Shown here: positions 1 to 64,000 of the stretch, piece after piece
How positions within the stretch are numbered: position 1 is the first letter of the stretch
How the letters are laid out: the number at the start of each line of letters is the position of its first letter
Source of the DNA: a virus
Taxonomy: Duplodnaviria; Caudoviricetes
Length of the DNA: 64,000 bases
Direction: 5' to 3' (one strand)
IMG/VR virus record: IMGVR_UViG_3300037504_000149
Notes under the pieces: model-generated
The model's input: the letters and a program-made list of their open reading frames with translations, nothing else
What the model was told of the DNA's origin: nothing
Database searches by the model: none
Program-made: the position numbers and the translations under genes

Positions 1-1
1 T

Positions 2-427
2 ATGGATATTAGTCCAAACTGGACTCCTTATCCAGTATGCGAAGCAAGAGAAGTTTGGGTAGAACCTAAGATATATGATATGGTTGAGTTGATGTATTTA
101 GCAGATTTACATCAAGCAGAAGATTATGACATACCAGACGTTTATATTTACTTAGGTGAAACACCTATAACCCATAGTATATTTGATACGTACATACCTT
201 CTATGTTCATAACTAATGTAATGATGGTAGTTAAAGATAAACGTACAGAAAGTTTATTAGACACTATTGTATTTAAGCATTTTATAGATGAAGACGATAT
301 TGTAGATTCTAAAGAACGTAAGTTGTGGGAGGCTAGGTGGGAGAAGTATCTTGATAAAATTGAGGAAATAGAATCGGCTAAAGCGGACAATACTCCTTTG
401 GCGAATGAGGATAAAGAACAGGCTTGA
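2..427 (+). CDS. hypothetical acidic protein
   Basis: 141 aa ORF at the window edge; no recognisable motif. Confidence 0.6.
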   Translation: MDISPNWTPYPVCEAREVWVEPKIYDMVELMYLADLHQAEDYDIPDVYIYLGETPITHSIFDTYIPSMFITNVMMVVKDKRTESLLDTIVFKHFIDEDDIVDSKERKLWEARWEKYLDKIEEIESAKADNTPLANEDKEQA

Positions 428-687
428 CAACACAAAAAAATTGTGTTACTTTTAGAGCGATGGAACTTGCTGATTCTCGGAGGGTTATGCACGATGCAAA
501 AGCTAAACTTTTACAAGCGCAAGTGCTTACTGGGATTTCGTTATGCTATGAGATGTTAGAAGTCATTGAAAAGGTTTCTCCTATAGAAGTTAGAGAACAG
601 TTAGCTAATCGTCTCGAAGGTTTACTAACGACCAGTTGTAATTGTATCGAGATGTGCGATGAGCTAACTGATGGGGAGTTGAGCTAA
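424..687 (+). CDS. hypothetical protein (true start probably a downstream ATG)
   Basis: ORF track; the 5' part overlaps a TTGACA-N17-TACTTT promoter-like sequence. Confidence 0.5.
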   Translation: MTTQKNCVTFRAMELADSRRVMHDAKAKLLQAQVLTGISLCYEMLEVIEKVSPIEVREQLANRLEGLLTTSCNCIEMCDELTDGELS

Positions 688-691
688 TGGT

Positions 692-1075
692 ATGCTGATG
701 GACTCCAAATCCATTAATGGGAGTTCAAATCTTCCACTCCCCGCCAAGCCTTCTATACGTTGGGATGTAGTGTCTGGTGTCAAAGAGACGACAATACGTA
801 TAGGCACTTATATCGATCCTACAGATCTAAGGAGTAGTATGCCTGATGAAACTACGTTAAAGACAGACGATATAGTAGTTCTTCTTCGTGACGTATCTAA
901 AGCTACTTGTTGGAAAAGTTTTGGATGGCATCTTACATTAGGGTATTTAGAATTATCGATAGCATTTGATGATAATAAAGAGAATAGACTACAAGCATTA
1001 GATAAGTTAATATCAATACTTAAATTAACATCTAAAGATGGGTATCTTGTACATATAACATACGCAATGGAGTGA
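692..1075 (+). CDS. hypothetical protein
   Basis: 127 aa ORF in a tightly packed + strand run. Confidence 0.6.
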   Translation: MLMDSKSINGSSNLPLPAKPSIRWDVVSGVKETTIRIGTYIDPTDLRSSMPDETTLKTDDIVVLLRDVSKATCWKSFGWHLTLGYLELSIAFDDNKENRLQALDKLISILKLTSKDGYLVHITYAME

Positions 1076-1078
1076 GTT

Positions 1079-1606
1079 ATGGCTAATAGGGTTGAATTAT
1101 TTTCTATTCCTTTAACTGATTGTACTTGGGAAGAAAAAGTAGATGGTGGTTTCAAAAAATGTGTAGGTGTACATAAACCGTCACAAGCAAAATCAGAAGC
1201 CGTGGTAACAACAAGTATATGGTTAGGGTATTTGGAAGCTTTCAAAAAGCTTACAGAAACTGTAGAGTTTATAGAATGGATTAAAAAAGAGGCAGTACGT
1301 GTAAAGAAAGTATTAGCTCAAAAGACACGTAAAAAATACAGCGAATATGACGAATTTATATTAGATCCTAACGGCAGTATTTTAGAGGCATATACTTTTG
1401 AATATGCTAAAAAGAAGTCTAAGAAAAAATCTAATCAAAATAAGGCTAAGAAAAAATCTAATCAAAATAAGGCTAAGAAAAAATCTAATCAAAATAAGGC
1501 TAAGAAAAAATCTAATCAAAATAAGGCTAAGAAAAAATCTAATCAAAATAAGGCTAAGAAAAAATCTAATCAAAATAAGGCTAAGAAAAATGAAACTAAC
1601 AAGTAA
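1079..1606 (+). CDS. hypothetical protein with Lys-rich (KKKSNQNKA)x6 tail
   Basis: GGAG RBS; C-terminus encoded by a 27 bp tandem repeat. Confidence 0.7.
   Translation: MANRVELFSIPLTDCTWEEKVDGGFKKCVGVHKPSQAKSEAVVTTSIWLGYLEAFKKLTETVEFIEWIKKEAVRVKKVLAQKTRKKYSEYDEFILDPNGSILEAYTFEYAKKKSKKKSNQNKAKKKSNQNKAKKKSNQNKAKKKSNQNKAKKKSNQNKAKKKSNQNKAKKNETNK
1421..1590 (+). repeat. 27 bp tandem repeat, 6 perfect copies plus a partial copy
   Basis: Unit AAGAAAAAATCTAATCAAAATAAGGCT at 1421, 1448, 1475, 1502, 1529, 1556. Confidence 0.97.
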
Positions 1607-1856
1607 AAATATTTTCACCGATGATAATGGTATCAAAGGTTATATCTGGTATGCTCATATAGCTGTTAAGAAGTTTCTGGATATGGTACAAGAGTATGAG
1701 CTAACAAATTTTCATCATACAATTGCGTATGATGAAAGAGATGTTAAGCAAATGTATTTCAAAAAGACAGAACCTAGTGATAGTGAACATACTATTTTTA
1801 CATTTATCTCTAACGAAAAATTTGGATATGAACCTTGTACTATGATGTATCGCTAA
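1590..1856 (+). CDS. hypothetical protein
   Basis: ATG at 1590 (MKLTSKNIF...); the ORF-track 5' extension is only the tandem repeat. Confidence 0.6.
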   Translation: MKLTSKNIFTDDNGIKGYIWYAHIAVKKFLDMVQEYELTNFHHTIAYDERDVKQMYFKKTEPSDSEHTIFTFISNEKFGYEPCTMMYR

Positions 1857-2086
1857 TGCAAACTACACTATTTAATTTAATTACACAAAACTTTAATGGA
1901 TTGTTTGAAGTAATTTGCGTTACGGGTGGTAAGCGAGCTAAGAAAAAATTACTAGAGATGGGAATTTATCGAGGAATCAAAGGACACGTAATTCAGCGGT
2001 GTCCTATTATTTTATGTATAGATGACACGCGGCTTGCGTTAGGATGTGGTTTGGCTGATAAAATTGTGGTTTGCCTTGACAAATGA
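1856..2086 (+). CDS. feoA: FeoA-family SH3-like protein
   Basis: GGKRAKKKLLEMGIYRG...PIILCIDDTRLALGCGLADKIVV matches the FeoA pattern. Confidence 0.8.
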   Translation: MQTTLFNLITQNFNGLFEVICVTGGKRAKKKLLEMGIYRGIKGHVIQRCPIILCIDDTRLALGCGLADKIVVCLDK

Positions 2087-2401
2087 CAAAACTCATGCTA
2101 TAATGTATTTGTGATTGGAATTGGTCTGTGGCTAAATATGCATCGATGGTGTAATATATTTATGTTCTACATATACTTTTTTAAGCTCGGCAATCGTGTT
2201 GCGTGTGGTGTACCAGAAAGTGAATTTTATAGTAATATAACTCTTGATGGAGTGTTTAAAATATATAATAAAAATTTATGTAGTTTACTGCCTAGTACAA
2301 GTATACAAATAATTGAAGCCGTTAACATAAAACAATTTGGTAAGTTAAAATCAAGCGAGATATCTATTATGAAACTATAATTAAATAGAGGTGAAATATT
2401 T

Positions 2402-2596
2402 ATGACTAAGCAAGAGTTTATTGAGCAAACTATACTAGAGATTGAAGAGATGTACATAGAAGATGTAATTAAAAATTTAGATATCGTAGACAGTGTTTCT
2501 ACACCGTACACTAAACCAGACAGTATACATGACTGGGAAGAGTATGGTATAGGGTCATACAAGGATTTAAATTGGTGGAGAGGCTTGGGAGAATAA
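2402..2596 (+). CDS. hypothetical protein
   Basis: GAGGTG RBS, 64 aa. Confidence 0.6.
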   Translation: MTKQEFIEQTILEIEEMYIEDVIKNLDIVDSVSTPYTKPDSIHDWEEYGIGSYKDLNWWRGLGE

Positions 2597-2614
2597 TTTC
2601 ACTAGGAGATAAAC

Positions 2615-3463
2615 ATGGGTATTAAAACTATTGGAACGTATACATCTTTTGGAGAATACATACGTGATTTACGTTTAAATAAAAATGTAGGTTTTATTAA
2701 ACTAACCTCAAATGTATCTGAACTAGATACTGTAAGGTGGAGCGATATCGAAAGGGATATTGTACCACCTAGTTGTGAAGAGTTGTTAGCTGTAGCTAAA
2801 TATCTATATCCAGAGAAGAGGTTGCAAGCTTTGTCTTCTTTAATAGAAGCGTGGCAGGACTTAGTGTATGAAACAAAATATATTAGAAACTACGTTAAAG
2901 AAGCGGCAGTTCATATGAATCTACAGTCTGATAAATATAAGTATTCTAGAAACAGAGTGGCGTTTTCGGAGGATAATCAATCACAAGATAACTCTACAAA
3001 ACCTGATACAACTAAAGAAGTTGAAATAGATATGTGCCCAGTAACAGGAAGTGTTACTATGTTTAATCAACAATCGGATGATAATAAACATGAGTGTGTG
3101 GAGAAATCTGTCCCAACTGAGCGTTACGAAGTTTCATGGATAGATGATTCATCTGCAAGTAAACTAAGCTCATTTATGTCAAGTATAGAAACGTACTTCA
3201 CTACAGGTGATATTATTGATTGTATTGTAACTACAAAACGTTTAGATTATAATCAATGGAAGGTTGAAGTAGAGGTATATTCTCCTGTTAACAGGTGGTT
3301 CGCAGCTACTGATATCTTAGCAGACACACTTGTAAGTATAGGGACGCAACAAGTCTACCCTGCGAAGTGTGAGTCTAGTAAGGTTGGCGAAGTAGTGGGT
3401 AAGTTTTGTAGTGATAGTGCGCCACCAAACTCTAGTTTGTGGTGGTCTGGTGAACAACACTAA
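2615..3463 (+). CDS. protein with N-terminal XRE-type HTH domain
   Basis: SFGEYIRDLRLNK...WSDIERDIVPPSCEELLAVAKYL; AGGAG RBS. Confidence 0.65.
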   Translation: MGIKTIGTYTSFGEYIRDLRLNKNVGFIKLTSNVSELDTVRWSDIERDIVPPSCEELLAVAKYLYPEKRLQALSSLIEAWQDLVYETKYIRNYVKEAAVHMNLQSDKYKYSRNRVAFSEDNQSQDNSTKPDTTKEVEIDMCPVTGSVTMFNQQSDDNKHECVEKSVPTERYEVSWIDDSSASKLSSFMSSIETYFTTGDIIDCIVTTKRLDYNQWKVEVEVYSPVNRWFAATDILADTLVSIGTQQVYPAKCESSKVGEVVGKFCSDSAPPNSSLWWSGEQH

Positions 3464-3492
3464 TAAATGTTTAATAACATAGGATTATTAAA

Positions 3493-3768
3493 ATGAAATG
3501 TATTAATTGTGGTAGTCCAGGAGCATCTCGTAATACTCATCTATGTTTCTCATGTGAGCAAATGATGGAAGAGTACGAAGAGACAGTGGAAGATTCTATT
3601 AGTGATAGTGTATTTGAAGATCGTTTTGTCAAATGTAGTGTTTGTGGTAACCTAATAGATACGTACAGTGAGCCAGTTTATTGTGTAGCAGTTACTGGGG
3701 AGGAGTGTTGTGGAGCGTGTCGGTCTTACAATAGATATAAATTACATTACTTAATGGAGAAACTATAA
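3493..3768 (+). CDS. Cys-rich (zinc-binding) hypothetical protein
   Basis: CINC, CFSC, CSVC and CCGAC motifs. Confidence 0.65.
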   Translation: MKCINCGSPGASRNTHLCFSCEQMMEEYEETVEDSISDSVFEDRFVKCSVCGNLIDTYSEPVYCVAVTGEECCGACRSYNRYKLHYLMEKL

Positions 3769-4091
3769 TGTCTTATGATAAGTATAAAGAAAGAGAGGTT
3801 TTCGAAATGTTGAAGTATCCAGATTTAATCTTAGTTGGTAATAAAACTTACCAAGGTTATGCTTCAGATGATCAAATAGCACAATGTATTAAAAAATACC
3901 TAATAGATACAAAAGAAACTTTAGATATTAGTCTTGGATCTGCCAAACCTACTGTAGTTAAATATATGGTGATGTCCCTTTGTCCGTTTGAATTTCCTGA
4001 GCATAGATCAGGTAAACCGGGGATATACCTAGAGGTGGAGGGTACAGGAAAGCATGGTGTCAGAGTGCCTAAGTGTACAACTAAAAAGTAA
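3768..4091 (+). CDS. tandem paralogue family A, copy 1
   Basis: KETLDISLGSAKP...SGKPGIYLEVEGTGK shared with the next three ORFs. Confidence 0.7.
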   Translation: MSYDKYKEREVFEMLKYPDLILVGNKTYQGYASDDQIAQCIKKYLIDTKETLDISLGSAKPTVVKYMVMSLCPFEFPEHRSGKPGIYLEVEGTGKHGVRVPKCTTKK

Positions 4092-4141
4092 TAGCTGTAA
4101 CACTACCCACTGCTTGTAAACCACAAATTGAGGATTAAGTT

Positions 4142-4417
4142 ATGTCAAAGCAGCTACCAAAAGAAACTACAAAAATCAATGTACATATCGGGTTGTGCCG
4201 ATATGGAGCTATTAAAGCTATTATTTGTGATGAGGTATTTGCTGAGATATGTAAACGTTACAACCTGGAAAACTACCCCACAACTATCTCAGGTAAGCCG
4301 GGAGTTTATCTAGAAGTAAAGGGTACAGGAAAATGTGGTGTTAAGGAAATTGATAATAAACCTAAACTAAAAGTTACGATACTACCCACTGCTTGTAAAC
4401 CACAAATTGAGAATTAA
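4142..4417 (+). CDS. tandem paralogue family A, copy 2
   Basis: MSKQLPKET...SGKPGVYLEVKGTGK...KLKVTILPTACKPQI. Confidence 0.75.
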   Translation: MSKQLPKETTKINVHIGLCRYGAIKAIICDEVFAEICKRYNLENYPTTISGKPGVYLEVKGTGKCGVKEIDNKPKLKVTILPTACKPQIEN

Positions 4418-4420
4418 GTT

Positions 4421-4657
4421 ATGTCAAAGCAGCTACCAAAAGAAACTGCAAAAATCAGATTTAGCGCAAATAAAGTTTTATTTATTGAGTTAAATAATGT
4501 CGAGTGGCTAGACTATATACCTACATTCTATTCAACTAAGCCGGGGGCTTGGGTAGAGTTAGCCAGCGCAGTAAAGCATGGTGTTGAGACATTTGAACCA
4601 CCTAAACTAAAAGTTACGATACTACCCACTGCTCGTAAGTTACAATTTAAGGTGTAA
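4421..4657 (+). CDS. tandem paralogue family A, copy 3
   Basis: MSKQLPKET...KLKVTILPTA. Confidence 0.75.
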   Translation: MSKQLPKETAKIRFSANKVLFIELNNVEWLDYIPTFYSTKPGAWVELASAVKHGVETFEPPKLKVTILPTARKLQFKV

Positions 4658-4660
4658 GAT

Positions 4661-4906
4661 ATGTTAAAAAAGCTACCAAAAGAAACTTTAGATATTAGTC
4701 TTGGATCTGCCAAACCTGCTATATTTGCTGGGTTATGTGAATTTTTGAATATAAAAAACCACCCTGGGTATTACTCAGGTAAGTCGGGTGTTTCTCTAGA
4801 AGTAAAGGATACAGGAAAATGTGATGTTAAGGAAGTTGATATGAAACCTAAATTAAAAGTTACGATATTACCCACTGCTTGCAAACCACAAATTGATAAG
4901 GACTGA
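4661..4906 (+). CDS. tandem paralogue family A, copy 4
   Basis: LPKETLDISLGSAKP...KLKVTILPTACKPQI. Confidence 0.75.
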   Translation: MLKKLPKETLDISLGSAKPAIFAGLCEFLNIKNHPGYYSGKSGVSLEVKDTGKCDVKEVDMKPKLKVTILPTACKPQIDKD

Positions 4907-4908
4907 TA

Positions 4909-5214
4909 ATGTCTAGTGATAATCCTAAAGAGCGTCGCGCCAATAGCAACGCAGAAAAGGTGGATACTTTATACACAAAAAATTTAGTTAAATATGATAA
5001 GCGGCAGATGGTAACTAATTTACGTATAATATGTAATTTAAGGGCATGTAAGGTTATTAATGGGGATTATCCTATTGAGTTCGCAAAAAGTGCAAAACCA
5101 CATTTCTTGTATCGATGGGAATATTTAGTCCGTCCATCAGAGTTAGAGCTAAAACGCTTTACTACACTTCGTGCATCTAAACAAGTTAAGGAGAACGATC
5201 TTAAACGATCTTAA
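4909..5214 (+). CDS. hypothetical protein
   Basis: 101 aa ORF with AAGGA RBS. Confidence 0.55.
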   Translation: MSSDNPKERRANSNAEKVDTLYTKNLVKYDKRQMVTNLRIICNLRACKVINGDYPIEFAKSAKPHFLYRWEYLVRPSELELKRFTTLRASKQVKENDLKRS

Positions 5215-5241
5215 TTGATCTTGTACAGGCGGAGTTGAATC

Positions 5242-5769
5242 ATGAGTAATATAAATATAGATATCGTTACGGATACTGATAATAATTTTAACTTAGAAGT
5301 AGAAGAGGGGGATAAGTATGCAGACCATCCCGCCTATCATGAAGATAACTCTCCAACAAACTGCACTATAAATTTAAGGGGACCAAAAACTGATGTTAAT
5401 GGTTCTCTTAAATGGGTATGTTTTGATATGTACGAGTTTAAAATATTAAACGATTTTTTAATATATACAATAAACACCTACGGCAGTACAAAACACTTTA
5501 GAGATAAGACAACTCGAATAACTTACAAGTTATCACCTCCTGTACCTATATATGATTACTGCGTAAGTTATGAATATGATATAGCTTTAAAAATGTACTA
5601 CATTACTGACGGGGATAGGATGGTAGGTTTTGATTATATATCTGGTACCGCTATACGTCGTGGTATTAAAACCATTCTAGATACGTTTTCTTGGGTAACC
5701 AGAAACAACCAAGCACCAGCGTGTGAACAACCCTCTGACACAACATACCTTGATTGTGAAAATTTATAA
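5242..5769 (+). CDS. hypothetical protein
   Basis: 175 aa ORF with GGAG RBS. Confidence 0.65.
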   Translation: MSNINIDIVTDTDNNFNLEVEEGDKYADHPAYHEDNSPTNCTINLRGPKTDVNGSLKWVCFDMYEFKILNDFLIYTINTYGSTKHFRDKTTRITYKLSPPVPIYDYCVSYEYDIALKMYYITDGDRMVGFDYISGTAIRRGIKTILDTFSWVTRNNQAPACEQPSDTTYLDCENL

Positions 5770-5808
5770 CCCTCACTGTTAAATTACAAACGACCTTAAG
5801 GAGACGTT

Positions 5809-6483
5809 ATGAGTACATACAACATTTCTGAAAAAATATCTGATTTAGTTAGGAATCATGGAATAGATCAATGCAAAATTATGTTTTATTCTACTGATAC
5901 GAGTGGTATGAGAATGTGTATTAAAGGATACGTAGAGGACAAACATATTTCCCGATCGATTGATCTAGATACTGACAATAGTTTTGATGATCAGGTAGAA
6001 GCACTGTGTGAAAGTATACTGGATGAAGCCAAAGAAATACGTAACATAAATAGCGGCTATTATCATTGCCCACCACAGCAGACAAAAGAAAACAAACCTA
6101 CCTCTAAGTGGTATACATTAGCTACAAACTCTACCCCAACTATATATTATAAAGATAAAACTATAACATTACCCGACGTAGGAAGTCCGTGGAGATATAG
6201 TAAGGGTGGAGGGGGTTGTGTAATTCATATTTGGTATAGTATACAGTGTGTAAATACACCTACAACCGTATATTGTGAAACATTAGATTGTGTTTTAGCT
6301 ACCGCTGTTTATTCCAACCAGAAGTATTACCTTAACTATTCCGAAGAAGATGATTGCTTCGAAATGTATATATACGATCTAGATACTATAAGTATTCACC
6401 AGCAGTCTACTCAATATAAAGATGTGGATATCATAAACATTAACGCCGAACAAATTGAATATGATAATATACTTAAGGAGTAA
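5809..6483 (+). CDS. hypothetical protein
   Basis: 224 aa ORF with AAGGAG RBS. Confidence 0.7.
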   Translation: MSTYNISEKISDLVRNHGIDQCKIMFYSTDTSGMRMCIKGYVEDKHISRSIDLDTDNSFDDQVEALCESILDEAKEIRNINSGYYHCPPQQTKENKPTSKWYTLATNSTPTIYYKDKTITLPDVGSPWRYSKGGGGCVIHIWYSIQCVNTPTTVYCETLDCVLATAVYSNQKYYLNYSEEDDCFEMYIYDLDTISIHQQSTQYKDVDIININAEQIEYDNILKE

Positions 6484-6484
6484 T

Positions 6485-6820
6485 ATGCTTAAGTTTGATA
6501 CAGAATCAGTGTGCTTTGATTTAACTTCTTCAGCTCCTCACAAAGATACCTCTGAAGATTTACAGTGGTATATTAAGTTTAAGTATAACGATCCTGATTT
6601 GTTAGATCACGATGGTTATAGTACGCATACATTAAAATTTACACATTGCACACGTAATTCCATACAAACATGGCTACAAAAACTTTATGCAGCTTCATGG
6701 TTAATTATTGACAAATCACGTGATATGTGTGAAATAAGATTATGTTATATACCTAAGAAACATATTATTAACATAACGGTCAGCAGATACACTGAATGTG
6801 AGACTAACCATTTCATATAA
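6485..6820 (+). CDS. hypothetical protein, paralogue of the N-terminus of the next ORF
   Basis: DLTSSAPHKDTSEDLQW...HCTRNSIQTW vs DLNTSRPLKDASKHLRW...HCSHDSLTAW. Confidence 0.65.
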   Translation: MLKFDTESVCFDLTSSAPHKDTSEDLQWYIKFKYNDPDLLDHDGYSTHTLKFTHCTRNSIQTWLQKLYAASWLIIDKSRDMCEIRLCYIPKKHIINITVSRYTECETNHFI

Positions 6821-6859
6821 GGTAAAGCCGTAAGATTAGCACCAACTAATTGAGAACTA

Positions 6860-7429
6860 ATGTTATCTCTAAAACGAACAACTAGTGTAGATCTAAACAC
6901 ATCCAGACCACTCAAAGATGCATCTAAACATCTAAGGTGGGACGTAACTATCTACCACACTTCAAAACGATATGAAGATGCTAGTGTAGATCCTATGCGT
7001 TTTAGAGTTGAACATTGTTCGCACGATTCACTTACAGCATGGATAGATTCTATATACAGCGCAACTAGCATCACTATACCTATGCAAAATAAACCACGTG
7101 CCGAACACATTATACCTGTTAAAATGTTACAAGACATATTTATTGCTAAAGTACATCCAGAATGTAATATAGATCCATGCAATTTACCCCAGCTCCCCTT
7201 CCACGTTGAAGTGTTGGAGGGAGAACTTGAGGGTGAAATTATGATAGCTACTGAGGAGAATAATTCTACGTACACAACTACGTTGGGTAGGAGGCATAAA
7301 ATAGGTACAACAATTAGACCTCCCCATTACCAAGTAAGTCTTACATCAGAAAAAACTAATCATATACGACAGGTACCATTACAAAAACTAAAGCTGATAC
7401 TATATGGACCAAAACTAATGCCTGGTTAA
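6860..7429 (+). CDS. hypothetical protein
   Basis: 189 aa; N-terminus paralogous to 6485-6820. Confidence 0.65.
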   Translation: MLSLKRTTSVDLNTSRPLKDASKHLRWDVTIYHTSKRYEDASVDPMRFRVEHCSHDSLTAWIDSIYSATSITIPMQNKPRAEHIIPVKMLQDIFIAKVHPECNIDPCNLPQLPFHVEVLEGELEGEIMIATEENNSTYTTTLGRRHKIGTTIRPPHYQVSLTSEKTNHIRQVPLQKLKLILYGPKLMPG

Positions 7430-7789
7430 ACCATTTCAATAGTAAATCATAAAGTGTAACCCTCCTATTATCAGTAATTTACTACAACCTATAACTCCCC
7501 TAATATCAACACCTTATAACTTATTGTAAAATTTACAACATATTTCATTCTATTTATGCGAAATAATAAACACTTCAAGTAAACACACTAACCTAGGAGG
7601 CTAACTATGAGTAAGAATCCTAAAGAAAATCCACCCTTAGATCCAAAGATAAAACTACCAAAACCCAAAAAGTTTAAAACATTAGTGGGTAGGCTCTTTT
7701 TCCCGCCTCTAGCACCAGATGAAGATATAGCATTTACCGAAGGCCCATCAATAGCGATATGGAATAAGTGATAAAATTAAGGAGTTGCC

Positions 7790-8713
7790 ATGAGTAAACT
7801 AACGATCCGCTTCCACGAATTAGCCTGTCCAGTACGTGGTGTAGTCGAAGACCAGGATCAGGATGTATTTTCAAAACACAGAAACATTTGGAGTATCGAG
7901 ATTCCAATGTGGAAGTCTGGTAGAATACCAGTTTACCAATCACCAGAAGAACCAGAGACGTTCATAGCTAACAGATGGCTAACTCCCCGTGAATTCTTAA
8001 CCTATTTAGTTGATAGATTACAAACCGATGAAGTGCTATTAGACAATCCCTACATTGATTTTGGGGAACAAGAAATAAGGTTGGTTTATAAATTGATAAC
8101 TGATTCCCCTACAGTTATAGAACGTCTAAATAAGGCAGTTGTAGAGGGGGACGGCAACTCCTATGTTATTATAAAACAACGCCCCTACAATAGAATACAA
8201 TGGTGTTATGAGCACGTAGTAGAAACACCAGAAGACCTAGTCTATGTTCCACCAAGACCGGCTGAGTATGACGATGTGCGGGAGGAAATGTCATTTACAT
8301 TCAAGAAATCAACAACAAACGTGAGGTGTACCACGGACTGTGTCACATATGAACGTTGCCATGCTATTAAAGGCTCAGAAGGATACTACCAAGGCTTACC
8401 TTTTTACATAACTTTCGATTCTAACTCGCGTAAATATGACGAGGAGTTAGGGGTAGAAAAAGTAGACTTTGCACTTACTGCAAGATACTCAGATAACGAT
8501 GAGCCCATTAAACAAATTAAAGGATATTCCTACTACAAACCTGATGATGCAGACGTTACCGTAATGTTTAGACAACCCCTACTAGGTCAGTATAGCAAGA
8601 GAATAGAAAGCTGCTTCGATGGTTGGAAACCCCAAGAAGTTAAGGTGTTGGGAGATGCTATTATTAATGCCTACAAAAACTCTATTGTATCATGTATATA
8701 CAAGCGCAATTAA
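7790..8713 (+). CDS. hypothetical protein
   Basis: AAGGAG RBS; C-terminal domain (YYQGLPFYITFD...DFAL...QIKGY) paralogous to the next ORF. Confidence 0.7.
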   Translation: MSKLTIRFHELACPVRGVVEDQDQDVFSKHRNIWSIEIPMWKSGRIPVYQSPEEPETFIANRWLTPREFLTYLVDRLQTDEVLLDNPYIDFGEQEIRLVYKLITDSPTVIERLNKAVVEGDGNSYVIIKQRPYNRIQWCYEHVVETPEDLVYVPPRPAEYDDVREEMSFTFKKSTTNVRCTTDCVTYERCHAIKGSEGYYQGLPFYITFDSNSRKYDEELGVEKVDFALTARYSDNDEPIKQIKGYSYYKPDDADVTVMFRQPLLGQYSKRIESCFDGWKPQEVKVLGDAIINAYKNSIVSCIYKRN

Positions 8714-8717
8714 CTGC

Positions 8718-9300
8718 CAAGGATTCCTTGACAGTTGATAACCCTAGTAAAGGAGGCTCTAACAATGGGTTTTAAAACATATGAACACTCTAAAAATATT
8801 ACCAAAATCTCAGGAGTATATTATAAAGGTATAACAATGTACATAACCTTGGATTATGACGACCCATCCTTATATAAGGAGGAGGAACATGGTGGTCACT
8901 TAGATTTTGCAATTACTGTGAGGGATTCTACTAATGGTGTTCCTCTTGCACAAATCAAAGGATATGCACACTGTGGTCCTGATACTACAGAGCCTGACAT
9001 ACAATTTATACATCCTCTGGAAGGCTACGTCTGTGAGACAATAGAAGACTGCTTATTCAGGAGGGGTGAAACATACAAAGACTATAAATTGCTGGTAGAG
9101 GAAGCAGTAGATAAGGTAGTGGGGGATGAAGAAGTAGATAAGGTGCTGTGGGGCTTTATGTTTAATGTCTTCGAAAGGGATATGGTAGATGCCTTAGTTC
9201 CGGAAGGATGGTATACTAAGATTAAATAAGAGAATAGTGTATACGAAGCAAAAAGCAGATGTCAAGGATTCCTTGACAGTTGATAACCCTAGTAAAGGAG
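8718..9300 (+). repeat. identical 38 bp direct repeats (8718-8755 and 9263-9300) containing a palindrome and an RBS
   Basis: CAAGGATTCCTTGACAGTTGATAACCCTAGTAAAGGAG twice; partial third copy near 9823. Confidence 0.9.
8765..9229 (+). CDS. hypothetical protein
   Basis: ATG after the repeat-borne RBS; YYKGITMYITLD...DFAI...QIKGY. Confidence 0.7.
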   Translation: MGFKTYEHSKNITKISGVYYKGITMYITLDYDDPSLYKEEEHGGHLDFAITVRDSTNGVPLAQIKGYAHCGPDTTEPDIQFIHPLEGYVCETIEDCLFRRGETYKDYKLLVEEAVDKVVGDEEVDKVLWGFMFNVFERDMVDALVPEGWYTKIK

Positions 9301-9305
9301 CAATC

Positions 9306-9824
9306 ATGGGAGAATTACACTGGCCTGGTGAACGCTGTGACAGATGCAAGAATCGCATTGTCGTTGGTTTCGATATTACTGATGGAGACTGGGACGCAGT
9401 AACACGACACACTAACTATGACATACTTTGTTTAGCCTGCTTCGACGAACTTGCCCAAATAAGGGGAGTACACTATGAGATGAAAACAACTGATTTACAA
9501 CCGCCCCTCACTTGGCATGATTGGAATCTCCCCGGAGTAAACAATGAGGTTGTCGAGCTACCCAGTGAACTGAGAAGTATAACTAGAAAAACGCTAGGTA
9601 ATGATTATCCACGACCCCACGATAAATGTGGACCGTGGAGTGTTAACGAGAAAGGATATCTGTGCTATAATTATAATCCGGTATTGTTTGGAGGCCAAGA
9701 ACAACTCTTTGTATGTGCATATCTAGTCACCGCACTTTATGACTCTGGAAAAACACAAGAGGCTGAGTTTGTACATCGATGGGGTACAGCACGATTGTCA
9801 CGTTGTTACTGGAAGTATAGCTAA
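9306..9824 (+). CDS. hypothetical protein with CxxC...CxxC zinc finger
   Basis: ATG after the repeat-borne RBS; CDRC and CLAC. Confidence 0.65.
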   Translation: MGELHWPGERCDRCKNRIVVGFDITDGDWDAVTRHTNYDILCLACFDELAQIRGVHYEMKTTDLQPPLTWHDWNLPGVNNEVVELPSELRSITRKTLGNDYPRPHDKCGPWSVNEKGYLCYNYNPVLFGGQEQLFVCAYLVTALYDSGKTQEAEFVHRWGTARLSRCYWKYS

Positions 9825-9860
9825 GGAATCCTTGATAAATAAAATCCCAAGGAGGTAGAT

Positions 9861-10109
9861 ATGTGGTGGTTGACTATTGTTATTTCGGTAGTAGTGGTAG
9901 GAGTTTGGTGTATGTTGTATGCCTACCATAATAAAACTTCTCCAGAGGAACGCTTGGAAAAGATAAAAACAAAAGAGCTGCGTCGTTGCAGGAGATTACA
10001 GAGAAAGTATCTTAGGGAGATCGACGGGAGCTGGGGCAGCTCCGGGATGAAAGTGTTTAATTTTTACGATAGTCTTGAGGAGTGGTTGAAAAACCCCGAG
10101 GAAGAATAA
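9861..10109 (+). CDS. small membrane-anchored protein
   Basis: N-terminal hydrophobic helix; AGGAGGT RBS. Confidence 0.65.
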   Translation: MWWLTIVISVVVVGVWCMLYAYHNKTSPEERLEKIKTKELRRCRRLQRKYLREIDGSWGSSGMKVFNFYDSLEEWLKNPEEE

Positions 10110-10453
10110 TGGAACGCAAGCAAGCTTATGAGCTTATCCAGAAACATGCCTTACGCGCTCATCGAGGTGAAGTTAACTTTCGTGAAGCTATTTTAAATGA
10201 CCCCGAAATAACCAAGCGTCTATCACGAGCTACGATTCTAAAATGCTTTGAGCTGAAACCAAAATACCTAGATTATATTTACAAACGAGTTGAGAGAGCA
10301 ACACGTAAATATGGTGTGTTTGTAAGAGGATGTTCAACACCTTACTTAGGAGGGAGATATAGGAGTGGAAAATCGTTAGGATGTAATAGGAGAGGAGAGT
10401 ATAGTGGAGGGAAGCAAATGAGAAGAAGACTAAGGAAGGAGGTAACAAGATGA
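10109..10453 (+). CDS. stand-alone adenylosuccinate lyase C-terminal-like domain with basic tail
   Basis: MERKQAYELIQKHALRAH...FREAILNDPEITKRLS...ILKCFE...LDYIYKRV resembles the PurB C-terminal helical domain. Confidence 0.6.
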   Translation: MERKQAYELIQKHALRAHRGEVNFREAILNDPEITKRLSRATILKCFELKPKYLDYIYKRVERATRKYGVFVRGCSTPYLGGRYRSGKSLGCNRRGEYSGGKQMRRRLRKEVTR

Positions 10454-10631
10454 GTCTTTGGATGGCGATTAAACCTATAGTGCTGGTTATTGTTGGCATC
10501 TGCCTAGGGAGTGCTTTGTATTACTTTACAATAGGTAGAAGGAAGTAGAGAGGGAGAGGATAACAGTAGGAACGCAATAGAATATTACCTTCAGGAGATC
10601 CTACCTTACACCAGATCTAAGGAGATAAAGA

Positions 10632-10994
10632 ATGAAGATTCCACAGTATTACAACAAAGATAAAAAGATTCTCGCTATCATCATGACGGAGAAAGTTCTA
10701 AAAAACGTAACGTCTCGTATGATACTTGGTTGTATTGCTGATGCTTGTATATTTCGGGGGTTAGAAGTGGACTGCCTAGAAATATGCTTTCCAATGCTTG
10801 AGGATAAACCCCAACCTGTACCTTGGCAGACTACCCCTTTGATGCTTCAGGATGTTGTAGCTCTTCTGACTCGTCATCTTAATCGTGTTCCGGGAGGGGT
10901 GGTGGTAAGGTTTATAGATAACCATCACATACTAGAAATAACTGAACGGTGGATTCACCTAGACGAAGAGGAAGATAAAGAAGTAGATGAATAA
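10632..10994 (+). CDS. hypothetical protein (paralogue of 35686-36024)
   Basis: IPQYY...LAIIMTE...MILGC...CFP shared. Confidence 0.7.
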   Translation: MKIPQYYNKDKKILAIIMTEKVLKNVTSRMILGCIADACIFRGLEVDCLEICFPMLEDKPQPVPWQTTPLMLQDVVALLTRHLNRVPGGVVVRFIDNHHILEITERWIHLDEEEDKEVDE

Positions 10995-11316
10995 TGAGGT
11001 ACTACCTTACGAAATTACATTAAACACAGAGGAAGGTAATGACTACTTAGCTAGTTTCCTAGACGAGCCTCTACAACCAGGAACGGAAGTTAGTATCCTC
11101 TTTGAGTTTGATACAGGGCGGTGTTCCTTTGACTTCTTTAATGGTACAAGCTCACCAGAAGGTTGGGATGATGATTGGGAAGGAGCACTCGATTGGTTAT
11201 CTAAGAATGGTTATGAGGATGAGGTGGCAGAAATAAATCGCCTAGCAGAAGAGTGGAATACTTTTAGTTATCAAAAGGAGAACTATGAAGGTAACAGTGA
11301 CAACCGAGCACGGTGA
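10987..11316 (+). CDS. acidic hypothetical protein
   Basis: 109 aa overlapping ORF. Confidence 0.6.
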   Translation: MNNEVLPYEITLNTEEGNDYLASFLDEPLQPGTEVSILFEFDTGRCSFDFFNGTSSPEGWDDDWEGALDWLSKNGYEDEVAEINRLAEEWNTFSYQKENYEGNSDNRAR

Positions 11317-11530
11317 GATGAGTGGACAGGATGCCGTAGATCAATTGCGTCGTGATGTTGTGGAGGCTCGTGAGGATTGGCGAGAAGCTGCACAGAGAGC
11401 GATAGACAAGCCTACGGATGAGGACTTCAGGTGCTGGGATACTGACCGTGAGGCGCATAGACTTTATGAGAGGTATAAAACTTGCTTACTCCAGTTCTGT
11501 GACGTTGAGCGGGCAGTAGGAGAAGAGTGA
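11285..11530 (+). CDS. hypothetical protein
   Basis: AAGGAG RBS, 81 aa. Confidence 0.6.
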   Translation: MKVTVTTEHGEMSGQDAVDQLRRDVVEAREDWREAAQRAIDKPTDEDFRCWDTDREAHRLYERYKTCLLQFCDVERAVGEE

Positions 11531-11566
11531 CTGGGAACCCTAAAGAGGAGGTAGGTATGAGGAGGG

Positions 11567-11884
11567 ATGGTTATAATGACAGATGAACTCTTAGATATGA
11601 TAGATGTGGTAAATGCTTACCGTCCTTGGACTATGGAATATATAGTTGAGGAGGGGTATATCCCAGGGTCCGAACCTACTTGTGTGTTAACTGTAGAGAA
11701 TGGTGAAAGAATTTACAAGCCAGCAAAAGGAGAATGTTCTATAGATTATGGAGAGCTTGTGTATATGGAATGCTTCCAGTCTAAAAAAGAAGCAATAGAT
11801 AGGCGCAAAGAACTAGAAAATAAATACAAGTTACGCTGGGCACATATCTATCGCACAGAGGCAGAATACGAGAATGGGAGATAA
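11567..11884 (+). CDS. hypothetical protein
   Basis: GGAGG RBS, 105 aa. Confidence 0.6.
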   Translation: MVIMTDELLDMIDVVNAYRPWTMEYIVEEGYIPGSEPTCVLTVENGERIYKPAKGECSIDYGELVYMECFQSKKEAIDRRKELENKYKLRWAHIYRTEAEYENGR

Positions 11885-12157
11885 GGAAGAAGTGAAGAGT
11901 AGGAGGGGGAGGCACGATAGTTATAAGAGATACAAGGGAGGGGAGGGAGTAGTTGTAGGAGAGACAGGAGGGACACAGGGGAGAGATGAGGTAGGGGAGG
12001 ATAGAGTTAGGAGGGAGTAGTTGTAGGAGGGGGAAAGCTATGATGATGGAGGGGAGGGAAGTTAGAGGGGACATAGAAGGAGTATAGCAGGAGTATAGAG
12101 GGGGGGGGATTGTACTGCCTTCTGCGTCCCCCCGAATATCTACCCCCCTCTACCTCT

Positions 12158-12336
12158 ATTTTAACATATTTTTTATTAAATGTCAAGTGTCATCTTGCTA
12201 TATTATTAAAATCGAATATAAAATAAAATATACATTTTTTTTATTATAACATATTATTTATTAAATGTCAAGTAAAATCTTTTATTTTTTTATTTTTATA
12301 ATCTTTTATTATAACATATTATTTATTAAATGTCAA
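12158..12336 (-). promoter_or_regulatory. three tandem leftward consensus sigma70 promoters
   Basis: Minus strand TTGACA-N17-TAAAAT (12186-12158) and TTGACA-N17-TATAAT (12271-12243, 12336-12308), each with a TGn extended -10. Confidence 0.85.
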
Positions 12337-12359
12337 GTAAAATCTTAATTTTTTATTTA

Positions 12360-14000
12360 TTTTTATTATTCATACTTCCCTATTTATAATAATAATATCC
12401 TTATTTATAAACTCCGTAACTCCCCTATTATCAATAAGTTATAACTGGCCCCTATCGCCACTCAAGGCATACCATACCACCCCTAGAACCGATCGGCGCT
12501 CTATGGCCCGTTATATCGATCCTGAGCGAAAATGCGTAAATACGCATATGGAGCCAATTGATATACTGTCTCAGTGTGCGCAACGTCACACCTTCCAATA
12601 AATATCGTGTATCAATAAGCCTACTTTGTGATAAAAGCCCTTGACAACACTAATCTTTTATGTTAGAATCACGTTATGAGGGGCAGTGTAGGGGTTTATA
12701 CATATACTACACTCCCCACTATTCATATACTCAATACTACAATTACAATAATGGGGAGGTGTATTCATATACTAACTAATCCTTCCCCTATATACAACAT
12801 TGAATAATAGTAATCTTAATTAGCATCGTCGCATATGTATCTTTATTCATATGCTCCACCAGACATTACCTGCTACCAGTCTATTTATAATATGAATATC
12901 AAAACTTATAATTAAGTATGTTAACACTATACTTAATTATACCATATTCGCCTATTCTAAAATGGATTTTACAGAATAATCTAATATGAATATAAGAAGA
13001 ACAGGGGGAGGGACCAGATAATTACAATATGAATATAAACAATTCCCCACTTAGGGGTCTCTATACAGGAAAAATCCCCACTGCTATATGATTATTCCTA
13101 TGTAGAGAGTCGCTCTTTCCCCACTTATTCATACTACCAGCATTCATAACATGAATAAATGCAGGTATAGCAAGGGTCTAGGGGGTGGGGAATAAATAAA
13201 AGTGATATAAACCTTGTACCAATAGGGTTTTATAGTGATATAAACCCTTGCCGCACTAAGGTTTATAGTGATATAAACCTTGACACAAAAGAAGTTTTAT
13301 GTTAGAATCACGTTATGAGGGGGAGTGTAGGGGGAGTATATATAACTATATACGTATAATCGAATATCCAGAATAAAAAAAAACCCCCGGCGATAACACC
13401 GGGGGAAGGGGGCGGCTATGCGTCGTCAAGAGCACCGCGAGCAGACCAGACGGCCTGGGCGGCCCGAACTATGGCACTGCGGGCGGCGGCGGCAGGGTCG
13501 CTGGTGAGGTGTTTGAGGGCGTCAAGGGTGTTGTATGCATCGCAAATGTCGTTGATAGCGGAAGTGAGGGCGGCGGCGGCGCGGGCAGTGTTTCTCATGA
13601 TCTTCTCCCTTCTGCCCCGGTGGGGCGGTTGTTGATTGTTGTGAGACAAGTATACCATATAAACTAGAGGATTGTCAAGGGTAAAATTAAATAAAATAGT
13701 ACTTGACTTTAAGGGAGTTTTATGTTATCATCATGTTATGAGGGGGAGTGTAGGGGGAAGGGAGCGGGAGACGTTGAATAGTTACAATATGAATGGGGGA
13801 GTAGAGGGGAGCGGGAGATGTTGAGAGGATGTTGAATAGTTAGAATATGAATAGGGAGGAAGAAGGGGGGGTGATTATTCATATTAAGATCATTCTGAGA
13901 TTTTGCAGGGTATTTATATTATTGATATACCGTACAATCCCCCAATATACGCGCACAAAATTTTGCAACCCCCAATTTTAATTATTCATAATAATTATAT
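12360..14000. other. non-coding hub with IHF site and iteron-like repeats (candidate origin or terminus region)
   Basis: IHF consensus TATCAATAAGTTA at 12429-12441; about 12 copies of TATTCATA/TATGAAT; AGTGATATAAACC x3 at 13201-13280. Confidence 0.45.
13416..13598 (-). CDS. small Ala-rich helical protein in an inverted expression cassette
   Basis: Minus strand TTGACA (13678-13673), GCCCC hairpin, AGGGAG RBS, ATG at 13598; terminator at about 13375-13405. Confidence 0.7.
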   Translation of the reverse strand: MRNTARAAAALTSAINDICDAYNTLDALKHLTSDPAAAARSAIVRAAQAVWSARGALDDA

Positions 14001-14209
14001 TCTACCCCCCCCCTGCTCCTTCCCCTGCTCCCGTATTCCTCGCGCTATTATAATTCTACATACCTACCATAAAAGAGTTTAACATAAAACTTCCCTGAAG
14101 TCAATACCTATTTTATTCCATTTTATCCTTGACAAGTTTTCAATCCATATGGTATACTGCCTTCAGAAGATAAAAACGCCCCGGAGGGGGCATAACCTGG
14201 AAGGGAACG

Positions 14210-14410
14210 ATGGATAAGGAAAACTTTGATGTATTTTATGCGGCGGCGCAAGCTGTAGCAACACTTAAATCAGCTCGTGCCATTGCCTGTGTCGTTGACG
14301 CTGCTGTCCGTACAAAAGAAACACGGACAGCGCTGAATAAAATCTGTGATGCGCTGAAAACGATGGAATCGGTGCGAAACAGTAACCTAGAAACAATATA
14401 TTCTCGCTAA
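14210..14410 (+). CDS. cassette cargo, small helical protein
   Basis: Own promoter (TTGACA 14129), RBS and terminator. Confidence 0.75.
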   Translation: MDKENFDVFYAAAQAVATLKSARAIACVVDAAVRTKETRTALNKICDALKTMESVRNSNLETIYSR

Positions 14411-14422
14411 ACATACTACACC

Positions 14423-14450
14423 GCCCCGCTGGAATCCAGCGGGGCTTTTC
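14423..14450 (+). terminator. Rho-independent terminator (representative copy of the module)
   Basis: 10 bp stem GCCCCGCTGG/CCAGCGGGGC followed by a T-tract. Confidence 0.9.
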
Positions 14451-14655
14451 TTTATCCTGGATATTCGATTATTCTTATATCCTATTTTATATATTCCCCT
14501 TAGTCTTCCCCTTCAAACATAATGCTAACATAAAACTTACCTGAAGTCAATACCTATTTTATTCAATTTTATCCTTGACAATCTAGGAACTAGTATGATA
14601 TAATAGCTTTACAAGATTAGAAACGCCCGCAAGGCGGGCATAACAGGGAGGATAT

Positions 14656-14838
14656 ATGGAACGGACAACCTATATTGTTATCGGCGGCCAGCAGGTCGGC
14701 ATCACTGGCAACCCCAACGATGACCCGCTGTCCGCCCCGGCGGCCAAGGCGGCGCTGAAGGACTATCGCGCCCGCACCGGCCGGACCGCTGTCCCTATCC
14801 GGCTGGCCAATGGGACGGTATTCTCACGGGGATTCTAG
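14656..14838 (+). CDS. cassette cargo, hypothetical 60 aa
   Basis: Own promoter (14575), GGGAGG RBS and terminator. Confidence 0.75.
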   Translation: MERTTYIVIGGQQVGITGNPNDDPLSAPAAKAALKDYRARTGRTAVPIRLANGTVFSRGF

Positions 14839-15076
14839 GTTATTACGCCCCGCTGGAATCCAGCGGGGCTTTTCTATACCTTGTATATTCGATTATTCTT
14901 ATATCCTAATATATTCCCCTTAGTCTCCCCCTTCAAACATAATGCTAACATAAAACTTCCCTGAAGTCAAGACCTATTTTATTCCATTTTATACTTGACA
15001 ATCTAGGAATCCATATGGTATACTACTTTCAGAAGATGAAAACGCCCCGGAGGGGCAAAACTAGGGAGGGGAAAGA

Positions 15077-15328
15077 ATGGAGTATTTATTGCGTCTGACC
15101 CGCGCCCGATATAATGATATACCGATAGATAACATCGGGCAAGCTACGCGAATAAAGGTCAAGAGTATACAAGCCGCTAAGATAGCGGCAACAAGATGGG
15201 CGGAGCAAGTGGCAACACCAAACAAGCCCTATTGTGTCGTTATCTACACAATCGAGGGTACACCTATAATAAGAAAACACAGCTTTACTAAGAAATGGGC
15301 GAAAGCGGGAGAATTCTACTGTACCTAG
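15077..15328 (+). CDS. cassette cargo, basic hypothetical protein
   Basis: Own promoter (14995), RBS and terminator. Confidence 0.75.
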   Translation: MEYLLRLTRARYNDIPIDNIGQATRIKVKSIQAAKIAATRWAEQVATPNKPYCVVIYTIEGTPIIRKHSFTKKWAKAGEFYCT

Positions 15329-15563
15329 CATTTACCCCCGCTGGATTCCAGCGGGGCTTTTCTTTATCCTGGATATTCGATTATTCTTATATCCTAATAT
15401 ATTCCCCTTACTCTCCCCTTCAAACATAATGCTAACATAAAACTTCCCTGAAGTCAAGACCTATTTTATTCCATTTTATACTTGACACTCTAGGAACTAG
15501 TATGGTATACTACCTTCAGAAGATGAAAAGCCCGCATAGCGGGCATAACAGGAAGGGAAACGG

Positions 15564-15896
15564 ATGATTTACGAAGTTATTACTCGCGATGAACTCTATC
15601 ACCGTCTGAAGGGGTATAACGACGTATTCTCGTATGAGGGGGCTCGGATAATATACGATTATATTACCGAACTCGGCGATACGGAGCTAGACGTTCCCGA
15701 CATTCACGGCGGGTTTACGGAGTATTCCGATGCTGAGGAAGCGGCAGAGGACATTCTCCCCCCTGATGAGGTCGAGGAAATGCGGAAAGAATTCGCGGAA
15801 TTCCCCGGCCTTGATGATGAATGCTGGAAGGCGCTGGAGCGGGCCGGTGAAACAGTGCTGGGCTCGGCGTCCGGGCCTGTCATTATCGCGGAATAG
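15564..15896 (+). CDS. cassette cargo, acidic phage hypothetical protein
   Basis: FSYEG..I.DY..E....ELDV motif familiar from phage proteins; own promoter (15482). Confidence 0.75.
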   Translation: MIYEVITRDELYHRLKGYNDVFSYEGARIIYDYITELGDTELDVPDIHGGFTEYSDAEEAAEDILPPDEVEEMRKEFAEFPGLDDECWKALERAGETVLGSASGPVIIAE

Positions 15897-16130
15897 TTTT
15901 ATCGCCCCGCTGGTATTCCAGCGGGGCTTTTCTATACCTTGTATATTCGATTATTCTTATATATATTCCCCTTACACTTCCCCTTCAAACATAATGCTAA
16001 CATAAAAGTTCCCTGAAGTCAATACCTATTTTATTTAATTTTACACTTGACAATCATTTAATCCGTATGATATAATACCTTTACAAGATTGAAACGCCCC
16101 TACAGGGGCATAACAGGAAAGGGAAGGAAT

Positions 16131-16568
16131 ATGATTTACACCAATCTTGATGAAGCACGCGCCGCGAAGGCGGCGAGCGTAGCAAAGGCGCGAGAGCTGG
16201 AGTCCCGCGCTATCGAAGGTGAGGGGCCTACTTCCACCGAAGCCGAAGAAGTCAGGCATGAACGGTGGATCAAGGAAAACACCCTGGTTGTTACCAGGCA
16301 CGCAGGCCTGGTCGACTACATCAAAGAAGAGTTCATTTATCCCGCGTACCTGGCATCAGACGTGGTATTCTCTCACGTTGAGCAAAAGGACGTGGAGGGG
16401 AAGCACGTGGTTGGCATTTTGCCGCTCCACCTGGCCGCATTGGCAGATAAGGTGACGGTCATCCCCCTGAACCTGACCCCGGCGGATCGAGGTCAGGAAC
16501 TTTCCGCCGAACGGGTGCGGGAAGTGGCCGGTGACCCGGTAACCTACCGGGTCGAGCAGGTGAATTAG
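16131..16568 (+). CDS. Csx16-like protein (putative cyclic oligoadenylate ring nuclease)
   Basis: TLVVTRHAG...HV...VVGILPLHLAA...LNLTPADRGQELSAE..R...YRVE matches the Csx16 (VVA1548) pattern. Confidence 0.72.
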   Translation: MIYTNLDEARAAKAASVAKARELESRAIEGEGPTSTEAEEVRHERWIKENTLVVTRHAGLVDYIKEEFIYPAYLASDVVFSHVEQKDVEGKHVVGILPLHLAALADKVTVIPLNLTPADRGQELSAERVREVAGDPVTYRVEQVN

Positions 16569-16903
16569 CTCTCACTGCCCCGCTGGATTCCAGCGGGGCT
16601 TTTCTATACCTTGTATATTCGATTATTCTTATATCCTATTATATATATATATTACCCTAGTCTCCCCCTTCAAACATAATGCTAACATAAAACTTCCCTG
16701 AAGTCAAGAACTATTTTAATGTATCTAAAACAAGGCAGCACAAGGGTATATTTTAGTCGCCCGTAGAAGTGATATAACGGGCCGTAGATGGCCGTAAAGG
16801 GTGGCAGAGTGGTATAGTATACTTATCTATTGAACGGCCTTAAAATCGCCCTACGGGCATTATATGGAATATCAGGAAAGTTTAATATAGATAAAGTTTT
16901 CTC

Positions 16904-17140
16904 TTGACAGGGAGCAAAGGTTATGATATACTTCCCCCGTAAGATTGAGAAATAGATACCTGAAACGCCCCCCAGAGGGGGCATAAAGGAAAGGGGAATA
17001 AATGAAGGGTTGACAGCGATGGGGAAGTATGATATACTTCCCCCGTAAGATTGAAGATGTAGTAAACGCCCCTACGGGGCACAAAGGAAAGGGGCTAAAA
17101 TTAGGGGTTGACAAGGGTGGGGAAGTATGATATAATCCCC
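16904..17140 (+). promoter_or_regulatory. three stacked promoter/hairpin/RBS heads, the first two without cargo
   Basis: TTGACA at 16904, 17009 and 17108; the first head's RBS leads only to ATG AAG GGT TGA. Confidence 0.8.
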
Positions 17141-17569
17141 TTGATGAGCGTTACCTATAACACAGTATCATTTATTCACTAGAGTTAACAAGGGAGGGAG
17201 GCGCAGGATGAAACACTATCAGCGTAACATCCTGCTGGAACCCGGTTAAATCATCGGGGCGGAAAGTAAGTCGGCCCCGCCCCGGCTTTCCCGGGCCTTA
17301 ACATGGGATACACCGTAGACCTATTGTGATCAACGGTAAATCCGTTGTGACGCTCCCCCGGTCCCTAAACTATGGGGACCGGGGATTTTAGTATAGTTAG
17401 TTTATATTATAAGACTGCCGGACTGCCCACAAAAGAGTTTAACATAAAAGTTACCTGAAGTCAATACCTATTTTATTTAATTTTACGCTTGACATTCTAG
17501 GAACTAGTATGATATAATAGCTTTACAAGATTAAAACGCCCCGGAACGGGGCATAACAGGGAGGGAACG

Positions 17570-17782
17570 GTGTTTCACTTAAAATTCTACGACGGGACGA
17601 CCGGGAGTGCCGGTTGTTACGGGAGTTTTGATACGCTCGCCGACGCTATGGCTGAGTGTGATACCGTCCCCGGTTGCTCCGGGGAGTCAGGGTATGAGTC
17701 ATCCTCGTTGTATATCGAGGATGACACAGGAGAAGTTGTCGCATCCCTAGGCGCATATTGCGCCGGTTGGGTTGTGGGCTAG
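17570..17782 (+). CDS. cassette cargo, acidic hypothetical protein
   Basis: Promoter 17489, AGGAGG RBS, GTG start and terminator. Confidence 0.7.
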   Translation: MFHLKFYDGTTGSAGCYGSFDTLADAMAECDTVPGCSGESGYESSSLYIEDDTGEVVASLGAYCAGWVVG

Positions 17783-17967
17783 ATTTACGGCCCCGCTGAT
17801 ATTCTCAGCGGGGCTTTTCTTTTACCTTGTATATTCGATTATTCTTATATATATCCCCTTACTCTCCCCCTTCAAACATAATGATAACATAAAACTTTCC
17901 TGAAGTCAACCCCTAAATTTCCCTATTAAATCCTTGACATCTATCTGCTGTTTTGATACAATACTCG

Positions 17968-18140
17968 TCGAGGTGGCAGCCGCAGTAGGCGCAGGGAAGT
18001 TGAGACCCCTAGACGTAGGACTCCGGTCCCTGTATCCCCGCCGATCACGGGGTGCATGCGGGTGTCGGGATTGTCCGGGCAATCCCCAATCCCGCCCACC
18101 TTACATGAAACGGCCCCCGCTGGATTCCAGCGGGGCTTTT
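17968..18140 (+). ncRNA. candidate small structured RNA carried as cassette cargo
   Basis: TTGACA-N17-TACAAT at 17934, no RBS or credible ORF, GC stems (GCAGGGA/TCCCTGT, CCCCG/CGGGG, CGGGATTG/CAATCCCG), then the module terminator. Confidence 0.5.
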
Positions 18141-18348
18141 CTTTTACCTTGTATATTCGATTATTCTTATATCCTAATATATTCCCCTTAGTCTCCCCCT
18201 TCAAACATAATGCTAACATAAAAGTTACCTGAAGTCAATACCTATTTTATTCAATTTTATACTTGACAAGCTATAAACTAGTATGATATACTATCCCCAC
18301 AAGATTAGAAACGCCCCCGGAGGGGGCATAACAAAGGAAGGGGAAGAA

Positions 18349-18861
18349 ATGGGCTGGGATGGTAGGTATATGGATAACACTGTGAAAGCCCGTCAACGAG
18401 TGATGATGGAGACTGTCGGACTGATAGACTTGTCGGTCCGGGGCAATGAAGGGTACGCTGCAGTGAAACATCCCGATATGGAGGCCGTGTTTTGTATGAT
18501 CTTCATTTTCCGGTATTCTGAAGGGGAATTGTGTACAAAGACCTGTACGGAGCTTGACGGCCCGTTTTGTTGGAATTGCCCGCAACGTATTATGAAACAG
18601 CTCACTGCGCCGCTGAACGAGCGGGCGGCGGATTGGCGCGATGCTTGTCGGCTCGCTGCGAAGTTGCGCAAAGCGCGTTATGTTTATCTGGAGCGGTCGC
18701 CGCATGGCACTGACATACGCTTAGTGGAAAAGGTGGCGAATGCTCGGAGTGTTTACCGTGAGATGTATACCGGTGAACTATGGCGGCTGCGCGTTAACAC
18801 TATGATGCACTACGGCGCTCGTCCAGTGGATAAGGACGAAGCCGAGGCGATGTTACGTTAG
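18349..18861 (+). CDS. DUF6927-like mobile-element protein
   Basis: E.DGPFCWNCPQRIMKQLT...AADWRDAC motif. Confidence 0.6.
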   Translation: MGWDGRYMDNTVKARQRVMMETVGLIDLSVRGNEGYAAVKHPDMEAVFCMIFIFRYSEGELCTKTCTELDGPFCWNCPQRIMKQLTAPLNERAADWRDACRLAAKLRKARYVYLERSPHGTDIRLVEKVANARSVYREMYTGELWRLRVNTMMHYGARPVDKDEAEAMLR

Positions 18862-19088
18862 ATTTACCGCCCCGCTGGAATCCAGCGGGGCTTTTCTTTA
18901 TCCTTTATATTCAATTATTCTTATATATATATTCCCCTTAGTCTTCCCCTTCAAACATAATGCTAACATAAAACTTCCCTGAAGTCAATACCTATTTTAT
19001 CCAATTTTACACTTGACAAGCTATAAACTAGTATGATATAATAGCTTTACAAGATTGATAGCAGTTAACATTAAAAGGGGAGGGCTCC

Positions 19089-19958
19089 ATGCGTGTTGAT
19101 AAGAAAAAGGAAAAGGTACTCACACACTTAGAGGATATTTTATCGGCGCTGAAGAATGACCCGGCGGCGCTGAAGCGCTTGTCGTGGATTAAACCGTGGA
19201 GTAACCCACCCCGTAACTTGGCCGGGCGTCAATATAACGGTGGTAATGTACATATTCTGAACTTTGCCTCCGTCGTTAGTAGTTATAAGCATAATAGGTG
19301 GGGAACGTTCAATCAATATAAGAAGTATGGGGCCAGCATTATTAAGGGCTCCAGTGCGACGCCTATCTATTACTATAATGTAAAGAAATACACTAAAGAA
19401 GATGAGAATGGAGAGGAAAAGGAATATACTTATTATGTGTTTAAGTATTTTAATCTTTTCAATATCGCACAAACGACATTGGAGATTGAGCGGCTCCCCG
19501 GCGTCGAGTATAAAGAAGTAGAATATACCACACCGGAACGAATCCGGAGGGGATATTGTGACAATGGCGGCCCGGAGTATCAGGAATCCGGTGACCGTGC
19601 CTTTTATCGGCCCGGAGGGGATTTAGTCTGCTTGCCGCCCCGCGAAACATTCCATTCATCAGCGGAGTATGCCAGTACGCTATATCATGAACTGGTGCAT
19701 AGCACCGGGCATGAAAAGCGGCTGGACCGGGGATTTAGCTTGTCTCGGGGCGGGGAAGGGTACGCCCTAGAGGAACTGGTCGCAGAGACTGGAGCGCTAA
19801 TCCTTTGTGACCGGAGCGGTATTAACCCGGACGTGAATAACTTCAAGGCGTATATTGCTAGCTGGCTTCAGGCGGTAAAATCTGACCAGCGTTACAAAAC
19901 TTTCTCCGCATTGTCACAAGCGGAGAAGGCCGTTGACTACATTCTAGGGGAAAGGTAG
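19089..19958 (+). CDS. ardC: ArdC-like antirestriction/ssDNA-binding protein with zincin domain
   Basis: WIKPW, RQYNGGN, WGTFNQ, FNLFNIAQ, AFYRP, HELVHSTGH..RLDR, YALEELVAE, AYIASW. Confidence 0.9.
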   Translation: MRVDKKKEKVLTHLEDILSALKNDPAALKRLSWIKPWSNPPRNLAGRQYNGGNVHILNFASVVSSYKHNRWGTFNQYKKYGASIIKGSSATPIYYYNVKKYTKEDENGEEKEYTYYVFKYFNLFNIAQTTLEIERLPGVEYKEVEYTTPERIRRGYCDNGGPEYQESGDRAFYRPGGDLVCLPPRETFHSSAEYASTLYHELVHSTGHEKRLDRGFSLSRGGEGYALEELVAETGALILCDRSGINPDVNNFKAYIASWLQAVKSDQRYKTFSALSQAEKAVDYILGER

Positions 19959-20039
19959 ACTTTCCCCTTGACATTATAGAGCATTTTATGGTACTATTGC
20001 CTTAGAAGATTGAAAAACAAAACAAGGGAAGGGGAAAAC

Positions 20040-20612
20040 ATGGCCACGGGAAACTTTCACTATCATACGAATTTGTGTTATGCTTTGCCTGATGACGGTC
20101 CAAACGTATTAGAAGATGCGTTAGATCGTATAAAGGTCGAAGCGGCCCGTATGGGGTTGACGCTGGAAAAGTACCTAGCACCGGAAAAATTCGATACAAA
20201 ATCATACGGTCGGCACTATTATACTCACCTTGCTGAGTATAGTGTAGAACAGCCGTATTATGGCGGGTTCATTACTGTTTCTGCTGGTATTGGCGTCCGT
20301 GCTGGATACTATACTGGTGGATGCTATGACTGCTGCATTATTGCAGAGTTTTACGGCAGTAAGATAGCTGATAGTCACTACGATGACTCCTATACGGATG
20401 TAGATGAGATTGAGGAACTTTTGCTAGAATGTAGCGATGTACCAAAGGGTTTTATTCAGCACGCTGCAATTAAGGTGCGGGATAAAGCCGATGAACTGAT
20501 TGATGAGGTAGAAGATACGACAAACCGCTTACTCGCTGCCGCTGCTGAAGTGAAACTGGCTTGTCTAGGCTCGGCCAGTAACGGCGAGACGTTTTATCGG
20601 AAGGTGGATTAG
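20040..20612 (+). CDS. acidic phage hypothetical protein
   Basis: Own promoter (TTGACA 19968); MATGNF...SNGETFY. Confidence 0.7.
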   Translation: MATGNFHYHTNLCYALPDDGPNVLEDALDRIKVEAARMGLTLEKYLAPEKFDTKSYGRHYYTHLAEYSVEQPYYGGFITVSAGIGVRAGYYTGGCYDCCIIAEFYGSKIADSHYDDSYTDVDEIEELLLECSDVPKGFIQHAAIKVRDKADELIDEVEDTTNRLLAAAAEVKLACLGSASNGETFYRKVD

Positions 20613-20723
20613 GTTAGATAGGGGAAAGCATATGCTTTCCCCTTGACTTTCACGTTGTCTTATGGTACAGTTGTCTTAGAAGATTAAACAACGCCCCGTC
20701 GGGGCATAACTGGGAGGGAAAAG

Positions 20724-21353
20724 ATGAAACTGTACAAGCGTAACGGCAAGATGTACCTTGCCGTCGAAGGACAAGAGATTGAGATAGCCGACATTCGAGA
20801 CGCTGTTAAGGCGCTCGGCGGTACGGTCGAAACGTCAACCTATCGCAAAGTCGAGCTGTTTCATGATTACGATTGTCCTAATCCGCTGGAGGGTGATTCG
20901 GAAGTTTTCATCTATCATAAGCGGAATCGAGAGTTTGAAGTCGGTCAAGATATTGAAGCGGCTGGCGGCTTCGAGGGCGTCCGAGAAGCGCATCCCGATG
21001 CTGTTATCGCGCCCCTGTACGCATACGTGCATTCTGGCGTGTGCTTCAGTACCAAGTACACCTATCCTTTCACTTGTCAATGGGATGCTGGATTGACGGG
21101 TTGCATCGTCGGTCCGAGTAAAGAAGCGATTCTTGGCGCTATCGAGGAATTGAATCATTATGTAGCAGGGAACTGCTACGGATATGAGGTGCAAGATGAA
21201 TGGGGTGAGGTGCTGGATTGTTGTGGCGGTTTCTGGGGATATATCGACGACGAACTTTTGAAGGAATATGCGATGGCGCATTGCCCCGACCCGGAGAACA
21301 TGGACGTTGTTTTTAGCGACCCCTTCGGCCGAGAAGAGAAGGTTGAGTGGTAG
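20724..21353 (+). CDS. conserved mobile-element hypothetical protein
   Basis: LYAYVHSGV...CQWDAG..G and CCGGFWG motifs; own promoter (20643) and hairpin. Confidence 0.7.
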   Translation: MKLYKRNGKMYLAVEGQEIEIADIRDAVKALGGTVETSTYRKVELFHDYDCPNPLEGDSEVFIYHKRNREFEVGQDIEAAGGFEGVREAHPDAVIAPLYAYVHSGVCFSTKYTYPFTCQWDAGLTGCIVGPSKEAILGAIEELNHYVAGNCYGYEVQDEWGEVLDCCGGFWGYIDDELLKEYAMAHCPDPENMDVVFSDPFGREEKVEW

Positions 21354-21463
21354 GTAGGATAGGGGAAAGCATATGCTTTCCCCTTGACTTTACCGTTATC
21401 TTGTGGTATACTTGAGGCAACGTAGCATTGAGAGTAACGTTACATCAAAGGGAAGGAAAAAAG

Positions 21464-21610
21464 ATGATTATGTCACTGAAGATGCGTGCGGAGGCCGCCG
21501 AGAAAAAGGCCGCCGAGTATGCGGCTCGCGATCAGAATGAGGCCAGTGCGGAAATGCACCGCCGCGCCGAGGCTATCCGACGCCGGATGGACCGGGAAGC
21601 GGGGAGGTAA
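21464..21610 (+). CDS. small helical protein
   Basis: Promoter at about 21384, RBS, ATG. Confidence 0.5.
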   Translation: MIMSLKMRAEAAEKKAAEYAARDQNEASAEMHRRAEAIRRRMDREAGR

Positions 21611-21612
21611 AG

Positions 21613-22089
21613 ATGCCTTGCACCGAATGTCAAAAAGGACAGTGTGAATGGTATGACGCTGTTATGAGCGGCCTTGCTACGCATTCCGACTTTCCGTTTA
21701 TGGACGCTCGCGGGCGCTGTCTACGCAATGCTGACCCCGATGAACTGTTGCGCCGGGGGATCGACCCGGTATACGATGAATGCTCGGAGTACGAATATGT
21801 CCCCCACGATTGGGAATATCCTGATGGCATGGGGACGCAGGTCCGTGTCCGCTGTTACGATAACGGTGGGCAGACTGTTGACCGGTATACTATTCTGTAT
21901 CAGTATATCGGTGATAAGCATATACTTAACCCGGTATGGGCATTGGCAGTCGGCGCTACGCCGCGTCACTTTTGTCAGCATACCGCTGCCGTTGCGGGTG
22001 ATCACTTGGGCAATCCTATTGCCTTTGATGACCTGCCCGAATCGGTCCAGCGGGCGGCGCTGAAGGATACGCTGAAGGATACCAAGTAA
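21613..22089 (+). CDS. phage hypothetical protein
   Basis: YDNGGQTVDRYTI motif; GGAGG RBS. Confidence 0.65.
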   Translation: MPCTECQKGQCEWYDAVMSGLATHSDFPFMDARGRCLRNADPDELLRRGIDPVYDECSEYEYVPHDWEYPDGMGTQVRVRCYDNGGQTVDRYTILYQYIGDKHILNPVWALAVGATPRHFCQHTAAVAGDHLGNPIAFDDLPESVQRAALKDTLKDTK

Positions 22090-22106
22090 CGATATGGCGG
22101 TCCTCT

Positions 22107-22721
22107 ATGGGCCGCCTTAACTATTCTTTTACAGAAAGGATAACAATGTTTACCGACTTCAACGATATATTCGATAACTACCAAGAGGACGACTTGTGGT
22201 TGGATCCGGTAGATGAGAATGAGATATATTTCGGTACGCTGATCAATACGTTTCCGGGCACTGAAGCGGTGGTACATCAGCTTGATGCGGCGTCACACTT
22301 GGGATATATTCAGTATCAGAATACTGAGAAGGAAGTATTCTTTAGTATTGCTACTCTGAAGGAATTGGTCCCTGTGGACAATTTCTCTGGAGAAGATGAA
22401 TGGAAAGAAGAGCTAGAGGATACCTTGAAGGTGTGGGGTGGCCGCATTGACGGCGATGAAGTCTACCTTGTATTGCGAGCGTATGACGTTATTTATACGC
22501 CGCTGGAGCGAATCAAAGAGAAGTTGGATGCCGGGATGTATTCCGCAGAGCGGCTTGAATTTTGGTGCTGGCAAGCCTATAGTGTTGCCACCGTTGACGG
22601 GTGGGTTAGCATCCGTAACGGCCGGTTCAAGCATTCTCGACAAGAGATGATGCAGGAACTGGTGGACATTATCGAAGGTCGCGTTACGCTTGATGATATG
22701 CGGCATGGGGAACGAAACTAA
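22107..22721 (+). CDS. acidic hypothetical protein
   Basis: ORF track; the start may be the ATG at about 22146. Confidence 0.65.
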   Translation: MGRLNYSFTERITMFTDFNDIFDNYQEDDLWLDPVDENEIYFGTLINTFPGTEAVVHQLDAASHLGYIQYQNTEKEVFFSIATLKELVPVDNFSGEDEWKEELEDTLKVWGGRIDGDEVYLVLRAYDVIYTPLERIKEKLDAGMYSAERLEFWCWQAYSVATVDGWVSIRNGRFKHSRQEMMQELVDIIEGRVTLDDMRHGERN

Positions 22722-22759
22722 AAGGATGAGTATGACATTACTTACAAGAAAGGATAGCA

Positions 22760-23038
22760 ATGGGTATCAGTAATTATATGGATAACCGCGAGAAGTGGCT
22801 TAAAAACCTTAAAGCCGGTTCGCTAGTTTGGTGCGCCGAGCTGGGCCGAGGCGGATGCTGGAAGGCTCAGATTAACGATGTTACAGAGCGTACTATTGAA
22901 GTGCAAGCCGATGCGTGGCGTACTGTCGTAGTGGACAGACAGACTGGAATGCAACGTGACGGCACGTTGCGTATCTACCAAAGTATGCCACGTAACATTA
23001 TGAGCCCAGTACAGGAAGTGCGGGCTAAATCATACTAA
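22760..23038 (+). CDS. hypothetical beta-barrel-like protein
   Basis: AAGGA RBS, 92 aa. Confidence 0.6.
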   Translation: MGISNYMDNREKWLKNLKAGSLVWCAELGRGGCWKAQINDVTERTIEVQADAWRTVVVDRQTGMQRDGTLRIYQSMPRNIMSPVQEVRAKSY

Positions 23039-23054
23039 ACACAGGGAGATAGTT

Positions 23055-23477
23055 ATGAGTGCGTACATGGTCAGTCCGACGACGATTGAGAATATCTTGG
23101 GGTACTTCGAAAGTAAGCTACCTGATACGGTTAAAGATGTGCTAAGTGAGTATGATTTGGGACTTAGTTGGAGACGACTAGGTCGTGAGTTGGTAGCTAT
23201 GAATGCCCGTGCTATTATGGCGCGGTATGATGAAGACCCGTTAGGTAAAGATTGGCAGAGTTGGATGCCTGCACCTGACATATACGATAATCTACGGCCT
23301 AATACTGCCGTGACGCAGATACAGGCGGTTAAATCACTAAAGTGCTACTTGTATCAGTGTAGTGAGGGTGATGTACCTAAAGAGAAGTTGTATAATATGC
23401 TAAAGAAGATAGAGGGCGCGACAATTCGCGCAATTGTCGAGAATTCACAAGAATATCAAGATGCAGATTGGGGATAG
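23055..23477 (+). CDS. conserved phage hypothetical protein
   Basis: MSAYMVS...ARY...CYLYQCSE motif. Confidence 0.7.
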   Translation: MSAYMVSPTTIENILGYFESKLPDTVKDVLSEYDLGLSWRRLGRELVAMNARAIMARYDEDPLGKDWQSWMPAPDIYDNLRPNTAVTQIQAVKSLKCYLYQCSEGDVPKEKLYNMLKKIEGATIRAIVENSQEYQDADWG

Positions 23478-23559
23478 ATGAGCTTACTAGGTTACATTGG
23501 GTTAACAGTGCTTATAGGTATAACTTGCTGGATTTACCAGTACAGTTTGGAGGTTAAAG

Positions 23560-24075
23560 ATGAGTAACATTATTAACGTAGTAAACAAACCTAACATTTA
23601 CCTAGTTGGCATTACGTTAGGAACGGGAGATTATTTTACGCATAGCGGTAGGTATGCGGAAATCGGAGACCTGAAGCAATACCGTCAGTCTTTACTTGAC
23701 GATTACCATAATGGAGCTACTTATTTAACGTACATTTATAGTGTAGATACTTTGGCAACGATCCCCCGTCATTACTATACCGGACCCTATCTTATTCAGT
23801 CAGTCGAAGATTTAGAGGATAACTTGGATTATCTGATGGGATTGGGTATGGTATGGGGCAAGTATGGTAGTGACTTTCTACTGATGGAGAGCGACGAGAA
23901 TGCCGAAGCATGGGCTGACGCGACGGCCCTTCGCATATCTGATGAATCGCCGTATGACGACGATACTAAAGAGCTGCTACGGGAAGTGCTGTCTAATGCT
24001 CTGCTTAATAATCCTGGGCAGCTTATGCGGTTGATTGGGACTGAGATTATTGAAGAGAATTACTTTAATGAGTAA
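23560..24075 (+). CDS. acidic hypothetical protein
   Basis: GGAGG RBS. Confidence 0.65.
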   Translation: MSNIINVVNKPNIYLVGITLGTGDYFTHSGRYAEIGDLKQYRQSLLDDYHNGATYLTYIYSVDTLATIPRHYYTGPYLIQSVEDLEDNLDYLMGLGMVWGKYGSDFLLMESDENAEAWADATALRISDESPYDDDTKELLREVLSNALLNNPGQLMRLIGTEIIEENYFNE

Positions 24076-24151
24076 CTTTACACTTGACAACCTACCATAC
24101 TCTATGGTAGAATATGGGTAGAAACGATAAACAAAGGAAGGGGAAAGGGAT

Positions 24152-24646
24152 ATGGCTTGCAGATATACCAAGAAAGGTAAAGAGCTATTCGGCAAACACA
24201 TTCGCCGCTCGCTAGATGCTGCGAAGGTGCCCGTGCCACGTTACAACGTCATTCATGGCATCGTGAACGGCGATAGTGACAGTGGCGTCATTGCGGCATT
24301 GAGTAATGGCGTCCAGTGGCAGGTGACTAACTGCCCCGAAGACTTCGAGGAAGGTACACTGGACGATTACGTCCAGCTTCTGGAGTACGCTAAGGATAAC
24401 ATCGCCGCTGTTACCTATCTGGCGGAAATGCTGGATGTATACTTGGGCGATGAAGTGTGCTTGGTGCCGTCACATCAGACGATACATGCTATCACGCACT
24501 ATGGTATAGGGTACTACAGAACCTGGGCCGAGGAAAATCAGGCTCGGGAGTGGGTAAAGGGAACTGTTAGTGAGTATGCCCATTTACTGCGTACTTATAT
24601 GCAGCCTGAGCTTGTGGAGTACCTTATAGATTCACTTAAGCGATAA
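24152..24646 (+). CDS. hypothetical protein
   Basis: Promoter TTGACA at 24084 and RBS. Confidence 0.7.
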   Translation: MACRYTKKGKELFGKHIRRSLDAAKVPVPRYNVIHGIVNGDSDSGVIAALSNGVQWQVTNCPEDFEEGTLDDYVQLLEYAKDNIAAVTYLAEMLDVYLGDEVCLVPSHQTIHAITHYGIGYYRTWAEENQAREWVKGTVSEYAHLLRTYMQPELVEYLIDSLKR

Positions 24647-24665
24647 CTGTCTAGGAGGCGTTACT

Positions 24666-25001
24666 ATGAGTCGGTATTACCGTATGAGTTTCGAGATCAC
24701 GGGGCATGACGATAAGAAGCAGGAAGCGATCTGCTCCGTTGTGAGCGATGCCTACGGCATCGATATGTTCCCTGATGGTAAGGGAATCTACGGTAGCGGG
24801 GAGTATACTCTCGCTGGTGGACAGACTGAGGATGAGTTCGCTCAGGAGGCTACGCTGCTGGTATGGAAGGCCAACGGCAAGCCTTGCCGAGTAAGTATTA
24901 TGCAGTATTATTTGGAAGACCCGCCGTGTACACTATATGAATACACTGAGGACGATGGGGCTATGCTGTCCTTGTATAAAGCCCAACAGAAGGAGAGTTG
25001 A
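24666..25001 (+). CDS. hypothetical protein
   Basis: AGGAGG RBS. Confidence 0.7.
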   Translation: MSRYYRMSFEITGHDDKKQEAICSVVSDAYGIDMFPDGKGIYGSGEYTLAGGQTEDEFAQEATLLVWKANGKPCRVSIMQYYLEDPPCTLYEYTEDDGAMLSLYKAQQKES

Positions 25002-25002
25002 T

Positions 25003-25380
25003 ATGATTCATATCTTACCTATTAAGTTTGTGTGGTATAACACTACGTCGCATGGGTACTGTTGGACTACCGATGAAGGATACCCTAATGGGTATCAAGT
25101 GTGCCAAAACACTATCGCAGGTATCCGCGACATCGTTTTAGAAGACCCCGACATCACATGCAATCGCGGCATGGACCCACTGTTGGACAAAGTATTTTGC
25201 CCTGATTGTCTTGATGATTTTCTGCCTCACGTTTTACCGGATATGTGCGCTGATACCGGATTACGGAACGTACTGGAATCCGTTTCAGCAAGTTATAAGG
25301 TTGTCATTCACTTGGCCGCTGATGAAATTGTTATCACAGTGGGGGAACTTCAGGACGAGATGGCTGAGACAGAAAGTTGA
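25003..25380 (+). CDS. hypothetical protein
   Basis: ATG after an AGGAG RBS within ORF 24937-25380. Confidence 0.55.
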   Translation: MIHILPIKFVWYNTTSHGYCWTTDEGYPNGYQVCQNTIAGIRDIVLEDPDITCNRGMDPLLDKVFCPDCLDDFLPHVLPDMCADTGLRNVLESVSASYKVVIHLAADEIVITVGELQDEMAETES

Positions 25381-25409
25381 CTTTACGATGAATGACTGCT
25401 ATACTGTTT

Positions 25410-25570
25410 ACGGTATCCGCTAGGTTCCCCTTCCCTACCTGGCGGCGGGCGCAGGGGACGAGATGCCCTGTCGGGTGCGCCGTATCTACCCGAGACCTAA
25501 ATACGGTAGCGACCTGTCGCGCTGAGTCGGCAGGAAGTATGGGGGAGTGGCCCTCCCCACTCCCCCTAAA
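25410..25570 (+). ncRNA. candidate structured RNA or leader with two consecutive pseudoknots
   Basis: Promoter TTGACT-N17-TATACT at 25377-25405; pairings listed under findings. Confidence 0.5.
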
Positions 25571-25592
25571 CTTTCCTAAAGGAGATGTATGT

Positions 25593-26801
25593 ATGACTGT
25601 TAAGCAGTTAAAGAAGATTTTGGATACGCTGAAAAAGTTCTATATGTGGTATAATTGCGGATATTACGCGCTTACGTATACGCGGGTTGAGGTTACGCCG
25701 CTAGGCACAATTTTCGACTTCCTACACAAGGATCGTAGGTTGCGAATTATTACAGAAGAAGAGACGCCGCAGGAACATTGTGGTGAGGTGTACCTTGATG
25801 AAGAGCGTACTAAAACGCTTAAACGGTTGCTTACCAAGAAGTCTACTAAGGATGGCATTACACTAAGTATTAGTAATGATAAGCTAGTGGTAGCTTTCAA
25901 AAAAGGCGATTATAAATTTTCATCTACGCCACCTAAAGATACAAGCGGTTTTGAGGATGTGATAAGTGCATGGAGTAATGCTGCGCACTATGAGCGGGTG
26001 AGCTTGTCTGGTGCGGAGTGGTATAATGAGGTTACACGCATAGGTAAAGTGTGTGCGAAGGACAATGAAAATCGCGAAAAGCTACACTATGTGTACACGC
26101 ATTATTGGGATGGTAAGTTGCGTCTTGGTGCTGTTGATGGACACCGTTTAGTTGACAAGATTTATCGTCCTTTTGCTACAGTTGACACTGCTGATGCTTA
26201 CTTGCACAAGAACGATGTGGCGCTTATCGGAACTGTGTGTAAGAAAGCTGATAGCGTAGATATATGTTATCAGATGAATAGCAGTAAACAAGAAGGAAAC
26301 CGTGATTATGTACTGCGTACATACTATGATGGTATTACTACGTTGGTGTACGGTCCCGCCGCAGAGATAGAGGCACCGTACTGGCAAGAGTTTAAGCAGT
26401 CGCAGACAGGATGGTATGAGGCGCTCCTTGTGGAAGGTGAACGTCTATACACTACAATTGACTTAGCACGTATGGAAGCTGCGTTGAAGCACGTTATACC
26501 ATTGGCGCGTATGAACAGCGATAATAGGGTTAAGTTGACACTGGGTTGTGACATTACGGTGTCTACAAGATCGTGGAATGATGACGTAGCTACCTATACT
26601 ATAGAACATAATAGTAAAGACCTAGGAGCGCGAGTAGTCTACATTAACGGTGTAGAATTACTTGAGCAAGTACAGTTTCTAAAAGTGTTGGGGTTTGAAA
26701 CGACTGAATTGTCTGTTAAAGATGGAGATGAGTCGTTAACTGCGGTAGTCCTAGAGGTGCCGGATTGCGTGTTTTTACAACTGCCTATGCGGGCACCCTA
26801 A
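25593..26801 (+). CDS. divergent DNA sliding clamp (DnaN beta)-like protein
   Basis: LGAVDGHRL, YINGVELLE and terminal LQLPMR echo the beta-clamp motifs ATDGHRL, FN..YL and LIMPMR; about 400 aa. Confidence 0.55.
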   Translation: MTVKQLKKILDTLKKFYMWYNCGYYALTYTRVEVTPLGTIFDFLHKDRRLRIITEEETPQEHCGEVYLDEERTKTLKRLLTKKSTKDGITLSISNDKLVVAFKKGDYKFSSTPPKDTSGFEDVISAWSNAAHYERVSLSGAEWYNEVTRIGKVCAKDNENREKLHYVYTHYWDGKLRLGAVDGHRLVDKIYRPFATVDTADAYLHKNDVALIGTVCKKADSVDICYQMNSSKQEGNRDYVLRTYYDGITTLVYGPAAEIEAPYWQEFKQSQTGWYEALLVEGERLYTTIDLARMEAALKHVIPLARMNSDNRVKLTLGCDITVSTRSWNDDVATYTIEHNSKDLGARVVYINGVELLEQVQFLKVLGFETTELSVKDGDESLTAVVLEVPDCVFLQLPMRAP

Positions 26802-26863
26802 AAACTTGACATTTACCTTATCGTGTGGTATTATAGAGTTGACCTACTAAGGAAGGGAAGGTT

Positions 26864-27520
26864 ATGGGCCAGGAAGAGTTACTAAACTACATTGAAGATG
26901 TCAAGACGGACATCGAGGCTACTCTGCAGAAAGAGTATGACGCCGTAGTGGAACGTTACACCGAGCGGGAATTCGCCACCCCGCCTGATTGGGGTGCGGG
27001 CAATCCTACGCTGCTCGAAACGTCTTGTTACGACCAGCACGTTTATGAGGCGATGCGGCACGCCCCGAAGGGCATTTACATTCTCGATGCCAACCTGAAC
27101 ACGGAGTATTCGTTCCAGTTTCCGGCATTAGAGTTGCCGAGTTATAACCTGATTACTGAGGTACTGTCTAGCGCAGTGGTACGTCAGATTATCAAAAACA
27201 TCGCGGATTTTGATGTGGACTTTTACGCACTAGAGGACGGTGTGCCGCTATTCACTCAGTACGAAACTTGCCCTATCATGGCATACCGCATCGATCCGGT
27301 TCCGGAGTACGATCACTATACTTTGGAAAACTTTCATCATGCGTATCTCGTTCGTCACGACGGGGTGTGGAGTGTTTTTTGTAAGAATGGTAAAGTACGT
27401 GCCTTGGCGGCGTATCAGCAAGGTCTGCTGCGTCTGCTTGAAGTAGAGGACTTTGACACGGCGATGGGTGAATTCGTTGAGTCGATGGATACCAAGATCG
27501 ACTACACTAAACTTGCTTAG
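26864..27520 (+). CDS. hypothetical protein
   Basis: Promoter TTGACA at 26806 and RBS. Confidence 0.7.
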   Translation: MGQEELLNYIEDVKTDIEATLQKEYDAVVERYTEREFATPPDWGAGNPTLLETSCYDQHVYEAMRHAPKGIYILDANLNTEYSFQFPALELPSYNLITEVLSSAVVRQIIKNIADFDVDFYALEDGVPLFTQYETCPIMAYRIDPVPEYDHYTLENFHHAYLVRHDGVWSVFCKNGKVRALAAYQQGLLRLLEVEDFDTAMGEFVESMDTKIDYTKLA

Positions 27521-27530
27521 GAAGGTAGTT

Positions 27531-27785
27531 ATGCCGAAGTATAAACTGGAAATACCTTATCTGGAGTTGTGGTACTGTACGGCTATTGTTGAGGCGGATT
27601 CCGCCGAAGATGCTGTACAGAAATATAACGAGAGTCTAACTGGATCCCCGCGTACAGATGACCCGGATGGGAGTGAGTTTGTGGAAACTCTGGGAGTGGC
27701 GGAAGATCAACCTTTCTATGCTCAAGAAGTTGAAGAGCATACGACTTATGAACCTATTGGAGAGAGTGTGCGTATAGACCTCTAA
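27531..27785 (+). CDS. small acidic protein (VEADSAEDA motif, DpnD/PcfM-like)
   Basis: MPKYK...IVEADSAEDAVQK; paralogue of 30738-31118. Confidence 0.55.
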   Translation: MPKYKLEIPYLELWYCTAIVEADSAEDAVQKYNESLTGSPRTDDPDGSEFVETLGVAEDQPFYAQEVEEHTTYEPIGESVRIDL

Positions 27786-27802
27786 AGGAGGGAAGGATTA
27801 CG

Positions 27803-27988
27803 ATGGAAGTTATTCGAGGCAAGTACGGTGAGGCTATTGGGTACAGGGAGCGCTGCGGTTCACGTATTTATCTACGTGACGAAGCAGGACAAACCCTCGG
27901 ATACTACGACGAGGGTATGGATCGAACGTATGACAATGTTGGCATGGAAGTTGGTCAGGGTAACATCCTGTCTAGCCTTCTGCCGTAG
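27803..27988 (+). CDS. small conserved phage protein
   Basis: LRDEAGQTLGYYD...VGQGNILSSLL; AGGAGG RBS. Confidence 0.65.
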   Translation: MEVIRGKYGEAIGYRERCGSRIYLRDEAGQTLGYYDEGMDRTYDNVGMEVGQGNILSSLLP

Positions 27989-28129
27989 AGGACTTTTCCT
28001 AGTTAGTCCTAAAATAAACTAGGTGGTGGACCTCCGCATGAATGCGGTTTGCCCCTTGCCACCCCTCGATCTTTGTGGCAGTGTCCCGTCGAAGCGAGGG
28101 ATAGACGGGAACAACTATACAGAGGGAAT

Positions 28130-28597
28130 ATGAGAATTACTATTATAGATGATATGATTAGTCGTTTAGAGCAGTTTGAAGAAAACTTACCTAAAGGACA
28201 TACCGTTCGTACACCTTTGGACCTAGAAATTGCAGAGGTTACAAAGGGGTGTATTGAAAATACTTTAATGTGTGGAGAAGTTTTACTAGAGGAAGGTTGT
28301 GATGTATTATATTTAGATCATGACTTCGGACCGGATACTTTACAAGGCGCGTATGGCGGTGTCACGTCAGGTACTGGAATGGATTTATTGCAAGGGATTA
28401 TAAAAAACTTGCTGCCCTGCCCTACTTGTGCTATAATTGTACATAGCGCAAACGTTCCGGCAGCGATTCAAATGGTTGCTAAGGCGCAGGTGCTTGATAT
28501 TCCAGTAGTTAAAATGTGGGCACCATGGGCTGTTAAAGGTTGTAAATTAACTTCTGTTATCAACGAGGATAATAATGATAATATGGGAACTACCTGA
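28130..28597 (+). CDS. cyclic-phosphate-processing receiver-like domain protein
   Basis: LYLDHDFG, TGMDLL and IIVHSAN motifs. Confidence 0.7.
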   Translation: MRITIIDDMISRLEQFEENLPKGHTVRTPLDLEIAEVTKGCIENTLMCGEVLLEEGCDVLYLDHDFGPDTLQGAYGGVTSGTGMDLLQGIIKNLLPCPTCAIIVHSANVPAAIQMVAKAQVLDIPVVKMWAPWAVKGCKLTSVINEDNNDNMGTT

Positions 28598-29003
28598 TAG
28601 TGTCAAAGAAGTATTGCGCGATGCTTTCAGAAAAAAAGATCACTTCTCAACAAAACCGTATTCAACTATTACTGATTTTAGTTATAGTACGAAAGAGGGG
28701 ACAAGACCTTACTACGAAGAAAATGGTGATAAATATGTAGTTGACGAAATTCCCCCTTACTGGTGTGAGCGACTAGGTTGTTATAGTTGTATGTATTCTA
28801 AGTTTGAGGGTACATATAAAGGTTGTTATTGTTTTGAAGTATGTGTAATGGAAGACGGAACCTGCTTATCATATGAACCTAAAGAAGTGACAATCGAAAA
28901 ATGTAAATCACAAAAATCTGCGGCAACTAGAGGCAGAGCTAAAAAAGCAGTAATCGATAAAGGTTCACATCGTCAGACAATAAAAACAGCCTGTAAACCT
29001 TGA
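28575..29003 (+). CDS. hypothetical protein
   Basis: 142 aa ORF. Confidence 0.55.
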   Translation: MIIWELPDSVKEVLRDAFRKKDHFSTKPYSTITDFSYSTKEGTRPYYEENGDKYVVDEIPPYWCERLGCYSCMYSKFEGTYKGCYCFEVCVMEDGTCLSYEPKEVTIEKCKSQKSAATRGRAKKAVIDKGSHRQTIKTACKP

Positions 29004-29060
29004 CAAAACTGATATTATATGCTATACTGTATATAGAAACTCAAACACAAAGGAGAAGTT

Positions 29061-29252
29061 TTGGCCTGGAATTACTACGGACCTTATAGTACATACGAAG
29101 AAGCTGAAGAGCATCTTCGGGAATGTAAAAAGAAACATGAATCCGAGTACGGAGAAAAGGTGCTCGGAAAACAGTGGCAAATTCGCAGTAAAGCGGACGG
29201 CTTTTACGTTCGTATCAGAACGAAAAGTCTGAAAACTGATTGTCCTACATAG
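29061..29252 (+). CDS. small basic protein (paralogue of 40122-40391)
   Basis: Promoter at 29000; W...GPY.TYEEA motif. Confidence 0.6.
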   Translation: MAWNYYGPYSTYEEAEEHLRECKKKHESEYGEKVLGKQWQIRSKADGFYVRIRTKSLKTDCPT

Positions 29253-29263
29253 AAAGGATACAG

Positions 29264-29602
29264 ATGCCTACTCCTACCCTGACGGAAAAGTTGCATCCTC
29301 GGCGATTCGCAGGTATGTCGGGATTCATGGAACGCCTGCTGGCGTACATGATGAACAACGTTTACTATGATGGGGAATTGCCTCATGATGCCTTTACCGG
29401 CACTGCTTGGACTTCTGAAGGGTATCTGATGATTTCTCACGTTGAAGACGGTGGAATGTTGAACCGTTTTCATGGAGCGACACCTACTCAGCTTCGGTAC
29501 AATTTCCGTAAACTTTTCGATACGGCAGAACTAACCGATGCTGAGCTGGAAGAAGCAAAGCTACGTTTCTTCCAAGCGTTTCGTATCACGCTGGACGAGT
29601 AG
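29264..29602 (+). CDS. hypothetical protein
   Basis: AAGGA RBS before MPTPTLTE. Confidence 0.6.
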   Translation: MPTPTLTEKLHPRRFAGMSGFMERLLAYMMNNVYYDGELPHDAFTGTAWTSEGYLMISHVEDGGMLNRFHGATPTQLRYNFRKLFDTAELTDAELEEAKLRFFQAFRITLDE

Positions 29603-30269
29603 TTATGATTACGGAAGGACATCTGGATCCTAAATATGTCATCAAGACGTTAGGCTGTGAAGGGTGTAAGTACGCACTTCCTGATGCCCTCCGTAATAAA
29701 CAAAACTGGTGTAATTATCCTCCATTACATTATAATGAGATGGTTATAACATCAATTCTGTCATTCGTAATTAGTGGGGAGGGGTGCCCGTATAAAGAAG
29801 TTTAACGTAGGAGAAGCTATGCTAGGTTACATTATCTTAGGTGTTATTATATTAGGTGGTATATTAGGATTATGTTTTATTGATTCTATGATTAGTCATT
29901 ATAAATCATTTAAAGATAGAGTACGCTGGAAAAGGTATATAAAAGAGCTTCAGCGTAGAAATAAAGATATACATGACATCGAGTTACCTTTTAGAGTCCG
30001 GGAGTCGGTTGTAGAAAGGTAAGTAATGTCTACGGTAAAGAAAGATACTCCATACGGTGCAATAGTGTACCAACGGGTCACTGCTCGTAATCTTAGAGCC
30101 ACTACACCGTGGGGTATTTCATATCGAATCAAACGTATTAATGGTAAATGGTACTTTGATACGATATGCGTAACATCTACCAGTGATTGGAGAGCAGCGT
30201 GTAGTGACGCTACACGAATACTAGTTAAACGGTATGAGCGTAGTAACCTAGTATAGATAGGAGTCTCTT

Positions 30270-30500
30270 ATGGGGCAGTCAAGCTATAAAAACATCTTCT
30301 TAGGTATCCTAACAATTTTCATCGTTATGATTATGCTAGCCATAGGTTATGGATTGATAACGGTTTACGTTTTCAATTGGTATCCTAACTCTCAGTGGTA
30401 TGAGGTAGCGTTTATAGCAGGCTACATTCAATTAGCAATATGTATCGCAGCTCTAGGTAATTATGCTATTGTAGCTTACGCATTTTCAGATCGTAAATAA
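30270..30500 (+). CDS. small two-TM membrane protein
   Basis: Two hydrophobic helices; AGGAG RBS. Confidence 0.6.
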   Translation: MGQSSYKNIFLGILTIFIVMIMLAIGYGLITVYVFNWYPNSQWYEVAFIAGYIQLAICIAALGNYAIVAYAFSDRK

Positions 30501-30737
30501 TTATGGATAAACACAATATGATTATAGAAGTAAACAGAGGTACACCAAATAATCCCCTGTGGGAGGAAGTATCGATGATACAACGATACTTAACTCCTCC
30601 AGTTGTACAGCGTATACTTTACGGTAGTACGCTTGAGAAGCAACAAGTATCTGTTAACATTTTCCAGTTCCTAGAAATGTTACCTATGACACGAGATTGT
30701 GTCGAGTTCAGATTACGCGAAAGGGGAGGAACGTACC

Positions 30738-31118
30738 ATGCCTAAGCAATACAAGGTGCTGACAGAACAGAAGTATATCATTCCTATTTGGGTTGAGGCG
30801 GATTCTCAAGAGGAAGCCGTTGAGAAGGTTAAGAACGGGGAAGGGTTTGAGCTTGATCACGCAGGACACTATAAAGAGTGTTTGGTTCCTGGTGAGCAAG
30901 GCGACACTCCGGTTGTCGTAGAGGTTCCTGAGAACAGTGAGGGACTCACCCTTTACCGTGTACGGCTGTCTGAGCTGCATTACGGTGAGTATATTGTGTA
31001 TGCAGCAAGTAAGGGAGAGGCGTTTCAGAAGGTTTGGGACGGTGGCGGAGTAGCGTTGGGGCATACGGATTATGTGGACACTTTGGACGATGATAGTGCT
31101 TTGGTGGTAGAGGTGTGA
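30738..31118 (+). CDS. protein with duplicated VEADS-type domain
   Basis: WVEADSQEEAVEKV and VYAASKGEAFQKV repeats. Confidence 0.6.
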   Translation: MPKQYKVLTEQKYIIPIWVEADSQEEAVEKVKNGEGFELDHAGHYKECLVPGEQGDTPVVVEVPENSEGLTLYRVRLSELHYGEYIVYAASKGEAFQKVWDGGGVALGHTDYVDTLDDDSALVVEV

Positions 31119-31504
31119 GAGACTTTAACAAAGACTTGCACGTTAGGGCTGTCATGTTTCTTCAGCGTAACGCTAGGAAGCAGCAAGCAGCGTTAGGTGG
31201 AACTACTGACAGACCTAGACTAGAGTTGCAACGAGATAAGGTGGGAGAAATAGAGGGTTATAGAGGTGATACTATACCACTTTATCGTTACTTCCTTAAT
31301 GATGGTTCTATAGTGGAGGAAGTGGCACAACGTAAAGTTAATCTTAACGATGTACTGGGTATTACTTTAACTCAGTTGATTGATGACAAGTTGGGATGTA
31401 TTATATTTAAGTGCCTACAAACTGATGATGGTAGGGCTTTTGGTAAATGGACGCAAGATGAGATAAAGGAAATTACAGCAAAAATAATTGATAAAATAAC
31501 TTGA
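31115..31504 (+). CDS. hypothetical protein
   Basis: GTGA overlap with the previous gene. Confidence 0.6.
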   Translation: MRDFNKDLHVRAVMFLQRNARKQQAALGGTTDRPRLELQRDKVGEIEGYRGDTIPLYRYFLNDGSIVEEVAQRKVNLNDVLGITLTQLIDDKLGCIIFKCLQTDDGRAFGKWTQDEIKEITAKIIDKIT

Positions 31505-31544
31505 CATAGACACCTGCTTATGGTATCATGGGTGTACGTTACGT

Positions 31545-31929
31545 GGGGCTGATAAGGGTTCGACGTGCGAGTAAAAGTGAGGTAGCATCCCGTGGTTGGT
31601 CTCTAGGCCACGTAAAAAAGAGACCAAACAACAACAGCCGAAAATGCTGTTCCCTTGGCTGCTTAAAAAGCCGCTCCTCTATGGAGCTAGGCTCGTAGCC
31701 CGCCCCCGGAAAGGTTTCTCTGCACCTGACTGGATAAGGCGTCAAAAAGCAGGGGTCCGACTTGGAGTTACCTAATCGCTCCTAAAAGGACTACAGAGTA
31801 ATTAGGTAGGGTGCGCGAGACTGTGCCGTATCAGCCGGACCGCACCGACACGACATGATACGGCTATGGATGTAGATGCCGAAGCGGCACTTGACACGGA
31901 CGCGGGTTCGATTCCCGCCAGCTCCACCA
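31545..31929 (+). ncRNA. ssrA: tmRNA; tag (A)AENAVPLAA*
   Basis: 5' GGGGCTG pairs with 3' CAGCTCC-ACCA including a G3:U pair; T-arm GGGTTCGATTCCC; tag ORF 31637-31666; promoter TTGACA-N17-TATCAT at 31501. Confidence 0.95.
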
Positions 31930-31958
31930 TTATTTTAACTACCTTCAAAGGAGATAGG

Positions 31959-32441
31959 ATGCTGATAATTGAAGATAGTTACAAGATGCTTGATCATATT
32001 GCAGGGGATAAAGAAGGGGAAACCTACTGTGGGCTTTTATATAGAAGCGGATATGCTTTAGAAGATTATCTCCTATCAGGTTATATGCTTTGTGATGTGT
32101 GCCATGCAAAATATATGGAGCAGCACAAAAATAAATTAAACAAGATTGTAGAAGCAAGGGAAATGTACATTCACAAGATTTATGCGCACGATAAAGGGGA
32201 TTCTAGTGTAGGAATCCTCCCCACCGACCAGTATATTACTTTAGATCCTGCATGGTATACAACGTGCTATAACACTGTAGATTTAGAAGAAAGTATTAAG
32301 CTGGTAGTTGAAACTATCGTTGGTGATTACGATACCATTGGTCTACACATAACTCTCAAAGATAAAGATTGTTTTCCTACTACCGAAGAGTACCATGTTA
32401 CAGTTAAAGAACTGTTTGATCTTTTATTAGACGAAAGTTAG
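31959..32441 (+). CDS. hypothetical protein
   Basis: AAGGAG RBS and ATG downstream of the tmRNA. Confidence 0.65.
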   Translation: MLIIEDSYKMLDHIAGDKEGETYCGLLYRSGYALEDYLLSGYMLCDVCHAKYMEQHKNKLNKIVEAREMYIHKIYAHDKGDSSVGILPTDQYITLDPAWYTTCYNTVDLEESIKLVVETIVGDYDTIGLHITLKDKDCFPTTEEYHVTVKELFDLLLDES

Positions 32442-32500
32442 TGTCCGCTTCGTTGTCCGTAAGAAACGGATGTCTGTATCATAAAACCGAAGGAGAAACG

Positions 32501-33253
32501 ATGAGAAAGTTGCTTGTAGTGCTACTTTGGCTAGCTGTTTGCACGATGGCCGTCCCTACTCCCCTCTACGCGACGACAACCGACCCAGCAGACTTAACTG
32601 CATGGCTTTCGTGGCCACAGGGCTGTTATAGTATTGCTGCCGATGATTTTTATATTGACAGCGATCGTACCGACCAAGGCATGATTTCAAGAGTAGTGTT
32701 TCTATACTTCCCGGATTACCTCCCCTCTGATTTTACAATTTCCTTTTACTCCAGCACGGGTTTTGGAACTGACGAGTTGCCTGAAGACTTACTTCACGAA
32801 ACTACAGTCTCGTTTGATTACAAGGTTGTAGGTTATGGTGGTCCGTATGGTGATGATCCTATTGCAGAAGTCTCGGCAGTGTTAGACGATCCGTTTGAGT
32901 TCTCCAATAATGTCCAGTATTGGTGGGTTATGGACATGGATTGGACGGAAGAGTGCTACGCTTTTGGTGCTATTTTTTACGAGACCATCTTACATGATTC
33001 ACCCGCTAGTATCCTGTTTTATGATGAATGGCAAAGGCTTGTAGGGGGCGAGGGAGGAGAAGACACCTTTGGTTTGATGTTCGAGCTATACGGTGCTTAT
33101 TCTTCTATTGTTCCTCCTAACGGTGTAGGTTCAACGGATGAGTGTGATGATACTGTAGGTATGTTGAAGGATAACGGGGGCGGCAATACTGCCCCCCTCC
33201 CCTCCCCATCGTTTATTGAACCTGCTTCCTGGGGACAGATTAAAGCGTTGTAG
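32501..33253 (+). CDS. secreted acidic protein with C-terminal SWGxIK motif
   Basis: Signal peptide MRKLLVVLLWLAVCTMA; ends IEPASWGQIKAL. Confidence 0.7.
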   Translation: MRKLLVVLLWLAVCTMAVPTPLYATTTDPADLTAWLSWPQGCYSIAADDFYIDSDRTDQGMISRVVFLYFPDYLPSDFTISFYSSTGFGTDELPEDLLHETTVSFDYKVVGYGGPYGDDPIAEVSAVLDDPFEFSNNVQYWWVMDMDWTEECYAFGAIFYETILHDSPASILFYDEWQRLVGGEGGEDTFGLMFELYGAYSSIVPPNGVGSTDECDDTVGMLKDNGGGNTAPLPSPSFIEPASWGQIKAL

Positions 33254-33281
33254 TTTGGAAACTTTACGAAAGGAGAAAGAG

Positions 33282-33521
33282 ATGTCAATTACTAATAACA
33301 GTAAAAGAATCGGAACATTAGAATCTCGATTAGACAGCTTAGAGGAAAGATTAGATACACTAGAGGAAAAGATTTCTAGTGTAGTCGATGAGACAGATAG
33401 TTTTGAACTACCTTTTTGTTCTAATACTCTGGAAGAACGGGTGGAGAGGATAGAAGCTGTCCTAGAGGACGACATAAGCTCTTACGAAAATCGTAAGAGC
33501 GAAGAATACTGGAGCAGTTAA
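33282..33521 (+). CDS. coiled-coil protein
   Basis: Heptads LESRLDSLEERLDTLEEKI. Confidence 0.6.
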   Translation: MSITNNSKRIGTLESRLDSLEERLDTLEEKISSVVDETDSFELPFCSNTLEERVERIEAVLEDDISSYENRKSEEYWSS

Positions 33522-33543
33522 AACAACAAAGGAAAGGAGAACT

Positions 33544-33816
33544 ATGTCCAGTTACATCGGCACTGACGTGGAGGTTATGCCTCCCTCCAACCCGAAAACT
33601 GCTGGTTATATTTTCGGGTTCCAAGGCGTAGTCATCGGGGGAAGTGAAAATATCTTGCTGGTGGAAGATCAGTGTGGCGATCTGTTTGAAGTGAACGTAG
33701 ATCAGATCGTGTATATGTCTGGCCATCAACGGCGTGAGGCCCATTGGCCGGAAGGCGTCCAAGTTAAGTTTGAGCCTAACCCCGTCGAACCGATTGAGCA
33801 GTACGGAGTGATGTAG
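33544..33816 (+). CDS. small SH3-like barrel protein
   Basis: F.GVVIG...VEDQCGDLFEV; similar to 37183-37398. Confidence 0.6.
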   Translation: MSSYIGTDVEVMPPSNPKTAGYIFGFQGVVIGGSENILLVEDQCGDLFEVNVDQIVYMSGHQRREAHWPEGVQVKFEPNPVEPIEQYGVM

Positions 33817-33840
33817 TACTAATAGGATAGGAGTGGAGAA

Positions 33841-34566
33841 GTGTTGGATCAGCATTACGTAGACAGTCTTTTAGTTGGCCCTGCCCGTGAAGAATTCTGG
33901 AAGGAATTCTACGGTGCGGCAGCGCTAAAGGCTAGCTACTATCTGGTTCCCGATTTAACGATGCGGGAGAGATTTGCGTTGCGGGATCAGATAGTGGAGA
34001 AAAGTTGGGAAGAACCCCTTGACATCCCCCCTACCCCATATGATAAAATGGAAATCCACTCTTGGGGGTGGAAGAGCCACAAGCGAGCGTGGCAAGACCC
34101 TGTCCCATATGACGGTCCGAAGTGGACGACTGCATACTGGATGGATTCGGACGCCTGCACCAAACTATGGTTCTTCTGGAAAAACCTGTCGCAAGGGGTA
34201 CTTAGAGGCTTGGTGGAAGGCCCCAATGGGCCGCTGGATCACGACCTAATTATGCGGCGTTCCACCTACAGCATAAAAAACTCTGTGTGGAGCCGTTTTG
34301 CGCCCTTCGATCACGTATGGGCGTACTACAGTACGAAAGCAGCAGCTTCATATGAGAAATCCCTGCTAGACGAAGTTTTAGCAGAGGGTGGAAAATTGAA
34401 GAAAGGGGAGTGTTACTTAGGAGATCATAGACGCTGTTCTGAATATGAGGGATGGTATCCCGGCGATCCTCTCCTAGAATGTAACTATGAGGTGCATCTC
34501 GCTGCATTGCAGAAGTACCTCTGTAAAAAAGGGCTTGAATGCCCGCGTAAAAAGGAGGGTAAATGA
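33841..34566 (+). CDS. hypothetical protein
   Basis: 241 aa, GGAG RBS. Confidence 0.65.
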   Translation: MLDQHYVDSLLVGPAREEFWKEFYGAAALKASYYLVPDLTMRERFALRDQIVEKSWEEPLDIPPTPYDKMEIHSWGWKSHKRAWQDPVPYDGPKWTTAYWMDSDACTKLWFFWKNLSQGVLRGLVEGPNGPLDHDLIMRRSTYSIKNSVWSRFAPFDHVWAYYSTKAAASYEKSLLDEVLAEGGKLKKGECYLGDHRRCSEYEGWYPGDPLLECNYEVHLAALQKYLCKKGLECPRKKEGK

Positions 34567-34865
34567 TTAACCTTAACGAATATGAATATGTTGTCTGGCG
34601 GACAACACACAACGGCAAACCCTCCTACCAGCTATGGTGTATCTTTGGAACGCAGTTAGGGAAGCTCGTAGTAGTTGCGCGTCAAGACGAGCTAATGGCC
34701 TCCTATCTGAATGGACACACCGTGGCTATCACGAAGGTAGTCCACGACACAAAACCTGAAGAAGACCGCAAGGGTGTTGCGTTTGCGCGTATCACCCATG
34801 ACGAAAAACAATGCCCTTACTGCATTGCCTATGAGGAAGCGATGCGGGATAACGAAACTTGCTGA
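34563..34865 (+). CDS. hypothetical protein
   Basis: AGGAGG RBS, ATGA overlap. Confidence 0.6.
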   Translation: MINLNEYEYVVWRTTHNGKPSYQLWCIFGTQLGKLVVVARQDELMASYLNGHTVAITKVVHDTKPEEDRKGVAFARITHDEKQCPYCIAYEEAMRDNETC

Positions 34866-34882
34866 AAGGGGAAAGAGGAAAG

Positions 34883-35281
34883 ATGTTCAACAACGTGGCA
34901 GAACCACACCGCAGTATCTTAGAGGCTTTCGTTCCCGAATGTCCGAGCAGGGACTTCCACCTCACCGTTACCATGCTGCGCTTGATCGAGGGAGTGGAAC
35001 GCACCTCAGACAAGCTCCAGCGGTTGCGAGACCTACAACTCGCCTTCGACGGCGATAACAGCCCGAGGGCCTTCATAGAGGGCCGAGAGAAGGCTAAGAA
35101 GCTGCTCGAAGACCTAGAACGTCGTTATTGCCTAGTGCAGGACGGCGCGTGGTACATCGAGCGCCAAGGCGATAGCTACACCCTCAACACCCCGGACCGT
35201 CGTAAAGTCCTGACCGAGGGATGGATCAAGGGGATTGGCTGGGAAGAAGAACTGCGGGAAGCGATGGCGAAGCTGAAGTAA
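34883..35281 (+). CDS. hypothetical protein
   Basis: MFNNVAE start after a GAGG RBS. Confidence 0.6.
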   Translation: MFNNVAEPHRSILEAFVPECPSRDFHLTVTMLRLIEGVERTSDKLQRLRDLQLAFDGDNSPRAFIEGREKAKKLLEDLERRYCLVQDGAWYIERQGDSYTLNTPDRRKVLTEGWIKGIGWEEELREAMAKLK

Positions 35282-35311
35282 TGCTTGGGAGGGTCTAACC
35301 CTTCCTACCTT

Positions 35312-35433
35312 TTTACGATTCCTAGACACTTATCAATAAGTGCCGATGTTTCGTAAAACTTAGCAGTGGAGGAAACAAAACCCCTTTACGATTCGTAGGC
35401 ATCTATCAATAAGTGCCGACGTTTCGTAAAACT
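35312..35433. repeat. two ~49 bp direct repeats, each an imperfect hairpin
   Basis: TTTACGATTC.TAG.CA..TATCAATAAGTGCCGA.GTTTCGTAAAACT at 35312 and 35385. Confidence 0.85.
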
Positions 35434-35450
35434 CAACAAAGGAGAACAAC

Positions 35451-35660
35451 ATGGAACGCTCGTTGCGAGATAAGTTGTTAGATATGATGCGTGACGCTGC
35501 TGCGGATGAACATGGTTTTTGGGCGTGGTTAGATGAGTTAGTCACGAACGAGCTAAACATGCTGATCCACCTAGCTCGTGATAACGGATTGATGGTTGTT
35601 GTCACTGCTGAGGGCGGCGGTGACGGCCGGGAGGCTGTCTACATTCGGCCTTGTGAGTAG
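35451..35660 (+). CDS. small protein, dispersed paralogue family
   Basis: MM.D.AADE.GFW...DEL...VYIRP shared with 36562 and with the C-terminus of 59503. Confidence 0.7.
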   Translation: MERSLRDKLLDMMRDAAADEHGFWAWLDELVTNELNMLIHLARDNGLMVVVTAEGGGDGREAVYIRPCE

Positions 35661-35685
35661 AGATTGAGCTACTAAAGGAGTATAC

Positions 35686-36024
35686 ATGAGTATTCCCCTG
35701 TACTATGATGACACCAACTGTACCCTCGCCATCGTCCTGACGGAGGAGGCCCTGGATTGTGTGGCCTCCAACACGATCCTCGGTTGCCTGTTCGATGTTT
35801 CCGTCGTACAGGAGAAGAGGGTAGACAAGATATATCTGTGCTTCCCTCCGGCGGAGAACAGGCGCACCATCCTCTTGAATGATTACACCCTCCCCCTGGT
35901 CATCCATGACATCATTGCCATCTTGACTCGATTCCGCGATCGTTTCCCCTCCGGCGTTGAGGAGACTAGGGACTCCAAGAAAATCAAGATGTTCGAGACG
36001 AAATGGGAGCCTCTGCGATGCTGA
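35686..36024 (+). CDS. hypothetical protein (paralogue of 10632-10994)
   Basis: Shared IP.YY, LAI..TE, ILGC and CFP. Confidence 0.7.
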   Translation: MSIPLYYDDTNCTLAIVLTEEALDCVASNTILGCLFDVSVVQEKRVDKIYLCFPPAENRRTILLNDYTLPLVIHDIIAILTRFRDRFPSGVEETRDSKKIKMFETKWEPLRC

Positions 36025-36088
36025 AGTATAGCAATGCCGTGAAACAGCAAAGCAACCCTACAGAAATTTCATAGAAAGGAGCATAGAG

Positions 36089-36475
36089 ATGTTCAACACA
36101 TTCGACCACGTGGCTGCGGCCACCAATACACTCCTCTCCAGCACCGAAGCACTGAAGGCGGTTCCGGGCATCCTCCAGGACGCCAACGACCTCATCCGAA
36201 TCCGGCTCCAAGCCCGACCTCCCGCCGAGCACCCCAAGGTCCAGATCTTCAAGGATCTCGTTGCGCTGAATGCGATGCGGGAGCATACCGAGGTTTCTAA
36301 GGAACTGGTGGAAGATGCCCTTGCGGATCGGGACACCATCTTCCCCCTGTTCGGCGATCTGGGTATCATCGAAGCCTTCGATCTCATCCGAAACTTGGAA
36401 GAGCTGGGGTGGACCCACATCAAGATCAACTACACAGAACTCCGGTGGGTCAAGAGGGACTACAATACTGAGTAG
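36089..36475 (+). CDS. hypothetical protein
   Basis: AAGGAG RBS. Confidence 0.65.
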   Translation: MFNTFDHVAAATNTLLSSTEALKAVPGILQDANDLIRIRLQARPPAEHPKVQIFKDLVALNAMREHTEVSKELVEDALADRDTIFPLFGDLGIIEAFDLIRNLEELGWTHIKINYTELRWVKRDYNTE

Positions 36476-36561
36476 CTGCCTCCCCGCCCGCCGGGAATGA
36501 TCCTGGCGGGTAGGGATGCTATTACCACACAACCGCCCCCGTGTGGGCAAAGGAGGGTGCG

Positions 36562-36987
36562 ATGAGCAATGATTTGAAGAGTATGATGCTTGACGTTGCC
36601 GCCGATGAATATGGATTTTGGGGTTATACTGATGAGCTGGAGCCCGGTGAGCTGGACGAACTGAAAAGCGCTGCTGAGGAGCTTGACCTGCGTGTGGTAA
36701 TTGAGCACGGCATCCCCGGTGTTTACATTCGACCGCTTGACACTGGTCTTGGAATTAAGGAGGGTGCGATGAGAACCGGAGAAATCTATACACAGCTACA
36801 CAAACTAGAGGTTAAGATCGACAGCATCAAAGGTATGATGCACAATGAATACCAGCGACGGCTTGTCGAGACGACTGAACCGGAATTTTCTAAAGAAATG
36901 AGATCTCTATGGAACACTAAACGCTACTTAGAAATGGCGAGTTCAGCATTACGCGCCGCACAGCATAACTTTACTACCTTGGTATAG
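36562..36987 (+). CDS. fusion of an AADE.GFW-family domain and a helical domain
   Basis: AAGGAGGGTGCGATGAG appears at both the start and the internal MRTGE. Confidence 0.6.
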   Translation: MSNDLKSMMLDVAADEYGFWGYTDELEPGELDELKSAAEELDLRVVIEHGIPGVYIRPLDTGLGIKEGAMRTGEIYTQLHKLEVKIDSIKGMMHNEYQRRLVETTEPEFSKEMRSLWNTKRYLEMASSALRAAQHNFTTLV

Positions 36988-37182
36988 CACACTTGTTAGT
37001 AGGGAAAAGGAGGCACAGATGGGTACTTTAGTGCTTTTCGTGTTGCCAGCAAGTCTGTTGGGTTTACTATTGTGTTGGTCTGCGCCTCCCATCATTGCCT
37101 TTCCTGCTGCTATACTTTTTGTGGTAGGTGTATTCACATCAATCATCTACCTATTACTTGATCCTTTTGGGGAGTTTCGTAA

Positions 37183-37398
37183 ATGAGACACCACTTCAAA
37201 CAACCCCAGGATAAGGATGGTAAACCTATCCACATTCAGCAGAGAGTTGCAGTAGACTCTACTCCTGAAGACGTTTGGAAAGGTGGTTTCTCAGGCACGG
37301 TCATTAGAATTATCAGTACCTTTAAGGTTACGGTATCTGATTTGAAGGGTCATGCCTTTGATGTACCTGCACACAAGACAAAAGTTTTGGAAGGTTAA
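37183..37398 (+). CDS. small SH3-like barrel protein
   Basis: DKDGKPIHI...FSGTV...V.DLKGHAFDV. Confidence 0.55.
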   Translation: MRHHFKQPQDKDGKPIHIQQRVAVDSTPEDVWKGGFSGTVIRIISTFKVTVSDLKGHAFDVPAHKTKVLEG

Positions 37399-37399
37399 A

Positions 37400-38140
37400 A
37401 TGAATGATGCTCTAGGTGATCGTATGAAGAAGTATGAGAATACTACAAGGTATTACCTACCTCCCCGTACACCTATCATTATTAGAGTAGATGGTAAAGC
37501 CTTTCACACTTATACTAAAAATTGTATAGAACCATTCAGTAATGTTCTAATAAACATAATGAATGAAGTTGGGTTACATCTTTGTGAGAATATCCAGGGT
37601 GCTGAACTAGCATATATTCAAAGTGATGAAATTTCTATATTAGTTCATTACTATAAAAAGTATACTTCATCTGCATGGTTCGATAACAACTTGCAGAAGC
37701 TGGTAAGTGTTTCAGCTAGTCTAGCTACAGAAGCATTCATTAACAGTTTGATGCGGCGTCCCATCGCTTGGCAGTCACAGTTTGGTGGTAAAACACCTAA
37801 CTTTGATAGCCGAGCTTTTTGTATACCAGTAGCGGACGTATGCAATTACTTTATCTGGAGGCAGAAAGATTGGGAACGTAATAGTTTGCAACTACTAGCA
37901 AGAAGTTTATACTCTCATAACGAATTACACGCTAAGAAGCGTGATGAATTGCACGATATGTGTATAGCTAAAGGTAATAACTGGAACCAGCTACCAGGGT
38001 ATTATAAACGAGGTAGATGTGTCAAGTTACTTTGTAATACTGATACTCCTGTTACTAAACGAGAGTGGGTTGTAGAAACTCCTCCCATATTTACTAAAGA
38101 TAGAGATTACGTTGAAGAACATCTGTTTGTTGAACAATGA
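37400..38140 (+). CDS. thg1: tRNA(His) guanylyltransferase Thg1-like protein
   Basis: LGDRMKKYE, IRVDGKAFH, YIQSDEIS, FDSR, NYFIWRQ.D..RNS. Confidence 0.92.
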   Translation: MNDALGDRMKKYENTTRYYLPPRTPIIIRVDGKAFHTYTKNCIEPFSNVLINIMNEVGLHLCENIQGAELAYIQSDEISILVHYYKKYTSSAWFDNNLQKLVSVSASLATEAFINSLMRRPIAWQSQFGGKTPNFDSRAFCIPVADVCNYFIWRQKDWERNSLQLLARSLYSHNELHAKKRDELHDMCIAKGNNWNQLPGYYKRGRCVKLLCNTDTPVTKREWVVETPPIFTKDRDYVEEHLFVEQ

Positions 38141-38150
38141 GAGGTATAGT

Positions 38151-38747
38151 ATGTATAATGATGATGGCAAGTTCTGGGTAGTAGCTATTGTCTTATTAGT
38201 AGTTGGACTCGGTATGGGGATAGTTTTACTCAATATAAATATATTCAGGTATGTTCATACCATAAAGAAAGATATTACTGATGAGTCTATAGAAATGGAA
38301 TTTATTAGAACCAAGAATGGGGGTGACCGCTGTGGTAGCTGTTACTTTGGTTGGGATATTTCTTTCCATGATTTATGGTATGCTACTGATATTAGAGAAG
38401 TTATAGATTACCAACACCACAAAAATTATTGTACACTACACGGTATAGAATTTATTTTTGAAGTTGATGGATTCGATGATGTAGATGAGTGGTATATTTG
38501 GTATTCTCCTAAAGTATCATCAGACCGGGTGTGGCTTAAAGCTGATGAATTATCGAACGATATATGGACAACTATATCAAGTTTAGATATATTAGCAAAA
38601 TATGCTATGGTCTATTCTGATAGACTGTACGGCGAGTTCCAAGTATTAGGTATTTCACGTATCGGACAGAACGGTGCTATAACGAAAATATATTATACTA
38701 ATGTTTACTGGATTAAAATTAGTTTTGGAAATACAAAGTTTCCTTGA
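38151..38747 (+). CDS. membrane-anchored hypothetical protein
   Basis: N-terminal TM helix; GAGG RBS. Confidence 0.6.
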   Translation: MYNDDGKFWVVAIVLLVVGLGMGIVLLNINIFRYVHTIKKDITDESIEMEFIRTKNGGDRCGSCYFGWDISFHDLWYATDIREVIDYQHHKNYCTLHGIEFIFEVDGFDDVDEWYIWYSPKVSSDRVWLKADELSNDIWTTISSLDILAKYAMVYSDRLYGEFQVLGISRIGQNGAITKIYYTNVYWIKISFGNTKFP

Positions 38748-38777
38748 AAAATCACGCTCGTTATGTTATACTGTATT

Positions 38778-39305
38778 CGTACTCGAAGAGATTTCGACCC
38801 GTGCCAGCGTGTCAAAGCTTCGAGTCGTTCGCCCTCCAAGGAACAAGAAATTACTTGGAACGGGAACTGGTGACGGCAACAAGGTACTCTCACAAACCAT
38901 AGAGGACTTGAGTCACTGGGACTGCTTCCCACCAGCGGTTTAATTATTTCTCTACAGGTTTAAAACGTACAACGAACTGCCGTAAGAGTAACGCGCTTGT
39001 GTCCAAAACGCTCCAAAGGTGTAGCGCCTGTGGAACACCAAGGTAGGGTGAGGGGCTTAGTAGGAACGTCTCACCATCTTAAGGTCTGGAAAAAGTTGGT
39101 GCGTGTGTGGTTCTGCTATCACTTGGGGTTGACCACCTCATTAAGGCCAGAAGCGACTGGCTAAAGAGGCTCTAGTAGTCACGTACATACTCATGCGTGA
39201 AAGCCCAGATCTTCCTGCCACGACCCTAATTTGTGAGTAAGCGCGAGTGGGCGCATTAACTCCCGTAGACTTTATGTGGCGTCAGGGAGCTGGAAGGTCG
39301 ATTAC
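38778..39305 (+). ncRNA. candidate large structured ncRNA (~530 nt)
   Basis: Promoter TTGAAA-N17-TATACT at 38744-38772; no credible ORF; many long-range complementary segments. Confidence 0.7.
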
Positions 39306-39328
39306 TGCTTGAACTTATAAGGAGAGAT

Positions 39329-39496
39329 ATACAAGGTTCATCTTTTGAAACTCGGACACAATGTCCGAAGTGTGGTTCATGGTGTTATGGGCGCACAGAT
39401 ATTGATGCTATGGGACAAGAACATACTACTGGTTACCGTTGCGAACACTGTGGGCACATTTGGGGAATGACGATTTGTGTACAGATGTTTAACTGA
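39329..39496 (+). CDS. small zinc-ribbon protein (ATA start), missed by the ORF track
   Basis: IQGSSFETRTQCPKCGS...YRCEHCGHIW; AAGGAG upstream. Confidence 0.55.
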   Translation: MQGSSFETRTQCPKCGSWCYGRTDIDAMGQEHTTGYRCEHCGHIWGMTICVQMFN

Positions 39497-39504
39497 GGTG
39501 TTAC

Positions 39505-40125
39505 ATGAAATGTCATCACTTACAATTATATACGGTATATCGTAAATACTACCCCCAACAACATTTTGGTAAAGCAGCACTAGTAAAACTACTCTATTTT
39601 GCTCAAGAAGTTGAAGGCGCTAAGTTAGGTTATAGTTTTGATCTAGAAACATTTGGACCATTCACACAAACAATACTTGACGAATTAGATGATTTGGAGT
39701 GTAAAGGCACTGCTATAGTTAAATATGTTAATGATCATTATGTCATTGACTATTACGATAAGCCAGATTTTATACTACCTGAAATTGAACAAGCTGTTAA
39801 AAAGTTTGGTTATCTGTGTGGTTTTGACATGGAAACATTAGCTACTATACACTTCTTGAGAGATACAAAACCTACCAGAGAAAGTATGTATATTGCAGTG
39901 CATGGTATTAAACCCAGAGTGAATCGTACAACCTTTGATAAGATGTATCGTTTAGCTGTACAGTTTGGTTTAATTCCTGATAGTACATCTCCCGTTTCCA
40001 TTGATTATAAAAAGCGCAAAGAAGCTAAACTATTAGAAGACGATCTAGATTGGCGTACTGAAGAAGAGAAAATACAGGATTATGAAGAGGCTTATATACA
40101 AGTACATAACCGAAAGAGGATATGA
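39505..40125 (+). CDS. DarG C-terminal/SocA(Panacea)-like antitoxin domain protein
   Basis: GKAALVKLLYFAQE...GYSF.L..FGPF...DELDDL...METLATIHF. Confidence 0.55.
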   Translation: MKCHHLQLYTVYRKYYPQQHFGKAALVKLLYFAQEVEGAKLGYSFDLETFGPFTQTILDELDDLECKGTAIVKYVNDHYVIDYYDKPDFILPEIEQAVKKFGYLCGFDMETLATIHFLRDTKPTRESMYIAVHGIKPRVNRTTFDKMYRLAVQFGLIPDSTSPVSIDYKKRKEAKLLEDDLDWRTEEEKIQDYEEAYIQVHNRKRI

Positions 40126-40391
40126 TGCCCCACGTATACATAGCTCCACACAAACGTGCTAATCGTAAAGAAGTAAAGGAAACTACTCCCCACGGTTTAA
40201 CGTGGCAAGTTGAAGGGCCTTATAAAGATTATGATAGTGCTGCGGAGAAGAAGAAGGAACTGAAAAATAAAGGGTTACAAGTTAAAGTCCATCACCTCAA
40301 ACGTGGTTATGTAGTTAAGTCACGTGATCCGGAAAAGGTGAAGAAGCACAAACAGAAACAGAAGAAAGACGCTAAAAAGAAAACTAAATAG
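40122..40391 (+). CDS. basic small protein
   Basis: WQVEGPYKDYDSA; Lys-rich. Confidence 0.6.
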   Translation: MMPHVYIAPHKRANRKEVKETTPHGLTWQVEGPYKDYDSAAEKKKELKNKGLQVKVHHLKRGYVVKSRDPEKVKKHKQKQKKDAKKKTK

Positions 40392-40461
40392 CTATCTCAA
40401 GTATTGACTTATGGTCTCCTCTATGGTATAATATAGGGGAGGCTTTACTTTAAGGAATAAT

Positions 40462-41163
40462 ATGATAGCATTTCTAGGTGATATACATGGGTCATTTGAC
40501 GCACTCTATTTATTTGAAGAACTCCTCCGATCTGTACTAGGTGATGAATTGGAGGAGATTGTTGTATTGGGAGATGTGGGTATCTGGCCCGAAACAATAA
40601 TCCATATTCCCGATTTCAAATCTAGGATTTCTTTCATCCGAGGGAATCATGAAAGTTATCCTCTATTAGAGGAGTGGGATAAATTAGATTTACCTCTCCA
40701 TTATTGGAAGGATGGCGAAACTCGCAATCTATATAATTATCGGTTTACAGCATTAGGCGGGGCTTATTCTATCGATCGTCATCATCGTAAATTAAACGGA
40801 ACTGACTGTGCGGCGTGGTATAGAGAAGAAATACCGAATCGTGAAATGGCAGAAAAAGTTGGTACAGAGGACGCTACCGATGTACTACTAACCCATGCAC
40901 TCCCTCCTGAGCTTGCTAAGCGTGTTTTCTCGCGTATTAAGATAAATAGTGATGAGAATGGGGAGTTGTCCCCTATTCTGTATGGTACGATTCCGTTTAT
41001 CTTCTGTGGTCATTATCACATCTACAGGGATACGCGAGTACAGATAAGTGAGGACTACTCGCTCAACATCATCGCGTTACCTAGCTGGGCTCCTATGACA
41101 GGACGACAGTTTATCCTACTTGATGAGGACGGCTTTTATGTTGTTGATCCAGATAAATCATAA
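40462..41163 (+). CDS. calcineurin-like metallophosphoesterase
   Basis: GDIHG, LGDVG, RGNHE, LTH and GHYH. Confidence 0.9.
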   Translation: MIAFLGDIHGSFDALYLFEELLRSVLGDELEEIVVLGDVGIWPETIIHIPDFKSRISFIRGNHESYPLLEEWDKLDLPLHYWKDGETRNLYNYRFTALGGAYSIDRHHRKLNGTDCAAWYREEIPNREMAEKVGTEDATDVLLTHALPPELAKRVFSRIKINSDENGELSPILYGTIPFIFCGHYHIYRDTRVQISEDYSLNIIALPSWAPMTGRQFILLDEDGFYVVDPDKS

Positions 41164-41344
41164 ATAACCCTTGACAGGGTGGTAGGGTTATGATATAATG
41201 TCCGTGTTGTCGATGAGGGAGGCTCGCAAACAACTACTCAAAAAAGTTGAAAAAATAGGTTGACAAACCTTAAAGAGTGTGATATACTTACCTCGTCGTA
41301 GTCAAGCAACCACCCACAAAGAAGTACCCTTGAAAGGAGTCGCT

Positions 41345-42085
41345 ATGAGCGATAACACTATCAGTCTGGACGCCCTGAACAAGGCTACCAAGGGCCACGA
41401 TTATGTCGTCGGCCAGTCCAACATCTCTTCCCTTCTGGGCCTCAGTGGTCGCGCTGCTCCGAACGTGCGAGAGGCCATCAACAAGGTCGATCCCAAGGCT
41501 CTCAGTAAGGCCAGCGGTAAGAACTCGCCGTGGACCGTGAGCAAGTCTTGGCTGGTCAAGCACACGGACGCTATCCACAGTGCTTACGAGGAACTGTTCC
41601 CCCGTGGTAATGGCGGCGGCAAGACCGGCATCGGTTACGGCGCTATCGGCGACCTCACGGACGCTCTGATCGACAAGATCAGCAAGGGTGACGCCAAGGT
41701 CACCAACGATATGCCCGTCAACCTCCGTGACCTCTTCGTCGAATTCGGCGTGGCGGACGAGGATCTGCCTTCCGCCATCAACAGCGCTGACAATCGCGGC
41801 TACTTCGTCGGTCGCCTCGTCAAGTCCGCTCAGCGGGCGATGGGCGAGAACGCTCCCTCCGTCAAGGAGATCGAGGCCAAGCTGCTCGATAACATCGTCT
41901 CCGTCGAGACCAAGGAGACCAGCCGCAAGATGCGCAACGACAAGGACGGCGAGAAGACTCCCTACACCCTCGAATACGTCCGCTTCAGCATGGGCGCTTT
42001 GACGAAGGCCGTCAAGATGATCGCCGACGCTGATGGGTTCCAGGAAGGCGAAGTCCTCAAGCGCGAGGAAATCTGGACTCCGTAA
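41345..42085 (+). CDS. probably highly expressed hypothetical protein
   Basis: Two promoters (41171, 41259), AAGGAG RBS, strong C-ending codon bias, terminator at about 42097-42138. Confidence 0.8.
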   Translation: MSDNTISLDALNKATKGHDYVVGQSNISSLLGLSGRAAPNVREAINKVDPKALSKASGKNSPWTVSKSWLVKHTDAIHSAYEELFPRGNGGGKTGIGYGAIGDLTDALIDKISKGDAKVTNDMPVNLRDLFVEFGVADEDLPSAINSADNRGYFVGRLVKSAQRAMGENAPSVKEIEAKLLDNIVSVETKETSRKMRNDKDGEKTPYTLEYVRFSMGALTKAVKMIADADGFQEGEVLKREEIWTP

Positions 42086-42195
42086 CACACGCTAAATCTA
42101 GGGGAAACATCTTAACGGTGTTTCTCCTAGATTTTTTTATAAAAACGTGCTATAATTGCTATGTTGAGTCGGCAACAATATACGGAGGTAGTATT

Positions 42196-42612
42196 ATGCT
42201 CGTAACAATAGAAGATACAACTTATAAACCTTATGACGTACTTCAACTAAGTGATGGCTTCGCACAACTACTAGGCGACTATGGAACTTTATATTTAGCT
42301 TCCTCACCGGAAGCAGCAGGTAAAGAAGTAGAACGCATGATTAGAGGATTGTTAGCTGAGAATCCATTACGTTTCGCTTACAATTATGGATTGAGACCTG
42401 TATTACGTTGGGCAGAAAACCAACCTGCGTCATTCGGTCGCAAAGAATATAATAATTTAACAGAGTGGATGGAAGGGCTTAAGAGTAAACCTCAAGAGTT
42501 TTGGGACTCAGATGGTAGAGTTAGACGATTAGATCATGTTGATGAAGATATATTAGCTATAATAGACTTCGAACCTACGGTGGTGTATTTAGATGAAATT
42601 ATATGCCAGTGA
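42196..42612 (+). CDS. hypothetical protein
   Basis: GGAGG RBS before MLVTIED. Confidence 0.65.
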   Translation: MLVTIEDTTYKPYDVLQLSDGFAQLLGDYGTLYLASSPEAAGKEVERMIRGLLAENPLRFAYNYGLRPVLRWAENQPASFGRKEYNNLTEWMEGLKSKPQEFWDSDGRVRRLDHVDEDILAIIDFEPTVVYLDEIICQ

Positions 42613-43222
42613 TTATGCAAGATGGATGTTGTATGGATTAGATACACTTTATCATCCGTGGCGAGATTTAGTGAATGAAGTTGGTTTAACTTACAGAACA
42701 TTAAATAATTTGTATTACAAAAAAAGTAAGCGCACAAGAGATACAACAATAAGTAAACTTAAGACCTTTACCTTAGAAAAAAATCTTCCTTATGCTGCTG
42801 CGTATGGGATGTATTTAGACAAGCATAATAAGGTTAATGAATCTATAAATAGGTTAATGAAGTCTGATACTTCATCTCGTATACCTCGTATAATTACATA
42901 CACTACTGGTGAAGAATGTTGGGTATTAATATCTACTGGTCTACTTAGTACAGATGTAGAAGTAGAAGTAGGTGACCAAGGTGAAGGATGTATTTATGGT
43001 GCAGTATATGGAGACGTTTGTGCGGCTGTTGCATCAGAAGATAACCAACAAGTTGTACAAGGTAAATTATCATATGATTTAGATGCAGATGAGTTAACAG
43101 TTACTTTACCAGATGATATTTGGTCTATATTCGAAAACGCTGATAGTCTAACTATGATAAAAAGTTGGCTAGAAATTATGTTTTTACACTTGACAGGCAG
43201 CGGAAAATCTGCTATAACGTAG
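42593..43222 (+). CDS. hypothetical protein with possible N-terminal HTH
   Basis: WRDLVNEVGLTYRTLNNL. Confidence 0.55.
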   Translation: MKLYASDYARWMLYGLDTLYHPWRDLVNEVGLTYRTLNNLYYKKSKRTRDTTISKLKTFTLEKNLPYAAAYGMYLDKHNKVNESINRLMKSDTSSRIPRIITYTTGEECWVLISTGLLSTDVEVEVGDQGEGCIYGAVYGDVCAAVASEDNQQVVQGKLSYDLDADELTVTLPDDIWSIFENADSLTMIKSWLEIMFLHLTGSGKSAIT

Positions 43223-43224
43223 TT

Positions 43225-43296
43225 GTTGCGGGTGAAGAAGAACTCATATATTCGTTTGGTCGATAGGCGAATATAATTCCATTTCACCACCCACAA
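43225..43296 (+). ncRNA. candidate small hairpin RNA
   Basis: Promoter TTGACA-N17-TATAAC at 43190; stems GGTGAA/TTCACC and TATATTCGTTTG/TAGGCGAATATA. Confidence 0.4.
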
Positions 43297-43331
43297 AACT
43301 TGAAATTGAAGCTTCGATGTGTTATACTGTT

Positions 43332-43590
43332 TTCAGTGGCTGGCGCGGTGGTGACGACTAACCTCCAGTCATTGAACGGGGATGGGACGCCTCCCCACAT
43401 ACGAGACCCCTCTTGGTAGGTTTTTTGGTAAAAGACCGAGGTAAGGGCTTTCTCCTACAACACTCAAGACGATCCTGGATGAGAGTGTAAACAAGAGTGG
43501 AGTCTGCTACCTGACGAGGTAGTCACAAAGTAGGGTAGCTCCCTCGCCTCCCCCTAGAGTACGGCCATATTCTAGGGGGAGGAGAATAAA
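43332..43590 (+). ncRNA. candidate structured RNA or long leader upstream of the Cas-like gene
   Basis: Promoter TTGAAA-N17-TATACT at 43300; at least 5 stems including 43548-43581. Confidence 0.55.
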
Positions 43591-43637
43591 AGAGAAGACT
43601 ATACAAGGACGGGAAACTGCTACTGAAAGATCGGACA

Positions 43638-44876
43638 ATGGATCTAGTTGAAAAAATTAGGCTGTTCCCTACCGAGGAACAAAACAAGCAACTCCGAGAG
43701 TTGGCTGCGTTCTGTCGTGACGCGGCAAACTACATCTCGGAGTTTATCTATACACATCGTTTGCGCTCCAAGGGTGTAGGGACGCTCTACAAACCGGATT
43801 GGGAAACGCGAGCTGCAAAAGATGATCCAGACGCCGTTTCACTTTATAAGGTATTGTGCAGTGCTTTCGATTTTAGTGGCAAGAAGTCTCTAGCCACCGC
43901 GATTATTCAAAGGGTAAAATCATCCTATAAGTCCACCAACGCACGAAACATCACACAAGGGGATGCCTTTTATCGGGCAGGTAAGGCGAAGTATCGTCAA
44001 TTGAAGAAAGATGGAATAAAAGGGGAAACACTTAAGGCTGCTGCTAAGCTTACTCAAGAAGAAAAGAACGAGATAGCTGAACGGTATGGCATGACAAAGC
44101 CGCTCAGCTTCAATCCCTTTATTCCTACCCTAAAACAGAATACTAAATGGAAGGAAAACACAGTCAGTTTCTTCGGTATCTCAAGTATACCTTTTGCGTC
44201 TCGACTGGAAAACATAGAGTCTCGTGACGCGATTGTTAAGCTCAACAAAAACAACAAGTGGCTGCTACACCTTCCCGTAGAGACCTCCGAAGAGGAAGTT
44301 TACGAACCTGCTGGTTGGTTGGGAGTAGATGTCGGACTGGCAAACCTGGCTGTCACCTCTGAGGGCACGGTCTATTATGGCGGTGAGAACCGTCGCCGTG
44401 GTGAAACACGGTTCAAGCAACGTCAGCGGATGCAGAAGAAGGGTACTAAATCCGCGAAGCGTAGACTGAAAGCTCTTTCCGAGAAAGAAACAAGGTGGCG
44501 AAAAAATCTCTGCCACGAGATCAGCACCGCTATCGTCCGACGTGCGAAAGAGCTTCGCTATGGTGTAGCGGTAGAAACGCTGAAAAACATTCGGCGAAAC
44601 GTGAGACAATCGAGGAAGCTGAATCGTCAGCTTCACGGTAGTTTTCCTTTTGGTATGCTTCTTTCCATGCTAGAATATAAAGCAGAGAAAGAGGGTGTAC
44701 CATTCCAGAAAGTGGATCCTAAAAATACCTCCAGGACGTGTCCAAAGTGTGAATATGTAGCAGAGAAAAACAGAATTAGCCGTACACACTTTAAATGTGT
44801 GGAATGCGGCTACAAAAACTACGCAGACCATGTGGCGGCAACTAACATTTCTCGGATAGCAGAAACCGGGATATAA
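43638..44876 (+). CDS. CRISPR-associated TnpB/Cas12f-like RNA-guided nuclease
   Basis: RuvC-I GVDVG, RuvC-II VAVETL, zinc finger CPKC...CVEC, RuvC-III ADHVAATNI; adjacent to the array; no tnpA. Confidence 0.9.
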   Translation: MDLVEKIRLFPTEEQNKQLRELAAFCRDAANYISEFIYTHRLRSKGVGTLYKPDWETRAAKDDPDAVSLYKVLCSAFDFSGKKSLATAIIQRVKSSYKSTNARNITQGDAFYRAGKAKYRQLKKDGIKGETLKAAAKLTQEEKNEIAERYGMTKPLSFNPFIPTLKQNTKWKENTVSFFGISSIPFASRLENIESRDAIVKLNKNNKWLLHLPVETSEEEVYEPAGWLGVDVGLANLAVTSEGTVYYGGENRRRGETRFKQRQRMQKKGTKSAKRRLKALSEKETRWRKNLCHEISTAIVRRAKELRYGVAVETLKNIRRNVRQSRKLNRQLHGSFPFGMLLSMLEYKAEKEGVPFQKVDPKNTSRTCPKCEYVAEKNRISRTHFKCVECGYKNYADHVAATNISRIAETGI

Positions 44877-45009
44877 TGTTGGTGGCGTCGGGGCGTAGGG
44901 AGACGCCCATACAGCGGAGACGAGATCCGAACTGATGGCGTAGCACAGACGATAGGATCACTTGAGTCTACTGCTGAGCACAGCACTACTTTTCGAGAGC
45001 CTTCTGGTG

Positions 45010-45166
45010 ACATAGAAGGCCGGGAGGTTCTCGAAAAGGTATATTGTTGATAGTAGGATAGTTACGGCAAGGGTGCGTTTTCTAGTACATTTCTCGGGGC
45101 CTGAAAGTGGGGGTTCTCGAAAAGGTGAAAATAAACCTAGTAATATCAACAAGTTAAAAGACTGGG
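45010..45166 (+). promoter_or_regulatory. CRISPR leader
   Basis: GGTTCTCGAAAAGGT twice (45026, 45112); IHF consensus TATCAACAAGTTA at 45144-45156. Confidence 0.75.
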
Positions 45167-45983
45167 GTTTTAACGACTTCTGCGGTGTGCTTGTGCATCT
45201 CCCTGGTAGCTTCTTGGGGTTTTTGTATCGTTTCGGAAGTTTTAACGACTTCTGCGGTGTGCTTGTGCATCTCCCTACAAAATACATCATCGGTTGGCCT
45301 AAGTTGTCCTTCTGTTTTAACGACTTCTGCGGTGTGCTTGTGCATCTCCCTATATAGAAATCATGAACTCAGGAGGTTCACTATGAGTTTTAACGACTTC
45401 TGCGGTGTGCTTGTGCATCTCCCATACTGCATCGACCAGACACGCCTACCCTATCATTAGTTTTAACGACTTCTGCGGTGTGCTTGTGCATCTCCCTATT
45501 GGTAGTGAGACAGTGGACAAGGCCATAAATGGCCGTTTTAACGACTTCTGCGGTGTGCTTGTGCATCTCCCATACCATTGAGCCTGATCTGGTAGTGCTA
45601 TGCCTCATTGTTTTAACGACTTCTGCGGTGTGCTTGTGCATCTCCCAGCATAGTAAACCTCCTGAGTTCATGATTTCTATATAGTTTTAACGACTTCTGC
45701 GGTGTGTTCGTGCATCTCCCCTGCTGCTACATCGGTCCTAACACAGATCAAAGGGAGTTTTAACGACTTCTGCGGTGTGTTCGTGCATCTCCCCTGCTGC
45801 TACATCGGTCCTAACACAGATCAAAGGGAGTTTTAACGACTTCTGCGGTGTGTTCGTGCATCTTCCTATAGTAGAGAGTAGAAAGTTACATACATGGTCT
45901 CGGGTTTTAACGACTTCTGTGGTGTGTTTGTGCATCTCCCACCCTTCGCCATACACCTTCCGCAAAGTGTTTGTGTATCTCCC
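45167..45983 (+). CRISPR. CRISPR array: 11 repeats of 37 bp, 10 spacers (35-38 bp), degenerate terminal repeat
   Basis: GTTTTAACGACTTCTGCGGTGTGCTTGTGCATCTCCC at 45167, 45239, 45314, 45387, 45460, 45535, 45610, 45684, 45757, 45830, 45904; remnant ends at 45983. Confidence 0.98.
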
Positions 45984-46011
45984 AGCCCTCTCACCCATCC
46001 CAAGGAACGAT

Positions 46012-46905
46012 ATGTCTCTTCGACGATTAGGTATCTACCATAGAGTAGATAATGATGGTTTTGCTTGTGCTGCTATTCTGCGGCATAGGTTTCCCTCCAT
46101 CGATCTTTTTGGGATGAATTATGGGGATGAAGAACCCCATTTCATTGAAGATTATGATCAGGTTTACATAGCTGATTTTTCTCTCCCCCCCAAGAGGATG
46201 CAGCATCTAAATTCATTAACTGAGATGCATTGGATCGATCATCATCAAACAGCTATAAATGATTGCAAAGATCTAGATTTACTAGGTTTACGTAAAATAG
46301 GAGAAGGTGCTTGTTCTCTCCTTTGGCAGTATTTATATCCTCACTACCCTGTACCTGAAGCTATACAGCTCATCTCAGACTATGATGTGTGGAATTTATC
46401 TGATACGGTTATACACTTTCAGTATGGTTTACGTCTGATGGGGGATATACGCTTAGCTGATGAAATTCCTGAGTTCGAAGGAACAGCTACTAAGGAGTGG
46501 CTAGATTACCAAAACCTCTCGTACTTTTGGGAAAACCTTCTCAGAGGCTCTCAGAGCCTCATAGACAGCTTAAAAGACGAAGGCAGTGTCGTATACCGTT
46601 ATGTACGCTCACAGCTTTCTAAAGCCATTAAACGGGGCGTAGCGATGTCCTTTCACGGACACGACGCCCTTTTTGTTATGACACCTGACAACCCCTCCCT
46701 TATGGCAGAACTGTGGAAAGATTATGATGTTTGCATCAAAGCTTTCTATGACCTTTCTGCTTCAAAGTGGAGGCACACCTTATTCTCCCACCCCGGCGGT
46801 CCTAATGTAGGTAAGCTAGCTAAGAAATACGGTGGGGGCGGGCACGAGCATTGTGCTGGGTTTATGTGGGATCACTTGGCGCTACATAAGAAACTAGCTG
46901 AGTAA
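46012..46905 (+). CDS. DHH/DHHA1 family phosphoesterase (NrnB-like)
   Basis: YH..D.DG, IADFS, WIDHH and GGGGH..CAGF. Confidence 0.9.
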   Translation: MSLRRLGIYHRVDNDGFACAAILRHRFPSIDLFGMNYGDEEPHFIEDYDQVYIADFSLPPKRMQHLNSLTEMHWIDHHQTAINDCKDLDLLGLRKIGEGACSLLWQYLYPHYPVPEAIQLISDYDVWNLSDTVIHFQYGLRLMGDIRLADEIPEFEGTATKEWLDYQNLSYFWENLLRGSQSLIDSLKDEGSVVYRYVRSQLSKAIKRGVAMSFHGHDALFVMTPDNPSLMAELWKDYDVCIKAFYDLSASKWRHTLFSHPGGPNVGKLAKKYGGGGHEHCAGFMWDHLALHKKLAE

Positions 46906-46934
46906 CACCTTTACAAAGTGGGGTAAATCTTCCT

Positions 46935-47510
46935 ATGTTCTCCGGTCATAAAAAAGATTACACAAACCTAGATATATATCAATTTAGGTATTATCCAGCG
47001 TATCACCAACAACTTATTAAGTGGTTTAATCAAGAAAATTCTTCAATGTTACGTGCTACTCTGCGTACTTTTGATCAGATTAGACAAGAATGGGCGTTGT
47101 ATAGTAGTTTACCTCAAACTCAAGGTACTACAATAGTAGAAAGATTATATCATAGGCAATACATATATACTAAAAAATATTTATTTTCAAGATTTAATAA
47201 TGATATAGCGCGTAAATTAAACTATGTCAATAATAAATGCTATAGAGAAAGTGTATGGAAACTATATGCGTTCCAAAAATCACTAACAGAAAAGAAATTG
47301 CATAGATTAAATAACTTTGAACGTAGACTAAATCACGAACGTCTAGCGGCTGAAGTCTATCGTGAGCTTGAAGAAGTAAACCCCTCACATCCTTTACTGG
47401 TAGTTAATGGTCATAGTGTATTTAAAGCAATACAACAATCTATGACAACTATAACTGAGATTATAGTTAAGTTAAAGGAAGAGTTGGAGGCTACAGATGA
47501 GTTGGTTTAA
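46935..47510 (+). CDS. hypothetical protein
   Basis: 191 aa ORF. Confidence 0.6.
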   Translation: MFSGHKKDYTNLDIYQFRYYPAYHQQLIKWFNQENSSMLRATLRTFDQIRQEWALYSSLPQTQGTTIVERLYHRQYIYTKKYLFSRFNNDIARKLNYVNNKCYRESVWKLYAFQKSLTEKKLHRLNNFERRLNHERLAAEVYRELEEVNPSHPLLVVNGHSVFKAIQQSMTTITEIIVKLKEELEATDELV

Positions 47511-47877
47511 CAAAACTAAAATAGAGATAATTGAGAGAGAACTACGGCATGCTCTGAAAAAGCGTCGTAAATATCCTCACCTAACACAAACAGCTATCGA
47601 TAAGGATTCTAGTAAGTATAGTTTCTATACGCGCTTAAGTACCTTTCTAGAACAGGAATTATTGTTAGCTAAATTGGAAATGGCGGATGATGTTATAAAT
47701 CTGAGGGAGAAGGTTAACAAGTGTGGTAAATGTGACACCAAGCCGGAGTTACATCACGCTGAAGGGTACTTTCAACTCATATGTCCTGTCTGCGGTAAAC
47801 GTACAAAACCATCCCATGTTAGGATGGTTGCGTTCCATCTTTGGGATAATGGACAATTTAGTCGCTTTGATAAATGA
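47497..47877 (+). CDS. protein with C-terminal Lar-like zinc ribbon
   Basis: CGKC...CPVCG...AFHLWD. Confidence 0.55.
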   Translation: MSWFNKTKIEIIERELRHALKKRRKYPHLTQTAIDKDSSKYSFYTRLSTFLEQELLLAKLEMADDVINLREKVNKCGKCDTKPELHHAEGYFQLICPVCGKRTKPSHVRMVAFHLWDNGQFSRFDK

Positions 47878-50338
47878 AGTAGGTACGAGAAGCTGTTACT
47901 CCTTCACGCTCGCGTATAGCGTCTTGGAGTTGGTTATATATTTCACGTATTACATGACCATCATAATATCTACCCAATTGATGTGATATAGCCGCAGATA
48001 AGTTCTGTAGGTAATTTACATCTAATCCTGATATTATACAAGGTAAATTACTACGAAAGACATCGTTAGATGCTTTTATGTCAATCAATTGACATTGTAA
48101 CAACATTTCTACTACTTCATTGTAGTTTGTTGTATTACCCCCAAATGCCTGTAGGAAGTCGTCGCAAGTAATTCCACTAATCAAATTATCTACTTTACTC
48201 TGTAGAGTATCTTGATTTATAAATTCTGTAAGAAAGTCTATAGCGAGTACAAGTAGATATATATTATCACTATCTTCTATACTACTAATCTGTGAGGGAG
48301 ATGGAGTGTATACTTTTTTACTTGCAGCTCTAAATAAAATAGGTATACTTGCAGGAACTCCAGCTAATTTCATATTAGAGACAGGTAGTTCTATATTTTG
48401 TATTGTTCCAAGTACAGTATCGGTACTTGGTGTAGTTTGAAAGAAAGTGTCTAAATCTACTTCTCTATCTCCGTCATCGGCAGATATTTGAACAGTAAAT
48501 GCAATATCGTCTGGTGTATTACCATATTCAGTTTCAATATCGTATACACCAGAATCATAAAGACGATCAAGTTTATCTATAATGTCAAATCCTGTCAGTA
48601 ATCTGTAAGAAAATTTAAATGAAGGATCAGTTAACATCTCTACTACTTGATTGCACGCATTATCTCTAATAGACTCATATGATCCGTCATCTTCCTCACG
48701 TGCATTTTTATAGTTATTATAAATATACTCCAACGCATCTCCATAATGCTCCGGCAAATTTTGTTCTACGTATTTCCAAGTTTCATGATGTAGTCCTGCA
48801 AATAGCGTGTATAAACTAGCGTCTATACCACCCTTAGTTTCAGATGGTAATGTAGAAAATACTCCTGCTGATCCTTTTATAATATCTGCTAACTCAACTA
48901 AACCGTCTATAGTTTCAGGTTGCTCGTGGGGGTCTCTATAAATGGTATGTTCAAAGTTTGGTGTAGAATCTAAAGATACGTTAAGTATAATCTTAGAAAA
49001 TAGGTGCGAAAGAGAGGTGGGTGATATATTTATCAACCTTCCGCAGTTTAAAAAAGCTGAAAGATGTTCATCGGTATCAATCGCATCTGAAATAATCATT
49101 TCGGTGTAACCAGGTAGATTGCCCTCGTGTTCACTAATATTTGTAAGCAATATATCATAGAATTCAGGATACTCTGCTAAGCGTTCCACCAAGCCCTCAT
49201 CCTCTAATATCGTGTCTGTATAGTCAACGTCTTGTAAGTAATCTAATAATGTATCATCAGATAATTCATAAAAGTCCATAGTTTCTTTTAGGTCAGGTGT
49301 AGGCGCGTCAGTGTATTCATCTAGTAAATCAGCAATATCTTGATCATCTATAGTGATAGGTGCATTTCTAGGATCGTGAAATTCATTTGTATCTGGAGAC
49401 CAAACTGCTATAAGCTCACTATTTTCGAATACTAAATATACGCCAGTTTCGGCATATCGTCTATTATGTGTTCTATTATTCGAGAAGCATAAATCAGAAC
49501 CTTGTGAAAAATACCATAGAGCTGCTTTGCTGGCTTCATCTTCACCTTGAACATAAATTATACGATAAGGATCGGGTACATTAAATTCTTTATAGCTGTC
49601 GGGTTGTGGTTCTACTCTAAATAAATCTATATCCATTAATGAGGCAATATCTTCACCAAACTTTTCAATAAAATCAGAAATTTTAACTGTACGTCCTGTA
49701 GGATCGATAATTACATCTCTACTATCTATGTATAAATAGTTACCTTCGTTAGATTCATAAACATGAACCATACCTTCGTCACCTAAATAATCATCCGCAA
49801 TTCCTGGCTTTCCTTTACACTTCCAACCAGTACCTCTACTAAAATATAGTAATGCGTCAATATTCTCTACACTAAATACACCATCTCCTAATTCCTCAAT
49901 ACCTTCTTCTATTAATCTTTGTTGTTCTTCTGATATAGATTCTCCTGTTTCACCTTGTGACGATGCATTCAAAGCAATTTCTTGTAACTGTAAAAGGTTA
50001 AATTGATTAATATCTTTAGGATTATCTATTTCTGGGTATAATTCATTTACATATTCTGCCCAAGCTGTCTTGTTTTTCATTTTATGGAAAAATTCTAATA
50101 CGTCTTTAATTTCTTCATTAGGTAGATCTAAACCACCCATGCTGTATACTTGCTTCAATAACCATAAAGTATAACTATAATCTTCACCAGTAGGATCAGT
50201 TGCATTAGCATCTAGAACTAACTGATGAGCTTCCTCTTCATCTAATCCCCGCTTCACTAAGATATTAGTTATATCTTCTTCGGGATTCTCAAATCGGCCT
50301 AAATAAATAAAATCAGATTCGTAGACAAATTTAATCAT
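47858..50338 (-). CDS. large acidic protein, possibly an internal virion protein
   Basis: 826 aa; DPT...Y..WLL and KDINQF motifs familiar from large-phage proteins; duplicated ALLYFSRGT/ALWYFSQGS module. Confidence 0.75.
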   Translation of the reverse strand: MIKFVYESDFIYLGRFENPEEDITNILVKRGLDEEEAHQLVLDANATDPTGEDYSYTLWLLKQVYSMGGLDLPNEEIKDVLEFFHKMKNKTAWAEYVNELYPEIDNPKDINQFNLLQLQEIALNASSQGETGESISEEQQRLIEEGIEELGDGVFSVENIDALLYFSRGTGWKCKGKPGIADDYLGDEGMVHVYESNEGNYLYIDSRDVIIDPTGRTVKISDFIEKFGEDIASLMDIDLFRVEPQPDSYKEFNVPDPYRIIYVQGEDEASKAALWYFSQGSDLCFSNNRTHNRRYAETGVYLVFENSELIAVWSPDTNEFHDPRNAPITIDDQDIADLLDEYTDAPTPDLKETMDFYELSDDTLLDYLQDVDYTDTILEDEGLVERLAEYPEFYDILLTNISEHEGNLPGYTEMIISDAIDTDEHLSAFLNCGRLINISPTSLSHLFSKIILNVSLDSTPNFEHTIYRDPHEQPETIDGLVELADIIKGSAGVFSTLPSETKGGIDASLYTLFAGLHHETWKYVEQNLPEHYGDALEYIYNNYKNAREEDDGSYESIRDNACNQVVEMLTDPSFKFSYRLLTGFDIIDKLDRLYDSGVYDIETEYGNTPDDIAFTVQISADDGDREVDLDTFFQTTPSTDTVLGTIQNIELPVSNMKLAGVPASIPILFRAASKKVYTPSPSQISSIEDSDNIYLLVLAIDFLTEFINQDTLQSKVDNLISGITCDDFLQAFGGNTTNYNEVVEMLLQCQLIDIKASNDVFRSNLPCIISGLDVNYLQNLSAAISHQLGRYYDGHVIREIYNQLQDAIREREGVTASRTYFIYQSD

Positions 50339-50420
50339 TGAAATTCCTTTAAAATTCTGCTATACTAGTGGCGTGGTCACGTAACAATTATACCATAAAA
50401 CACTTCACAAAAGGAACTTT

Positions 50421-50909
50421 ATGAGATTTTGGTCGGTGCATCCTTCGCTTCTTGACACTCCCCGTCTTAACGGGGTTTGGCGTGAAGGTCTTATGGGACT
50501 TAGAGTTCTAGAGAATTGGACACACGGAACTTCGGGAGGTTACCAACATCACCCTCAACTAGATCGTTTCAAAGCAACAGGGTTTCCTTTAGAGAGTTTG
50601 AGTCTATATTTGCATCATATTGCAGATGAAGCGGATAAGAGAAACTTTAACTATAACCGTAGTTTAATAGGTTATTGTCGAAAGACTTGTGAACTACGGT
50701 TAGAATATCAGTATCCTTTAACTGTGTACTTGGGGCAGCTTAAATACGAGCAGGCTCTGCTACAGTATAAGGGTGTTATCGTACTAAACGAAAACTTGCT
50801 AGAGCATCCTATGTTTATAGCAACAAACGATGACAGGATAGCAGACTGGGAACGTACTAAGCATCATGTCTTAGAGTTGATGAAAGGTCAGCGAAATGAA
50901 AACTGCTGA
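50421..50909 (+). CDS. pyrimidine dimer DNA glycosylase (T4 endonuclease V-like)
   Basis: MRFWSVHP..LD...L...WREGL...GYQHHPQLDRF. Confidence 0.8.
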   Translation: MRFWSVHPSLLDTPRLNGVWREGLMGLRVLENWTHGTSGGYQHHPQLDRFKATGFPLESLSLYLHHIADEADKRNFNYNRSLIGYCRKTCELRLEYQYPLTVYLGQLKYEQALLQYKGVIVLNENLLEHPMFIATNDDRIADWERTKHHVLELMKGQRNENC

Positions 50910-51405
50910 GAAGTTAGCTTTGCAATGTTTGCATCATTTGGGGTGGGCGGATCGAAGTACACTTAGTGATCATCTAACTAATATAGTAGGTGATGCTGGT
51001 TACGATCCGTATAATCGTTATCTTAAGGACGGCATAGAACCCTCTCCTTATAGTAGTGTTACTTACAATTCAGTTCGCTATCGTTTAAATAAGATGGAAG
51101 CAAAAGGATATGTAAAGTCAAAGAAATTACATAGTAGGAATGGTCCGACAAAGTATTACCACACTACACCTAAAGGTATTGAAGAAGCTGGTATTACAGA
51201 TCTACCAACTTATGAAACGATGGAGAAGGTTTTAGAAGATTCAGAATGGCTATGCACTGATTTGAAGATAACCTATTACACGGTTGAGTTTACTTTATGG
51301 GGACCGGAGCAGCTATCTAGTGACCTTCAAATATGGATGGAACTTTCTCGTGATGCGTTACAACCTTTACTTGCACGTTGGGCTAAAGAAGGTTTTAAGT
51401 TGTAA
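50896..51405 (+). CDS. winged-helix DNA-binding protein
   Basis: SVRYRLNKMEAKGYV...KYYHTTPKG. Confidence 0.65.
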   Translation: MKTAEKLALQCLHHLGWADRSTLSDHLTNIVGDAGYDPYNRYLKDGIEPSPYSSVTYNSVRYRLNKMEAKGYVKSKKLHSRNGPTKYYHTTPKGIEEAGITDLPTYETMEKVLEDSEWLCTDLKITYYTVEFTLWGPEQLSSDLQIWMELSRDALQPLLARWAKEGFKL

Positions 51406-51454
51406 GACAAAAGAAGTATACTTCAGTTAGAATAACAAATCACAAGGAGATAAA

Positions 51455-51718
51455 ATGGATAACAAGTCTAAGTCTAGAAATCATAAAGTTTGGCATATAA
51501 CTTCAGAGTGTAAAATTCCTTTAACTAAACTGCTTAATAAGTTAGGTTTTGCTGCATCTGTTTCGGAAGCTAGGAGACTTATACAACAAGGCGCTGTTAA
51601 ACTTAAGAATAAGGATAGTGAGAAGAAGATTAAAGATACTGATAAGCTTATTGCAAGCTGTGATATAGGCAGCATTATAAAAGTTGGTAGCCATCTAACA
51701 TGTAAATTAGAAAAATGA
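51455..51718 (+). CDS. stand-alone S4 RNA-binding domain (TyrRS C-terminal-like)
   Basis: LLNKLGFAASVSEARRLIQQGAVKL...IIKVG. Confidence 0.8.
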   Translation: MDNKSKSRNHKVWHITSECKIPLTKLLNKLGFAASVSEARRLIQQGAVKLKNKDSEKKIKDTDKLIASCDIGSIIKVGSHLTCKLEK

Positions 51719-52212
51719 TAGCTTGGAAAACATTAGAGGGACTTGACAGTGTTAATAGTGCTTGGTTGAAAGCAGCTATTAATAAGCTAGGTGGAGACGG
51801 TATAACTCTATTACAAGCTCGTAAAGCTTGTAAGGACGGAGTTTTTAACTTACTTGAAGTTGTTGAACTATACACAACAATAAACTATCCTAATAGGGAA
51901 TTAGCTTTAGGTAAGATGGTAGCTCATATACATCCTAAAATATCTACATACTATAAGAAGGAAGAAATCTATCATCACAATCAGAAGTGTCTTCTTAGCG
52001 GTAGATTAGAAGATATTGATGGGTCTGCTGCTGTTAAGGCTAGTAAAGCTGCCACTAAGGATGATGCTACTTACACTTGGACTGGTTGGGCTGTTAATTG
52101 GGCTTCTTATAGAGATGCTGGTGCCACTATGGCTGCTGGAATTACTATTTGGTCTGTTACTTGTGTAGAAGATTTAATTGACATCTACTTCAACGGTTTG
52201 GAGGAAGCATGA
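51715..52212 (+). CDS. Ala/Trp-variable paralogue family B, copy 1
   Basis: LGGDGITL.QARKACK.G...LIDIYF..LEE. Confidence 0.8.
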   Translation: MIAWKTLEGLDSVNSAWLKAAINKLGGDGITLLQARKACKDGVFNLLEVVELYTTINYPNRELALGKMVAHIHPKISTYYKKEEIYHHNQKCLLSGRLEDIDGSAAVKASKAATKDDATYTWTGWAVNWASYRDAGATMAAGITIWSVTCVEDLIDIYFNGLEEA

Positions 52213-52841
52213 GTAAGTTTATTACTTGGAAAAAGTTGAAAGATACGGACGGTATTTGTAATACTGGTTTAGGGGAAGTTATTGAGCAACTAGGCGGTAA
52301 AGGTATTACCCTACCTCAAGCTCGTAAAGCTTGTAAGGAGGGAGTATTTTCTTTACCTGATGCTGTTAGAGCAGCTACAGCAATAAAGCTACCTAACTGG
52401 AAACTAGCTTTGGGAAAGGTAGTAGCATTCGTACATCCTAAAGCTAAAAAATACTATAAACATAAAGATGCTTATCTCCATAACCAGAATGTTCTTGAGA
52501 GCGGTAGAATAGAAGATGTAGATGGGGCTGCTGCTGATGCTGCTTGGGCTGCTGCTGAGGCCGCTGGAAAGGAGGATGCTGCTGCTTTTGCTGATAATGC
52601 TACAGATGAGGCCACTGGGGAGGAGGATGCTGCTGATAGAGCTGCTGCTTGGGCTGCTGATGCTGTTGAGGCTGCTGCTAGAGCTGCTGCTTGGGCTGCT
52701 GATGCTGCGCATGCTGCCAGGGATGCTGATGCTGTTGATGTTGATCTGGCTGCTGATGCTGCTGCTTGGGCTACTAGGGCTGATAGGACTAATGTAAATA
52801 ACCTTATCGATATCTACTTCAACGTTTTGGAGGAAAAGTGA
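52209..52841 (+). CDS. family B, copy 2
   Basis: Same frame; longest Ala-rich insert. Confidence 0.85.
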   Translation: MSKFITWKKLKDTDGICNTGLGEVIEQLGGKGITLPQARKACKEGVFSLPDAVRAATAIKLPNWKLALGKVVAFVHPKAKKYYKHKDAYLHNQNVLESGRIEDVDGAAADAAWAAAEAAGKEDAAAFADNATDEATGEEDAADRAAAWAADAVEAAARAAAWAADAAHAARDADAVDVDLAADAAAWATRADRTNVNNLIDIYFNVLEEK

Positions 52842-53161
52842 ACCAGATATACGAAATATATCCTTACCGAACTGCCTCTGGTTGGGCCTTTGATGATGGA
52901 GCAGTGGGATTACATCATGAACCTTTTGTAGCAGGAATTCCTGCAATGATTGACTCTGTTGCAGGGGGACGAGATAATATCACTATTCGGTTTTCTAGTG
53001 ACCCTTTTCCCAATTATACCTTACACCTTAGTCGTGTACGATTAGAATACGGCGGTGCGTGGTATAAGTTAGAGGGAAGTGATATGGAGGGGTGGTTGTG
53101 TCCAGCATTACTTAAGTATTTTGCTGAGCCTCCAAAACATATATACGCAGAGATTCTATAA
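52838..53161 (+). CDS. DUF6717-like protein
   Basis: WAFDD...GL..EPFVAGI...GWLCPALLKYF. Confidence 0.7.
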   Translation: MNQIYEIYPYRTASGWAFDDGAVGLHHEPFVAGIPAMIDSVAGGRDNITIRFSSDPFPNYTLHLSRVRLEYGGAWYKLEGSDMEGWLCPALLKYFAEPPKHIYAEIL

Positions 53162-53186
53162 AGATTAACAATTATAGGGGATTATT

Positions 53187-53432
53187 ATGGCTATATGGAT
53201 ATGTACTAATTGCGAAGAAACACGTGAGACAAGTTTAGACGATGGATTGTTTTATGTCTCTTGTACAACCTGTGGGTTAATACACGAACTACATATTGAT
53301 CAAGGTGAAATGATATCTGTAGAACCACTCAAAGGTTTAAGGCTACTTAAAGAAAATACTTATGATGTACCGGGGTGGAAACATCGAGGTCGTGCATGTC
53401 AGGAGTCATATGTTAAATGGGATGATGATTAG
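53187..53432 (+). CDS. small zinc-ribbon protein
   Basis: CTNC...CTTC. Confidence 0.6.
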   Translation: MAIWICTNCEETRETSLDDGLFYVSCTTCGLIHELHIDQGEMISVEPLKGLRLLKENTYDVPGWKHRGRACQESYVKWDDD

Positions 53433-53638
53433 GAGTTTAGGTTTAACTAAAACCTGTACCTACTTTAACGTCTTGAGGAAACCATGCATAAGGATATGTG
53501 GGAAAAGTTAATAAAGGACGATTTAGACGCGGCTTTAGATGCGGCTGCTGACGTTGCTTGGGTTGCTGACGTTGCCGCTATGCCTGCTGTTATTCTGGCT
53601 GCGCGAGCCGTCTTTGTTGAGGTTGTGGGGGAGGATGT

Positions 53639-53719
53639 ATGAAACTTTGGTCTTTACATCCATCTTTATTAGACCAGCCACGGCTGTGCCTCTTGAACAC
53701 AATTAGTTTATTACACTAA
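53639..53719 (+). pseudogene. N-terminal remnant of a second pyrimidine dimer glycosylase
   Basis: MKLWSLHPSLLDQPRL vs MRFWSVHPSLLDTPRL at 50421. Confidence 0.65.
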
Positions 53720-53727
53720 CAAGGTAG

Positions 53728-54099
53728 GTGGTCTGTGAGGTAAATCAGTATTTTGATAATGCTGATTTGCTTGAGGTTTCAGGTCAAAATATCGTAAATG
53801 CCACAGCACGGCCAGATACTGGTGCGTTCCATTTCTGGTTTGATGCGTGGGGAGACAACACAGAAACAGTCCATCTTACTGTTAACTGGGATGGTACAGT
53901 GCCAGCTTGGGCTAATGCTCCTATGGGGCCTTGTCCTTTTGAAGATATTGAGGAACCTACTAACACAGACCTTATTGAGTGGTATACTTTTTACTCCAGC
54001 TTTGGTGATGATGAGATGGAGTTTTGTATTCACCACATGGTTAACGACTCACTTTCTATTAGTCTAGGAGATTCACCGTCGGTAGTTGTTTCTTTCTAA
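53728..54099 (+). CDS. acidic hypothetical protein
   Basis: 123 aa, GTG start. Confidence 0.5.
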   Translation: MVCEVNQYFDNADLLEVSGQNIVNATARPDTGAFHFWFDAWGDNTETVHLTVNWDGTVPAWANAPMGPCPFEDIEEPTNTDLIEWYTFYSSFGDDEMEFCIHHMVNDSLSISLGDSPSVVVSF

Positions 54100-54110
54100 A
54101 AGGAGATATC

Positions 54111-54299
54111 ATGGGACAAAAACTGAAAGAGATATACGATTTTGTTAGGGATAGGGGAAAGTTTATTGATGTTATGCGCCTAGCAATGGTTACCAAGATA
54201 ACTCGACCAGAGGCGATGGAAATCCCCGATGATCCAGACATGGTTTCCAAGGTTCGGATGGCGGCAATGTTTATCCTCGAAACCGATGACATTCCTTAA
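54111..54299 (+). CDS. small hypothetical protein
   Basis: MGQKL...MRLAM.TKI...PD.P; AAGGAG RBS. Confidence 0.65.
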   Translation: MGQKLKEIYDFVRDRGKFIDVMRLAMVTKITRPEAMEIPDDPDMVSKVRMAAMFILETDDIP

Positions 54300-54382
54300 A
54301 CATCACAAAAGGAGATAACGATGAAGGCAGGTAAAGAATACAAGAAGTGGGGATGGAGCTTTGTAGAAAACAAAAGGGACAT

Positions 54383-54886
54383 ATGATTACACACACAACC
54401 GGGGATATTCTCCAGGATGAAGCCGAGGCCATTATCAACACCGTCAACTGTGTCGGGGTGATGGGGCGCGGTCTTGCGCTGCAATTTAAGAAGGCTTTTC
54501 CATTAAACTTCAAAGCCTATGCTATCGCCTGCAAGCAAGACAAGGTGCAGCCGGGTAGGATGTTCGTCTATCACAACAAGGGCCTTTCTAGTCCGCGATA
54601 CATTATCAACTTCCCGACTAAACGCCACTGGCGGGACAAGAGCCTCATGGAGGATGTTGAAGCGGGGCTGGAGGATCTGGTCAGAGTTATCCGTGAGAAG
54701 GATATCAAGTCCATCGCGCTTCCAGCGCTTGGCTGCGGTCTTGGGGGATTGGATTGGAGCGAGGTGAAGGCCCATATCGAACAGGCGCTTGCACCTTTGG
54801 CTGACATAGAAATCAACGTATACGAACCAAAGGGCGCTCCCGCTTCGGAGAAGATGGTGCGTAACCGCGAAGTGCCAATGCCGTAG
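54383..54886 (+). CDS. DarG-like macrodomain (ADP-ribosyl glycohydrolase), N-terminal domain only
   Basis: GDIL..EAEAIINTVNCVGVMGRGLALQFK, INFPTKRHW, PALGCGLGGLDW. Confidence 0.9.
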   Translation: MITHTTGDILQDEAEAIINTVNCVGVMGRGLALQFKKAFPLNFKAYAIACKQDKVQPGRMFVYHNKGLSSPRYIINFPTKRHWRDKSLMEDVEAGLEDLVRVIREKDIKSIALPALGCGLGGLDWSEVKAHIEQALAPLADIEINVYEPKGAPASEKMVRNREVPMP

Positions 54887-54928
54887 ATAACATTATCGAC
54901 ATCTACTTTGATGCTTTGGAGGAAAAGC

Positions 54929-55447
54929 ATGAGTAAGGTACTCTGGAAAAAACTAAGAAAAACTGAAGGTATCTGCTCTGAAGGATTAAAAGATGTTATC
55001 TCTAAATTAGGGGGAAATGGTATTACCCTATCTCAAGCTCGTGAAGCTTGTAAAGAGGGTATCTTTTCTTTCCCTGATGCTGCTAGAGCAGCTACAATAT
55101 TAAAGCTTCCTAACCATAAACTAGCTTTGGGGAAGGTGGTAGCTCATATCCATCCTAAAGCTAAGGATTATTATGACGATGATGCTGTCTATCTACAGAA
55201 TCAAAAATCCCTCGAAGAGGGCAGGTTAGAAACTGTAGCTGCTGATGCTGCTACTTGGGCTGCTGCTAGGGCTGCTTGGGGTGCTAGGGCTGCTGCTAGG
55301 GCTGCTGAGGCTGCTGAGGATGCTGCTAGGGCTGCTACTGTTGGGGCTGCTGCTACTGTTGGGGCTGCTGCTGCTGTTGGGGCTGCTGATGATGTAGCTG
55401 ACCTTATAGACATCTACTTTGATGCTTTGGAGGGTAACCATGAGTGA
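54929..55447 (+). CDS. family B, copy 3
   Basis: Conserved N-terminal domain and LIDIYFDALE end. Confidence 0.85.
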   Translation: MSKVLWKKLRKTEGICSEGLKDVISKLGGNGITLSQAREACKEGIFSFPDAARAATILKLPNHKLALGKVVAHIHPKAKDYYDDDAVYLQNQKSLEEGRLETVAADAATWAAARAAWGARAAARAAEAAEDAARAATVGAAATVGAAAAVGAADDVADLIDIYFDALEGNHE

Positions 55448-55970
55448 TCTTATACCTTGGCAAGCAATGAAAGATGCAGATGGTATTTGCAATACCGGTT
55501 TAGAGAAAGTAATTTCTAAACTGGGCGGTAAAGGTATTACCTTATCTCAAGCTCGTAAAGCTTGTAAGGAGGGGGTCTTTCCTTTATGGTATGCTGTTAT
55601 AGCAGCTACAGCACTGGAATTACCTAACTGGGAACTAGCTTTGGGAAAGGTAGTAGCATTCGTACATCCTAAAGCTAAAAAATACTATACACATAAAGAT
55701 GCTTATCGCCATAACCAGAAAGCTTTGGAGGAGGGTAGATTAGCTGATGTAGATAGAAATGCTGCTCATCAGGCTGCTGTTAGGGTTGCTGATTGGGCTG
55801 CTCGGGTTGCTGATTGGGCTGCTGCTAAGGCTGCTCGGGTTGCTGATGCTGCTGTGGATGCTACTTGGGCTGCTGAGGCCGCTGCTCTGCTGCTGCTTTA
55901 TTGGGCTGCTGGTTGGGATACTGTAAATGATCTCATTGATATTTACTTTGACGCTTTGGAGGAAGCATGA
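55440..55970 (+). CDS. family B, copy 4
   Basis: Conserved N-terminal domain and LIDIYFDALEE end. Confidence 0.85.
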   Translation: MSDLIPWQAMKDADGICNTGLEKVISKLGGKGITLSQARKACKEGVFPLWYAVIAATALELPNWELALGKVVAFVHPKAKKYYTHKDAYRHNQKALEEGRLADVDRNAAHQAAVRVADWAARVADWAAAKAARVADAAVDATWAAEAAALLLLYWAAGWDTVNDLIDIYFDALEEA

Positions 55971-56521
55971 GCAGGTTCATATCTTGGAAAGAGCTAAGAA
56001 AAACCGTTGGTATCTGCTCTGGCGGTTTAGAGAAAGTTATTAATAAATTAGGCGGTAAAGGTATTACCCTATCTCAGGCTCGTAAAGCCTGCAAGGAGGG
56101 TATTTTTACTTTCTCTGATGCTGTAAGGTTCGCTACAACATTAAAATTACCCAACTGGAAATTAGCTTTAGGGGAGATGGTAGCTCATGTCCACCCTAAA
56201 GCTAAGGATTATTATAAAGATGGAAAAAGATATCTTCGTAATCAGGAAGCCCTTGAACGAGGTAAGCTAGAGTATATAAATAAAAAGGCTGCTAAACAGG
56301 CTGCTAAACAGGCTGCTAAACAGGCTGATGAGACTGCTTATTGGGCTGCTGATGCTACTTGGACTGCTGAAGCTGCTTGGACTGCTGAAGCTGCTTGGGC
56401 TGCTGAAGCTGCTTGGGATGCTGCTAAAGCTGCTTGGGCTGCTGCTAAGGCTGCTAAGGCTGCTGGTGGTGGTGTAGATGACCTTATCGATATCTATTTT
56501 GATGTTTTGGAGGAAGCATGA
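55967..56521 (+). CDS. family B, copy 5
   Basis: Conserved N-terminal domain and LIDIYFDVLEE end; ATGA coupling. Confidence 0.85.
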   Translation: MSRFISWKELRKTVGICSGGLEKVINKLGGKGITLSQARKACKEGIFTFSDAVRFATTLKLPNWKLALGEMVAHVHPKAKDYYKDGKRYLRNQEALERGKLEYINKKAAKQAAKQAAKQADETAYWAADATWTAEAAWTAEAAWAAEAAWDAAKAAWAAAKAAKAAGGGVDDLIDIYFDVLEEA

Positions 56522-57033
56522 GCAGGTTCATATCTTGGAAAGCAATGAAGGATACGGACGGCATCTGTAATATTGATTTAGAGGAAGTTATTGAAAAACT
56601 AGGAGGAGATGGGATAACGTTATCTCAAGCTCGAAGAGCCTGCAAGGAGGGTATCTTTTATTTCCCTAATGCTGTTAGAGCAGCTACAGCATTAGAGCTA
56701 CCTAATTGGGAAAAGGCTTTGGGGAAGGCTGTAGCTCATGTCCATCCTAAAGCAAAAGATTATTACGAAGATGAAGAAGCCTATCTCCATAACCAGAAAG
56801 CGTTGGAGGAGGGTAGATTAGAAGATGTAGACAGGGCTGCTGCTCGGGCTGCTGCTAATGCTGCTGGGGCTGCTGAGGCTGATTGGGCTACTTGGGCTGC
56901 TGCTGCTACTAAGGCTGCTTGGGATGCTGCTGAGGCTGCTGCGGCTACTTGGACTGCTTGGGCTGCTGCTGTGGCTGTTGACGACGTAAATGATCTTATC
57001 GATATCTATTTTGATGTATTGGAGGAAGCATGA
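56518..57033 (+). CDS. family B, copy 6
   Basis: Conserved N-terminal domain and LIDIYFDVLEE end; ATGA coupling. Confidence 0.85.
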   Translation: MSRFISWKAMKDTDGICNIDLEEVIEKLGGDGITLSQARRACKEGIFYFPNAVRAATALELPNWEKALGKAVAHVHPKAKDYYEDEEAYLHNQKALEEGRLEDVDRAAARAAANAAGAAEADWATWAAAATKAAWDAAEAAAATWTAWAAAVAVDDVNDLIDIYFDVLEEA

Positions 57034-57800
57034 GTAAGATAATACTTTGGGAAACAATGAAAGATACAGTCGGTATCTGTAATAGAGGGTTAAAGGAAGT
57101 TATCAATAAACTAGGGGGAGAAGGGATAACTCTACCTCAAGCTCGTAAAGCTTGTAAGGAGGGGGTCTTTCCTTTATGGTATGCTGTTAGAGCAGCTACA
57201 GCACTGGAATTACCTAACTGGAAATTAGCTTTAGGGAAGGTAGTAGCACACGTTCATCCTAAAGCTAAAAAATACTATAAAGATGAAGCTGTCTATTTCT
57301 ATAACCAGAAGATTCTTGAGGAGGGTAGATTAGAAGATATAGATAGTGCTGCTGCTGGGGCTGCTGTTGATGCTGCTGCTACTTGGGCTGCTTGGGCTGC
57401 TACTTGGGCTACTAGGGCTGCTGGGTGGGCTGCTGCTCCCTGCTGCTCTGCTGCTAGGGCTGCTAATGCTGCTGAGGCTGCTGCTGGTGGTGTTGATGAA
57501 CTCATTGACATATACTTTGATACACTGGAGGAAAAAATGAAGGAAATAACTTTTACTAAGGAAGAGTTTTTAGCAGATGCTCGCAAGGCTGCTGAGAAAT
57601 ATGATGCGCTGCCAGAATGGAAGAAAGCTCATTTAACTTTTTCACAACCTTATTATACAAAAGAGAAAAAGATGATTGTTAAAGAAGGTTCTATACTAGC
57701 TAGAGCATTAAAAAATATTAGCTCTCGATATAAAAACGCTCCAGAATGGGTAAAGAATAATCTATCTGTTTCACGAAAGATCAAAAAAGAGGAGAAATGA
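57030..57800 (+). CDS. family B, copy 7, fused in frame to a downstream small gene (internal ATG 57537)
   Basis: LIDIYFDTLEEK-MKEIT...; GGAGG precedes the internal ATG. Confidence 0.8.
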   Translation: MSKIILWETMKDTVGICNRGLKEVINKLGGEGITLPQARKACKEGVFPLWYAVRAATALELPNWKLALGKVVAHVHPKAKKYYKDEAVYFYNQKILEEGRLEDIDSAAAGAAVDAAATWAAWAATWATRAAGWAAAPCCSAARAANAAEAAAGGVDELIDIYFDTLEEKMKEITFTKEEFLADARKAAEKYDALPEWKKAHLTFSQPYYTKEKKMIVKEGSILARALKNISSRYKNAPEWVKNNLSVSRKIKKEEK

Positions 57801-58954
57801 TGGAAATTAAACCTTGTCCCTTCAGTCATATAAGCACAGACAATGAGGCACCAGTTGCCGAGAATGAAGAATATTTAAAGAACCAACTGATTACATATAT
57901 TGGTAATAAAAGGTCATTGTTATACTTGATTAACAAAGCGATAATATCAATTAAAAAAAGAATCGGTAAAGATGCTTTACGTACATTTGATGTATTTAGC
58001 GGCTCCGGTATTGTTTCGAGACTGTTTAAATCTCATTCTTCATATATCATAGCTAATGATATTGAGGATTATGCGCATACTATTAGCAAATGTTATTTAA
58101 CTAATCGAAGTGAAGTTAACTATCATGTTATTAATAATATATTTAATGATATTAATAATAAAGTAATAAATAACAATTATTCCGAAGGGTTCATAGAGGA
58201 ATTGTATTCGCCAAATGATGATCAGAATATAACAATTGATGATAGGGTGTTCTATACGAAAAATAACGCTAGAAGAATTGATAATTATCGTCGTTTAATT
58301 GATACATATCCAAAAAAGTATAAAAAATTATTACTAGGCCCATTATTAAGTGAGGCTTCAATTCACGCAAATACAGCAGGTGTATTTAAGGGGTTCTATA
58401 AAAATGTAAAAACAAAAATTGGTCAATATGGTGGCTCTAATAGTGATGCATTAACTCGCATATTGGGTGATATAATACTTACAGAACCAATATTGAGTAA
58501 CTATGAATGTGATTATGCTGTATATCAAGAGGATGCAAATGCACTTGTTCGCAATATAGATGAGGTTGATATTGCTTATATAGACCCTCCATACAATCAA
58601 CATCCATATGGTTCTAACTATTTTATGTTAAATCTTATCAATAATTATAAGCGCCCAGGTGAAATCAGTAAGGTTTCAGGTATACCTAAAAATTGGAAGA
58701 GATCGGGCTATAACGTGCGAAAAAAATCAAAATTGTTGGTTTCTGATCTTGTTAATAACATAAAAGCAAAATATTTGTTAATATCATACAATGACGAAGG
58801 TTTTATTAGTCCTGATGATATGATGATAATACTAAATGATATTGGCAAAGTAGAGGTTGTAGAAAAAAAATATAACGCATTCAGAGGAAGCAGAAGTTTT
58901 AAAAATAGATCTATTCATGTTACCGAGCAATTATTTATAGTTGAAAGGAGATAG
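57797..58954 (+). CDS. adenine-specific DNA methyltransferase (D12 class)
   Basis: YIGNKRSLL, FDVFSGSG and YIDPPYN. Confidence 0.92.
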   Translation: MMEIKPCPFSHISTDNEAPVAENEEYLKNQLITYIGNKRSLLYLINKAIISIKKRIGKDALRTFDVFSGSGIVSRLFKSHSSYIIANDIEDYAHTISKCYLTNRSEVNYHVINNIFNDINNKVINNNYSEGFIEELYSPNDDQNITIDDRVFYTKNNARRIDNYRRLIDTYPKKYKKLLLGPLLSEASIHANTAGVFKGFYKNVKTKIGQYGGSNSDALTRILGDIILTEPILSNYECDYAVYQEDANALVRNIDEVDIAYIDPPYNQHPYGSNYFMLNLINNYKRPGEISKVSGIPKNWKRSGYNVRKKSKLLVSDLVNNIKAKYLLISYNDEGFISPDDMMIILNDIGKVEVVEKKYNAFRGSRSFKNRSIHVTEQLFIVERR

Positions 58955-58957
58955 ATT

Positions 58958-59086
58958 ATGTCTAAAAAACACGATCTACGTAAACAAAGAACTGGAACAA
59001 TAATAAATGTAACATCAAAGAAACAAGAACAAGATAACAGAGAGCGTCTTAGAATCGAGACAGAGAAAACAAAGGAGCAAGCATGA
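58958..59086 (+). pseudogene. short ORF, possible N-terminal remnant of the cognate restriction endonuclease
   Basis: MSKKHDLRKQRTGTIINVTSKKQE directly after the MTase, same AT-rich composition. Confidence 0.4.
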
Positions 59087-59466
59087 GAAACCTTTTCGAG
59101 GAATTGAGGGATTGGGGCAAGGAGTTATATAAGACATACTTAGAGCCGCATGGTTTGGTGCAGGTCGAGTGGAGTTCTTGTTATGTCAGTGATGAGTGGC
59201 ATCCTCCAGATGCTCTTTATCATCTCTACAAAGGAGTAGTGAATAGATTAGGTCTGGCTCTTTACTATAAAGAAGAGAGGCACGAGGACGAGTTTCGCTT
59301 GATGGGGTGTGGTGATATTATTCCAAGATTTTTTATACCATTCATAGAGTCCTTTGAGAACGGTATTAAAGAACAGGTCTCTCAAGTAGTTAATGGCGGC
59401 GTACCAGCGCGTAAAAAACTCCTTCACGCCTTGGACAAAGCACGGGGCAGTAGAGCAAAGAAATAA
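59083..59466 (+). CDS. hypothetical protein
   Basis: AAGGAG RBS. Confidence 0.65.
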   Translation: MRNLFEELRDWGKELYKTYLEPHGLVQVEWSSCYVSDEWHPPDALYHLYKGVVNRLGLALYYKEERHEDEFRLMGCGDIIPRFFIPFIESFENGIKEQVSQVVNGGVPARKKLLHALDKARGSRAKK

Positions 59467-59502
59467 AAGAAGAGATGATATATCTCTAAAAAGGAGTCAA
59501 AG

Positions 59503-59985
59503 ATGAAAGAGACTAACAGAAAGCACTTTAGGGTGTTTCAGGCCAGAAACGAAGAATGGTATTGGGAGTTATTACATAAGGGAAAGAAAATAGCTTCGGG
59601 GGGAGAAGGATTTCCTACAAAACAAGAATGCTTGTTGTATATTGGTAGAGTTAAGGAGTGTGTGGGCATTGCATCAATAGAAGATGAAGAACCGATAGAA
59701 GTAGCAAACAACTTGTTAACAACCTCATTAAAAGAAGGAGAAAAGATGAGATATATTCGAGATAAAGTACTAACCCTGATGTCTGAAGCTGCTGCTAGTA
59801 TTGATACTGAAGATTATGAGGTATGTGAGTGGGGTCCAGTAGAACAACTGGTAGCTAATGAATACAAATTCTTGAAAAGCATTGGAAGAGAACTTGGTCT
59901 TGATGTATATATTGCGGTTTCTGTTGATGGAGAAGCTGATGAGGATGTGGTTTGTTTTGGCCCAAAAGAGGATGATGATATTTAA
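59503..59985 (+). CDS. YegP/DUF1508-like domain fused to an AADE-family domain
   Basis: FRVFQARNEEWYWEL...KIASGGEGF.TK..C. Confidence 0.6.
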   Translation: MKETNRKHFRVFQARNEEWYWELLHKGKKIASGGEGFPTKQECLLYIGRVKECVGIASIEDEEPIEVANNLLTTSLKEGEKMRYIRDKVLTLMSEAAASIDTEDYEVCEWGPVEQLVANEYKFLKSIGRELGLDVYIAVSVDGEADEDVVCFGPKEDDDI

Positions 59986-60009
59986 AGTGCATCTCCAAAG
60001 GGACATACT

Positions 60010-60636
60010 ATGCTAAACCGCTTTGCCAGATTTTTGATGGTAGTGACATCTATAGCTCCGATACTGGGCTCAATTGGAATCTATCAGCTTGCTCTTGCTC
60101 GTCCCTGGTATTGCTGGGTGCCTTTGCTAGTGGTGGCGGCCCTTTTAGTTATATTATACTGGCTACTACTGAAATACTCAGCTAAGAATATCCAGAAAGA
60201 TACCCTAAAGATCAAGAGGTATAAGCGGTATGACGGATTTTGGATATACTTGCTTGTGTACTCACCACTATTACTAACACCATCGTTACTAGTAGGTAAC
60301 TACATACCCTCTGCAAGATGGTGGATCACTGTGGCATATATTTTTACAATGGTCTTTGTAGCGATTGCTAATACTGCCATGTCCCGCTTTAATCCTGTTA
60401 TGGGACTTCTCGGTTACCACTTATATAAGGTAAGGGATGTACGTGGTGCCCCTTATCTGCTGATAAGCAAGAATCGTCTTATCAGTAGGAAACATCTTAT
60501 TAGGGAGAAAGAAAGATTTCCTTCTTTTAAGACAGTTCTTAACCCTTGGCCAGCAGTAGATATTACAGCCGTAAGGCTTACACAAAATGTCTATCTTTAT
60601 ACAGAAGAGGGAGACATTTTCATTAACAAACCCTAG
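60010..60636 (+). CDS. multi-TM protein resembling Kiwa KwaA
   Basis: MLNRFARFLMVVTSIAP...4 TM...FNPVMGLLGYHLYKV...YLLIS. Confidence 0.5.
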   Translation: MLNRFARFLMVVTSIAPILGSIGIYQLALARPWYCWVPLLVVAALLVILYWLLLKYSAKNIQKDTLKIKRYKRYDGFWIYLLVYSPLLLTPSLLVGNYIPSARWWITVAYIFTMVFVAIANTAMSRFNPVMGLLGYHLYKVRDVRGAPYLLISKNRLISRKHLIREKERFPSFKTVLNPWPAVDITAVRLTQNVYLYTEEGDIFINKP

Positions 60637-60666
60637 TTAGTCGGGATTGAACCATAGGAGAGTGAG

Positions 60667-62154
60667 ATGCCCAAACTAAAACTCCAGACTTACCTTGCCA
60701 AAGCTGTCGTCGAGAAGGACGTAGAGACGGCGTATAAGGCAGAGCTAGCAGATACCCTACCCCACGCTACCCTAACCTCGCCTTACGGCTCTGACGGGCT
60801 TATACAGGACCAGGAGCTACGCATTCTATTTGAGGCAAAGTATGATTTGCAACTTAAGGTGCGGAAAGAAAGCATGGGAGTTGTAGCACAGGCCCTCTTC
60901 TACTTGAAGAAATTCGAGGAGGACGGAGAGGTCTTGCCGCAAGTTATATTGGTAGGGGATAAGAACGAGTGTTTCTTAATCCCTACTGATAAGCTGGTTA
61001 AATATCTGGACACAGATATTGATTGGGATGTTGCGCCAAGCAAGCCGCACCCGGTACTGCTACTAAAACTTATCGAAGACGTAGAAATCTCGCCATATGT
61101 CTATGATATTACAAAAGACCTAGATTTTGAAGAAATCATAGATCATGCCACAAACCTGGCCGAAGGCCACGAGTATAAGGTTAGAGCTTCAGTGGACAAC
61201 ATTGAAACCTTGTTCCAGCGGTGGGAAGAGGAGATTTTCAACGATAAGAAGTTGAAGTCAGGGGATAAGGTGGCTATATTCTTACAGGCGTTATTCTATC
61301 CTGAAGAGGTATATCTACATCCGAAGAAAAAGAACCTGCTGGTCTTAGATAAGACGGGGGAGAGCGTCAAAGTAAAGGCGGATGAATACCGTGCGTTCTT
61401 CTCCCACTTCGCTCAAGGCTATATGCCAACAGAAATTGATAAAATCTACTCTAAGAAAGATATACTGATTGAGGAAACAGAGAGGCGGTTCACAGGGCAG
61501 TTCTATACGCCAGCTTGGATCAACGATCTTTCCCACGAGATGATTAGTGAAGTGGTGGGGGAGAACTGGCGAGATGAGTATTTGGTGATTGACCCCGCTT
61601 GCGGAACCGCAAACTTGACAAGGGATTACCAATTTAGTAATCTGGTCTTGAGTACTCTGGAGTCCAGGGATATTGACATTATCCGAGAGCAACGCTATAA
61701 TGATGGAGCGGTGGTTGCTCAGTGGGATTTTTTGAATGACGAGATCCCGATGGAGATTAAGGCTAAGCTGGAGGGTGCGGAGAGAGTGGTGTGGTATTTG
61801 AATCCGCCCTTCAGTGATAGTGGTTCTGGCGGTCCTAGCAAAGAGAATAAGACCGGTGTGTCGGCTCACAAGGTTAAAGATTGGATGAAGGATGAAAAGC
61901 TAGGTCGAGCTAGCAATCAGCTTTATGCTCAGTTCTTCTACCGCATTACTAAGATCATGGAAGAGTATGGGTTATCTGGTTTTATCTGTAGCTACTCCGT
62001 ACCAGTCTTTATGACGGGCGGTAGCTTTAAGAAGTTTAGAGAATGGTGGGATAAGCGTTGGGAGTTCAGAGACGGCGCATTATTCCAAGCTAAAGAGTTT
62101 TCTACTGGTATTGGAGACTGGGGCGTTAGTATGACTTGTTGGGAGAGGAGATAA
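60667..62154 (+). CDS. type IIG-like restriction-modification enzyme, nuclease + MTase part
   Basis: DG...FEAK nuclease-like motif, GQFYTP, IDPACGT and LNPPF. Confidence 0.8.
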   Translation: MPKLKLQTYLAKAVVEKDVETAYKAELADTLPHATLTSPYGSDGLIQDQELRILFEAKYDLQLKVRKESMGVVAQALFYLKKFEEDGEVLPQVILVGDKNECFLIPTDKLVKYLDTDIDWDVAPSKPHPVLLLKLIEDVEISPYVYDITKDLDFEEIIDHATNLAEGHEYKVRASVDNIETLFQRWEEEIFNDKKLKSGDKVAIFLQALFYPEEVYLHPKKKNLLVLDKTGESVKVKADEYRAFFSHFAQGYMPTEIDKIYSKKDILIEETERRFTGQFYTPAWINDLSHEMISEVVGENWRDEYLVIDPACGTANLTRDYQFSNLVLSTLESRDIDIIREQRYNDGAVVAQWDFLNDEIPMEIKAKLEGAERVVWYLNPPFSDSGSGGPSKENKTGVSAHKVKDWMKDEKLGRASNQLYAQFFYRITKIMEEYGLSGFICSYSVPVFMTGGSFKKFREWWDKRWEFRDGALFQAKEFSTGIGDWGVSMTCWERR

Positions 62155-62155
62155 G

Positions 62156-62980
62156 ATGCTTCCTATAATTATTATAACACTTATTATACCAAATTGGGTA
62201 CTAACTTTAATTTTAGGAGTTATTTCAATAGCGCTGGGCATAAGAGCATTATATCTTACAAAGAAAAGTGATAAGCAGCAAATCCAAGCGCGACATTGGA
62301 ACGATTTTGTAGATGCGGAGTTTGAAATTGTAAAATTTGATACGTACACCCCACAACCAGATACTGTACGTACTATAAACAATGTGAATTATATCAGCCA
62401 AGGTATAGAAATGGTGCAGCATTCTTTTAATGAAACATGGGTAACTTTAGATAAGATTACCCTAGATGAGCGGCTACAATATACACCTTCTAATGTGAGA
62501 GATTATGAATTGGTAGGGATTACAGATATTGAAAATAATACTATTGAACTTAAACTTAGAGGCAAAGGACAAGATAATTATAGGGGATTAACAGTTAGAA
62601 TAGCACAGATGCTATCTTGTATTAAAAACCATAAAGTCTGGGTAACTTTTAAATATTTTGTAACATTAAACGATCGTCTCTATAGGAAGCAAAAAAGAGT
62701 AATGTGGTCTGGGGAGGAGTTTGGAAGTATTAAATTAGATTTAGATAAACTAGGTTTAAAAGTAGAAAGTATAGTATCCAGCAAAGAGGAAAAATTGGTA
62801 GGTAATATAACCATTAACTTCAATAAATTCTGCAAAAGTATACCTATAAATGTTTTTACCGAAAACTATCAAAGACACGCAAAAGCTTTAGAAAGGATAC
62901 AACGAACTAAAAATAATACGAGTCTTCTTGATTCATTAACGAAGAGGAGTATGGAGAGGAGTAAAGATGCCAACGCTTAA
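62156..62980 (+). CDS. membrane-anchored hypothetical protein inserted in the R-M locus
   Basis: N-terminal TM helix; AT-rich. Confidence 0.65.
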   Translation: MLPIIIITLIIPNWVLTLILGVISIALGIRALYLTKKSDKQQIQARHWNDFVDAEFEIVKFDTYTPQPDTVRTINNVNYISQGIEMVQHSFNETWVTLDKITLDERLQYTPSNVRDYELVGITDIENNTIELKLRGKGQDNYRGLTVRIAQMLSCIKNHKVWVTFKYFVTLNDRLYRKQKRVMWSGEEFGSIKLDLDKLGLKVESIVSSKEEKLVGNITINFNKFCKSIPINVFTENYQRHAKALERIQRTKNNTSLLDSLTKRSMERSKDANA

Positions 62981-63980
62981 AGTTTACCAGCTTAACAAAG
63001 AAACCTTCAAGCCGGAACACGTCGGTACGCAGAAGTTCTACAATACCGATAAGTGTGAATCTGGTTCGGAGTGGATAAAGACCAAAACAAAATCACAAAA
63101 AGTAGAAGGACCACTACAATCTTCTGGTTTATTGTTTAAGGAAAAAGGCCGTGGTAGTAGTGTAGAAGGTATGTTGGGAGATATGTATAACGATAATAAT
63201 AACGTATATAAAAACGCTCAGTCAGTGGCGTTGTATTCTGCTGGATTTTCAAGCGCAAACAATCAGTTTATCTTCCCCGACAACTTCCTCCGCTGTATCC
63301 TCCTCTTTACCGCTCGTAGACTAATAAAAGATAATTGGATAATACATCAAGCAGAATATTTGGCACCAGTACCTTCCCATCAACTAACCCGGTTCTGTGC
63401 TGATTCTTTAGTTTATGCTCTGTTTGAAATTAAAAACAACATGACCGCAGTTAGGGACGTAGAGCATAAGGGTAAGCTCTACAGAATCAAGAATAATCTA
63501 TTCTGGCGTAAACGAGCATTCATGCGCGATCTCGCCAACAAGCATCAGTTCCATGAGATGTTTAATGATCTCAGGAACGAGGCAGAAGAATCTTATATTC
63601 GACAAGAGGATAGTATAGGTCTTTCCCCGCTATGGTATTCTGAAGGAGCAACTATTCACTGGAAAGTGAATGTAGATGATCCTAAAATAAGTGACACATT
63701 AGAGGACGGAGAAAGCTGCCTTGTCTCGGTTTCCGAGATTGCGCAGAAAGTTCTTGACATGGCCGACAGTCTTCTGGTAGACTCTATGGAGATGCGAAGG
63801 GCATTCCACGTCGCGAATCCTGAATACAATCTTCACGCTTGGGATGCCGGATACTACCAGCTTAAATACCTTTGGCGTGAACTTTACCCAGAGCGATACG
63901 CCGAGTTTAGATCAGCTTACAAAGAACTAGAAGAGCATTTAAGACCCCAAGTATATGAATTGGGGATGTTACTGGACTAA
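62967..63980 (+). CDS. type IIG-like R-M enzyme, C-terminal (specificity) part
   Basis: LFTARRLI...W...EYLAP...WDAGYYQLK...LRPQVYELG resembles C-termini of fused IIG enzymes. Confidence 0.65.
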   Translation: MPTLKVYQLNKETFKPEHVGTQKFYNTDKCESGSEWIKTKTKSQKVEGPLQSSGLLFKEKGRGSSVEGMLGDMYNDNNNVYKNAQSVALYSAGFSSANNQFIFPDNFLRCILLFTARRLIKDNWIIHQAEYLAPVPSHQLTRFCADSLVYALFEIKNNMTAVRDVEHKGKLYRIKNNLFWRKRAFMRDLANKHQFHEMFNDLRNEAEESYIRQEDSIGLSPLWYSEGATIHWKVNVDDPKISDTLEDGESCLVSVSEIAQKVLDMADSLLVDSMEMRRAFHVANPEYNLHAWDAGYYQLKYLWRELYPERYAEFRSAYKELEEHLRPQVYELGMLLD

Positions 63981-64000
63981 TCCAGCATAAACACAACAAC

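Follow-up and report, generated by a model that had tools for sequence, protein, structure and literature searches.

A composite intergenic module of about 230 bp, traced by sequence repeats and profile scans, recurs between 12.6 and 21.5 kb of a 64,000-nucleotide window (i.e. the whole stretch of DNA that was analysed) from an uncultured phage genome of about 230 kb, and provides about 14 small unrelated genes and RNAs each with its own copy of a common control module. We consider it probable that this is a hyperplastic early-gene region made up of at least 14 exchangeable monocistronic cassettes, comparable to those organised by the PeSLs (promoter-early stem-loops) of T4-type phages. The host RNA polymerase would then transcribe every unit upon phage entry and independently of its neighbours, a unit comprising a near-consensus host sigma-A promoter, a leader, one cargo and a strong intrinsic terminator. 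Because the same element separates all units, homologous recombination between modules could delete, duplicate or exchange whole cassettes while expression stays intact, either within one genome or between co-infecting relatives, and the array would therefore serve as a pool of accessory and host-takeover genes that can be exchanged.

Extent and composition of the array

That the module is a genuine repeat, as was claimed in an earlier note on this DNA, is evident from its frequency, which lies far beyond chance. The window contains nine matches to a 19-nt block at up to 3 mismatches where 0.11 were expected, and the region holds 62 promoter-like sites and 24 terminator-like sites, compared to 23 +/- 5 and 10 +/- 3.6, respectively, in shuffled sequences. 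Repeat searches yielded families of 7-8 copies with a length of 76-178 nt, and in profile scans the copies were confined to 12.63-21.4 kb, except for one weak promoter copy at 24.07 kb. When host-type promoters are defined strictly (-35 TTGAC[A/T] plus TG extension), 32 of the 42 in the window fall within the 9.3 kb between 12.1 and 21.4 kb. In total, the array carries nine copies of the terminator with the block and 13 copies of a host-type promoter in reverse orientation; the forward consensus promoter, together with its leader hairpin and a strong ribosome site, is present 10 times in canonical and about 6 times in diverged form. One unrelated ORFan, an RNA or nothing is found in each unit (Table 1).

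The eight full copies counted earlier all share the terminator, the block and the reverse promoter, but only six of them (14419, 14843, 15331, 15901, 18111 and 18865) have the canonical forward promoter and leader, and the leader of the last lacks the hairpin. The partial and inverted copies were recovered as well, namely two partial modules (14076 and 17436) and one complete cassette in inverted orientation (13759-13264). With a further reverse-promoter copy at 12631-12699, the array starts to the left of the coordinates given in the earlier note. The reduced module does continue to 21.4 kb, in three copies (19947, 20620 and 21361). Module 6 shows one compensated pair change in its terminator stem, and its deviating forward promoter, which keeps the same 24-bp gap to the reverse promoter and lacks a leader and ribosome site, precedes an RNA cargo. 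The array also contains 'empty' cassettes: the tandem promoters at 16904 and 17010 are followed by a leader hairpin and a ribosome site and by no gene, with a 3-codon ORF remaining at 16904 that runs into the next -35.

Table 1. Positions in the window of the module copies and cargos of the array
Feature	Position	Strand	Details
Isolated reverse-type promoter, G-rich initial transcribed region	12631..12699	+	-35 at 12641, -10 ending 12669
Inverted half-module	13264..13405	-	Terminator 13384-13405, diverged block 13348-13366, reverse-type promoter reading + at 13280-13308
Cargo, ~60 aa, G+C 0.64	13416..13598	-	ORF open to 13658; ribosome site favours ATG at 13598
Inverted forward promoter with leader hairpin	13602..13759	-	Promoter 13678 to 13649; back-to-back partner reads + from 13703
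Partial module without terminator and block	14076..14209	+	Reverse promoter 14104-14076 (minus strand), forward 14129-14158, leader hairpin, ribosome site
Cargo, 66 aa, ORFan	14210..14410	+	Family and homologue searches
Full module 1	14419..14655	+	Profile E 1e-77
Cargo, 60 aa, G+C 0.64, ORFan	14656..14838	+	Family and homologue searches
Full module 2	14843..15076	+	Repeat search, alignment, profile scan
Cargo, 83 aa, basic, ORFan	15077..15328	+	Family searches
Full module 3	15331..15563	+	Repeat search, alignment, profile scan
Cargo, 110 aa, very acidic (net charge -21), ORFan	15564..15896	+	Structure model of low confidence
Full module 4	15901..16130	+	Repeat search, alignment, profile scan
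Cargo, 145 aa, Csx16 / Cas_VVA1548 domain at residues 53-141	16131..16568	+	N-terminal extension of ~50 aa
Module 5	16573..16720	+	Terminator, block and reverse promoter; without forward promoter
Three tandem forward promoters	16895..17140	+	At 16904, 17010 and 17108
RNA-type cargo, 13-codon ORF, own terminator 17356-17384	17143..17390	+	Fold z -4.2
Partial module without terminator and block	17436..17569	+	Alignment, profile scan
Cargo, 70 aa, GTG start, acidic, ORFan	17570..17782	+	Family searches
Module 6	17785..17962	+	Terminator, block, reverse promoter; different forward promoter 17934-17962
Structured non-coding RNA, ~140 nt, terminal stem closes	17969..18110	+	Fold z -3.4
Full module 7	18111..18348	+	Repeat search, alignment, profile scan
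Cargo, 170 aa	18349..18861	+	Matches phrog_21047 (PHROG of unknown function)
Full module 8	18865..19088	+	One block substitution; leader without hairpin
ArdC-type anti-restriction protein (ArdcN and zincin peptidase domains)	19089..19958	+	Pfam, PHROG
Reduced module 1	19947..20039	+	8-bp G/C-A stem-loop abutting -35, promoter, leader without hairpin
Cargo, 190 aa, acidic	20040..20612	+	Absent from relative L005
Reduced module 2	20620..20723	+	With leader hairpin
Cargo, 209 aa, acidic	20724..21353	+	L005 homologue 74% identical
Reduced module 3	21361..21463	+	Repeat search
Cargo, 48 aa, G+C 0.63	21464..21610	+	Absent from L005
Outlying promoter repeat	24074..24122	+	Profile scan

Anatomy of the module

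An alignment of 12 copies gave a fixed order of elements, namely terminator, block, reverse promoter, spacer, forward promoter, leader hairpin and ribosome site. The terminator consists of a 9-11-bp G+C stem followed by a T-run (predicted folds of -18 to -24 kcal/mol). The forward promoters, in which an A+T-rich upstream spacer precedes a -35 TTGACA, a TRTG extension and a -10 TATAAT or TATACT, match 11-12 of the 12 consensus positions and have the TG extension. The promoters are of a Gram-positive type, and the early promoters of a staphylococcal Kayvirus, mapped by RNA-seq, are of the identical TTGACW / TRTGN / TATANT type (PMC7698491). The leader of ~50 nt holds a covarying G+C hairpin, in which pairing is kept by compensated changes at the fifth and sixth pairs, and a strong ribosome site that is predicted to be open in RNAs initiated at the promoter (P unpaired 0.6-0.97). 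These data support the view, in agreement with the earlier note, that each unit is a self-contained expression cassette in which promoter, leader, ribosome site, cargo and terminator, all recognised by sequence, would act together.

Mosaicism of the copies

The six full modules share 26 informative sites, for which 182 of 325 site pairs failed the four-gamete test, although in a short constrained sequence such failures can also arise through recurrent mutation; at least 8 recombination events are required, and the neighbour-incompatibility test reached only p = 0.04. The mosaic pattern is visible in particular pairs: modules 2 and 7 have the same sequence on the right-hand side of the block and differ on its left, whereas modules 1 and 3 agree on the left and differ on the right, i.e. 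the haplotype of the module changes across the 19-nt block. Taken together, this supports the modules being mosaics of one another that presumably arose by recombination.

The switch across the block, which is itself identical in seven of its eight direct copies amid varying flanks, would also be expected if the array were integron-like and the block were recognised by a site-specific recombinase whose gene lies elsewhere in the 230-kb genome. We regard this as extremely unlikely: the block lacks palindromic symmetry and any structure resembling attC, the observable cassette edges lie in reduced modules that do not contain it, and a perfectly identical stretch is a natural place for homologous crossovers as well. 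As the earlier note had remarked, no recombinase is visible, in that no integrase or recombinase domain was present in the window ORFs scanned, and none would be needed because homologous recombination would suffice, as has been proposed for PeSLs.

Cassette differences in a related lineage

A comparison with related genomes, as the earlier note had suggested, brought up a single lineage (L005/L007), which shares about 86% nucleotide identity with the window, is syntenic over 11 kb, and is partial, covering only the distal, reduced-module end of the array. It differs from the window by whole cassettes, and two of the four differences have their edges in modules or regulatory repeats. The slot after ArdC is occupied by an unrelated 83-aa gene in L005 instead of the 190-aa gene, and the promoter that precedes the latter in the window stands ahead of the 208-aa orthologue in L005; likewise, an extra 98-aa gene of L005 sits between two copies of the ~50-bp promoter repeat of which the window has a single one (24074..24122). 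The remaining two indels are located off-module, one of them at a microhomology of ribosome site and start (the 48-aa cargo, with its junction at a repeated ribosome-site/start word) and the other within a gene. All three short-read contigs of the lineage break off within a full or a reduced module, which would be expected if the module is repeated in that lineage too.

The off-module indels are what one would expect if the repeats were purely regulatory, i.e. if the same promoter and terminator had been copied or selected for equal early expression and gene turnover had proceeded by ordinary illegitimate recombination. Consistent with this, the conserved parts comprise functional cores (-35, -10 and hairpin stems), and a comparison of the two phages shows purifying selection on the module. 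Yet such an explanation is unlikely in view of the conservation over about 230 bp, well beyond the promoter and terminator cores and including spacers that do not look functional, and in view of the mosaic copies, the empty cassettes, the heterogeneous cargo composition and the two cassette differences with edges inside repeats. Cassettes exchanged by recombination between modules would account for these latter observations. Exchange is further supported by the module upstream of ArdC, which is 92% conserved between the two phages as compared to 87% for ArdC itself. The 92% is not clearly lower than the 94% that this module shares with its best paralogue, and the comparison thus gives no clear sign of gene conversion after the two phages diverged.

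Cargos

The cargos are mutually unrelated (all-against-all BLASTP) and heterogeneous in G+C content (0.44-0.64). PHROG and Pfam scans recovered ArdC, Csx16 and one family of unknown function, and nothing else. The ArdC cargo matches PF08401 (74 bits), PF18818 (117 bits) and phrog_7245 (2e-61). The 145-aa cargo scores 61.6 bits against PF09652 (cut-off 25; Pfam) and matches three PADLOC Csx16 models, which fits a predicted member of the Csx16-like ring nuclease family; a solved structure was sought by sequence and none was found. Csx16 is a cA4-specific ring nuclease, with activity shown for the cellular protein, and it is present in only 2 of 28,114 phage genomes (bioRxiv 10.1101/2024.09.24.614671). 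At least two cargos, ArdC and the Csx16-like protein, thus fit a counter-defence type, and to that extent the anti-defence role put forward in the earlier note holds. For the other eleven protein cargos, the one family of unknown function aside, there was no family, usable structure model or homologue outside the lineage among 5.8 billion proteins searched (the 170-aa cargo had a self hit only), and calling them strong anti-CRISPR candidates therefore draws on their context only. Neither RNA cargo matched an Rfam family, and the one at 17969..18110 is no tRNA.

The back-to-back promoter

In every module, a second promoter stands back-to-back with the forward one at a gap of exactly 24 bp and points at the preceding terminator. 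No columns other than its -35 and extended -10 are invariant throughout the 12-copy alignment, in which inverted and partial copies are included, and the gap is constant even where the spacer sequence differs. The initial transcribed region with its two G-runs is conserved in 13 of 13 copies, three of which face a gene-less hub at 11.9-14.1 kb, and the relative retains the promoter, the -10 of which differs there but still resembles that of a promoter. This predicted promoter is a new feature and the best-conserved part of the module, and the PeSL model accounts neither for its top conservation nor for the invariant 19-nt block. Our leading guess is a strand-symmetric insulation, in which head-on occupancy would counteract read-through and the leader hairpins would act as minus-strand terminators.

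The same conservation could alternatively mean that the reverse promoter is the very purpose of the module, either by producing a multicopy, purine-rich regulator or decoy RNA of ~90 nt or by generating R-loops at the G-clusters and the A+T-rich block, from which replication would be primed or recombination stimulated; the hub and the array would then be an origin or terminal region. However, the predicted RNA has no conserved structure beyond the borrowed terminator hairpin, no covariation, no ORF and no Rfam match, that hairpin is not followed by a T-run in the minus-strand direction, the transcription is putative, and nothing links the hub to replication, all of which makes this alternative distinctly improbable.

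Comparison with known systems

PeSLs have been described in the T4-type phage pairs RB49/phi1, PST/T4 and nt-1/KVP40 (Arbiol et al. 2010, PMC2839356; Comeau et al. 2014, PMC4122927). The parallel drawn in the earlier note is apt. The novelty was overstated, the principle having been published in these two papers. PeSLs and the array are both composites of a terminator stem-loop, an A+T-rich stretch, a near-consensus host-type early promoter and a ribosome site, cluster as many homologous copies in ORFan-rich hyperplastic regions, and include degraded or empty copies; the RB49 element has nearly the design of the reduced module (a G/C stem-loop abutting the -35). In both, the elements delimit indels and replacements that distinguish close relatives, in our case for two of four differences with one relative and in the distal part. 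For PeSLs, recombination of neighbouring elements yields mini-circles. The array appears to belong to another phage lineage, in which neither the region nor two window proteins show detectable nucleotide or protein similarity to GenBank phages (the window contains no hallmark genes), and has promoters of the Gram-positive type with the TRTG extension. At about 230 bp, the full module is longer than a PeSL (about 100 bp), with the terminator ~150 bp upstream of the forward promoter and the invariant block and the divergent second promoter in between, and it adds a covarying leader hairpin and RNA cargo.

[quoted passage not shown] The array has one gene per promoter, whereas for SPO1 no long homologous intergenic module has been described, and PHROG and Pfam searches gave no homology of the cargos to SPO1 gp37-gp60 or other known takeover proteins. 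Integrons share with the array the unrelated single-gene cassettes, the repeated separating element and the exchangeable cargo, but an integron was rejected as there is no IntI among the window ORFs scanned and no attC, and a promoter and a terminator belong to every single cassette where integrons share one Pc; the exchange here would be homologous and not site-specific. Finally, lambda OOP and P22 sar are antisense RNAs from convergent promoters at phage gene ends, and there too a promoter located downstream of a gene directs transcription back into the 3' end of that gene, whereas in the array it is predicted, is repeated 10 times and has a sequence independent of the gene that it faces. 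The array can be viewed as an enlarged form of the PeSL cassettes by which T4-like phages shuffle genes, to which a putative backward-facing promoter has been added.

The repeated module of the array

The source of the window is a JGI/IMG metagenome contig of 229,864 bp, and we take the window to be part of a large uncultured phage of ~230 kb. Small plus-strand genes lie in long runs within it, and besides the array it encodes a TnpB-like protein, DNA methyltransferases, Thg1-like and cREC proteins, one tmRNA and one tRNA. The phages in GenBank gave no match to the array region by megablast, nor to two proteins of the window by tblastn. A set of genes for RNA repair and translation rescue, together with a promoter near the tmRNA, is listed in the table.

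Throughout the region from 12.6 to 21.5 kb the intergenic DNA consists of one repeated element, the parts of which are given from left to right in the table. A repeat search of the window returned families with 7-8 copies that are 76-178 nt long, those at 13.3-13.8 kb being inverted, and the invariant block (in its 19-nt form) occurs nine times where 0.11 occurrences are expected, which confirms the repeated module array described in the earlier note. Profile scans of the window found a single copy outside the array, i.e. a weak promoter copy at 24.07 kb, and 32 of the 42 host-type promoters of the window (strict definition) fall in the array's 9.3 kb. The terminator plus block is present in eight direct copies and one inverted copy, the minus-strand (reverse) promoter in 13 copies, three of which face a gene-less hub at 12.6-13.8 kb, and the canonical plus-strand (forward) promoter plus leader in 10 copies; there are some six further, diverged copies of the forward promoter, including those of three 'reduced' modules. 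The variants of the reverse -10 retain positions 1, 2, 5 and 6, and the leader hairpin shows compensated changes at its fifth and sixth pairs. In the case of the forward promoters, the TTGACW / TRTGN / TATANT class is the same as that mapped for the early promoters of one staphylococcal Kayvirus (PMC7698491), which points to a probable Gram-positive host and transcription by the host polymerase. A specific masking of the ribosome site by the C/T-rich tract in read-through RNA was considered and rejected: the site is predicted to be paired just as well when the upstream sequence is shuffled, so the pairing is an effect of composition.

Parts of the module and positions of features in the window (L005 is a contig of the related phage)
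Feature	Position	Description
Full modules 1-4, 7, 8	14419, 14843, 15331, 15901, 18111, 18865	starts
Modules 5 and 6	16573; 17785
Module part 1		intrinsic terminator, 9-11-bp G+C stem, -18 to -24 kcal/mol, then T-run
Module part 2		~12 variable bases
Module part 3		invariant block, 19-22 nt
Module part 4		(TA)n stretch of varying length
Module part 5		C/T-rich tract
Module part 6		minus-strand promoter: -35 TTGACT, 17 bp, TG extension, -10 TAGCAT or variant
Module part 7		A+T-rich gap, exactly 24 bp
Module part 8		plus-strand promoter, 11-12/12 consensus positions, TRTG extension
Module part 9		leader of ~50 nt: conserved A-rich start, then G+C hairpin
Module part 10		GGGAGG-type ribosome site, then start codon
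Reduced modules	19947, 20620, 21361	8-bp stem-loop abuts the -35
Structured RNA cargo	17143-17390	fold z -4.2 against shuffles; own terminator; 13-codon ORF behind strong ribosome site
Structured RNA cargo	17969-18110	fold z -3.4 against shuffles
Purine tract	11885-12370	non-coding, ~225 nt, almost pure purine on plus strand, many GGAGG-type words
Leftward consensus promoters	12186, 12271, 12336	three in tandem, each in a 65-bp direct repeat; purine tract directly downstream
14-nt word	13200-13280	three copies just left of promoter at 13280
Hub words	12700-14000	TATGAATA/TATTCATA, very frequent
Gene-less centre	13703-14104	320 bp, G-rich then C-rich (mirror symmetry); two reverse-type promoters converge on it
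First outward genes	13598-13416 (minus), 14210-14410 (plus)	short common motif, BLASTP E 4e-5
Extra 98-aa gene of L005	L005:4920-5216	33%-identical paralogue of gene at window 24666-25001
469-aa ORF	25392-26801	weak match to sliding-clamp-like phage family; in L005 (6787-7904) two separate genes, 96 and 264 aa
RNA-repair and translation-rescue set	28049-28597, 31545-31929, 37352-38140, 45775-46905	cREC_REC domain protein, phage tmRNA, Thg1-like protein, DHH phosphoesterase
Consensus host-type promoter	31501	just upstream of tmRNA

The left side of the array has features of its own. The predicted transcript of the three tandem leftward promoters is C/U-rich, holds more than ten anti-Shine-Dalgarno-like words and is without a credible ORF. 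The motif common to the first outward genes, taken together with the convergent, mirror-symmetric centre, suggests that an old inverted duplication may lie at the origin of the array. Furthermore, the invariant block holds two GAATA words that are related to the hub words, and a DNA-binding protein may recognize these, the hub words themselves and the 14-nt word.

The cargo

Each unit carries one item. The protein ORFs (n = 13, 48-289 aa) are mutually unrelated; two items are structured RNAs that matched no Rfam family and no tRNA, the Rfam matches being terminator look-alikes below threshold; and in two 'empty' units the promoter, leader, hairpin and ribosome site are directly followed by the next promoter. 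A family could be assigned to just two of the protein cargos, namely ArdC (ArdcN and zincin peptidase domains) and a 145-aa protein with a Csx16 / Cas_VVA1548 domain (Pfam 61.6 bits at a cut-off of 25, and three PADLOC Csx16 models). Csx16, which was found in just 2 of 28,114 phage genomes, has been demonstrated to be a cA4-specific ring nuclease (bioRxiv 10.1101/2024.09.24.614671), so that the strongly promoted phage protein may plausibly inhibit type III CRISPR signalling, in analogy to AcrIII-1. The anti-defence role that had been proposed for the cargo finds partial support, in ArdC and the Csx16-like domain; the other cargos are ORFans without a family.

These ORFans span G+C fractions of 0.44-0.64, and several of them are highly acidic. 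No homologue beyond this lineage was found for them among 5.8 billion proteins; the homologue searches returned one relative for the 209-aa protein and only the self match for the 170-aa protein. A mixed profile of six small cargos retrieved the window's own proteins only, a weak negative given its doubtful sensitivity for a 75% relative, and by exact look-ups the cargos, except ArdC and a 190-aa gene, are confined to the source contig. The structures predicted for the 110-aa and 209-aa cargos (pLDDT 44 and 43, respectively) were too low in confidence for use, and atlas neighbours were uninformative. The strongly promoted ORFans, about eleven in number, and the two RNAs are located beside ArdC and a rare phage-borne Csx16 and make up a short list of reasonable first candidates for screens of counter-defence and host takeover.

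Mosaic modules and the comparison with a related phage

The six complete modules are mosaics: at 26 informative sites the four-gamete test is failed by 182 of the 325 site pairs, at least 8 recombination events are required, and permutation of neighbour incompatibility gives p = 0.04. To the right of the block modules 2 and 7 have the same sequence, whereas to the left they are different, and modules 1 and 3 show the opposite pattern, all of which is evidence that the module repeats may be seams of recombination.

The sole related lineage found is represented by two contigs from short-read assemblies, L005 (13.6 kb) and L007 (1.2 kb), which are syntenic with the window at a nucleotide identity of ~86% and encode proteins that are 62-98% identical; an identical strain was seen in a third contig, L004. 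All three contigs terminate inside a module or reduced module, as is to be expected if the module is repeated in those genomes too. In L007 the arrangement of reverse promoter, 24 bp and forward promoter is also present upstream of ArdC, where it is 92% identical between the phages, as against 87% for ArdC itself. A test for gene conversion since the split of the phages gave no evidence of it: the identity of the orthologous module, 92%, was indistinguishable from that of the best paralogue, 94%.

Four differences in gene content were found between the window and L005, in a comparison that covers the shared 11 kb and in which no cassette lies between two full modules. The slot after ArdC holds the 190-aa gene in the window and an unrelated 83-aa gene in L005; as the window promoter of the 190-aa gene is the orthologue of the L005 promoter of a 208-aa gene, the genomes differ by cassettes with edges in the stem-loop and the leader. 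An extra 98-aa gene of L005 is flanked on both sides by a ~50-bp promoter repeat, of which the window has just one copy. A 48-aa ORF is confined to the window and has its junction at a repeated ribosome-site/start word, and an 87-aa gene was lost from the window through an internal deletion. Thus, two of the four differences are of the type associated with PeSLs, the promoter-early stem-loop cassettes of T4-type phages. The earlier note was right in kind in describing expression cassettes that are shuffled in a PeSL-like manner with no dedicated recombinase in view.

The extra 98-aa gene looks like the product of a tandem duplication that included its promoter. The 469-aa protein retrieved only the L005 lineage in an exhaustive search of 1.8 billion representative proteins. 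A scan of IMG/VR with the block motif and two proteins yielded chance matches only, none of them similar to the window, a scan of JGI metagenomes with the reverse-promoter/spacer word yielded one chance match, and a scan of a genome collection with the terminator plus block yielded no match.

Possible roles of the reverse promoter

Conservation within the module is highest at the reverse promoter, whose -35 and extended -10 are the only invariant columns across all twelve aligned copies. In each of the nine pairs 24 bp separate it from the forward -35, and module 6 keeps this gap despite a different spacer and forward-promoter sequence. Six leader hairpins score as intrinsic terminators when read on the minus strand, so that a reverse transcript running through a cargo would end at the leader belonging to that cargo, and each cassette would be bracketed on both strands. 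Together with these hairpins, the strictly spaced back-to-back promoters suggest that the cassettes are insulated on both strands, a design that may also serve as a part in synthetic biology. Our leading guess is that the reverse promoter provides strand-symmetric insulation, i.e. head-on occupancy against read-through, possibly with supercoiling coupling between the two divergent promoters; alternatively, it may serve the antisense control of the upstream gene.

The predicted reverse RNA starts with two G-runs, followed by the invariant block and the terminator hairpin, which on this strand lacks a T-run, and except for that hairpin no conserved structure was found in it. Two other alternatives are that the promoter may make a multicopy purine-rich RNA, or that it may drive recombination or replication linked to R-loops. 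A more far-reaching reading, which we consider quite improbable, is that of an active device rather than a passive stretch of homology, in which the reverse promoter, the two G-clusters and the A+T-rich block would produce transcription-dependent R-loops or a poised polymerase at every joint, insulating both strands and turning the joints into hot spots of recombination or replication priming; if true, the phage would carry a self-driven, recombinase-free cassette-shuffling system.

Comparison with known systems

In T4-type phages, PeSLs occur in the hyperplastic regions as small cassettes composed of terminator and promoter; insertions, deletions and replacements between close relatives are explained by recombination among these cassettes, which also yields mini-circles (PMC2839356; PMC4122927). 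On every criterion that can be read from sequence the array would appear to be PeSL-like, and its reduced module closely resembles the RB49 design. It differs from PeSLs in lineage and promoter dialect, in the size of the module (~230 bp), in the presence of RNA cargo and in the extra parts between terminator and forward promoter. The novelty initially attributed to the array was overstated, as the principle had already been published (PMC2839356; PMC4122927): nothing in the array is surprising in kind, the kind being known from PeSLs, and attention is best directed to the invariant block, to the two back-to-back promoters and to those cargos that are ORFans or RNAs.

[quoted passage not shown] Judged by its sequence features, the array is not an integron, since its cassettes each have their own promoter and lack attC, and no integrase domain was found in the ORFs of the window that were scanned. 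The array extends the PeSL idea, i.e. that regulatory repeats can act as the joints at which genes are shuffled, beyond T4-type coliphages to a ~230-kb phage that is unrelated to them and has signals of the Gram-positive type; here the arrangement is very regular, each module serving one gene.

Follow-up and report, generated by a model that had tools for sequence, protein, structure and literature searches.

The csx16 cassette

The window, by which we mean the whole 64,000-nucleotide stretch that was analysed, is part of a phage-like contig of 229,864 bp, and comprises the 64 kb of that contig that were inspected. It carries a gene for a Csx16-like protein. The gene is monocistronic and forms a self-contained cassette with its own promoter, leader hairpin, ribosome-binding site (RBS) and terminator:

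16047..16076, + strand: sigma-70 consensus promoter of the csx16 cassette; TTGACA, 18 nt, TATAAT, with TG before the -10; 12 of 12 positions
16096..16129, + strand: 5' leader of csx16; GCCCC-TACA-GGGGC hairpin at 16096–16109, then ATAAC, then a purine-rich Shine-Dalgarno stretch at 16115–16129
16131..16568, + strand: csx16-like gene (protein P0001); 145 aa plus stop; ATG at 16131, TAG at 16566–16568
16131..16280, + strand: N-terminal extension, residues 1–50; predicted helical hairpin, outside the Csx16 profile
16281..16565, + strand: Csx16 core domain, residues 51–145; beta-alpha-beta Rossmann-like fold with T55-R56-H57, H82, G95-x-L-P98 and R120-G-x-E-L124
16577..16606, + strand: intrinsic terminator, GCCCCGCTGG-ATT-CCAGCGGGGC and then a T tract; also the element that opens the next cassette module

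The longest automatic open reading frame begins further upstream, at TTG 16089, but this codon sits in the transcribed leader, a few bases past the -10, and has no RBS; we rejected it as the start. ATG 16131 is taken instead, because the Shine-Dalgarno stretch precedes it and because it aligns with the start codons of the neighboring cassettes. The coordinates proposed in an earlier, sequence-only reading of this DNA were right, therefore, and the strong promoter that it had claimed proves to match the consensus throughout. The hairpin of the terminator (16577–16599) is GC-rich, has 10 bp and begins 9 nt past the stop codon. Expression is probably early in infection, if we judge the timing correctly.

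The csx16 gene is one cargo among several. A module of about 200 bp—terminator, conserved block, consensus promoter, leader hairpin and RBS—is repeated seven to eight times between 13999 and 19075, and each copy precedes a single small cargo, the cargoes being unrelated to one another; the array also holds empty and partial modules. The promoter element, leader and start of csx16 align with those of the other cassettes, and the region has 36 promoter-like sites, where shuffled sequences have 10.0 +/- 3.2. Three slots downstream, at 19089–19958, the cargo encodes a protein with ArdC-N (E 1e-20) and MPTase-PolyVal (E 7e-34) domains that belongs to a PHROG whose annotation is anti-restriction protein. 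Profile searches assigned no family to the other small cargoes, and the module sequence was absent from all of the IMG/VR contigs searched and all of the loci fetched. The layout recalls the promoter-stem-loop cassette shuffling of T4-type phages.

Family membership and predicted structure

The protein matches Pfam PF09652 (Cas_VVA1548, Csx16) almost from end to end: residues 53–141 correspond to model positions 2–90 of 91, with E 8.1e-17 and a score of 61.6 bits where the cut-off is 25. On the narrower, stricter NCBIfam model TIGR02620 it scores 23.2 bits, under the cut-off of 46.35, so its membership is at the level of the Pfam family and not at that of the NCBI hypothetical equivalog. PHROGs returned no significant family. 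Three motifs stand out, R56-H57 in VVTRHAG, G95-I-L-P-L-H-L-A-A103 and R120-G-Q-E-L-S125, and all sit on columns that are invariant or nearly so in alignments of 20 and of 149 sequences. These are the motifs on which the sequence-only reading had based its identification, and the comparison with Csx16 profiles that it had named as a check bears the identification out. It had also set the protein apart from AcrIII-1, and in this, too, the sequence agrees: Pfam gives no match to DUF1874, the AcrIII-1 family, even at E up to 10.

One pitfall deserves mention. The stretch xLPLHLAAxxG is close to the ankyrin consensus, and when a profile of the family is run against the PDB the only matches returned are designed ankyrin repeat proteins, at E down to 8e-11, over 24–37 residues only. 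We regard these matches as an artefact of one short motif, LPLHLAA, and the idea that the protein merely resembles Csx16, by chance or in the manner of ankyrins, as refuted: no ankyrin family is reported even at E up to 10, 89 of the 91 positions of PF09652 are matched, the model is beta-alpha-beta, and it superposes on predicted Csx16 with an rmsd of 1.4 A.

That model, from AlphaFold2 with an alignment of 20 sequences, has a mean pLDDT of 83, and the core (51–145) lies mostly between 88 and 95. Its best match in the ESM Atlas covers residues 48–145 (TM 0.61/0.67, with the rmsd just given over 95 residues) and is to a cluster named Csx16, 92% of whose members carry PF09652 and all of whose taxon-recorded members are viral. 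The structural comparison that had been suggested alongside the profile search thus comes out the same way, one predicted core upon another, the fold of Csx16 being a derived Rossmann/CARF-like one with a five-stranded sheet. With Foldseek, nothing in either the PDB or BFVD matched at an E of 0.001 or lower, and no solved Csx16 structure turned up in a sequence search of the PDB. The best of the weak structural matches were AFV3-109 (2j6c) and a Crn2 domain bound to cA4 (8y7g); H57 falls near the catalytic histidine mutated in 8y7g, a placement estimated from aligned ranges only, with no residue alignment.

Modeled as a pair, the protein reaches an ipSAE of 0.58, against 0.00 for the best control; in calibration, 20 of 30 solved homo-pairs attained the ipSAE mark, as did one of 23 single chains. 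Contacts agree between runs to at least 87%, the pLDDT of the partner is at least 82, and the predicted interface consists of residues 96–112 and the C-terminal strand, 136–145. The modeling supports a homodimer, in other words, although it does not show one.

The N-terminal hairpin takes no part in that interface. Its two predicted helices (6–28 and 35–49) are rich in alanine and in charged residues, and since there is no internal in-frame start the hairpin belongs to the protein. When the N-terminal extensions of relatives are aligned they prove unrelated to one another, and the hairpin is not conserved; most viral homologues, at 95–130 aa, are without any extension. We infer that these ~50 aa are an accessory part. 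A second peculiarity of this copy is a private insertion of five residues, 72–76, in a loop predicted with low confidence.

The phage and its CRISPR-like locus

The contig is well supported as the genome, or part of it, of a large uncultured phage, although this is not proven. The case rests on open reading frames that lie nearly all on one strand, on the small number of families matched (16 Pfam and 16 PHROG families among the 85 ORFs of at least 90 aa), and on the large-phage character of those matches, which include Thg1, DNA methyltransferases, a macro domain, phosphoesterases and a pyrimidine-dimer glycosylase. One tRNA and one tmRNA are also present. No structural hallmark gene was found within the 64 kb. 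Megablast of positions 15000–19000 against 50,697 phage records returned nothing, tblastn of two large window proteins found no related cultured phage, and the matches to the Thg1 are scattered over many unrelated phages.

Several other genes in the window are of interest in their own right. The tmRNA (31545–31929; tag ENAVPLAA), the Thg1-type tRNA-His guanylyltransferase (37352–38140) and a cREC_REC cyclic-phosphate-processing domain together suggest a set for RNA repair or translation rescue. A stand-alone macro domain protein (54347–54883; Pfam Macro, E 6e-26) and a calcineurin-like metallophosphoesterase (40462–41160) are further candidates for counter-defence or for the degradation of nucleotide signals. 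Between 52500 and 57450 there is a run of ORFs rich in GCTGCT-type short tandem repeats; these encode Ala/Trp/Gly-rich repeat proteins, to which no family could be assigned.

Downstream of csx16 there is, as the sequence-only reading had noticed, a CRISPR locus (43638–45983):

43638–44876: TnpB/Cas12f-like gene; 412 aa, with OrfB_IS605 and Cas12f1-like TNB domains
45166–45950: CRISPR array behind the TnpB/Cas12f-like gene; 11 repeats of ~37 nt with a periodicity of 72–75 nt

Two neighboring spacers, at 45683–45828, have the same sequence. The window yielded no cas1, cas2 or cas4, and its 85 ORFs no member of the Cas10, RAMP, CARF, SAVED or CD-NTase families. By its gene content the locus is type V-like and TnpB-derived, not type III. 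We know of no cyclic oligoadenylate (cOA) signalling in TnpB/Cas12f-like type V systems, and so the array, real as it is and 27–29 kb from csx16, has no bearing on what csx16 does; the significance that had been attached to its distance of 27 kb falls away.

Just downstream of the array, at ~46054–46863, is a gene for a DHH/DHHA1-type phosphoesterase. Its product is homologous (24% identity over 280 aa, E 4e-16) to that of a DHHA1-like gene (L001 13711–14535) on an unrelated contig of 360 kb, where it lies 3.4 kb from a csx16 homologue. Ring nucleases might regularly be found together with an enzyme able to break down short linear oligoadenylates, a pairing of which these would be two cases only.

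Relatives on phages, plasmids and chromosomes

The closest proteins are 55–60% identical, in the core only. One relative, on that same 360-kb contig, lies among small ORFs on the same strand with no assigned function; two others are on contigs resembling conjugative plasmids, adjoining genes for a MobA/MobL relaxase and a TraG-type coupling protein. PLSDB yielded two matches only, on Allomeiothermus pMESIL02 and Deinococcus pDEIPR02, both annotated Csx16 and both situated among type IV secretion, SSB and small hypothetical genes rather than cas genes. In IMG/VR, a scan that used only two peptide patterns found Csx16 homologues on at least 73 viral contigs. Their neighbors (98 ORFs of at least 330 aa, from 52 loci) repeatedly include terminases, portal proteins, DnaB, ribonucleotide reductase, DNA polymerase A and methylases; Cas10 is not among the top 25 families listed for these ORFs in either library. 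A scan of genome contigs with a shallow alignment added five loci, a figure that is no census, as a single narrow pattern was used.

Some of the plasmid-borne and metagenomic relatives have two Csx16 domains in tandem within one ORF of 200–320 aa (L122 8992–9777, from Allomeiothermus pMESIL02; G598:C85; G585:C1; and P0021–P0024). These could be covalently fused pseudo-dimers. One of the pMESIL02 copies lies inside an ORF of 675 aa. Among Deinococcota, matches were found in 7 of 364 genomes, and several of these are tandem two-domain ORFs.

Cellular Csx16 keeps different company. In Pseudomonadota it occurs in 19 of the 401 genomes sampled, with Pfam scores of 83–140 bits. Stretches of 20 kb around these genes contain nine ORFs for Cas10/Csm1, four for Cmr2, six for Csm5 and two for Csm6; Cas10/Csm1 lies within 10 kb at 9 or more of the 19 loci, BLAST clustering having placed the Cas10-like ORFs at nine different loci.

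The two sets differ in sequence as well. An HMM built from the 149 nearest representatives gives viral and plasmid loci ~70–171 bits and type III-linked cellular genes 25–59 bits; with the Pfam model the order is reversed, and the window protein, at 62 bits, falls below the cellular range. The window protein retains all six polar residues that are common to both clades—T/S55, R56, H57, H82, R120 and E123—and the GxLP and RGxEL frames as well. Other columns, of which W63, D77 and D91 are examples, are conserved in the cellular clade only, and specificity or rate could accordingly differ. In a maximum-likelihood tree (90 core sequences, 108 columns, quick search) 18 cellular and 72 mobile-element rows separate with an SH-aLRT of 100 and a branch of 2.4. 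The window protein falls in the mobile-element clade, nearest to IMG/VR contigs and two contigs from metagenome-assembled genomes, on a long terminal branch of its own (1.58).

The sampling behind this tree is uneven: viral loci were fetched with patterns from near relatives of the window protein, and cellular loci came from one phylum. With these caveats, the sequences argue for a lineage of Csx16 that would be long-standing on mobile elements, as opposed to a recent capture from a type III locus of the host. The split from the sampled type III-linked proteins gives no indication of such a capture, and the description of the protein as a ‘co-opted host enzyme’ in the sequence-only reading is, to that extent, not upheld.

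What the protein might do

Viral ring nucleases are the main known means of escape from type III immunity that signals through cOA. To our knowledge, only AcrIII-1 and AcrIII-2 have been validated so far as viral enzymes of this kind; AcrIII-1, or Crn2 (DUF1874), is reportedly a viral cA4 ring nuclease that acts as an anti-CRISPR (Athukoralage et al. 2020). The link between Csx16 and ring nuclease function, which the sequence-only reading had named, is by now established biochemistry, and specific to cA4: a purified Csx16 converted a 100-fold excess of cA4 entirely into linear products and left cA3 and cA6 undegraded (Hoikkala et al. 2025, PMC12409355). The same survey found Csx16 in 68 type III loci, always alongside cA4-dependent effectors, and in two of 28,114 phage genomes, as against 36 for AcrIII-1 (PMC12409355). 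Later papers from that laboratory state that ring nucleases encoded by viruses and plasmids can act as anti-CRISPRs, and Crn4b, on phages and plasmids, and Csx20, on phages, have been proposed as such (PMC12830947, PMC12409355).

We favor, with reasonable though far from complete confidence, the reading that the window protein is a homodimeric cA4 ring nuclease of the mobile-element Csx16 clade, and that it blunts the type III CRISPR signalling of the host: the strategy of AcrIII-1, carried out with a Csx16 fold. As one would expect of an anti-CRISPR, its gene is on a mobile element, here the phage-like contig, with a strong consensus promoter and a terminator to itself. Events might run as follows. 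The gene would be transcribed alone, from its host-type sigma-70 consensus promoter and probably early in infection; the type III Cas10 complex of the host, upon detecting phage RNA, would make cA4; the Csx16-like dimer would bind the cA4 and cut it to linear products; and the cA4-dependent effectors would either stay inactive from the start or be turned off again. This supposes that the window copy and its clade are active, and that the host has type III immunity signalling through cA4. Such a role is plausible and not new in kind, because Csx16 is a confirmed cA4 ring nuclease and has already been listed in two cultured phage genomes (PMC12409355). The literature already infers that a phage-borne Csx16 might be an anti-CRISPR, and recognizes viral ring nucleases as a class of such proteins.

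Other accounts can be given. The protein might bind cyclic oligonucleotides in a manner unlike canonical Csx16, either as a sponge or slow nuclease, in the way of Csx15, or with its specificity shifted toward cA3, cA6 or CBASS-type molecules, in which case its target would not be, or not only be, cA4-based type III immunity. We think this unlikely. It draws strength from the depth of the split between the clades, from the low cross-scores in both directions and from the columns conserved in one clade only, and it has precedents of a sort in Csx15, a family related to Csx16 that is said to be mainly a cA4 sponge, and in Crn4, with its broad specificity. The polar residues common to both clades, all of them kept, argue on the other hand for the same chemistry, and the sole Csx16 to have been assayed was strictly specific for cA4 (PMC12409355).

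A role inside the phage is a good deal less probable, be it in nucleotide or RNA-end metabolism, beside the genes of RNA-repair type, or in controlling a signalling system that the phage carries at some other place in its 230 kb. The window does encode Thg1, tmRNA, cREC_REC and DHH and metallophosphoesterase proteins, ring nucleases leave products with 2',3'-cyclic phosphates (PMC12409355), and the 64 kb inspected are part of a much longer contig. Those 64 kb contain no Cas10, CARF, SAVED or CD-NTase gene among the ORFs searched, however; csx16 stands by itself within a variable array of accessory genes and shares no operon with the genes of RNA-repair type; and relatives in unrelated phages and in plasmid transfer regions fit anti-defence better. 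Slimmer again is the chance that the gene does nothing at present and is an inert or decaying passenger, acquired when cassettes were shuffled. Modules that are empty or partial, and cargo that is unrelated, are what one would see in such an array, and the long terminal branch and the private insertion are in keeping with decay; but the frame, the family-conserved residues, the promoter, the RBS and the terminator are all intact, and fold and dimer are both predicted with confidence.

If we return to the favored reading, a cA4 ring nuclease directed at type III signalling, the locus reveals no new mechanism. Its value is as a test case, being a clean, complete and strongly promoted phage copy of csx16 that can be assayed directly, and as a pointer to an abundant clade. 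Our survey suggests that mobile-element Csx16 is a distinct clade, common in viromes and present on conjugative plasmids too; if so, one would have to revise how frequently type III signalling is estimated to be countered in nature. One might go further, and propose a large and so far undescribed Csx16-like lineage, confined to phages and conjugative plasmids, tandem-domain fusions included, that split anciently from the CRISPR-linked one and has perhaps been tuned for offence, through faster turnover, an altered or broader range of cyclic nucleotides, or variable N-terminal additions, the helical hairpin of the window protein among them, for docking to host defence proteins or for delivery in the virion. 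We hold this tentatively, and would sooner bet against it than for it. If true, anti-CRISPRs of the Csx16 type would be far commoner in nature than surveys of cultured phages centered on AcrIII-1 suggest.

Comparison with known systems

With the Csx16 proteins of type III loci the window protein shares the whole of the ~90-aa core, the T/S-R-H, H, GxLP and RGxEL residues, the predicted fold and the predicted homodimer. It differs in that no type III cas gene adjoins it within the window, in belonging to the viral and plasmid clade, and in scoring below the TIGR02620 cut-off, and it has in addition the N-terminal helical hairpin of ~50 aa and the five-residue loop insertion.

The only relative found in a cultured phage is gp42 of Bacillus phage Shbh1 (YP_009275213.1), whose C-terminal Csx16 domain is 31% identical to residues 52–145. 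Like the window protein it has an N-terminal extension, and small genes on the same strand for neighbors. Unlike it, gp42 belongs to a member of the Herelleviridae that infects Bacillus; its extension, of ~90 aa, is unrelated, and the similarity between the two proteins is distant.

Crn4b and Csx20 offer a parallel of another kind, for they, too, are cellular families of ring nuclease with copies on mobile elements that have been proposed as anti-CRISPRs. Crn4 has a fold unrelated to that of Csx16, and a broad range of substrates where the Csx16 that was assayed is specific for cA4. A counterpart in function would be AcrIII-1, or Crn2: the job proposed for the two is the same, that of a small, dimeric, viral enzyme that destroys cA4, and it would be done in this phage by a different sequence family.

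Follow-up and report, generated by a model that had tools for sequence, protein, structure and literature searches.

ROOL and GOLLD are large ornate RNAs of phages and prophages that are represented by Rfam families and have been studied by cryo-EM (PMC12286853). The locus that we describe here, a gene-free stretch of about 510 bases in the genome of a large uncultivated phage, resembles them as a non-coding element of a phage that spans several hundred nucleotides, exceeds its surroundings in G+C content and has no assigned function; the genomic setting is similar as well, with both a tRNA and a tmRNA gene present. However, it matches neither the ROOL nor the GOLLD model at the thresholds tried, it displays no sign of a single compact fold (whole-length folding z about 0, neutrally evolving middle), and, unlike a broad family, it is known from two near-identical phages only. 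The segment 38779–38952 can also be compared with the terminated small RNAs of phages and bacteria, with which it shares a strong promoter, a stable 5′ hairpin, additional hairpins behind it, and a last hairpin (H4) followed by a U-rich tail. Unlike in these small RNAs, the terminator at H4 is weak when judged against the phage's own terminators, about 340 nt of additional non-coding sequence follow behind it, and no above-chance targets are present in the DNA that we analyzed. Long leaders and antitermination RNAs provide a further point of reference. The put RNA of phage HK022, a processive-antitermination RNA, comprises about 70 nt with two stem-loops. As in such systems, our stretch is positioned directly behind a phage promoter and ahead of an operon, it lacks a terminator of its own, and it could influence whichever genes are located downstream; it differs from put in its length of 510 nt and in the lack of any sequence likeness, and an action on RNA polymerase would be conjecture. 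The closest parallel within the same phage is the leader of a Cas12f/TnpB-like gene (43300–43637, about 300 nt), which has the same promoter subtype, an identical extended −10 region of 11 nt (TGTTATACTGT) and an unusually long, structured non-coding start. There is, however, no similarity between the two past the promoter, and the Cas12f/TnpB leader directly abuts its gene.

The DNA that we analyzed, hereafter referred to as the window, has a length of 64,000 nucleotides and is a portion of the phage genome. Its genes are almost all oriented in the + direction, and its G+C content is mosaic, ranging from 30% to 54% when calculated for individual 1-kb windows. DNA of the phage is present in a tidal-flat metagenome, and a relative with about 90% sequence identity is present in hypersaline-lake metagenomes; no close relative was found among 50,697 phage records. 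One of the proteins encoded in the neighborhood of the stretch is also recorded on a contig of 229,864 bases. The phage encodes a tRNA-Trp (673–746) and a tmRNA (31545–31929; 137.9 bits; tag ENAVPLAA). A gene for a Thg1-like enzyme (37352–38140) is located upstream of the stretch, with a 211-aa gene in between, and a Cas12f/TnpB-like gene (43638–44876) accompanied by an array of 37-nt repeats is found downstream. The CRISPR-like array occupies positions 45238–45863, and its 37-nt repeat reads GTTTTAACGACTTCTGCGGTGTGCTTGTGCATCTCCC. The Thg1-like 3′-5′ polymerase exhibits 43–47% identity to homologs in phages of Bacillus, Aeromonas, and Xanthomonas, none of which has a large RNA annotated next to it. 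The 211-aa membrane protein (38112–38747) evolves rapidly, with 11% of the first and second codon positions changed in comparison with 8% of the 4-fold degenerate sites; its C-terminus is altered in the ~90% identical relative through a 1-nt insertion at position 38731, and just two clusters among 5.8 billion represent it.

The features of the stretch and of its right-hand border are as follows:

38744–38772, + strand: sigma-70-type extended −10 promoter (TTGAAA, 17 nt, (TG)T-TATACT)
38779–38955, + strand: 5′ domain (about 175 nt), a succession of four hairpins, H1–H4
38779–38826, + strand: hairpin H1, about 18 bp arranged as an imperfect rod, with the lower stem ACTCGAAG/CTTCGAGT and the apical loop GCCA
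38832–38864, + strand: hairpin H2, CCC-U-CCAAGG ... CUUGG-A..GGG, with a 13-nt loop
38867–38919, + strand: hairpin H3, composed of CUGGUGAC/GUCACUGG, CAAG/CUUG, and CUCU/AGAG
38920–38952, + strand: hairpin H4, 7–8 bp with 3 G-C pairs, followed by the U-rich tail UUUAAUUAUUUCUCU
38956–39135, + strand: variable middle, which diverges at the neutral rate or faster and contains the majority of the indels
39136–39289, + strand: 3′ block, conserved in sequence, with three predicted hairpins
39289/39290, no strand: module boundary, at which contigs of the ~90% identical relative are broken in X2 and X5 and bridged in X4
39290–39328, + strand: leader with Shine-Dalgarno sequence (AAGGAG, 39319–39324), identical in the ~90% identical relative beyond the cassette
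39329–39496, + strand: gene for a zinc-ribbon protein (CPKC...CEHC) with a weak match to phrog_1467

The gene-free stretch is real and non-coding, and in this respect the preliminary description, which had noted that there is no credible open reading frame, was correct. The longest stop-to-stop frames do not exceed 86 aa, and each of the six frames contains at least two kinds of stop codons; hence, no single stop codon reassignment opens a frame, and an alternative genetic code can be dismissed. A pseudogene can be dismissed as well, since a Pfam search with the open reading frame scraps remained without a signal at E ≤ 1. The seven indels that distinguish the ~90% identical relative within the stretch measure +2, −3, −1, −2, −2, −1, and +1 nt, and its substitutions are distributed over the three codon positions in a ratio of 16/11/11, a pattern devoid of periodicity, as opposed to 33/10/6 in the Thg1-like gene. 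The G+C content amounts to 50% in each third of the stretch; the flanks reach about 35% and the tmRNA of the phage 55%.

The promoter in front of the stretch scores 10 of 12 consensus positions plus the TG of the extended −10 region, and it belongs to a class that is strongly over-represented in the window. We defined members of this class by a TTGAMA element, a spacing of 17–18 nt, and a TGNTATAMT element, placed on the coding strand ahead of a transcription unit, and the site at 38744–38772 possesses all of these attributes. The motif TTG-N17-TGNTATANT occurs in 16 exact copies in the window, the site at 38744–38772 among them, whereas 0.23 copies are expected; 11 further exact copies have the N18 variant. 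Altogether, the class (TTGACA-N17/18-TGNTATAMT) amounts to 27 exact copies, nearly all of them on the + strand (e.g., 14129–19042, 29000, 40404, 41171, 41260, 43300, and 50338). Both hexamers of the promoter at 38744–38772 are identical in the ~90% identical relative, and the spacer carries one change. The earlier proposal of a dedicated promoter is thus strengthened by its affiliation with an over-represented motif class (16 vs. 0.23 expected) and by its conservation. For most promoters of the class, an open reading frame preceded by a Shine-Dalgarno sequence begins about 10–140 nt downstream (about 45 nt in the case of the early cassettes), while the distance from 38744–38772 to the first real gene is about 550 nt. 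The stretch is probably transcribed, with a predicted start site near 38779–38781; the sequencing runs listed as containing it include no RNA run.

Directly behind this predicted start lies the part of the stretch for which a preserved secondary structure can be recognized. H1 (48 nt) is 100% identical in the ~90% identical relative and has a local folding z of −2.9; in the relative, the adjacent pair 38778/38827 is U-A instead of C-G. A compensatory change is found in H2, in which 38835 T>C is accompanied by 38859 A>G, so that a U-A pair becomes a C-G pair. In H3, 38868 T>C converts a U.G into a C-G pair, 38911 A>T adds an A-U pair, and the GG>AA change at 38875–38876 is located in an internal loop. 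All 12 substitutions of the relative in the 5′ domain fall into linkers or loops, form the single compensatory pair (38835/38859), or improve pairing (38868 and 38911). The four-hairpin fold is common to both strains (folding z −1.2 and −3.2), and its consensus energy of −51.7 kcal/mol was not reached by any of 400 null mutants in which the substitutions had been placed randomly (−41.3 ± 3.1 kcal/mol); the SCI is 0.987 in comparison with 0.867 for the null (p = 0.013). Counting of pairs, which compares a single ~90% identical relative, yielded one double change among 51 pairs, a value equaled in 157 of 500 shuffles. The placement of the substitutions, in contrast, strongly favors a structured 5′ domain, as the changes in the relative leave its fold intact.

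The last hairpin of this domain looks like a weak terminator or attenuator by its sequence. H4 passes a loose terminator scan (38919–38941), but it contains just three G-C pairs, its U run is interrupted, and it is much weaker than the usual G+C-rich terminators of the phage. In the ~90% identical relative, C>T changes at positions 38950 and 38952 extend the T run behind it.

A different picture emerges for the remainder of the stretch. With the 4-fold degenerate sites of eight neighboring genes as the neutral reference (13%; 8% to 19% by gene), the divergence from the ~90% identical relative is about 6% in the first 180 nt (38748–38927), 13–18% in the middle (38928–39137), where most indels are found, and 2.6% in the last part (39138–39328). 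When the neutral rate of the adjacent genes (8–10%) is used instead, the constraint on the 3′ block is only moderate (estimated p about 0.01), and that on the sequence of the 5′ domain is not significant. The middle part is 82–87% identical to the relative, and the structure-preservation test gave no significant result for it (p 0.06–0.29). A few of its helices may nevertheless be kept on the + strand, as suggested by a compensatory change in GGTGT/ACACC (39021 G>A, matched by 39036 C>T) and by C>T changes at 39070 and 39072 in GGTGAG/CTCACC, which retain pairing solely as G.U on this strand. The 3′ block differs from the relative at five of 154 positions (96.8% identity) and has a folding z of −1.4 to −1.5; its last helix (CUUCCUGCCACG/UGUGGC..AGGGAG) closes at exactly 39289, and the three substitutions in this hairpin are all on unpaired positions. 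Over its entire length, the stretch does not fold better than dinucleotide shuffles (MFE z of 0.15 and −0.15). Its SCI and alifold values are better than those of the null (p about 0.013 and 0.027, respectively), and three compensated pairs were scored against one relative only, whereas the null averages 1.2 (p about 0.09). With a single relative that is ~90% identical, covariation analysis is underpowered.

The right edge of the stretch is marked by an insertion. One strain of the ~90% identical relative carries additional DNA, a cassette of 1.6 kb or more (59–66% G+C; L002:3320-4099 and L004:1-850), between positions 39289 and 39290. The cassette-bearing contig set is of high depth (k-mer depth about 61), and the RNA module upstream is intact in it; the contig that bridges the junction represents another, uninterrupted strain and stems from a third run, made from the same sample as one of the two cassette runs. 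The cassette starts with a promoter-like site followed by a gene for a signal-peptide protein, and its far end encodes a Big_5 domain protein whose tail reads ...SWGQTKSL, after which come a terminator, a 3HCDH C-terminal scrap, and an A+T-rich end that resembles a promoter. Judged by eye, the promoter-like ends read TTGACA...TATTAA and TTGATA-17-TATATG. The junctions have no core or repeat in common. We considered an attP site at 39289/39290 and rejected it, given the lack of a common core and an insert that apparently consists of one secreted-protein gene and a gene scrap flanked by phage-like promoters. From its sequence, we read the cassette as cargo gained or lost by illegitimate recombination. 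Since the last helix closes exactly at 39289, the module extends from 38744 to 39289, and 39290–39328 constitute the leader of the zinc-ribbon gene; the edge at 39305 given in the preliminary description is replaced by 39289, the end of the last helix and the point of cassette insertion. The terminator scan detected no terminator at 39289 and no strong one anywhere between 38772 and the zinc-ribbon gene. The start codon of this gene (39329) is ATA in the window and in L004 and ATG in L007, and AAGGAG is located 4 nt upstream; its reading frame in the strain studied here lacks ATG, GTG, and TTG codons. The presence of ATG in L007 at the same codon, four bases past AAGGAG, indicates that the zinc-ribbon gene is complete and starts at 39329. 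For the ATA codon, there are two readings: a start codon of non-canonical type, or a start that has been weakened.

The stretch had initially been viewed as one ornate RNA of about 530 nt closed by an end-to-end pseudoknot. All sequences cited for this model were found where they had been reported: ACTCGAAG (38781–38788) with CTTCGAGT (38818–38825); CTCACAAA (38889–38896) with TTTGTGAG (39230–39237); CGCGCTT (38992–38998) with AAGCGCG (39239–39245); and TCGACC (38794–38799) plus CCAGC (38804–38808) with GCTGG (39289–39293) plus GGTCGA (39296–39301). The model built upon them is not supported. The 3′ arm of the pseudoknot (39290–39301) lies past the module edge, within the leader of the next gene, and the nucleotides proposed as its 5′ arm in the loop of H1 are mostly paired in the upper stem of this hairpin. 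The bipartite match between this loop and the 3′ end recurred in 34 of 2000 shuffles (1.7%) for that single loop and is unremarkable when about 15 loops are taken into account. By estimate, about two 8-mer and eight 7-mer complements are expected by chance within 514 nt, and the two longer helices proposed do not rise above this level: CTCACAAA/TTTGTGAG, an 8-nt complement whose first strand lies within the apical loop of H3, and CGCGCTT/AAGCGCG are both invariant between the window and L002, and the latter helix would be broken by the AAGCACG present in L007. The ACGGCA/TGCCGT helix, whose first strand is part of the H3 internal loop, retains just two of six pairs in the ~90% identical relative. 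With one proposed helix lost, the others at chance level, a whole-length z of about 0, and a neutral middle part, the single 530-nt RNA is not borne out. One might still regard the entire segment 38779–39289 as one large structured phage RNA that founds a new class of ROOL/GOLLD standing, with the middle as a tolerated peripheral domain and a tertiary contact between CUCACAAA in the H3 loop and UUUGUGAG in the 3′ block that would join the two conserved domains, but we consider this improbable. The proposal of a new RNA as such is still plausible, given a non-coding G+C island with a promoter of the phage's own class and a preserved 5′ fold; the one pseudoknot-closed RNA of 530 nt is not supported.

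The stretch belongs to no known RNA family. We ran cmscan against all 4227 families of Rfam 15, including runs at E ≤ 10 on 38500–39600, 38776–38960, and 39120–39330, and neither the stretch nor its two conserved domains produced a match at the gathering score or at E ≤ 10; the corresponding loci of the relatives produced no match either. Membership in ROOL or GOLLD, which the preliminary description had entertained, is thereby rejected, as is an identity as OLE or RNase P RNA, and the earlier statement that RNase P, group I, and group II signatures are absent agrees with this search. The size of about 510 nt, the G+C richness, and a downstream open reading frame without a canonical start codon in this strain would fit a self-splicing group I or II intron or, as far as size and composition are concerned, one of the known large RNAs. 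We nevertheless hold this reading for extremely unlikely: no Rfam model matches even at E ≤ 10 and with short pieces included, the upstream 211-aa gene ends on its own stop codon (38745–38747), a separate Shine-Dalgarno sequence and, in L007, an ATG start codon belong to the downstream gene, and the cassette can separate the stretch from what would be the downstream exon.

Searches for homologs recovered just one relative of the stretch, that of the ~90% identical phage, in the form of three haplotypes. In a distant syntenic relative, whose 206-aa protein is 40% identical, the neighboring genes are kept and other genes occupy the position of the stretch, and nhmmer detected no copy of it in the distant syntenic relatives L005 and L006. 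A blastn search in distant mode against the 50,697 phage records, a search of viral contigs guided by the 206-aa neighbor protein (as a single sequence and as an alignment), and transition-tolerant (R/Y) patterns of four conserved blocks applied to viral, metagenome, and genome contigs all failed to uncover a homolog. A pattern match in a Singulisphaera MAG proved to be a chance hit in G+C-rich coding DNA with no wider similarity by nhmmer. Within the window, there are no paralogs of the stretch and no antisense targets above chance, the longest match being 12 nt. Two guide-type roles were considered and discarded. A bridge RNA or guide RNA, with a loop complementary to the junction, is incompatible with a crossover that lies inside one guide arm, and there is neither a recombinase nearby nor complementarity to the cassette ends; a tracrRNA or anti-repeat is contradicted by the lack of any match or complementarity to the 37-nt CRISPR repeat.

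For the stretch as a whole, we tentatively prefer the view, for which our confidence falls short of an even chance, that 38744–39289 is an independent accessory module, a stand-alone non-coding RNA unit under a promoter of the phage's own. The RNA made from it would be a modular one in three parts: the first 175 nt or so form the structured 5′ domain, a spacer under little constraint takes up about 180 nt, and the 3′ block, conserved in sequence, accounts for about 155 nt. One competitor is a long cis-acting 5′ leader of the zinc-ribbon/206-aa/89-aa operon, in which the 5′ domain and H4 would serve as an attenuator, a stabilizer, or an antitermination element. Read-through is indeed to be expected, as neither a promoter of the class nor a strong terminator intervenes between 38772 and the zinc-ribbon gene; H4 and the U-rich tail behind it resemble a terminator, a likeness that is greater in the ~90% identical relative; the promoter subtype TTGAAA...TGTTATACT also heads the ~300-nt leader of the Cas12f/TnpB-like gene; and conserved sequence extends past 39289 up to the Shine-Dalgarno sequence. 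Against a leader function speak the cassette of at least 1.6 kb with promoter-like ends that splits the module from the zinc-ribbon gene in one strain, the last helix that stops precisely at the insertion point, the distant relative that has the 206-aa gene without the stretch, and the other promoter-to-gene distances in the phage, which are mostly about 10–140 nt. It is because the module remains intact despite the cassette, and because the downstream genes exist without the module, that we favor a stand-alone RNA over a cis-acting leader, which we regard as rather unlikely.

Decayed cargo is a serious rival, albeit also one to which we assign a low probability. Here a foreign payload of higher G+C content, perhaps a former gene, would have left the stretch behind as a remnant in a promoter-headed slot, transcribed but functionless; the conserved blocks would stem from boundary sequences or from strains that recombined recently, and the hairpins would be a matter of composition. 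Many G+C-rich cargo genes do reside behind promoters of the same class in this phage, cassettes including a 3HCDH gene scrap are exchanged at 39289/39290, the middle 180 nt are neutral and indel-rich, the whole-length folding is at chance level (z about 0), the local 4-fold divergence varies from 8% to 19% across neighboring genes as in a mosaic genome, and no similar element was found in the searches of phage records and contig collections. However, a decaying payload would hardly account for the 5′ substitutions that preserve or even strengthen the common fold (0 of 400 random placements), for the strand specificity of the wobble-preserving changes, or for a 48-nt hairpin right behind the promoter that is identical in both strains, and the stretch has neither residual protein similarity nor codon periodicity. 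An element that acts as DNA, either a linker for homologous cassette exchange or a transcription-primed origin akin to ColE1 RNA II or the T4 origins, could explain why conserved sequence flanks the cassette exchange point on both sides and why a promoter is followed by about 500 nt without a terminator. Yet the stretch contains no iterons, no A+T-rich unwinding element, and no skew turn, the junction lacks a common core or repeat, and the G.U-compatible changes indicate constraint at the level of RNA; such an element therefore appears very unlikely.

On the stand-alone reading, a discrete RNA species could arise through partial termination at H4, whose hairpin and U-rich tail could serve as a leaky terminator, and/or through processing. 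Given that there is no strong terminator, transcription probably continues into the zinc-ribbon and 206-aa genes, so that, in this strain, the transcript probably doubles as a leader for the operon behind it. We surmise a role in trans, and not in the regulation of whichever gene lies next to the module; as a guess, it might be a protein-binding or decoy RNA that is made by the host RNA polymerase early in infection. If real, this RNA would be an unrelated addition to the short list of sizeable structured phage RNAs of unassigned function, and promoter-headed slots of the phage would then carry RNA cargo besides protein cargo. It would do so in a phage that also possesses a tmRNA, a tRNA repair enzyme of the Thg1-like type, and a CRISPR system of miniature size with a Cas12f/TnpB-like protein, although the value of the element is limited by its occurrence in two near-identical phages with an uncultured host.

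A minor observation concerns the promoter class at another position in the window. Three class promoters are arranged in tandem, about 100 nt apart, at 16904–17489, and 430–630 nt without a Shine-Dalgarno-led open reading frame lie behind them. This region may encode small RNAs or represent empty cassette heads.

Follow-up and report, generated by a model that had tools for sequence, protein, structure and literature searches.

The window, that is, the whole stretch of 64,000 nt of phage DNA analysed here, carries a real phage-borne TnpB-CRISPR locus. In this phage of about 230 kb, the gene of a 412-aa TnpB-family nuclease (P0001) is followed by a non-coding stretch of 290 nt and then by an array of 11 repeats. 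It is likely that the three together work in CRISPR interference, as a type V-like module carried by the phage, derived from a TnpB, dependent on a tracrRNA and of the TranC / V-U / Cas12f-like grade. Two related loci were compared with it: L001, on a phage contig syntenic with the window on both flanks and encoding a nuclease 65% identical to P0001, and L002, where the nuclease is 82% identical. The features of the locus are the following:

43300..43328, + strand: candidate promoter (TTGAAA, 17 nt, TATACT, with TG upstream), the top site of the region in a consensus scan (10/12), a pattern match only
43638..44876, + strand: TnpB-family nuclease P0001 (412 aa, RuvC triad, zinc finger, REC-region inserts)
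44877..45166, + strand: tracrRNA-like (omegaRNA-like scaffold) structured non-coding RNA, kept in L001 and L002
44891-44908, + strand: hairpin H1 with the loop UAGGGAGA
around 44912-44976, + strand: multi-stem region
44989-45038, + strand: long hairpin
45023-45040 and 45109-45126, + strand: internal 18-nt duplication
45044-45052, + strand: candidate anti-repeat UUGUUGAUA
45144-45152, + strand: pseudo-repeat, 5' half UAUCAACAA
45167..45940, + strand: CRISPR array of 11 repeats and 10 spacers, with a non-palindromic repeat unit of 37 nt
45967..45983, + strand: terminal degenerate half-repeat GTGTTTGTGTATCTCCC (17 nt, 3' half only)

Between the candidate promoter and the nuclease ATG lies an untranslated leader of about 310 nt, conservation of which was looked for in L001 and L002 and was absent. 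Downstream of the array, a DHH phosphoesterase gene (ATG at 46012; PHROG match) starts 28 nt past the terminal half-repeat. Pfam scans of 20 ORFs, mostly of at least 120 aa, between 31.8 and 52.8 kb detected no transposase or Cas adaptation domains, and tnpA, cas1, cas2 and cas4 were absent from the scanned ORFs within about 10 kb around the locus, as a sequence-only reading of this DNA had stated. The precomputed Pfam list for the L001 locus is likewise free of transposase and Cas adaptation domains, and no second copy of the scaffold was found in the 64-kb window. A transposon-borne TnpB would be marked by an adjacent tnpA or by transposon ends, and by copies that are multiple or mobile; such marks were not seen within the window. 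TnpB-derived type V branches usually have their array 3' of the gene and lack cas1/2/4 (PMC10691335).

P0001 matches the Pfam families OrfB_IS605 and Cas12f1-like_TNB, and the NCBIfam model guided_TnpB (NF040570) places it in the TnpB family with 180.4 bits over residues 6-405 (cut-off 100). The RuvC triad expected of a catalytic TnpB (D231/E313/D397) and the CxxC...CxxC zinc finger (C368/C371/C387/C390) are invariant in an alignment of 30 sequences, which confirms the TnpB-sized protein with D-E-D triad and zinc finger of the earlier reading. The basic helical insert of about 45 aa that had been proposed for the N-terminal half was also recovered: relative to the nearest TnpBs it lies at roughly 102-146, is lysine-rich and was modelled as three helices (block pLDDT mostly 80-91). 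Another insert, at 44-66, measures about 17-23 aa; both fall in the REC region, and the C-terminal tail of the nearest TnpBs is missing. The whole structure model (pLDDT 81) aligned to AsCas12f and OsCas12f with a TM of about 0.6 and to ISFba1/ISDra2 TnpB with a TM of 0.52-0.61. The NCBIfam Cas12f2 model (NF049972) reached 121.6 bits, in the C-terminal half only, against a cut-off of 450, which does not place P0001 in Cas12f. The PADLOC/CCTyper-derived Cas12f/V-U3 (Cas12u3) profiles matched over the full length (E 1e-37 to 1e-41); for these PADLOC profiles there is no curated cut-off, and TnpB-like proteins also fall within their range.

The clade consists of five proteins, P0001 to P0005, of 412-416 aa, with identities to P0001 of 65, 81, 82 and 90%; the catalytic residues and zinc ligands are conserved in the five homologues. 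The family is very rare: clustering of 1.84 billion representatives at 50% identity gave a single cluster for it, with five sequences in total. Its branch is long, the nearest TnpB being about 2.5 substitutions per site away, and its identity to the aligned TnpBs is 31-36%. The nearest relatives are all ordinary TnpBs of 350-400 aa that lack arrays and whose omegaRNA ends ('...GTAGTTGAC') are unrelated to the scaffold of the window. With this distance and the dissimilar omegaRNA ends, the 'recent' transition from TnpB to Cas12 that the sequence-only reading had suggested is not supported. Searches for related loci yielded nothing beyond TnpBs of about 30% identity, the top full-length tblastn match among GenBank phages was only 25% identical, and tblastn with two proteins of the phage did not reveal any close relative in culture.

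Exactly 290 nt (44877-45166) separate the stop codon of the nuclease gene from repeat 1, where about 290 nt had been noted before. RNAalifold on the three scaffolds (window, L001 and L002) predicted 75 pairs, 12 of them with compensatory changes, so a folded scaffold is conserved; no Rfam family matched it. Within this stretch, candidate anti-repeats for both repeat ends are present. GGGAGA in the H1 loop is complementary to the UCUCCC of the repeat at 6/6 positions in all three loci, and the anti-repeat can form 9/9 pairs with the 5' end of the repeat in L002 and 8/9 in the other two loci. As these bases are invariant or nearly so in only three sequences, covariation cannot confirm the two pairings. 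Competing GGGAGA-like sites also exist, the L001 scaffold has a perfect 10-nt complement at another place, and the anti-repeat can pair in cis with the pseudo-repeat just 5' of repeat 1. Judged from sequence, the anatomy of scaffold and array fits a split omegaRNA, that is, a tracrRNA plus crRNA.

The array contains eleven 37-nt repeats GTTTTAACGACTTCTGCGGTGTGCTTGTGCATCTCCC, as many as had been counted earlier, and ten spacers of 35-38 nt. Seven repeats are identical, while the repeats degenerate with distance from the gene and repeats 8-11 carry 2-3 substitutions. This decay is seen in both arrays, of the window and of L001, and is expected if spacers enter at the gene-proximal end. Spacers 8 and 9 are identical, one repeat-spacer unit having been duplicated exactly, and spacers 3 and 7 are mutual reverse complements. 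Across loci the repeat 3' end GTGCATCTCCC is invariant, whereas the middle of the repeat diverges, and no internal hairpin is conserved. A tracr-free handle of the Cas12a kind was considered and rejected, because the internal hairpin predicted for the L001 repeat is not kept in the repeat of the window; repeats without a conserved hairpin are a pattern tied to tracrRNA-using Cas12 systems (Nakagawa et al., PMC10097598). The degenerate repeat pattern had no match in IMG/VR, GTDB genomes or JGI metagenomes, and searching the literature for the repeat sequence gave chance matches only.

The scaffold continues directly into repeat 1, and a natural single-guide transcript is therefore possible. On this basis the nuclease might be used in a TnpB-like manner, with scaffold, repeat 1 and spacer 1 forming one fused omegaRNA and the other units being non-functional duplications of the omegaRNA 3' end. 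The pseudo-repeat just 5' of repeat 1 would agree with this, the exact duplication behind spacers 8 and 9 shows that duplication occurs at the locus, and TranC systems are described as intermediate between omegaRNA and crRNA modes (PMC13565253). However, the ten spacers are of uniform, CRISPR-like length and, except for the duplicate and the reverse-complement pair, mutually unrelated, and L001 adds eight further unrelated ones; simple duplication does not yield such arrays. Moreover, the identity of the repeats across seven units suggests selection, and we find the fused omegaRNA improbable.

The three-part organisation persists in diverged phages. The L001 array has nine regular 37-nt repeats and ends in a degenerate tail; its repeat is related to that of the window, its eight spacers are not, and L002 retains the gene, the scaffold and repeat 1 despite a different upstream gene. 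Since gene, scaffold and array are conserved while spacers turn over, the locus is probably working. The earlier description of it as a minimal, adaptation-less type V-like unit of a phage, with a nuclease the size of a TnpB at its core, is supported. A TnpB-CRISPR remnant in decay that has lost its function could account for the degenerate distal repeats, the duplicated spacer and the lack of targets in the collections searched, but it is hard to reconcile with the intact ORF, the catalytic and zinc ligands kept at 65-90% identity, the seven identical repeats and the compensatory changes in the scaffold, and is very unlikely.

The array might also serve another effector, or be hitch-hiking CRISPR DNA of host type, beside a domesticated TnpB that does something else, such as homing, RNA-guided repression or maintaining the phage locus. 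Such an effector might be encoded in the roughly 166 kb of the contig that lie outside the window, the first 11 bases and the 37-nt length of the repeat resemble arrays common in filamentous cyanobacteria, and TnpB relatives have been exapted repeatedly for non-nuclease roles (PMC10691335). Against this, the linkage of gene, scaffold and repeat persists in all three loci compared, including L002 with its changed upstream neighbour, and the part of the repeat that stays invariant is the 3' end, which is complementary to scaffold motifs. In addition, the intact catalytic triad argues against a pure repressor. This explanation is slightly less probable still than the fused omegaRNA.

Under the preferred reading, an interference module with a split guide, the locus would be transcribed rightward, probably as a single unit. 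Processing of the transcript would release a scaffold RNA of about 250-290 nt, which begins at the stop codon, together with crRNAs whose 5' handle comes from the repeat and whose 3' guide comes from the spacer. The six bases at the 3' end of the repeat (UCUCCC) would pair with the scaffold GGGAGA into a guide-adjacent pseudoknot, an element common to all TnpB and Cas12 guide RNAs. The first repeat bases UUUUAACGA would pair with the anti-repeat to give a second, repeat:anti-repeat helix, and this combined architecture is shared by omegaRNA and Cas12f sgRNA (PMC10097598). Loaded with the split omegaRNA, the nuclease would locate spacer-matching DNA beside a 5' PAM and cut it with its single RuvC site. 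We infer that the phage may use such a module against competing phages or other mobile elements, with spacers supplied by the host Cas1-Cas2.

Searches with the whole window array against GenBank phages and PLSDB plasmids, and with the L001 array against phages, returned chance-level matches only, and no exact spacer cores occurred in IMG/VR or GTDB species genomes. Compared with the window and all compared loci, the spacers were neither self-targeting nor cross-targeting. No protospacer, and with it no target, PAM or direct sign of interference, was found in the collections searched. Among 120 genome loci with look-alike repeat starts, of which the array-bearing ones were mostly cyanobacterial, no spacer matched the phage.

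Whether the system is 'undescribed', as had been suggested, is doubtful. The half-way stage from transposon to CRISPR (TranC / type V-U) is already described, phages included: 40 branches of CRISPR-associated TnpBs have been published as type V-U6 to V-U45 (Altae-Tran et al. 2023), alongside the transposon-CRISPR intermediate systems called TranC (Jin et al., Cell 2025, doi 10.1016/j.cell.2025.09.004, via PMC13565253 and 10.64898/2026.03.27.714800). No new category is opened here, as publications already cover CRISPR nucleases the size of a TnpB, among them phage-borne ones with PAMs measured. P0001 is placed among the TnpBs, outside the established Cas12 subtypes, and is accompanied by an array, as is characteristic of TranC. 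TranC nucleases are likewise TnpB-sized and group with TnpBs in sequence searches rather than with a named Cas12 subtype, and their loci have a downstream array, no adaptation genes and a guide functionally divided from omegaRNA/reRNA into tracrRNA and crRNA, a division which is predicted here; use of both forms is a further TranC trait.

TranC clade 9, as described (10.64898/2026.03.27.714800), has a mean length of 414 aa, a 38-bp repeat and no TnpB C-terminal domain, comes from a Caudoviricetes genome with phage-matching spacers, and was shown to be active, with its PAM determined. By that description our clade (412-416 aa, 37-nt repeat, phage origin, no C-terminal tail) fits it closely in every property compared, namely length, repeat, phage origin and the missing C-terminal domain. 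On the other hand, CauTranC9 is said there to be without expanded REC/WED domains, whereas P0001 has two REC-region inserts relative to the nearest TnpBs, and the clade 9 array reported has 5 repeats instead of 11. LaTranC (9jfo), the one solved TranC structure, is distant from P0001 (E 2e-6, C-terminal part only; TM 0.34-0.47).

It is possible, though rather unlikely, that in this clade a TnpB acquired its CRISPR array independently, apart from all published TranC/V-U branches, and that the repeat is chimeric. The repeat 3' end would then be the old omegaRNA pseudoknot strand needed by the nuclease. The 5' half could be swapped, having been taken over from repeats of host type as a means of getting spacers loaded by host Cas1-Cas2. 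This is hinted at by the older repeats of L001, which retain the 3' end with a different 5' half, and by the repeat 5' end GTTTCAACAAC of the 37-nt unit, which agrees with the first bases of repeats that are frequent in Nostocales arrays.

Cas12f proteins (AsCas12f, 422 aa; OsCas12f, 433 aa) are the best structural and PDB sequence matches of P0001. They share its size, the RuvC and zinc-finger layout, the absence of cas1/2/4 and non-palindromic repeats of about 37 nt; the Cas12f trait of a tracrRNA between gene and array is predicted here from the folded 290-nt RNA and candidate pairings in three sequences only. The hallmark of Cas12f is an asymmetric homodimer on one guide RNA. P0001 is only about 17-22% identical to solved Cas12f proteins and far closer to ordinary TnpBs (E 1e-44 to 1e-53) than to any Cas12f (E 1e-17 to 1e-21). 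With the IS200/IS605 TnpBs (ISDra2, ISFba1) it has in common the NCBIfam family, size, fold, catalytic residues and a guide RNA encoded immediately 3' of the gene. It differs from them in lacking tnpA and the C-terminal tail, in its single copy in the window, in its fixed syntenic position in two diverged phages and in the replacement of the single guide by a CRISPR array.

P0001, with 412 aa and a natural array of ten spacers, is among the smallest CRISPR-associated nucleases and for the same reason a candidate miniature editor. The locus is well preserved and offers two diverged arrays for comparison; it may help to explain how the guide RNA of a transposon turned into tracrRNA plus crRNA, and how arrays are kept supplied in phages that have no adaptation genes of their own.

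Cas12r of Thermus Lalka phages (564 aa, 29-bp repeat, no tracrRNA) and the 'hacker' Cas12p (500-700 aa, thioredoxin-requiring) are also phage-borne, without adaptation genes and with the array downstream, their spacers presumably being acquired via host machinery. Compared with both, P0001 is much smaller and has another repeat length and a conserved scaffold RNA, and Cas12p is a weak structural match (TM 0.42-0.45). A thioredoxin dependence by analogy with Cas12p was rejected, as the ORF at 40122-40391 of the window has no thioredoxin domain and the P0001 insert is basic, not hydrophobic. This ORF is the counterpart of a thioredoxin gene that L001 carries about 4 kb upstream.

The locus comprises a nuclease gene, a non-coding stretch and an array, and the coordinates and counts given for them in the sequence-only reading were correct on recheck:

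43638-44876, + strand: nuclease ORF, 412 aa
45167-45940, + strand: CRISPR array, eleven 37-nt repeats and ten spacers of 35-38 nt
45967-45983: 17-nt copy of the 3' half of the repeat, 26 bases past the array

Exactly 290 non-coding bases lie between the stop codon of the nuclease and repeat 1. The first seven repeats do not differ from one another, and repeats 8-11 each depart from them by 2-3 changes; the array is thus best conserved at its gene-proximal end. No conserved internal hairpin was found in the repeat. One 73-nt repeat-spacer unit is present in two exact copies, at 45684-45756 and 45757-45829, spacer 9 being the same as spacer 8; duplication of units therefore does happen in this array.

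The arrangement was found in full in one related contig and in part in a second. L001, a 24.5-kb NCBI contig with a nuclease 65% identical, is syntenic with the window on both sides, the shared order being a metallophosphatase and the next genes, the nuclease, a DHH phosphoesterase and the next genes, and a large minus-strand protein. Its array has nine regular 37-nt repeats (GTTTCAACAACTTACGCATGACGTGAGTGCATCTCCC) and a degenerate tail, and none of its eight spacers is related to those of the window. In L002 (82% identical, 2.2 kb), which has a different upstream gene, the nuclease, scaffold and repeat 1 are all retained. The final 11 repeat bases, GTGCATCTCCC, are invariant in all three loci and the repeat middle is variable. 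Judged from sequence, the conserved gene-RNA-array unit, the spacer turnover and the polar repeat decay have the look of a working CRISPR locus. We conclude that the locus is real and well preserved, and it is probably functional.

Both related contigs also hold traces of older repeats. A solitary degenerate repeat lies at 524-559 of L002, directly past an unrelated, DNA methylase-looking gene with a DPPY motif and 22 nt before the start codon (ATG) of the nuclease; its final 17 nt match the repeat at 16/17 and end in GTGCATCTCCC. The homology between L002 and the window begins only 13 nt before the nuclease ATG, and a repeat may have been the site at which the cassette of gene, scaffold and array moved or recombined. 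In L001 (12127-12336), the distal, older units of the array retain the repeat 3' end (GCGCATCTCCC / GTGCATCTCCC), but in two of them the 5' half is another sequence (GTCTAAGRRATACTG...), which suggests separate evolution of the two halves.

The 290-nt scaffold could be aligned across the three loci. RNAalifold predicted 75 pairs, 12 of which are kept via two-sided changes. Directly 3' of the stop codon stands an invariant hairpin, GGGCG-UAGGGAGA-CGCCC, and the GGGAGA of its loop can pair with the final six repeat bases, UCUCCC, at 6/6 positions in all three loci. Further downstream, UUGUUGAUA (45044-45052) can pair with the 5' part of the repeat, UUUUAACGA, at 8/9 positions in the window and L001 and 9/9 in L002, with one one-sided change across the loci. 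Competing sites exist for both: the long hairpin of L001 holds a perfect 10-nt complement of the GGGAGA-like kind, and a possible alternative partner in cis for the anti-repeat UUGUUGAUA is UAUCAACAA (45144-45152), a degenerate repeat 5' half located 14 nt upstream of repeat 1. We infer the scaffold-repeat pairings from three sequences in which the bases involved are nearly invariant. The layout they would give is the same as the architecture described for omegaRNA and Cas12f sgRNA, in which the guide-adjacent bases and a 5'-proximal segment form a pseudoknot (repeat:anti-repeat 1) and a second helix (repeat:anti-repeat 2) connects the crRNA-like with the tracrRNA-like parts (Nakagawa et al., PMC10097598). 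In the same paper, non-palindromic repeats are linked to systems that use a tracrRNA and descend from a split omegaRNA. An 18-nt motif occurs twice in the scaffold, 86 nt apart, at 45023-45040 (GGAGGTTCTCGAAAAGGT) and 45109-45126 (GGGGTTCTCGAAAAGGT); the long hairpin has the first copy as its 3' arm, and the second could pair alternatively with the 5' arm of that hairpin.

The nuclease matches the Pfam families OrfB_IS605 and Cas12f1-like_TNB and, over its full length, an NCBIfam TnpB subfamily model (180 bits, cut-off 100). In an alignment with four close homologues and 25 TnpBs, the RuvC residues D231, E313 and D397 and the zinc ligands C368, C371, C387 and C390 were invariant in all 30 sequences, bearing out the intact D-E-D triad and zinc finger noticed earlier. 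Two inserts set the clade apart from the nearest TnpBs. The first, at about 44-66, is strongly conserved inside the clade and of low confidence in the model; the second is about 45 aa long and lies at roughly 102-146. The latter is lysine-rich and modelled as three helices (10-residue blocks mostly at pLDDT 80-91), in line with the basic helical insert noticed in the N-terminal half. The clade terminates directly past RuvC-III, without the C-terminal tail present in other TnpBs. The AlphaFold model (mean pLDDT 81) aligned with AsCas12f and OsCas12f, both small Cas12f, at a TM of about 0.6 and with ISFba1 and ISDra2 TnpB at 0.52-0.61, an overlap that makes "Cas12f" and "TnpB" inseparable by fold alone. 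Sequence searches put ordinary TnpBs nearest to the nuclease (E 1e-44 to 1e-53), far ahead of any solved Cas12f (E 1e-17 to 1e-21), ISDra2 TnpB (1e-9 to 1e-12) or LaTranC (about 1e-6). The curated Cas12f2 model scored far under its cut-off, while looser CCTyper-type Cas12f and V-U3 profiles gave full-length matches.

The lineage is rare. A word-indexed search of 5.8 billion clusters returned four close relatives (90, 82, 81 and 65% identity, 414-416 aa), and when 1.84 billion 50%-identity representatives were searched exhaustively with phmmer the whole clade was one representative, the next matches being about 35-45% identical across the matched RuvC half only. In a FastTree phylogeny of 97 sequences the five members form a fully supported clade, the path to the nearest outsider being about 2.5 substitutions per site, with the join flagged as at risk of long-branch attraction. 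At six TnpBs of the nearest group (L012, L014 to L018), 26-235 nt separate the gene from the next called gene, which is too short for an array. The omegaRNA termini of four of these TnpBs, read from sequence, are of the family-typical '...GTAGTTGAC' type (or '...GATGAC') and have no likeness to the window scaffold RNA. The long branch, the unlike omegaRNA ends and the lack of room for arrays in the nearest TnpBs therefore point to an old, isolated lineage and contradict the recent TnpB-to-Cas12 transition that had been proposed.

That the lineage is undescribed, as had also been suggested, is doubtful. Altae-Tran et al. (PMC10691335) reported 40 TnpB-derived, array-linked branches, V-U6 to V-U45, mostly without other cas genes and with the array nearly always downstream. 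Jin et al. (Cell 2025, as cited in PMC13565253) gave array-linked TnpB forms the name TranC, with omegaRNA splitting proposed as the key step. A 2026 preprint (10.64898/2026.03.27.714800) describes TranC clade 9, from a Caudoviricetes genome, with a mean length of 414 aa, no CTD, 38-bp repeats, a measured PAM and spacers that match phages. The members here have 412, 414, 416, 414 and 414 aa and a 37-nt repeat, and the setting is phage in both; comparing by description only, we hold the chances that the two clades are the same to be about even. Cas12r and Cas12p are phage-borne TnpB-like type V nucleases too, yet they are larger and have different RNA. The interest of the locus thus lies in a very small and very rare lineage within an already known kind of system.

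The nuclease gene sits on a 229,864-bp contig, and the window is phage-like, nearly all genes being small and on a single strand. About ten tandem strong promoters with an extended -10 (TTGACA-N14-TATGRTATAMT, of the TTGACA-N17-TATAMT type) occupy 5.5 kb at 13646-19045, a run that looks like a phage early region; the pattern occurs 19 times in the window, where chance would give 3.2. Genes for an ArdC-like anti-restriction protein, a DNA methyltransferase, a DHH phosphoesterase and a pyrimidine-dimer glycosylase are present, as are the following:

673-746: tRNA-Trp
31545-31929: tmRNA (tag ENAVPLAA)
37352-38140: Thg1-like tRNA-His guanylyltransferase

A scan of 20 ORFs within about 10 kb of the nuclease revealed no transposase or Cas1/Cas2/Cas4 domain, in agreement with the absence of tnpA and cas1/2/4 reported earlier. 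Phage Cas12p requires host thioredoxin. A thioredoxin gene lies about 4 kb upstream of the L001 nuclease (5623-5949 of L001), and no thioredoxin domain was found at the matching place in the window (ORF 40122-40391).

In the mechanism we propose, the locus would be transcribed rightward from a candidate promoter at 43300-43328, and the transcript would yield, once processed, scaffold RNA and crRNAs. Bound to the pair, the 412-aa protein would recognise a 5' PAM and a spacer-matching DNA target and cut with its RuvC domain. Since the locus is without adaptation genes, spacers would arrive through host Cas1-Cas2. Published phage-borne arrays of this type (Cas12r, CauTranC9) target rival phages or mobile elements. 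Searches of GenBank phages, plasmids, IMG/VR and GTDB genomes, and of the window and the related loci, yielded no protospacer. Spacer 3 begins with 10 nt that also stand right after one of the promoters of this phage:

29009-29039: strong phage promoter, TTGACA-N17-TATACT-G, then TATATAGAAA, at 29030

Spacers 3 and 7 (45351-45386 and 45647-45683) are mutual reverse complements over 35 nt with one mismatch and one exact boundary in common, and span a GGAGG ribosome site and an ATG (GGAGG-N7-ATG). Taken with the promoter match, this hints weakly that the target is a related phage. For PAM-directed uptake, it is unusual that one segment should be acquired twice, once in each orientation.

Repeats starting GTTTYAACRAC at CRISPR spacing (L019-L138) also occur in GTDB species genomes, and the arrays that have them belong mostly to filamentous cyanobacteria (Nostoc, Calothrix, Scytonema, Anabaena). 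No spacer of these arrays matches the phage, and the likeness of their usual 37-nt repeat, GTTTCAACAACCATCCCGGCTAGGGGTGGGTTGAAAG, to the phage repeat is confined to the first 11 nt and the unit length.
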